Of a stretch of 5,073 nucleotides of DNA, positions 1 through 5,073 are shown one piece after another. This DNA is from a virus. Lineage: Duplodnaviria > Heunggongvirae > Uroviricota > Caudoviricetes. The translations under genes were made by a program, and so were the position numbers. Every line of letters begins with the position of its first letter. Position 1 is the first letter of the stretch. The DNA lies in IMG/VR virus record IMGVR_UViG_2541047825_000005; one strand, given 5' to 3'. A model generated the notes under the pieces. That model was not told where the DNA came from. It saw only the letters and a program-made list of their open reading frames with translations, and did not search any database.

Positions 1-3
1 CAT

Positions 4-25
4 AAATGCCCCCGCAGGGGCATTT
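4..25 (-). terminator. GC-rich hairpin 3' of the DUF2303 gene; possible intrinsic terminator or RBS-occluding stem for the next leftward gene
   Basis: Perfect inverted repeat AAATGCCCC (4-12) / GGGGCATTT (17-25) with a 4-nt loop, 12 nt downstream of the minus-strand stop at 38-40. A full U-tract cannot be seen because the window ends. The reverse complement of 1-3 is ATG with GGGG 5 nt upstream, so the stem could instead sequester a Shine-Dalgarno. Confidence 0.3.
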
Positions 26-37
26 GCAGTAATGAAA

Positions 38-862
38 TCAGGCGGTGAAAGTACCAATAAAGGTTTCTACTTTGCTGTCTTTGAATTTCTCAACAAGCAG
101 ATCACGAAATTCGTTAGCCATTTCTTCCTGCACCGCTTCCAGCTGAATAATGCGCAGAACCAGTACAGGACGATCGCCAGTGATAATGCTGAGGCGTAAT
201 TTAAACGGACGTTCTTTCAGACCTTCAAACGGAACGCATTTAAATTCAAATGCCACTGGCATAATGTCTTTGGTCTTCGCTTCGACAGACTCCATCAGGG
301 AGCGTTTGCCGCTGAAGTCATTATCTTCAAAATCAGCGGTCTGGTTCGCTTCAATTGTGATTTTACGGATCGCCGCAGCCGCTTTGGTTGCCTGAATGGC
401 GTCACCATTAGCATCAAAGCCCACAAGGTAGTCGGCCCAGTCTTCAATCCATTCTGCCAGTGACTTCTGGGAGTTACGCTCGCCGTTAACAGACAACAGG
501 GCAGAGAACGGTGCTGTCTTTTTCAGTTTGAGAGTGGCGGTGTTATCTGCGTGACCTGGTTCATCAATAGTACCCAGGTTAAGCACACTGACTGCTCGCA
601 TATTATCGGCATCGATAAAGCAGCGGGTGCCTTCATCTGCAAGATCTTTAGAATAACGGGTAAAGTCATCGATGCTGGCAGTGGAAAGCGCACCACGGAA
701 ACGGAAGCGATTTAAATTAAATTTTTCCAGATCATGAATGCGGAAATTCTCAGGCAATGCCACAGCATCGGCACCAATCTTACTGATAATTTCATTAACA
801 CCCTGAGCAGAAATAAGAGCATGGATTTGATTAATTGCGGTTGCGTCTAAGTTCTGAGACAT
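38..862 (-). CDS. yfdQ: DUF2303-family prophage protein (YfdQ-like), 274 aa
   Basis: Complete ORF. ATG at 862 is preceded on the minus strand by TGAGGA with a 6-nt spacer. Amino-acid composition is protein-like. Length and sequence recalled as matching E. coli K-12 CPS-53/KpLE1 YfdQ; identity is from memory, not a search. Confidence 0.8.
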
Positions 863-927
863 AATAAGTCCTCACTATATAAAGATATTCAGTGATGAGA
901 TAAATAATCAGTTAATTAAGAACGATA

Positions 928-1290
928 TTAATGACCTGCTGCGCGGAGTTTTCCGTCAGGTTCACCGGCAAGAGTCAGTAATTGTCCCTGGTCTTCCTGC
1001 AGAATAGTCAGGCGACCACCGCGATTGACATACATCGGCGTTTCGGTGGTGTCTTCTTCAGAAATTTTCCCGCGGTTAGTCGGGCGAACATATGAAAGTT
1101 TGTGTTTGATTTTCACACGGTTCTCATCAAATGGTTCGATTTCCAGGTTGAGTGAGACCTTACCTTTGGTTTTCGTGTTCATCACACCTGAAGCGACTTC
1201 ACTGAGAACTGCGCCGATTTTGGTTTCAAATACGCCGCCGTCCAGCTCCCCGATAAATGCCTGCACATCAGTACTGCGTTCGCTAGCCAT
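928..1290 (-). CDS. yfdP: YfdP-like hypothetical prophage protein, 120 aa; first gene of the leftward early operon
   Basis: ATG at 1290 is preceded by GAGGAG with a 7-nt spacer (minus strand). The ORF-track extension to 1476 has no RBS-supported start except in-frame ATGATG at 1308/1305 (alternative start, +6 aa). Sits immediately upstream of the YfdQ-like gene, as in KpLE1. Acidic, no recognisable motif. Confidence 0.7.
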   Translation of the reverse strand: MASERSTDVQAFIGELDGGVFETKIGAVLSEVASGVMNTKTKGKVSLNLEIEPFDENRVKIKHKLSYVRPTNRGKISEEDTTETPMYVNRGGRLTILQEDQGQLLTLAGEPDGKLRAAGH

Positions 1291-1338
1291 TTTGCTGCTC
1301 CTCATCATATCGACCCTGCAAGGTCGGTTGGTTTCTCC

Positions 1339-1427
1339 ACAAAACAGAGAAGAACACCTGCGGTGACTGCCGCCCGGATGGATTGGGTTATGAGCCCGTC
1401 GTCCGGTGATGCTCTTCTCTGTTTTGT
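1339..1427 (-). promoter_or_regulatory. Predicted long RNA hairpin in the 5' leader of the yfdP-like gene (perfect 15-bp stem enclosing 59 nt); candidate RNase III or antitermination element
   Basis: Plus-strand ACAAAACAGAGAAGA (1339-1353) is the exact reverse complement of TCTTCTCTGTTTTGT (1413-1427). The interior contains further short GC stems (GCGG/CCGC, CCGG/CCGG). Lies about 50-140 nt upstream of the start codon at 1290. Confidence 0.4.
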
Positions 1428-1473
1428 AAAAAGAGCGGTACCAGCCGGAAGCAAGTGTACAAACTGGTACCGC
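1428..1473 (-). terminator. Intrinsic-terminator-like hairpin with U-tract on the minus strand, inside the early-left leader
   Basis: Stem GCGGTACCAG (1435-1444) pairs with CTGGTACCGC (1464-1473), a 10-bp perfect stem with a 19-nt loop. Read on the minus strand it is followed by TCTTTTT (1434-1428). The same tract reads CGCTCTTTTTACAA, which resembles boxA. Confidence 0.4.
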
Positions 1474-1904
1474 CAAAGCAGTGGCTGTTGTGGTGACCGG
1501 TGCTGATCTCCGGCTTGCGGTTATTTCAGACTCTCACGGGTGTTTAATTGCCCCGCCGAACAGCTCTTTTCCGCAATAGCTGCAATGTCTTTCGCGCATC
1601 AGCCTGCGCATTCACCACAACGCTGAGAGCACTTAGCCAGTTACGGCACCACACTTTGTCGCGGTTCCATAAATGCCCTCATCGTTGCACCCTGGTCTCT
1701 TCCCAGGCGTCAAACCGAATCGCCACGCTGGTTAGGCGTCTTATCAGCATCCTCATTGACTTGCACATTCCGGCTACCTGGTTTGTCTGCTCGAGCAAGG
1801 AGTGGATTGTCCCCTTTAACGTCCCCAGACCGCTAACGACGCATGTGCCATACGCCGTGTTACAACCAAATTTTGTTAGGACCTTGTTTGTTGGTCTGGA
1901 AAGA

Positions 1905-1943
1905 AAGATAAAATGAAATTGCGTAATGTGCAAGTGTTTTTTT
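1905..1943 (-). promoter_or_regulatory. PL-like early-left promoter overlapping an OL-like operator dyad
   Basis: Minus strand: -35 TTGCAC (1933-1928), 17-bp spacer, -10 TATCTT (1910-1905), A7 tract just upstream (1943-1937). Dyad TTGCGTAATGTGCAA (1919-1933) has the same TTGC-N7-GCAA architecture as the dyad TTGCGCGTTAAGCAA in the cI/cro intergenic region. Confidence 0.4.
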
Positions 1944-1978
1944 GGGAGATATTGAAAAGTGATAGTTATGAAAAGGCA

Positions 1979-2012
1979 ACCTCTGGGGGCTTATTGGAGG
2001 AGAGGTAGGGGG
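1979..2012 (-). terminator. Possible weak terminator just 3' of the repressor gene
   Basis: Stem ACCTCT (1979-1984) pairs with AGAGGT (2001-2006) around a 16-nt loop. On the minus strand it is followed by TGCCTTTTC. Weak stem, short U-run. Confidence 0.2.
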
Positions 2013-2705
2013 TTAATTGTGTCGCTTAAGGGTTTGTGACTGGCTGATTAAGACCTTTCCAAAGACCATAAACCGGTGTTCATTTTCGCTGGTAATTCCC
2101 CATTCACGGTAAATCTGGTTATCAGAAATCACCAGTAGTTTGTCAGGTATCATTTGCAGTCGTTTGACATAAATTTTATCATCAAAACCAAATACATATA
2201 TACCATCCCCATCAAACTGATTGATACTGATATCAACGAAGATGAGATCTCCTGGCTCAATGGTTGGACACATACTGTCCCCACGAACGTTGATAACTTT
2301 AATGTGATTTGCTGGTCGTCCACCAAACATCGATACAGCATTATCAGTTCTGTATTCAATGGCATGAATCACATCAATGACATCACCGCCCTGGATAAGG
2401 CCATTTCCCGCACTGGCACTGACATCCAGCATTTCAATACGGAATACATCCTTCACCTGCGCAACATCCTCACTAATACTGTTTTTACATACAGTATTAC
2501 TTTTGACGTCTGAGGTAAAGAGATCAGCAATATCAACACCTAAGCTCCTGGCAATATTACTCAGGGCTTGTTCAGTGAATTGTTTCTGCTTACCTGTTTC
2601 GAGGCGCGAGATATTCGCCGCATCCACTCCTATTGCTTCAGCGAGATCGGCGATTTTCATGTTCTTCGCCTGGCGAAGTTGTCTGACTCGGTTTCCTATG
2701 TTCAT
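2013..2705 (-). CDS. CI-like phage repressor (N-terminal XRE-type HTH, C-terminal S24/LexA-type autopeptidase), 230 aa
   Basis: HTH segment MKIADLAEAIGVDAANISRLETGK. Ala-Gly cleavage-site candidate (SASAGNG). Ser and Lys catalytic dyad motifs GDSMCPTI and YVKRLQ. Divergent from a cro-like gene. No Shine-Dalgarno upstream of the ATG, consistent with a leaderless transcript. Confidence 0.9.
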   Translation of the reverse strand: MNIGNRVRQLRQAKNMKIADLAEAIGVDAANISRLETGKQKQFTEQALSNIARSLGVDIADLFTSDVKSNTVCKNSISEDVAQVKDVFRIEMLDVSASAGNGLIQGGDVIDVIHAIEYRTDNAVSMFGGRPANHIKVINVRGDSMCPTIEPGDLIFVDISINQFDGDGIYVFGFDDKIYVKRLQMIPDKLLVISDNQIYREWGITSENEHRFMVFGKVLISQSQTLKRHN

Positions 2706-2802
2706 GCGTTTATTACATTTCTTTATTGCGCGTTAAGCAAATCAACTTGCGCAAAATATTTGCGTGAAATAATATGCTCATCACGCAATATGTGGAGGTT
2801 AT
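2706..2802. promoter_or_regulatory. OR-like divergent promoter/operator region between repressor and cro
   Basis: Dyads built from TTGCG/CGCAA half-sites: TTGCGCGTTAAGCAA (2726-2740), palindrome TTGCGCAA (2747-2754), CGCAAA-ATA-TTTGCG (2749-2763), ATGCTCATCACGCAA (2774-2788). Rightward promoter candidate: -35 TTGCGC (2747-2752), -10 TAATAT (2770-2775), then GGAGG (2794-2798) before the cro ATG. Leftward promoter candidate: -35 TTGCTT (2740-2735), -10 TGTAAT (2717-2712). Confidence 0.6.
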
Positions 2803-3063
2803 ATGCAATCACCATTACGAAATGTGCGTAAGGCGCACGGGTTTACTTTGCAGCATGTTGCTGCGGGCGTTCAGGTTAATCCAGCAACGCTGAGTCGTAT
2901 TGAGAGACTGGAACAAATTCCATCTATCGATCTTGCAGAGCGTCTGGCCAATTTTTTTAAGGGTGAAATCAGCGAAATGCAGATTCTTTATCCGGCACGT
3001 TTTCAATCTAGCCAAAACCAGAATGGGTTTAAACCACAGGAACAGGAGGTAAGCCGTGGGTAA
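2803..3063 (+). CDS. Cro-like XRE-family HTH regulator, 86 aa
   Basis: ATG at 2803 with GGAGG 4 nt upstream. HTH segment GFTLQHVAAGVQVNPATLSRIER. Divergent from the CI-like repressor across the operator region. Confidence 0.85.
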   Translation: MQSPLRNVRKAHGFTLQHVAAGVQVNPATLSRIERLEQIPSIDLAERLANFFKGEISEMQILYPARFQSSQNQNGFKPQEQEVSRG

Positions 3064-3607
3064 GCATCACTGGAAAGTGGAAAAACAGCCTGAGTGGTAC
3101 GTGAAAGCTGTCAGAAAAACTATCGCGGCGTTGCCGGGGGGTTACGCTGAAGCTGCTGAGTGGCTGGATGTAACAGAGAACGCTTTATTCAACCGCCTTC
3201 GTGCAGATGGCGATCAGATTTTCCCGCTGGGATGGGCAATGATTTTACAGCGCGCGGCTGGCACTCACTACATTGCGGATGCTGTCGCACAGTCTGCAGG
3301 TGGGGTGTTTGTATCGCTTCCTGACATTGAGGAAGTTGAGAACGCCGATATAAACCAGCGCCTGCTGGAAGTCATCGAACAGATCGGGAGTTACTCAAAA
3401 CAGATTCGTTCGGCAATCGAAGATGGGGTAGTGGAGCCACACGAGCAGACAGCAATTAATGATGAGTTGTATCTGTCAATTTCGAAGCTCCAGGAGCATG
3501 CAGCACTGGTCTACAAAATCTTTTGCGCTCCAGAAAAGAGTGACGCCCGCGAGTGTGCAGCTCCGGGCGTCGTGGCGTTTTGTGTCTGTGGAGAAACTAA
3601 CGCATGA
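3056..3607 (+). CDS. Phage early regulatory protein, 183 aa, possibly CII-like/YdaT-family (family assignment uncertain)
   Basis: GTG start at 3056 preceded by GGAGG (3043-3047) with a 6-nt spacer, overlapping the cro stop by 8 nt. Protein-like composition. Putative HTH-like segment AEWLDVTENALFNRLR. Position immediately after cro matches the cII / ydaT slot. Confidence 0.7.
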   Translation: MGKHHWKVEKQPEWYVKAVRKTIAALPGGYAEAAEWLDVTENALFNRLRADGDQIFPLGWAMILQRAAGTHYIADAVAQSAGGVFVSLPDIEEVENADINQRLLEVIEQIGSYSKQIRSAIEDGVVEPHEQTAINDELYLSISKLQEHAALVYKIFCAPEKSDARECAAPGVVAFCVCGETNA

Positions 3608-3752
3608 ACAGTTTAACGGCAAATAACCGTTTGTCGCAACAGCTGGTGGTCAGTGTCGCTGAACACCTGTTGTTACGGCATGAATGCAGATTACCAAATC
3701 ACCTGGCTGTAAGTAACCACAGAGAACTTTACCTGACTGTGGGGGGCGAGTT

Positions 3753-3932
3753 GTGCAGGAACTTAACCGCTGGTTTCGTGACGGAAGAGGGCTTTATGTT
3801 CATGTTATTCGTTGGGAACCAGAAACACAGCGCGTTATCTATCTTCGCAAAGACTACCCGCATGAGTGCTTTAGTCCTTTGTGGAAATTCAGGCGTGATT
3901 TTGTTGAGTGTGAAGGACCACCAGCACATTGA
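3753..3932 (+). CDS. Candidate small ORF (59 aa, GTG start) in an alternative frame to the long stop-free frame; hypothetical
   Basis: G6 tract (3741-3746) acts as a possible SD, with a 6-nt spacer before GTG at 3753. Translation VQELNRWFRDGRGLYVHVIRWEPETQRVIYLRKDYPHECFSPLWKFRRDFVECEGPPAH has normal Asp/Trp content but is Arg-rich. Below the length cut-off of the supplied ORF track. Unverified. Confidence 0.25.
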   Translation: MQELNRWFRDGRGLYVHVIRWEPETQRVIYLRKDYPHECFSPLWKFRRDFVECEGPPAH

Positions 3933-4017
3933 TTCTGCCATTCCGGGACGTTACACTGTTCAGGCACCTTATAAAGCGGGTGCCGGGCGTGGAAACTCGG
4001 AATTCACCAAAGCGCAC

Positions 4018-4040
4018 AACCGCGCTCTTGCGGTTTTTTT
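4018..4040 (+). terminator. Terminator-like hairpin with T7 run on the plus strand (tR1-like position); also carries the boxA-like heptamer CGCTCTT
   Basis: Stem AACCGC (4018-4023) pairs with GCGGTT (4030-4035) around loop GCTCTT, followed by TTTTT so the T-run spans 4034-4040. Only 4 GC pairs, so a weak stem. It lies inside the stop-free frame 3604-4209. Confidence 0.3.
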
Positions 4041-4209
4041 GTGTAATGAGCAGCATTACGCCCAAATTATGGTGGGGCGTGCAGGGCCAACTTCGGTTGG
4101 GCCGGGTTCTTTGGTGACCGGTATTTCCACCCCTGTACGTCTCACCACCAATAAGGTCGTGGAAAGCCTTGGTGGTGAGTTATTAAAAATCACCAAAGAG
4201 GCTGCCATC

Positions 4210-4755
4210 ATGGCTACGATCCCAACCCTCACTCAACCTGAAATTGCCATCGTTGATGGTCAGGCTGTTACTTCATCCCTGGCTGTTGCCAACTTCTTCT
4301 CCAAACGTCATGACGATGTACTGAAAAAGATCCGCACGCTTGAATGCTCTGCATCATTCACTTCCCGCAATTTTTCGGCGAGTGATTACACCGATTGCAC
4401 AGGCCGCAAACTACCTTGCTATCAAATAACCCGCGACGGCTTTGCGTTTCTTGCTATGGGTTTCACGGGTAAACGTGCTGCCCAGTTCAAAGAGGCATAT
4501 ATCAATGCCTTTAACCAGATGGAGAAACAGCTTTCAAAGCCCGCTGTACCGAGCGACGTTGCACATAACGCCAGCGTTCTCTGTTCCTACATTTCATCAA
4601 TTCATCAGGTCTGGCTGCAGCAGCTTTATCCTATGTTGGCAAAAGCCGAATCTCCGCTGGCTGTTAGCTTATATGATTATATTAATGATGCTTCGGCGCT
4701 GGCCTGCCTCATAAATTTGTCGCTGAACCCTTCAGAGGTAAGGGGGCGCAAATGA
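4210..4755 (+). CDS. Rha-family phage regulatory protein, 181 aa
   Basis: ATG at 4210 preceded by AAGAGG (4196-4201) with an 8-nt spacer. N-terminal segment IAIVDGQAVTSSLAVANFFSKRHDDVLKKIR...YQITRDGFAFLAMGFTGKRAAQFKEAYINAF matches the recalled Rha N-terminal domain signature. The frame is open upstream to ATG 3604, so a 383-aa version cannot be excluded. Confidence 0.8.
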   Translation: MATIPTLTQPEIAIVDGQAVTSSLAVANFFSKRHDDVLKKIRTLECSASFTSRNFSASDYTDCTGRKLPCYQITRDGFAFLAMGFTGKRAAQFKEAYINAFNQMEKQLSKPAVPSDVAHNASVLCSYISSIHQVWLQQLYPMLAKAESPLAVSLYDYINDASALACLINLSLNPSEVRGRK

Positions 4756-4976
4756 TCCGGAATATTTTCAAACGTTTTACCAATCAGACTTTCCGTTGTC
4801 CTCGTCCGGGTCAGTGGTACACCACGCCTGCAGGGCATGTTCTACGTGTTAGCCTGGTTGACCGTGAATGTCAGAAGGTGGTTTGTGAACCGCTGGGCCG
4901 TAATTACCGCGTCAGTATGCCGCTTATAGCCTTTCGCTCCGGAAAAAACATGAAGCATCTCGGAGGTGCTGCATGA
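4752..4976 (+). CDS. Hypothetical small basic protein, 74 aa
   Basis: ATG at 4752 overlaps the rha stop (ATGA) with GGGGG 5 nt upstream. Its stop overlaps the next gene's ATG (ATGA at 4973-4976). Arg-rich and Asp-poor, so coding status is not certain. Confidence 0.5.
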   Translation: MIRNIFKRFTNQTFRCPRPGQWYTTPAGHVLRVSLVDRECQKVVCEPLGRNYRVSMPLIAFRSGKNMKHLGGAA

Positions 4977-5073
4977 GTATGGAGCTGATGGTTAAAGCGA
5001 TGAAAATTCGAGTGGGTAATCCATTGCGAAAACTGGTTCTGATCAAGCTGGCTGATAATGCCAGCGATCAGGG
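4973..5073 (+). CDS. Replication-initiator-like protein with N-terminal HTH, 5' partial (continues beyond the window)
   Basis: ATG at 4973 preceded by GGAGG (4962-4966) with a 6-nt spacer. N-terminus MSMELMVKAMKIRVGNPLRKLVLIKLADNASDQG resembles the recalled KLVLLxLADxANDxG motif of phage replication-protein HTH domains. Confidence 0.55.
   Translation, partial: MSMELMVKAMKIRVGNPLRKLVLIKLADNASDQ

What the first reader, a model, noticed from the sequence alone, without database searches (positions are those of the whole stretch)
1291..1943. Roughly 600-nt structured, apparently non-coding leader between the PL-like promoter and the first early-left gene
Seen in sequence: between the PL/OL-like promoter (about 1905-1943) and the start codon at 1290, no ORF has both a credible RBS and protein-like composition; the ORF-track candidates 1548-1916 (+) and 1679-1933 (-) are Arg/Cys/His-rich and lack a Shine-Dalgarno. 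On the transcribed (minus) strand the 3' part of the leader contains, in order: a 10-bp perfect-stem hairpin (1473-1435) followed by UCUUUUU (1434-1428); the tract CGCTCTTTTTACAA (1437-1424); and an 89-nt element (1427-1339) whose ends are a perfect 15-bp inverted repeat, ending about 50 nt before the GAGGAG Shine-Dalgarno. Established knowledge: lambda nut boxA is CGCTCTTA, rrn boxA is GCTCTTTAACAA, and the lambda PL leader carries nutL followed by an RNase III-processed structure upstream of N. A 15-bp perfect duplex is a plausible RNase III substrate. Inference: the layout parallels the lambda PL leader, but the downstream gene is acidic and not N-like, so this may be a different cis-acting RNA device (put-type antitermination, RNase III-controlled translation, or a terminated small RNA). 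Caveat: the boxA-like tract is also simply the U-tract of the hairpin.
Basis: partly seen in the sequence, partly recalled or inferred. Interest (0 to 1): 0.65.

Follow-up and report, generated by a model that had tools for sequence, protein, structure and literature searches.

The report
Modular tRNA-like phage leader RNA
The 600-base stretch before the first early-left prophage gene is truly non-coding and consists of conserved folded RNA modules, one of them the published 193-nt sRNA-17, which belongs to a very widespread, tRNA-shaped phage RNA family that nobody has described as a family.

Summary
Window 1291-1900 (minus strand) is a non-coding, strongly folded leader (z = -6.2) between a PL/OL-like promoter and yfdP in an mEp460/SfV-type prophage.

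It is a chain of modules that accompany tRNA genes in other phages:
- W (1857-1691), a pseudoknotted domain.
- X (1690-1622), a hairpin.
- Y (1621-1487), a three-way junction with two complementary, putatively kissing loops.
- T1 (1474-1428), a strong intrinsic terminator.
It is an X-type hairpin carrying an initiator-tRNA-like anticodon arm.

Y and W each occur in more than 120 viral contigs. Y also occurs in 115 proteobacterial species genomes. Both show many compensatory base-pair changes, and neither matches any Rfam family.

Y plus T1 is exactly sRNA-17, mapped by RACE and Northern blot in E. coli K1 (PMC7719688).

The boxA resemblance is only the terminator tail. A put covariance model does not match the leader.

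Most likely the leader yields a terminated, 5'-processed tRNA-like RNA, and T1 gates yfdPQR. What Y and W do is unknown. RNA-mediated antitermination is the main rival.

The parts
1905..1933 (-). PL-like promoter (-35 TTGCAC 1933-1928, -10 TATCTT 1910-1905; inferred start about 1898) overlapping an operator-like palindrome at 1919-1933
   Evidence: Read. The palindrome shares its half-sites with a site at PR. Homology with phages of other immunity types stops at about 1877. Not listed by the consensus scan. No transcript mapping.
1691..1857 (-). Module W, a conserved pseudoknotted RNA domain. H1 1857-1850/1844-1837 (loop GGCAC). H2 base 1829-1825/1781-1777 enclosing a variable hairpin. Invariant block GGUAGCCGGAAUGUGCAAG 1778-1760. 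H4 1739-1736/1728-1725 (loop CUAACCA). Pseudoknot AACC 1733-1730 with GGUU 1716-1713. H5 1707-1703/1695-1691 (loop GAAGAGA).
   Evidence: More than 120 viral contigs carry the 19-mer. Alignment A2 (27 sequences): 97.3% of cells paired, 12 of 33 pairs with changes on both sides, 0/500 shuffles reach this, slid controls 27-47% paired. No Rfam match.
1622..1690 (-). Module X, a hairpin with an acceptor-like stem (GAGGGCA 1680-1674 / UGCUCUC 1631-1625) and a variable interior. Its 3' flank abuts Y.
   Evidence: Stem sequence differs compensatorily between loci (AAGAGCA/UGCUCUU; AAGGGUA/UACCCUU in RCS47). After the X 3' flank come Y in 55 contexts, a real tRNA-Arg(UCU) in 11, and something else in 40. 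MFE -24.5 kcal/mol, z = -2.0.
1487..1621 (-). Module Y, a tRNA-shaped three-way junction. P1 1621-1613/1495-1487. Junction AAU. P2 1609-1605/1598-1594 with loop GGCUGA. 80-nt variable insert 1593-1515. P4 1514-1510/1500-1496 with loop AGAUCAGCA. Loop-loop complementarity GCUGA 1603-1599 with UCAGC 1506-1502.
   Evidence: More than 120 viral contigs for each half and 115 species genomes. Alignment A5 (88 sequences): 18 of 24 pairs with changes on both sides, 0/500 shuffles reach this. 195 of 245 contexts have the P1 complement, vs 22-36 for controls. No Rfam or tRNA match.
1429..1621 (-). sRNA-17, the published 193-nt RNA, equal to module Y plus terminator T1
   Evidence: Primers from Table S2 of PMC7719688 map with no mismatch to 1429-1460 and 1590-1622; the Northern probe maps to 1511-1560. 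RACE and Northern results are described in the paper.
1428..1474 (-). Intrinsic terminator T1: 13-bp stem 1474-1462/1446-1434, U tract 1434-1428. It contains the boxA-like tract 1437-1424.
   Evidence: -21.2 kcal/mol, z = -4.8. Stem kept by compensatory changes in L024, L245, L314 and L106. The 3' end of sRNA-17 maps here.
1339..1427 (-). Module Z, a long X-type hairpin (20-bp stem) that opens into a three-way junction. One arm is GGG-CUCAUAA-CCC (initiator-tRNA-like anticodon stem-loop). The other is a short variable hairpin.
   Evidence: -45.5 kcal/mol, z = -8.3. Outer stem and inner helix covary in homologues (CCGGA/UCCGG vs CCAGG/CCUGG vs CCUGAUG/CAUCAGG). ARAGORN does not call it a tRNA.
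1288..1303 (-). Shine-Dalgarno GAGGAG (1303-1298) and ATG (1290-1288) of yfdP, the first gene of the yfdP-yfdQ operon
   Evidence: yfdP homologues recur downstream of Y in about 9 diverged loci.

Best explanation
The leader is a non-coding array of structured RNA modules of the kind that flank tRNA genes in many phages.

Proposed sequence of events:
1. Leftward transcription, from PL on derepression and at a low level in lysogens, runs through W and X into Y.
2. Y is a tRNA-shaped three-way junction that occupies the slot a real tRNA-Arg holds in phiV10-type phages.
3. Most polymerases stop at the strong intrinsic terminator T1, 13 nt downstream of Y.
4. The upstream part is cut off at the foot of Y's closing helix. 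This leaves the stable 193-nt RNA known as sRNA-17.
5. Only polymerases that read through T1, and then through module Z, express yfdP-yfdQ-yfdR. T1 therefore works as an attenuator for the early-left operon.

Shown: the folds and their conservation; the two ends of the RNA and its presence in lysogens; near-absence of yfdP mRNA in the same cells.

Inferred: PL as the source of transcription; a processed rather than primary 5' end; the gating role of T1.

Unknown: the molecular activity of Y and of W.
For: Folds and conservation:
- Y and W are supported by many compensatory changes and are very widespread.
- In phiV10-type phages the same promoter-W-X arrangement is followed by tRNA-Arg(UCU) at the position where Y starts here.

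The RNA itself:
- sRNA-17 runs from the first base of P1 to the T1 U tract.
- It is visible on a Northern blot in a lysogen, while yfdP has 0.49 normalised reads in the same strain. Transcription of Y therefore does not continue into yfdP.

Origin of the 5' end:
- No acceptable sigma-70 promoter lies upstream of 1621 (sequence read).
- Across 193 distinct Y contexts no -35 element is enriched at any fixed distance. Only 10 have a TANNNT hexamer at one fixed offset. This argues for co-transcription and processing.

Terminator:
- T1 is strong and evolutionarily maintained.
- Terminator-like sites follow Y within 160 nt in 38 of 176 loci, vs 9-17 in control windows.
- Replacing 1479-1596 with a cassette raised the cis neighbours yfdP (about 95-fold) and yfdR.
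Against: - The published work interprets sRNA-17 as an independent gene with its own ArcA-repressed promoter. A clone of 1429-1821 complemented the deletion. An internal promoter is therefore not excluded.
- The RACE 5' end (1621) lies 3 nt upstream of where RNase P would be expected to cut a 7 + 5 bp acceptor/T stack. The processing enzyme is thus unclear.
- T1 was left intact in the deletion mutant, so the rise of yfdP may come from the cassette's promoter rather than from loss of Y.
- Only about 22% of Y copies have a recognisable terminator behind them.
- No Rfam or tRNA model supports the tRNA likeness, which rests on architecture and position only.
Confidence: 0.5

Rival explanations
1. 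W and/or Y is a cis-acting RNA that makes RNA polymerase resistant to termination. It would work like HK022 put or the rrn leader, but with a different fold and perhaps through a conserved host factor. Transcription from PL could then cross T1, Z and later terminators without an N protein.
For: - W starts about 40 nt after the presumed PL start, in a phage with no N-like gene before yfdP.
- W's first hairpin shares ACGGCG...CAUGCGUCG(..AGCG) with the base of put stem I, which is conserved in five aligned putL RNAs.
- The same W-X-(tRNA/Y) cassette lies between a promoter and two intrinsic terminators ahead of the next gene in phiV10.
- Y sits about 30 nt before N-like antiterminator genes, the nutL position, in at least four phages. 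It also lies upstream of lysis genes in 24 loci.
- The near-invariant unpaired bases of Y across Alpha-, Beta- and Gammaproteobacteria suggest contact with a conserved host machine.
- Placement next to untranslated tRNA arrays would fit protection from Rho.
Against: - The put covariance model finds nothing in the window or in ten W loci.
- In lysogens transcription does stop at T1 directly after Y.
- In P1, W is followed directly by ban, and I noticed no terminator in the roughly 100 nt between them by eye; this was not scanned.
- By a crude ORF proxy, Y lies in many intergenic contexts, including between convergent genes.
- No functional data exist.
Confidence: 0.22
2. sRNA-17 is an independent, trans-acting regulatory sRNA gene with its own ArcA-controlled promoter, as published. 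The surrounding 'leader' would be incidental.
For: PMC7719688 reports the following:
- Northern and RACE evidence for the RNA.
- 2.6-fold lower level under microaerobic growth.
- 3-fold higher level in an arcA mutant.
- An ArcA gel shift.
- Transcriptome and virulence phenotypes of the deletion, with complementation from a plasmid carrying 1429-1821.
Against: - No convincing promoter lies upstream of 1621.
- No -35 element, and only a marginal -10-like signal (10 of 193 contexts), sits at a fixed distance from Y across the family.
- The gel shifts used 20-80 uM protein.
- The strongest 'targets' (yfdP, yfdR) are the adjacent downstream genes, which suggests a polar effect.
- Changes with growth phase, oxygen and arcA could reflect spontaneous prophage induction. 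That last point is my inference.
- Y's core is invariant while its insert is swapped between phages. This is not what a seed-pairing sRNA would be expected to look like.
Confidence: 0.15
3. The leader is a decayed remnant of a phage tRNA gene cluster with no present function beyond spacing and a terminator.
For: - No tRNA is detected, yet the modules flank tRNA genes elsewhere.
- Z contains only an anticodon-arm-like piece.
- The leader is absent from K-12 CPS-53, which keeps yfdP.
Against: - Extensive compensatory variation and near-invariant loops across hundreds of phages and several proteobacterial classes.
- G-U pairs are maintained in the stems.
- A discrete stable RNA accumulates.
Confidence: 0.05
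4. It is a lambda-type nutL site (boxA plus boxB) followed by an RNase III site that controls translation of the first gene.
For: - CGCTCTTTTTACAA resembles boxA.
- Z has a 20-bp stem that RNase III could cut.
Against: - The tract varies together with the hairpins it belongs to.
- There is no N-like ORF in the operon start.
- Z ends 36 nt before the SD and does not sequester it; the SD region shows no significant structure (z = -0.24).
Confidence: 0.03

Closest known systems
sRNA-17 of E. coli K1 RS218 (Front Microbiol 2020, PMC7719688)
   Same: It is the same locus and sequence. The published primers match window 1429-1622 exactly, and the prophage is mEp460-like with yfdP downstream.
   Different: The paper treats it as a lone trans-acting sRNA found only in enterobacteria by BLASTN. 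It does not describe the conserved three-way-junction fold, the family-wide distribution, the tRNA slot, or modules W, X and Z. Nor does it describe the position in the early-left leader behind PL.
P1/P7 C4 and P4 CI antisense RNAs (Rfam RF01695)
   Same: They are phage RNAs cut out of an operon leader transcript, with a long closing helix and two hairpins. According to the literature (my own knowledge) they are released by RNase P. A true C4 and an isrK copy lie elsewhere in this window (4065-4152, 3964-4040).
   Different: There is no sequence or covariance-model match in the leader. The two loops of Y are complementary to each other rather than to target sites. Y carries a swappable insert.
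HK022 put RNAs (putL/putR)
   Same: They are structured RNAs just downstream of PL in lambdoid phages without N. W's first hairpin shares 15 nt with the base of put stem I.
   Different: put is a 74-nt, V-shaped, two-stem RNA. W is about 170 nt with two pseudoknots. The put covariance model gives no hit.
Phage tRNA genes and tRNA-like structures
   Same: Y sits where a tRNA-Arg sits in related cassettes. It has a closing helix stacked on a 5-bp hairpin, a second 5-bp hairpin, a central variable arm, and a loop-loop contact placed like the D/T elbow. Z carries a CAU anticodon-loop look-alike with three G-C pairs.
   Different: ARAGORN and the Rfam tRNA model do not recognise it. P1 length varies from 6 to more than 13 bp. 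Loop sizes are non-canonical. An encoded NCCA follows in only about 11% of copies.
Short terminated leader transcripts of lambdoid phages (lambda 6S/PR' RNA, StxS)
   Same: Each is a small RNA made by termination in a phage operon leader, with read-through needed for the genes behind it. This comparison rests on my own knowledge of these systems.
   Different: Those RNAs start at the promoter and depend on Q. Here the RNA's 5' end is about 280 nt downstream of the promoter, at the foot of a conserved fold.

Membership tests
sRNA-17 (PMC7719688) | Sequence identity with the RACE-defined 193-nt RNA, on the same strand and with the same neighbours | tested here: met
   Full-length primers map with no mismatch to 1429-1460 (+) and 1590-1622 (-). 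The Northern probe maps to 1511-1560 with one mismatch. yfdP lies downstream.
Intrinsic terminator | G+C-rich hairpin followed directly by a U tract, with an RNA 3' end there in vivo | tested here: met
   13-bp stem, -21.2 kcal/mol, then UCUUUUU. Conserved with compensatory changes. The published 3' RACE end falls in the U tract. Termination efficiency was not measured.
HK022 put antiterminator RNA | Match to the put consensus of sequence and structure (stem I base, stem II with the GGCG/CAAU internal region) | tested here: not met
   Model R1 scores HK022 putL 97 bits, HK639 putL 91.5 bits and HK022 putR 57.9 bits, but finds nothing in the window or ten W loci at E <= 10. Only a local 15-nt resemblance exists.
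HK022 put antiterminator RNA | Position just downstream of an early promoter, in a phage lacking N | tested here: met
   W begins about 40 nt after the inferred PL start, and no N-like ORF precedes yfdP. The promoter itself is inferred.
HK022 put antiterminator RNA | Read-through of terminators that depends on the RNA and on the beta' zinc-binding domain | not testable with these tools
   Needs transcription assays.
Lambda nut site | boxA conserved as a sequence, independent of neighbouring hairpins | tested here: not met
   The tract is the 3' strand and U tail of T1 plus the 5' strand of Z. Homologues read CGCCCTTTTTACAC or CGTCCTTTTTACAA and change in step with those stems.
Lambda nut site | An N-like Arg-rich protein encoded downstream | tested here: not met
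   The first gene is YfdP (PHROG 204, unknown function). N-like genes do follow Y in other phages.
tRNA | Recognition by tRNA detectors, i.e. a canonical cloverleaf | tested here: not met
   ARAGORN finds no gene in the window. The Rfam tRNA model gives no hit at E <= 10 in 1250-2030.
tRNA-like RNase P substrate | 5' end at the first base of an acceptor-like helix stacked on a T-like hairpin, with a 3' NCCA | tested here: inconclusive
   The 5' end of sRNA-17 is the first paired base of P1, but P1 here is 9-10 bp, not 7. NCCA follows in about 11% of copies, vs 1.6% expected by chance. Cleavage was not tested.
C4/CI antisense RNA (RF01695) and any other Rfam family | Covariance-model match | tested here: not met
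   No family matches in 1250-2030 at E <= 10 beyond chance-level hits. Y and W copies in 21 other loci also go unmatched.
RNase III site | About two turns of uninterrupted duplex, and cleavage by RNase III | not testable with these tools
   Z has a 20-bp stem. Cleavage needs rnc experiments.

The most novel reading that the evidence does not exclude
Y, and separately W, would be new classes of widespread phage structured RNA that act on a conserved host machine.

One reading: Y is a tRNA-shaped scaffold, with a kissing-loop 'elbow', that presents swappable RNA inserts. Some inserts look like host RNA pieces. Examples are a 16S rRNA segment in L097/L127 and an initiator-tRNA anticodon arm in the sister module Z. 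Such inserts could serve as decoys for host RNA-targeting defences or for RNA-binding factors.

The other reading: Y and/or W is a host-factor-dependent antitermination RNA unrelated to put and nut.
Probability: 0.2. Interest if true: 0.85.

Novelty: new variant of a known kind. Interest (0 to 1): 0.68.

Why it matters
Two RNA folds with pseudoknots and near-invariant loops recur in hundreds of phages and prophages of Alpha-, Beta- and Gammaproteobacteria. Part of this leader matches DNA in more than half of the complete E. coli genomes searched. Yet neither fold has an Rfam family or a known activity.

They sit at control points: early-left leaders, the nutL position before N genes, late-operon leaders before lysis genes, and tRNA arrays. 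One of them is already linked to a virulence phenotype as sRNA-17.

Recognising sRNA-17 as a member of a tRNA-shaped, co-transcribed and probably processed family changes how that phenotype should be read. A polar effect on yfdPQR becomes likely.

It also gives concrete, testable candidates for a new phage antitermination or tRNA-mimicry mechanism.

Tried and rejected
- Rfam. Searches of the window, the leader alone and 21 related loci gave nothing for the leader. Only C4 and isrK were found elsewhere in the window.
- ARAGORN found no tRNA in the window.
- Full-text search for four core sequence strings, as DNA and RNA, found no paper. General literature searches on tRNA-like phage leaders found nothing. 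The King 2011 put paper is not held. The put alignment in the supplement of PMC9378689 is an image.
- K-12 CPS-53 was checked in the hope of RNA annotation. It lacks the leader except for the last 20 nt.
- put membership was rejected by covariance model.
- The boxA reading was rejected from homologue variation.
- Coding: the leader ORFs are rejected as genes.
- Own promoter for Y: no positional -35 signal and only a marginal -10-like signal.
- An encoded CCA end is present in only a minority of copies.
- Gene orientation around Y, judged by long ORFs, was noisy. GC-rich genomes give spurious ORFs, with 48 of 103 Y copies 'overlapped'. I used it only qualitatively.
- Self-cleaving ribozyme cutting at the foot of P1: considered unlikely, because P1 length varies from 6 to more than 13 bp, so the end lies at a variable distance from the conserved core. 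Not tested.
- Complementarity of AAAAGAGCUGU in the Y insert (1570-1560) to the T1 3' strand plus U tract: judged probably coincidental, because the same insert occurs in phages without T1.
- RS218 is not in the genome collection, so mapping was done with the published primers.
Full report
**Context**

The window is the immunity region of an mEp460/SfV-type lambdoid prophage of E. coli.
- yfdQ (DUF2303) lies at 38-862 and yfdP at 928-1290, both on the minus strand.
- An S24/XRE cI-like repressor lies at 2013-2705 (minus).
- A cro-like gene, ymfL and a Rha-type gene lie to the right.

RefSeq's PGAP annotation leaves 1291-2012 empty. Depositors of phage records have called various short ORFs there, on both strands.

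DNA matching some part of query 1200-2020 occurs in 3001 of 5426 complete E. coli genomes, and 808 of them cover at least 80% of it. It also occurs in 110 phage records.

**Check of the observation**

- The 10-bp perfect hairpin is 1435-1444/1464-1473. It extends to 13 bp, -21.2 kcal/mol, z = -4.8, and is followed by UCUUUUU.
- The CGCTCTTTTTACAA tract is at 1437-1424.
- The 89-nt element at 1339-1427 has a perfect 15-bp end repeat and folds at -45.5 kcal/mol, z = -8.3.
- The 609-nt leader as a whole folds at -233.7 kcal/mol, against -198.6 +/- 5.7 for shuffles, z = -6.2.

The leader is not coding.
- None of seven leader ORFs hits Pfam.
- Two hit PHROGs of unknown function.
- In tblastn against all fetched loci, the leader ORFs stay intact only in near-identical relatives. 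In diverged ones only fragments align, several with stop codons. yfdP, by contrast, aligns over its full length down to 48-67% identity.

The PL assignment is reasonable but indirect. TTGCAC, a 17-nt spacer and TATCTT lie at 1933-1905. They overlap a palindrome with the same half-sites as one at PR. Homology with phages of other immunity types begins just downstream, at about 1877.

**What the leader is made of**

A sensitive search against phage records showed that the leader is a mosaic. Different segments match DNA that lies beside tRNA genes in unrelated phages:
- P1, directly 3' of trnI;
- the P1-like RCS47, 70 nt 3' of tRNA-Thr;
- phiV10-type phages, directly 5' of tRNA-Arg;
- Erwinia phage Gungnir39 and coliphage swi2, where it lies upstream of a tRNA-Met;
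- Klebsiella phages UPM 2146 and 6991, which share the 42-nt core but show no tRNA within the stretch examined.

The window itself has no tRNA. Nothing in the leader matches Rfam 15, even at E <= 10.

**Module Y (1621-1487)**

A 42-nt stretch is more than 90% identical in very different phages.
- Exact-match scans with its 5' 22-mer and its 3' 21-mer each hit the 120-contig ceiling in IMG/VR.
- The 22-mer occurs in 115 species genomes of Gamma-, Beta- and Alphaproteobacteria, plus a few other MAGs.

The fold has these parts:
- a closing helix P1;
- a junction AAU;
- hairpin P2, GCGCA-GGCUGA-UGCGC;
- an insert of 0 to about 170 nt that comes in discrete, swappable versions;
- hairpin P4, GCCGG-AGAUCAGCA-CCGGC, running straight into the 3' strand of P1.

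The two loops are complementary (GCUGA/UCAGC).

Support for the fold:
- In 88 distinct sequences, 18 of 24 pairs show changes on both sides. No shuffle out of 500 reaches any measure, and slid controls pair at only 28-50%.
- That set was selected for pairing, so an unbiased count was also made. Among contexts fetched on the 22-mer alone, 195 of 245 have an exact 6-nt P1 complement downstream, vs 22-36 for control hexamers.
- The loop-loop contact is nearly invariant, so its support is weak: 13 G-U variants and one A-U double change.
- The MFE fold of the window copy reproduces P1, P2 and P4.

**Module W (1857-1691)**

The block GGTAGCCGGAATGTGCAAG also exceeds 120 viral contigs. An alignment of 27 diverse copies supports:
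- four hairpins (H1, H2, H4, H5);
- a short three-pair helix (columns 113-115 with 161-163) that shows no double changes;
- a pseudoknot between the H4 loop and a downstream GGUG. The window has the compensatory AACC:GGUU version.

A second possible pseudoknot (GCAC:GUGC) is invariant, so covariation says nothing about it. Overall 97.3% of cells are paired, 12 of 33 pairs have double changes, and 0/500 shuffles reach this.

W usually begins shortly after a promoter-operator region, or directly after a tRNA.

**Modules X (1690-1622) and Z (1427-1339)**

Both belong to one hairpin family with stems of the form CAAC-N4-AAGAGCA ... UGCUCUU-N4-GUUG. The stems change compensatorily between loci.

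It is not a plain duplex. Its 20-bp stem opens into a three-way junction. One arm reads GGG-CUCAUAA-CCC, which looks like an initiator-tRNA anticodon stem-loop. The helix around that arm covaries.

After the 3' flank of X, three things can follow: Y (55 contexts), a genuine tRNA-Arg(UCU) (11) or something else (40). In phiV10 the order is promoter, W, X, tRNA-Arg, two terminators, then the next gene. Y therefore occupies a tRNA slot.

Its architecture also echoes a tRNA: a closing helix stacked on a 5-bp hairpin, a second hairpin, a central variable arm, and a loop-loop contact. tRNA detectors nevertheless reject it, and an encoded NCCA follows only about 11% of copies.

**Link to published work**

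A search for yfdP together with 'small RNA' found PMC7719688. In E. coli K1 RS218, which carries an mEp460-like prophage, 5' and 3' RACE and a Northern blot defined a 193-nt RNA called sRNA-17. It is expressed in LB and rises in stationary phase. The authors found no Rfam homologue.

Its primers map onto this window without mismatch.
- The RNA runs from GUUGUGGUGAAUGCGC..., the first base of Y's P1 (1621), to the U tract of T1 (1429).
- sRNA-17 is therefore Y plus T1.
- T1 terminates in vivo.
- Wild-type yfdP had 0.49 normalised reads, so transcription of Y does not continue into yfdP.

The authors' deletion replaced 1479-1596 with a cat cassette and left T1 in place. It raised yfdP about 95-fold and also raised yfdR. 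These are the next genes in cis, so a polar effect is the simplest reading. That reading is my inference.

**Mechanism**

I favour a co-transcribed, modular leader. Transcription passes W and X, makes Y and mostly stops at T1. The 5' part is then removed at the foot of P1, leaving the stable tRNA-shaped RNA. Read-through of T1 and Z gives yfdPQR.

Evidence for processing rather than an own promoter:
- No usable promoter lies before 1621.
- Across 193 distinct Y contexts there is no -35 signal at a fixed distance and only a marginal -10-like one.

The enzyme is open. The end lies 3 nt upstream of the position expected for RNase P on a 7 + 5 bp stack.

**Main rival: RNA-mediated antitermination**

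Points in favour:
- W lies just after PL in a phage without N.
- Its first hairpin shares 15 nt with the conserved base of put stem I.
- Y lies about 30 nt before N-like genes in at least four phages (PHROG 271).
- Y lies upstream of endolysin genes in 24 loci.
- Terminator-like sites follow Y in 38 of 176 loci, vs 9-17 in controls.

Points against:
- The put model does not match.
- Transcription does stop at T1 in lysogens.

**Other readings**

The published reading, an independent ArcA-controlled trans-acting sRNA, remains possible but is weakly supported. The boxA/nut reading is rejected, and a decayed tRNA cluster is very unlikely (plus the covariation data).

**Novelty**

The central RNA is already published as sRNA-17. 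What appears to be undescribed in Rfam 15 and in the searched literature:
- its conserved fold, its tRNA slot and its range across proteobacterial phages;
- the companion domains W, X and Z;
- its location in an early-left leader.

The function of Y and W remains unknown.

Noticed in passing
window 3964-4040 and 4065-4152 (+): Rfam isrK (62.5 bits) and C4 antisense RNA (83.6 bits) lie inside the 383-aa ORF 3604-4755, which is annotated as a Rha/antirepressor protein. A weak c4-a1b1 target-like hit lies at 3951-4003. The first about 200 codons of that ORF are probably non-coding RNA genes of a P1-type secondary immunity system, and the true antirepressor probably starts near 4211.
   Followed up: no
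L097 4600-4646 and L127 1953-1999: In one version of the Y insert, the variable region matches bacterial or microsporidian SSU rRNA models (positions about 237-283 of 16S; 31.5-36.7 bits, below gathering). A piece resembling a 16S helix is thus displayed on the Y scaffold.
   Followed up: no
L026, L066, L084, L100 (about 30 nt downstream of Y): Y lies directly before small Arg-rich ORFs that hit PHROG 271 'anti-termination protein N-like' (E 2e-6 to 3e-13). This is the nutL / N-leader position of other lambdoid phages.
   Followed up: partly
window 1857-1831 vs L329 (HK022) 804-770: W hairpin H1 and the following bases (ACGGCG...CAUGCGUCG..AGCG) repeat the conserved base of put stem I, including the G-U pair and the CAUG that holds U28. 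The put model as a whole does not match W.
   Followed up: partly
window 1560-1570 vs 1429-1439: AAAAGAGCUGU in the Y insert is 10/11 complementary to the 3' strand plus U tract of terminator T1. Phage phiSTEC1575-Stx2k has a 12-nt deletion (CGGAAAAGAGCT) that removes most of this segment. This could be an alternative pairing within sRNA-17, or it could be chance.
   Followed up: no
L004 1383-1420; also L099, L297, L302, L427: In a different phage group, W is preceded by TTGACA and a palindrome ATTACCTTT(T/C)AGGTAAT. This looks like a regulated promoter, perhaps a late promoter with an activator or Q-type site.
   Followed up: no
L040, L097, L127 and L004, downstream of Y or tRNA-Arg: A further shared module follows Y or the tRNA: AAUCACG...CGUGAU hairpin, then GGCGGU...ACCGCC(C)UUUU terminator. 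Another group (L011, L092, L095, L103, L114) has a different conserved 80-nt element that ends in a terminator. These may be additional sRNA-like units.
   Followed up: no
window about 1877: There is a sharp mosaic junction. Phages with other repressor types (cdtI, Stx2c phages, L020, L106) share 1200-1877 at about 98% and then diverge. The leader therefore travels with the yfdP operon, not with the immunity module.
   Followed up: partly
L010 (coliphage swi2) 1111-1485: ARAGORN calls a 'tmRNA' that spans the X-Y region and ends in the tRNA-Met. This is probably an artefact of the tRNA-like modules. Weak permuted-tmRNA Rfam hits (about 26 bits) appear near such modules in L006, L029 and L043.
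   Followed up: no

Follow-up and report, generated by a model that had tools for sequence, protein, structure and literature searches.

A predicted P4-type switch of nested genes and immunity RNAs in the early-right operon of a lambdoid prophage

What is encoded between the CII-like gene and rha in a 5,073-nt stretch of viral DNA (Caudoviricetes; IMG/VR record IMGVR_UViG_2541047825_000005; hereafter the window)? An earlier note, made from the sequence alone, had offered four explanations for a long open frame found there: a genuine long Rha-family protein with a novel N-terminal domain, a frameshifted pseudogene or sequencing indel at a G6 tract, a small basic protein gene, or a regulatory untranslated region. 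We found that three of these are partly true together, that the G6 frameshift fails and that none is right alone. The reading we favor, with a probability of about 75%, is that nested genes and immunity RNAs together form a P4-type switch at this locus, within a lambdoid early-right operon.

The gene order is cro, ymfL, the switch, rha, orf74 and replication genes, that of the early-right operon of a lambdoid prophage, and all features described here lie on the + strand. Directly 5' of the long ORF is ymfL (3056-3607; so named in RefSeq annotation), which encodes a CII-like protein of 183 aa (Pfam Phage_CP76, 54.9 bits). Its TGA (3605-3607) shares an ATGA with the ATG of the long ORF at 3604, and from there the frame stays open for 202 codons until it enters rha at ATG 4210, just as the earlier note had described. 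The frame closes with the stop codon at 4753-4755, so the long ORF (3604-4755), the counterpart of P4 eta, has 383 codons. It consists of a ymfM-like N-terminus (~3604-3930), an Ash region co-encoded with two RNAs (3952-4242) and then Rha; its translation matches Pfam Phage_ASH (PF10554) at aa 117-213 with 56 bits and Phage_pRha at aa 223-308.

The nested rha gene (4210-4755, 181 aa) stands where P4 has kil and P1 has icd/ant. Its protein scored 108 bits with PF09669 (cut-off 29.9) and 105.5 bits with TIGR02681 (cut-off 45.95), and the Rha N-terminal domain is common to anti-repressor PHROGs. The strong ribosome-binding site that had been ascribed to rha is present as AAGAGG at 4196-4201, 8 nt before the ATG. 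The rha stop overlaps, again as ATGA, the start of a 74-aa ORF (orf74, phrog_1153; 4752-4976), with a replication-type gene 3' of it.

Is the open frame more than an accident? A stop-free run of 202 codons, which the earlier note had judged improbable, had a probability of 6.1e-5 by (61/64)^202, of 3.7e-5 given the local base composition and of 4e-5 in 200,000 shuffles. Hence, the run exceeds chance. For the frame test, 33 unique window-type modules were picked on spacing alone, and we found the rha frame stop-free in 29 of them. Across these 29 modules, the rha frame had no stop site, whereas stops occupied 21 distinct positions in one of the two alternative frames and 17 in the other (38 in total; P ~2e-7 assuming equal thirds, a statistic that overstates independence since the modules share descent). 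Module lengths were 240, 243, 246 or 249 nt, i.e. multiples of 3 apart, and both 245-nt modules, the only two, fell among the four window-type modules with stops. These statistics exclude some P2-like modules, in which the Ash frame extends 304 nt beyond the b2-controlled ATG.

The long frame was also intact in 78 of 78 close relatives (63 unique sequences), whatever nested gene comes next; these are loci of 97-98% identity found with the embedded DUF4222 gene described below as the query, and they are the basis of both the frame-integrity and the G6 counts. Nested genes in relatives encode Rha, ORF6N, AntA/AntB, a derepression protein or Kil-like proteins, so that one Ash region is joined to unrelated downstream proteins. 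In modules that have no DUF4222, the long ORF begins 51-81 nt upstream of isrK, mostly with an ATGA overlap with the upstream gene. The long frame appears to be kept open by selection, and from frame maintenance alone we infer its translation. Since the frame is absent from 4 of the 33 window-type modules and from Gifsy-1/N15-type modules, it is not essential to the RNA switch.

Overlapping the N-terminal part of the long ORF, in register +2 relative to it, is a 59-codon ORF that starts with GTG (3753-3932) shortly after the G6 tract (3741-3746); both had been seen in the earlier note, and the suggestion of a small-protein gene proved sound. The ORF matches DUF4222 (PF13973, 51 bits, cut-off 27) and phrog_1343 over 59 of 59 positions, and it is called by PGAP; NCBIfam holds no model for DUF4222, YmfM or orf74. 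DUF4222 is exactly 59 codons long in four lineages, and by tblastn against phage records we found it also in Klebsiella, Yersinia, Citrobacter and Morganella phages. Its dN was 0.04-0.12 among the three closer lineages and ~0.35 relative to e14, with dS from 0.5 to saturated; dN/dS was ~0.07 relative to ST64B, and 14/20, 29/42 and 28/44 of the changes were at third positions of its frame. The proposed dN/dS check of homologous regions, therefore, detected coding constraint in the 59-aa frame and dN>dS in the overlapping long frame. By these measures, DUF4222 is a separate conserved gene under strong purifying selection in its own frame.

The G6 tract ends 6 nt 5' of GTG 3753. It is G6 in 77 of the 78 relatives, GGGTGG in the remaining one and GGGGGA in ST64B, with zero length variants, and the DUF4222 gene of e14 has a TTG start with the ribosome-binding site AAGGAG. 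The tract is likely the Shine-Dalgarno sequence of DUF4222 and not a slippage site.

How does the long frame fare where it overlaps DUF4222? When DUF4222 is recoded synonymously, the long frame stays free of stops in only ~4% of cases. Even so, at saturated dS, we found it open across the whole of DUF4222 in three lineages (those of the window, ST64B and Stx1) and across most of it in e14. DUF4222 starts 149, 143 or 179 nt after the long-ORF ATG, which is 2 mod 3 every time. Stops are present in the frame overlapping DUF4222 in several distant phages. Conservation is poor in the first 50 codons of the long frame (dN/dS 0.27 relative to ST64B), which can barely be aligned with e14; because of this and of dN>dS over DUF4222, a functional N-terminal protein domain is unsupported. 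The substitution pattern indicates that the amino-acid sequence of the first ~110 codons evolves freely and that there is no folded 'novel N-terminal domain'.

The N-terminal third of the long ORF corresponds to ymfM of e14 (E. coli K-12), which is annotated as a cell division inhibitor (SfiC). The e14 gene and the window are alike in the ATGA overlap with ymfL, in the start MNSLT... and in the single register of the ymfM-type frame relative to an embedded 59-codon DUF4222. In contrast to the window, the e14 frame ends after 112 codons, just before a replication gene, and no isrK, C4 or rha follows. Over the DUF4222 overlap, identity between the window and e14 was ~29% in the long frame versus 64% in DUF4222. 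The published ymfM clone includes DUF4222 codons 1-53 along with their own ribosome-binding site (10.1101/2020.11.19.390815), and the version of this preprint consulted reports no frame-specific mutants or protein detection. A bolder reading, clearly less likely than not, is that the e14 SfiC/'ymfM' division block is due to the 59-aa DUF4222 product and that the ymfM-type frame serves mainly for ribosome transit, being open only so that translation from ymfL carries on, here through the RNA switch. Compatible with this reading are the purifying selection on DUF4222 and its spread among phages, as well as dN>dS and the stops of several distant phages in the overlapping frame.

Beyond the proteins, we found two small RNA genes in the stretch. 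The first is an IsrK / P4 seqA-like RNA of 77 nt (3964-4040), which matched Rfam RF01394 with 62.5 bits (gathering score 50, E 4e-12) over model positions 1-77, including the 3' terminator. That terminator is the hairpin AACCGCGCTCTTGCGGTT with a T7 run (4018-4040), which the earlier note had pointed out as an oddity inside the coding frame; it was also picked by a terminator scan and is the intrinsic terminator of IsrK. After a spacer of 24 nt follows a C4 / P4 CI-type antisense RNA of 88 nt (4065-4152), which matched RF01695 with 83.6 bits (gathering score 45, E 5e-16) over the full length 1-87. Thirteen related phage loci contain 14 modules with this isrK-C4 pair, and P4 has it as well. A tRNA/tmRNA scan found none, and a tRNA-like element was rejected.

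Upstream of isrK is a promoter-like element (3929-3957), with the -35 TTGATT (3929-3934) overlapping the DUF4222 stop codon, a 17-nt spacer and the -10 TACACT (3952-3957), whose end is 6 nt from the first IsrK base. This pair agrees with the consensus at only 8 of 12 positions, so it was missed by a simple promoter scan with a threshold of 9/12. A TTGAYN-17-TAnAnT pair was present at a constant offset upstream of isrK in 60 of 60 distinct contexts.

C4 carries two recognition segments, the b' loop (4106-4117) and a' (4124-4130), which have exact matches of 7-10 nt on both sides. Within IsrK are the target sites a1 (3989-3995) and b1 (4004-4012), both exactly complementary to C4. Downstream are a2, GTGGAAA (4159-4165), which is the exact complement of C4 4124-4130, and b2, TCACCAAAGA (4190-4199), the exact 10-nt complement of C4 loop 4108-4117. 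The b2 site overlaps the rha Shine-Dalgarno, so the downstream target covers the ribosome-binding site of the regulated gene, as it does for members of the C4 family.

These RNAs show the marks of conserved structure and pairing. Compensatory changes were found in 18 of 37 consensus C4 pairs across 26 relatives, with almost none broken, and IsrK stems have compensatory changes as well. The b' loop could be extracted from 50 of 71 unique modules, and these 50 contained 28 distinct loops; b' and b2 formed a mean of 10.7 contiguous pairs when cognate vs. 6.2 when non-cognate, and the cognate excess held likewise for b1, a1 and a2 (a' occurs in 19 distinct variants). The first collection was made with the pattern AATTATGGTGGNNNNNNNGGGG, which mismatches the C4 of the window (AGGG there), so it sampled other variants; it provided a sample independent of the ORF, in which modules were defined with nhmmer. 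Judged by structure and covariation, the stretch is a P4/P1-type antisense-RNA switch with two small RNA genes and its own putative promoter and terminator. The regulatory region of the earlier note is thereby supported, in the form of IsrK and C4 genes with cognate targets.

With the RNAs in place, the conservation of the Ash part is best read as that of the DNA encoding them. The skewed composition of the 202-aa part (2 Asp, 0 Trp and 9 His, vs. 9 Asp in the 181 aa of Rha), counted in the earlier note and reproduced here, fits a frame that takes its sequence from the needs of two RNA genes and one overlapping gene rather than from protein function.

The main competitor of the P4-type switch with a translated long frame is that the locus holds separate genes only, i.e. 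DUF4222, two RNAs and rha from 4210, with the frame from 3604 untranslated apart from chance initiation and open by virtue of conserved stop-free RNA sequence, common descent and luck. In its favor are the dN>dS of the long frame over DUF4222, the atypical composition, the strong ribosome-binding site of rha itself, the stops of distant phages in the frame overlapping DUF4222 and the modules that operate without a long frame (Gifsy-1/N15-type and 4 of the 33 window-type modules). Moreover, the RNA cores are conserved and so would be stop-free in a given frame anyway. However, the modules vary in their b' loops (28), a' segments (19), hairpins and spacers, and the many changes there left 38 stop sites in the other frames and 0 in this one; the length variants are all multiples of 3; an open frame across DUF4222 has a chance of ~4% per lineage; and the ATGA start/stop overlap with the upstream gene recurs in many unrelated contexts. 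In P4, as far as the summary of that work goes, eta translation and its anti-termination role were demonstrated experimentally. We consider the separate-genes explanation unlikely, at somewhat less than one in five.

The reverse explanation takes the whole frame for a genuine Rha-family protein, with an N-terminal extension of ~200 aa that folds into a functional domain and with Ash as a protein module. The region is indeed modeled as protein by Pfam (Phage_ASH) and by PHROGs (phrog_821, 324 aa), the frame is conserved and several phage records have it as one CDS; what survives of this idea is that the frame is maintained and is homologous to P4 Eta/Phage_ASH. Against the folded domain, Ash conservation follows RNA logic, in that changes are coupled between paired columns and between loops and target sites, the first ~110 codons show no amino-acid constraint, the Ash region is joined to unrelated proteins downstream, and the ORF encloses a promoter-like element, a terminator and also a strong ribosome-binding site. 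This makes a folded extension very improbable. A stand-alone 202-aa protein was rejected too. Least credible of all is a frameshifted pseudogene or assembly indel at G6, where slippage by 1 nt would link the 59-aa frame with the one upstream. The homopolymer does adjoin the frame change, and a 1-nt change would fuse the frames, but no length change occurs in any of the 78 relatives or ST64B, DUF4222 starts directly after the tract and keeps its 59 codons in four lineages (including e14, with TTG and AAGGAG), and the fused product is found in no relative.

How might the P4-type switch work? At this locus, the transcription start, RNA processing, termination and long-frame translation are all inferred, and the following proposal draws on P4 eta/kil, P1 c4-icd-ant and Gifsy-1 isrK-orf45-anrP. 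In a lysogen, repression of the operon promoter would leave only the internal promoter active. Most transcripts from it would end at the IsrK terminator, and those that read through would be processed to C4. C4 would bind a2 and b2, and a local hairpin (4156-4215) may also hide the ribosome-binding site of rha; as a consequence, the antirepressor-like regulator Rha would not be made, and the untranslated RNA would probably be terminated. The decoy sites for C4 in IsrK could relieve the block on rha. During lytic growth, transcripts would come from upstream, and ribosomes would move from ymfL into the long frame and across the RNA region; this translation would block RNA folding, antisense pairing and termination, on the assumption that translating ribosomes suppress an intrinsic terminator located in frame. 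In this way, the RNA immunity would not affect expression of the long Ash-Rha form or of the replication genes downstream.

Public annotation of this region is inconsistent. In phage records, the frame is called as a 383-, 381-, 385- or 340-aa protein and named 'Rha', 'peptidase', 'transcriptional regulator' or 'Ant', and PGAP makes a 297-aa Rha call that overlaps DUF4222; neither the IsrK nor the C4 RNA is marked in the annotated records we examined. Pfam Phage_ASH is a protein-sequence family whose conservation reflects, in large part, two RNA genes, and recognizing both RNAs should aid annotation as well as work on prophage induction. These findings point to a layer of RNA immunity of the P4/P1 type in common prophages of E. 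coli, Shigella and Salmonella, Stx-converting phages among them, where it lies after the CI/Cro switch and ahead of the replication genes. It comes in many specificity variants, and tandem copies also occur. Such a layer would act on antirepressor-like proteins, and consequently on induction, as a second checkpoint. One compact DNA stretch would combine a probably translated frame and a conserved gene out of register with it, a putative promoter and a terminator, and two RNAs together with their target sites.

Among known systems, the C4 family (RF01695) includes P1/P7 c4, P4 CI and N15 CB. The P1/P7 immI operon (c4, icd, ant1/2; Citron & Schuster 1990, as cited in PMC8198154) and the window share a C4-family RNA with a' and b' elements that recognize sites on either side, a1/b1 upstream and a2/b2 downstream. 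In each, b2 masks the ribosome-binding site from which the following ORF is read, the product is of the antirepressor class, and the loop and target sequences set specificity. Unlike P1/P7, the window lacks an icd-like leader ORF after C4 and ahead of the regulated gene. A further difference is that the operon of P1, a plasmid prophage, carries C1 operators.

In Gifsy-1 of Salmonella (isrK-orf45 (STnc1160)-anrP), IsrK activates orf45-anrP translation, and AnrP triggers induction (PMC4825925). The likenesses are the IsrK family, the terminator and read-through, a C4-like RNA downstream (processed in Gifsy-1, putatively so in the window) and alternative RNA structures that hide a ribosome-binding site. 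The AUG toward the antirepressor-type gene is at position 106 from IsrK +1 in the window and at 107 in Gifsy-1: the ATG at 4069-4071, in the 5' end of C4 and in the long frame, matches the first AUG of orf45 in position, and Gifsy-type modules have a 45-codon ORF from the equivalent ATG. In Gifsy-1, a TGA two codons before the AUG and the ATGA overlap of orf45 with anrP set the 45 codons off as a leader ORF of their own, and their register has no long frame upstream; the window, in contrast, is continuous from ymfL to rha, and the nested protein is Rha instead of the ORF6N of AnrP-type proteins. A separate orf45-type leader ORF was sought between ATG 4069 and rha, and we found no stop codon there and a continuous frame. 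Hence, the architecture is that of P4, not that of Gifsy-1.

The P4 comparison combines our own re-analysis of the P4 sequence with the summary in PMC10111431, through which the P4 immunity region is known here (Forti et al. 1999; Sabbattini et al. 1995). P4 has nested eta/kil genes with the CI RNA, seqA and seqC, and isrK corresponds to seqA and C4 to CI, inside one ORF as in the window. The frame relative to C4 is alike (...SMVAQAG...YSQEAAIMATTLTPSHPEF in P4 eta and ...QIMVGRAG...ITKEAAIMATIPTLTQPEI in the window), and Phage_ASH scored 82 bits for P4 Eta and 56 bits for the window. In both, an overlapping stop/start couples the long ORF to the upstream gene, a promoter or, in the window, a promoter-like element lies within the long ORF (within eta according to Forti et al. 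1999, in PMC10111431), and the short nested gene starts at ...EAAIMAT..., directly after the downstream target site; in the window, we found the ATGA at 3604-3607, the promoter-like element inside the ORF at 3929-3957 and the rha ATG in frame at 4210. In P4, according to the same summary (PMC10111431), eta translation averts premature termination, and transcription initiated upstream is insensitive to immunity. The differences are in the host element (a lambdoid prophage with a CI/Cro switch vs. a satellite), the nested gene (Rha of 181 aa vs. Kil of 65 aa), the isrK-C4 spacer (24 vs. ~107 nt), the upstream partner (a CII-like gene vs. an AlpA homologue) and the DUF4222 overprinted in the N-terminal part, which the window has in addition. 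The locus is best read as nested genes as in P4, which would be a known type of control system in a new place.

We found two full-length RNA matches above gathering scores when the window was searched against all Rfam families, both on the + strand: IsrK (RF01394) at 3964-4040 (62.5 bits against a gathering score of 50) and C4 antisense RNA (RF01695) at 4065-4152 (83.6 bits against 45). Sequences exactly complementary to the unpaired parts of C4 lie on the same strand. The b' loop (CTTTGGTGA, 4109-4117) complements b1 in IsrK (TCACCAAAG, 4004-4012), its longer form (TCTTTGGTGA, 4108-4117) complements b2 upstream of rha (TCACCAAAGA, 4190-4199), and the a' segment (TTTCCAC, 4124-4130) complements both a1 in IsrK (GTGGAAA, 3989-3995) and a2 upstream of rha (GTGGAAA, 4159-4165). 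Hence, with both RNA genes and exact targets present, the regulatory region that the earlier note had listed as one option is supported, and its hairpin plus T7 run, correctly placed at 4018-4040, is the IsrK terminator. Site b2 overlaps the rha Shine-Dalgarno AAGAGG (4196-4201), and shuffled controls fold far less well than the 252-nt read-through RNA (z = -4.3), whose computed fold places the rha ribosome-binding site inside a local hairpin. A candidate promoter of modest match (TTGATT, 3929-3934; 17 nt; TACACT, 3952-3957) overlaps the stop codon of a 59-aa ORF (DUF4222) with its -35, and in 60 of 60 distinct upstream contexts a -35/-10 pair precedes the first IsrK base by a constant distance. 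Sequence and analogy together suggest, with a probability of about three in four, that the locus, in a lambdoid prophage, combines nested genes and an extra overprinted gene with an RNA immunity switch of P4/P1 type, predicted to control Rha.

The region was matched in 2,884 of 5,426 complete E. coli genomes and in 214 phage records. The isrK-C4 pair, alike in order and spacing, was present in each of the 13 related phage loci that were inspected (14 modules; mEp460, 1720a-02, ST64B, Stx1 and Stx2 phages, one P2-like phage, N15, and Hafnia and Yersinia phages among them) and also in P4 itself. An ORF-independent IMG/VR sample followed by nhmmer yielded 112 full modules, 71 of them unique. RNAalifold, run on 26 diverse modules, gave a 37-pair consensus in which 18 pairs show compensatory double changes and almost none are broken. 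Among the 50 unique modules with an extractable loop there are 28 distinct b' loops and 19 a' segments, and, element by element, own targets are paired far better than those of other modules (mean contiguous pairs 10.7 vs 6.2 for b2 and 8.9 vs 5.7 for b1). The nested genes in relatives encode Rha, ORF6N, AntA/AntB, a derepression protein or a Kil-like protein; the Rha N-terminal domain is common to anti-repressor PHROGs.

Some phages carry two or three tandem isrK-C4-nested-gene units with differing a'/b' specificities (related loci L007, 1711-1899 and 2367-2555; L042, 7740 and 8393; L122, three modules ~855 nt apart), which would mean several RNA-gated antirepressor-like genes in series. The first ~10 residues, MAT(I/V/T)P... 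(window 4210-4245), are common to unrelated nested proteins (Rha, a 77-aa and an 81-aa protein, and P4 Kil); hence, the module boundary falls within the regulated gene, ~10 codons in. After rha, the 74-aa ORF begins (ATGATCCGG, ATGA overlap; window 4752-4760) with the very sequence that opens the long Ash ORF in phages having a second module (L007, L042 and L128), and these matching starts look like a recombination joint for module shuffling. In P2-like modules (L011, L023, L077 and similar), the Ash frame extends ~304 nt beyond the b2-controlled ATG in a register different from that of the 76-aa 'derepression protein' ORF, so two overlapping open frames lie 3' of the switch. Further Rfam matches near the module are sRNA-Xcc1 (79.6 bits; Stx phage P13771, L012 2420-2503) and ryfA (134.6 bits; Yersinia phage vB_YpM_44, L014 106-404). 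Elsewhere in the window, an inverted repeat (1339-1363 / 1403-1427; 25 nt, 84% complementary, arms 39 nt apart) falls where RefSeq has a frameshifted hypothetical gene (L001, the annotated counterpart, 1809-2119) and matched no family in the all-family Rfam search.

The 59-codon GTG ORF at 3753-3932 had been proposed as a small protein gene, and it has a DUF4222 match (51 bits), phrog_1343 over its whole length, PGAP annotation in some genomes and dN < dS in its own frame. Third-position changes in this frame number 14 of 20 against ST64B (dN 0.04, dS 0.55), 29 of 42 against the Stx1 phage (dN 0.10, dS saturated) and 38 of 70 against e14 (dN 0.35, dS saturated); amino acid identities are 93%, 86% and 64%, respectively, vs 70%, 45% and 29% in the long frame (3604-4755, + strand). 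The length is exactly 59 codons in all four lineages (window, ST64B, Stx1 and e14). Hence, by these comparisons the ORF is a real gene. A slip or indel at the G6 tract (3741-3746) had also been offered as an explanation; the suggested check on 78 close relatives plus ST64B gave no length variants (G6 in 77/78, GGGTGG in 1/78, GGGGGA in ST64B), and this constancy rules out the slip site. The tract lies 6 nt upstream of the GTG and is read as the putative DUF4222 Shine-Dalgarno; the equivalent e14 start is TTG, with AAGGAG ahead of it. In distant phages (Klebsiella, Yersinia, Citrobacter and Morganella), the DUF4222 gene lies immediately 5' of a replication gene. Citrobacter phage phiNP has an unannotated homologue (L221 1201-1368) between a rha-family gene and replication gene O; its order is thus rha, DUF4222, O, whereas that of the window is DUF4222, switch, rha.

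A genuine long protein was the remaining option, and it stands in part. The long-frame ATG (3604) shares an ATGA with the TGA of the 183-aa gene, and no stop interrupts the frame until 4753-4755, which gives 383 codons, 202 of them ahead of the rha ATG (4210); the chance of such a stop-free run is ~4e-5 to 6e-5 by formula, local composition and 200,000 shuffles. Beyond its openness, the frame has a Phage_ASH match; against it, dN > dS in this frame across the DUF4222 stretch. Using 33 unique window-type modules chosen by spacing alone, we found the rha frame stop-free from IsrK to rha in 29, with stops in the other two frames at 21 and 17 distinct alignment positions (P ~2e-7 under equal thirds, a figure that overstates independence, given the common descent of the modules). 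Modules measure 240, 243, 246 or 249 nt apart from two of 245 nt, both among the four that have in-frame stops; the long frame is missing in those 4 of 33 and in Gifsy and N15 types. In 78 of 78 close relatives (63 unique), it is unbroken from the ymfL-overlapping ATG through the end of any nested gene (243-387 aa in total). With the DUF4222 protein fixed, ~4% of synonymous recodings keep the long frame stop-free, and it is open right across DUF4222 in three lineages (window, ST64B and Stx1), at synonymous divergences from the window of dS 0.55 (ST64B) to saturated; in e14, a stop closes it ~20 nt short of the DUF4222 gene end. The ATG and the DUF4222 start are 149, 143 or 179 nt apart, in every case 2 mod 3, and where DUF4222 is lacking the long ORF starts 51-81 nt before IsrK, usually in ATGA overlap with an unrelated upstream gene. 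Hence, these patterns argue that the long frame is maintained as well, an unexpected result. The odd composition of the 202-aa part (exactly 2 Asp, 0 Trp and 9 His, with 9 Asp in the Rha part) would follow from the hold that an out-of-register gene and two RNAs have on its sequence.

The first ~110 long-ORF codons (window 3604-3932) are the counterpart of e14 ymfM in K-12 (L138 3323-3681), annotated 'cell division inhibitor YmfM' (SfiC). Like the window frame, ymfM starts by ATGA on ymfL and encloses, in its +2 register, a conserved DUF4222 ORF of 59 codons, here with a TTG start and an AAGGAG ribosome-binding site. The e14-type locus occurs in ~2,000 E. coli genomes, with annotation in the DUF4222 frame among the records listed, and substitutions indicate that the frame under purifying selection is DUF4222. 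In the available portion of the ymfM preprint, the clone is the annotated ORF, and neither frame-specific mutants nor protein detection are reported; the cloned ORF carries DUF4222 codons 1-53 and the DUF4222 ribosome-binding site.

Public annotation of the long frame is inconsistent. PGAP has a 297-aa 'Rha family' CDS from ATG 3862 (window 3862-4755, L001 4363-5256) that overlaps DUF4222, and phage records L002-L006 have 340-385-aa proteins named 'Rha', 'peptidase', 'transcriptional regulator' or 'Ant'. Neither RNA is marked in the annotated records examined.

The window layout, a1 b1 - c4 - a2 b2, is that of the P1/P7 immI operon (by description, for P1) and of P4 (seqA - CI - seqC). The P4 ORF at 8168-8812 (minus strand) contains isrK and C4 matches, and its translation (...SMVAQAG...YSQEAAIMATTLTPSHPEF) corresponds to the window frame (...QIMVGRAG...ITKEAAIMATIPTLTQPEI), with P4 kil and window rha starting at the same Met. 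P4 Eta has a Phage_ASH match of 82 bits; that of the window spans aa 117-201 in a scan of just the 202-aa part and aa 117-213 over the whole ORF, exactly the DNA encoding IsrK, C4 and a2/b2. Phage_ASH (PF10554) models exactly window 3952-4242 (IsrK, C4 and targets), and its conservation follows RNA logic; hence, this 'protein family' largely reflects two RNA genes. In P4, a promoter inside eta gives a transcript that undergoes termination via CI/seqA (PMC10111431, citing Sabbattini 1995 and Forti 1999). Translation of full-length eta, which occurs only from an upstream promoter and in coupling with the gene before it, prevents termination, and Kil is a truncated form of Eta; CI and seqA relatives are detectable with the Rfam C4 and isrK models (PMC10111431).

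Sequence comparison establishes the RNA and frame parts, their complementarity and covariation, and the frame's maintenance; how they would work is drawn by analogy from P4, P1 and Gifsy-1. In the lysogen, the internal promoter alone would be active, with transcripts ending mostly at the IsrK terminator and C4 coming from read-through RNA. C4 and the local hairpin would mask the rha ribosome-binding site and the untranslated RNA would probably be terminated, so Rha would be off, and the IsrK decoy sites may counteract C4. Once the cro promoter is derepressed, ribosomes leaving ymfL would enter the long frame and translate the RNA region, which would keep the RNA from folding and from antisense pairing and would block termination; expression of the long Ash-Rha protein and of the replication genes downstream would then proceed whatever C4 does.

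Gifsy-1 has a related order: isrK, then orf45 overlapping the processed RNA STnc1160, then antirepressor-like anrP; the short IsrK RNA turns on translation of orf45, and of anrP by coupling, and AnrP leads to prophage induction (PMC4825925). Gifsy-type modules in our sample have a TGA two codons ahead of an ATG inside C4, from which a 45-codon ORF runs to an ATGA overlap on the next gene. In the window, the TGA position is CAA and there is no stop. Hence, the window has the P4 architecture, not that of Gifsy-1.
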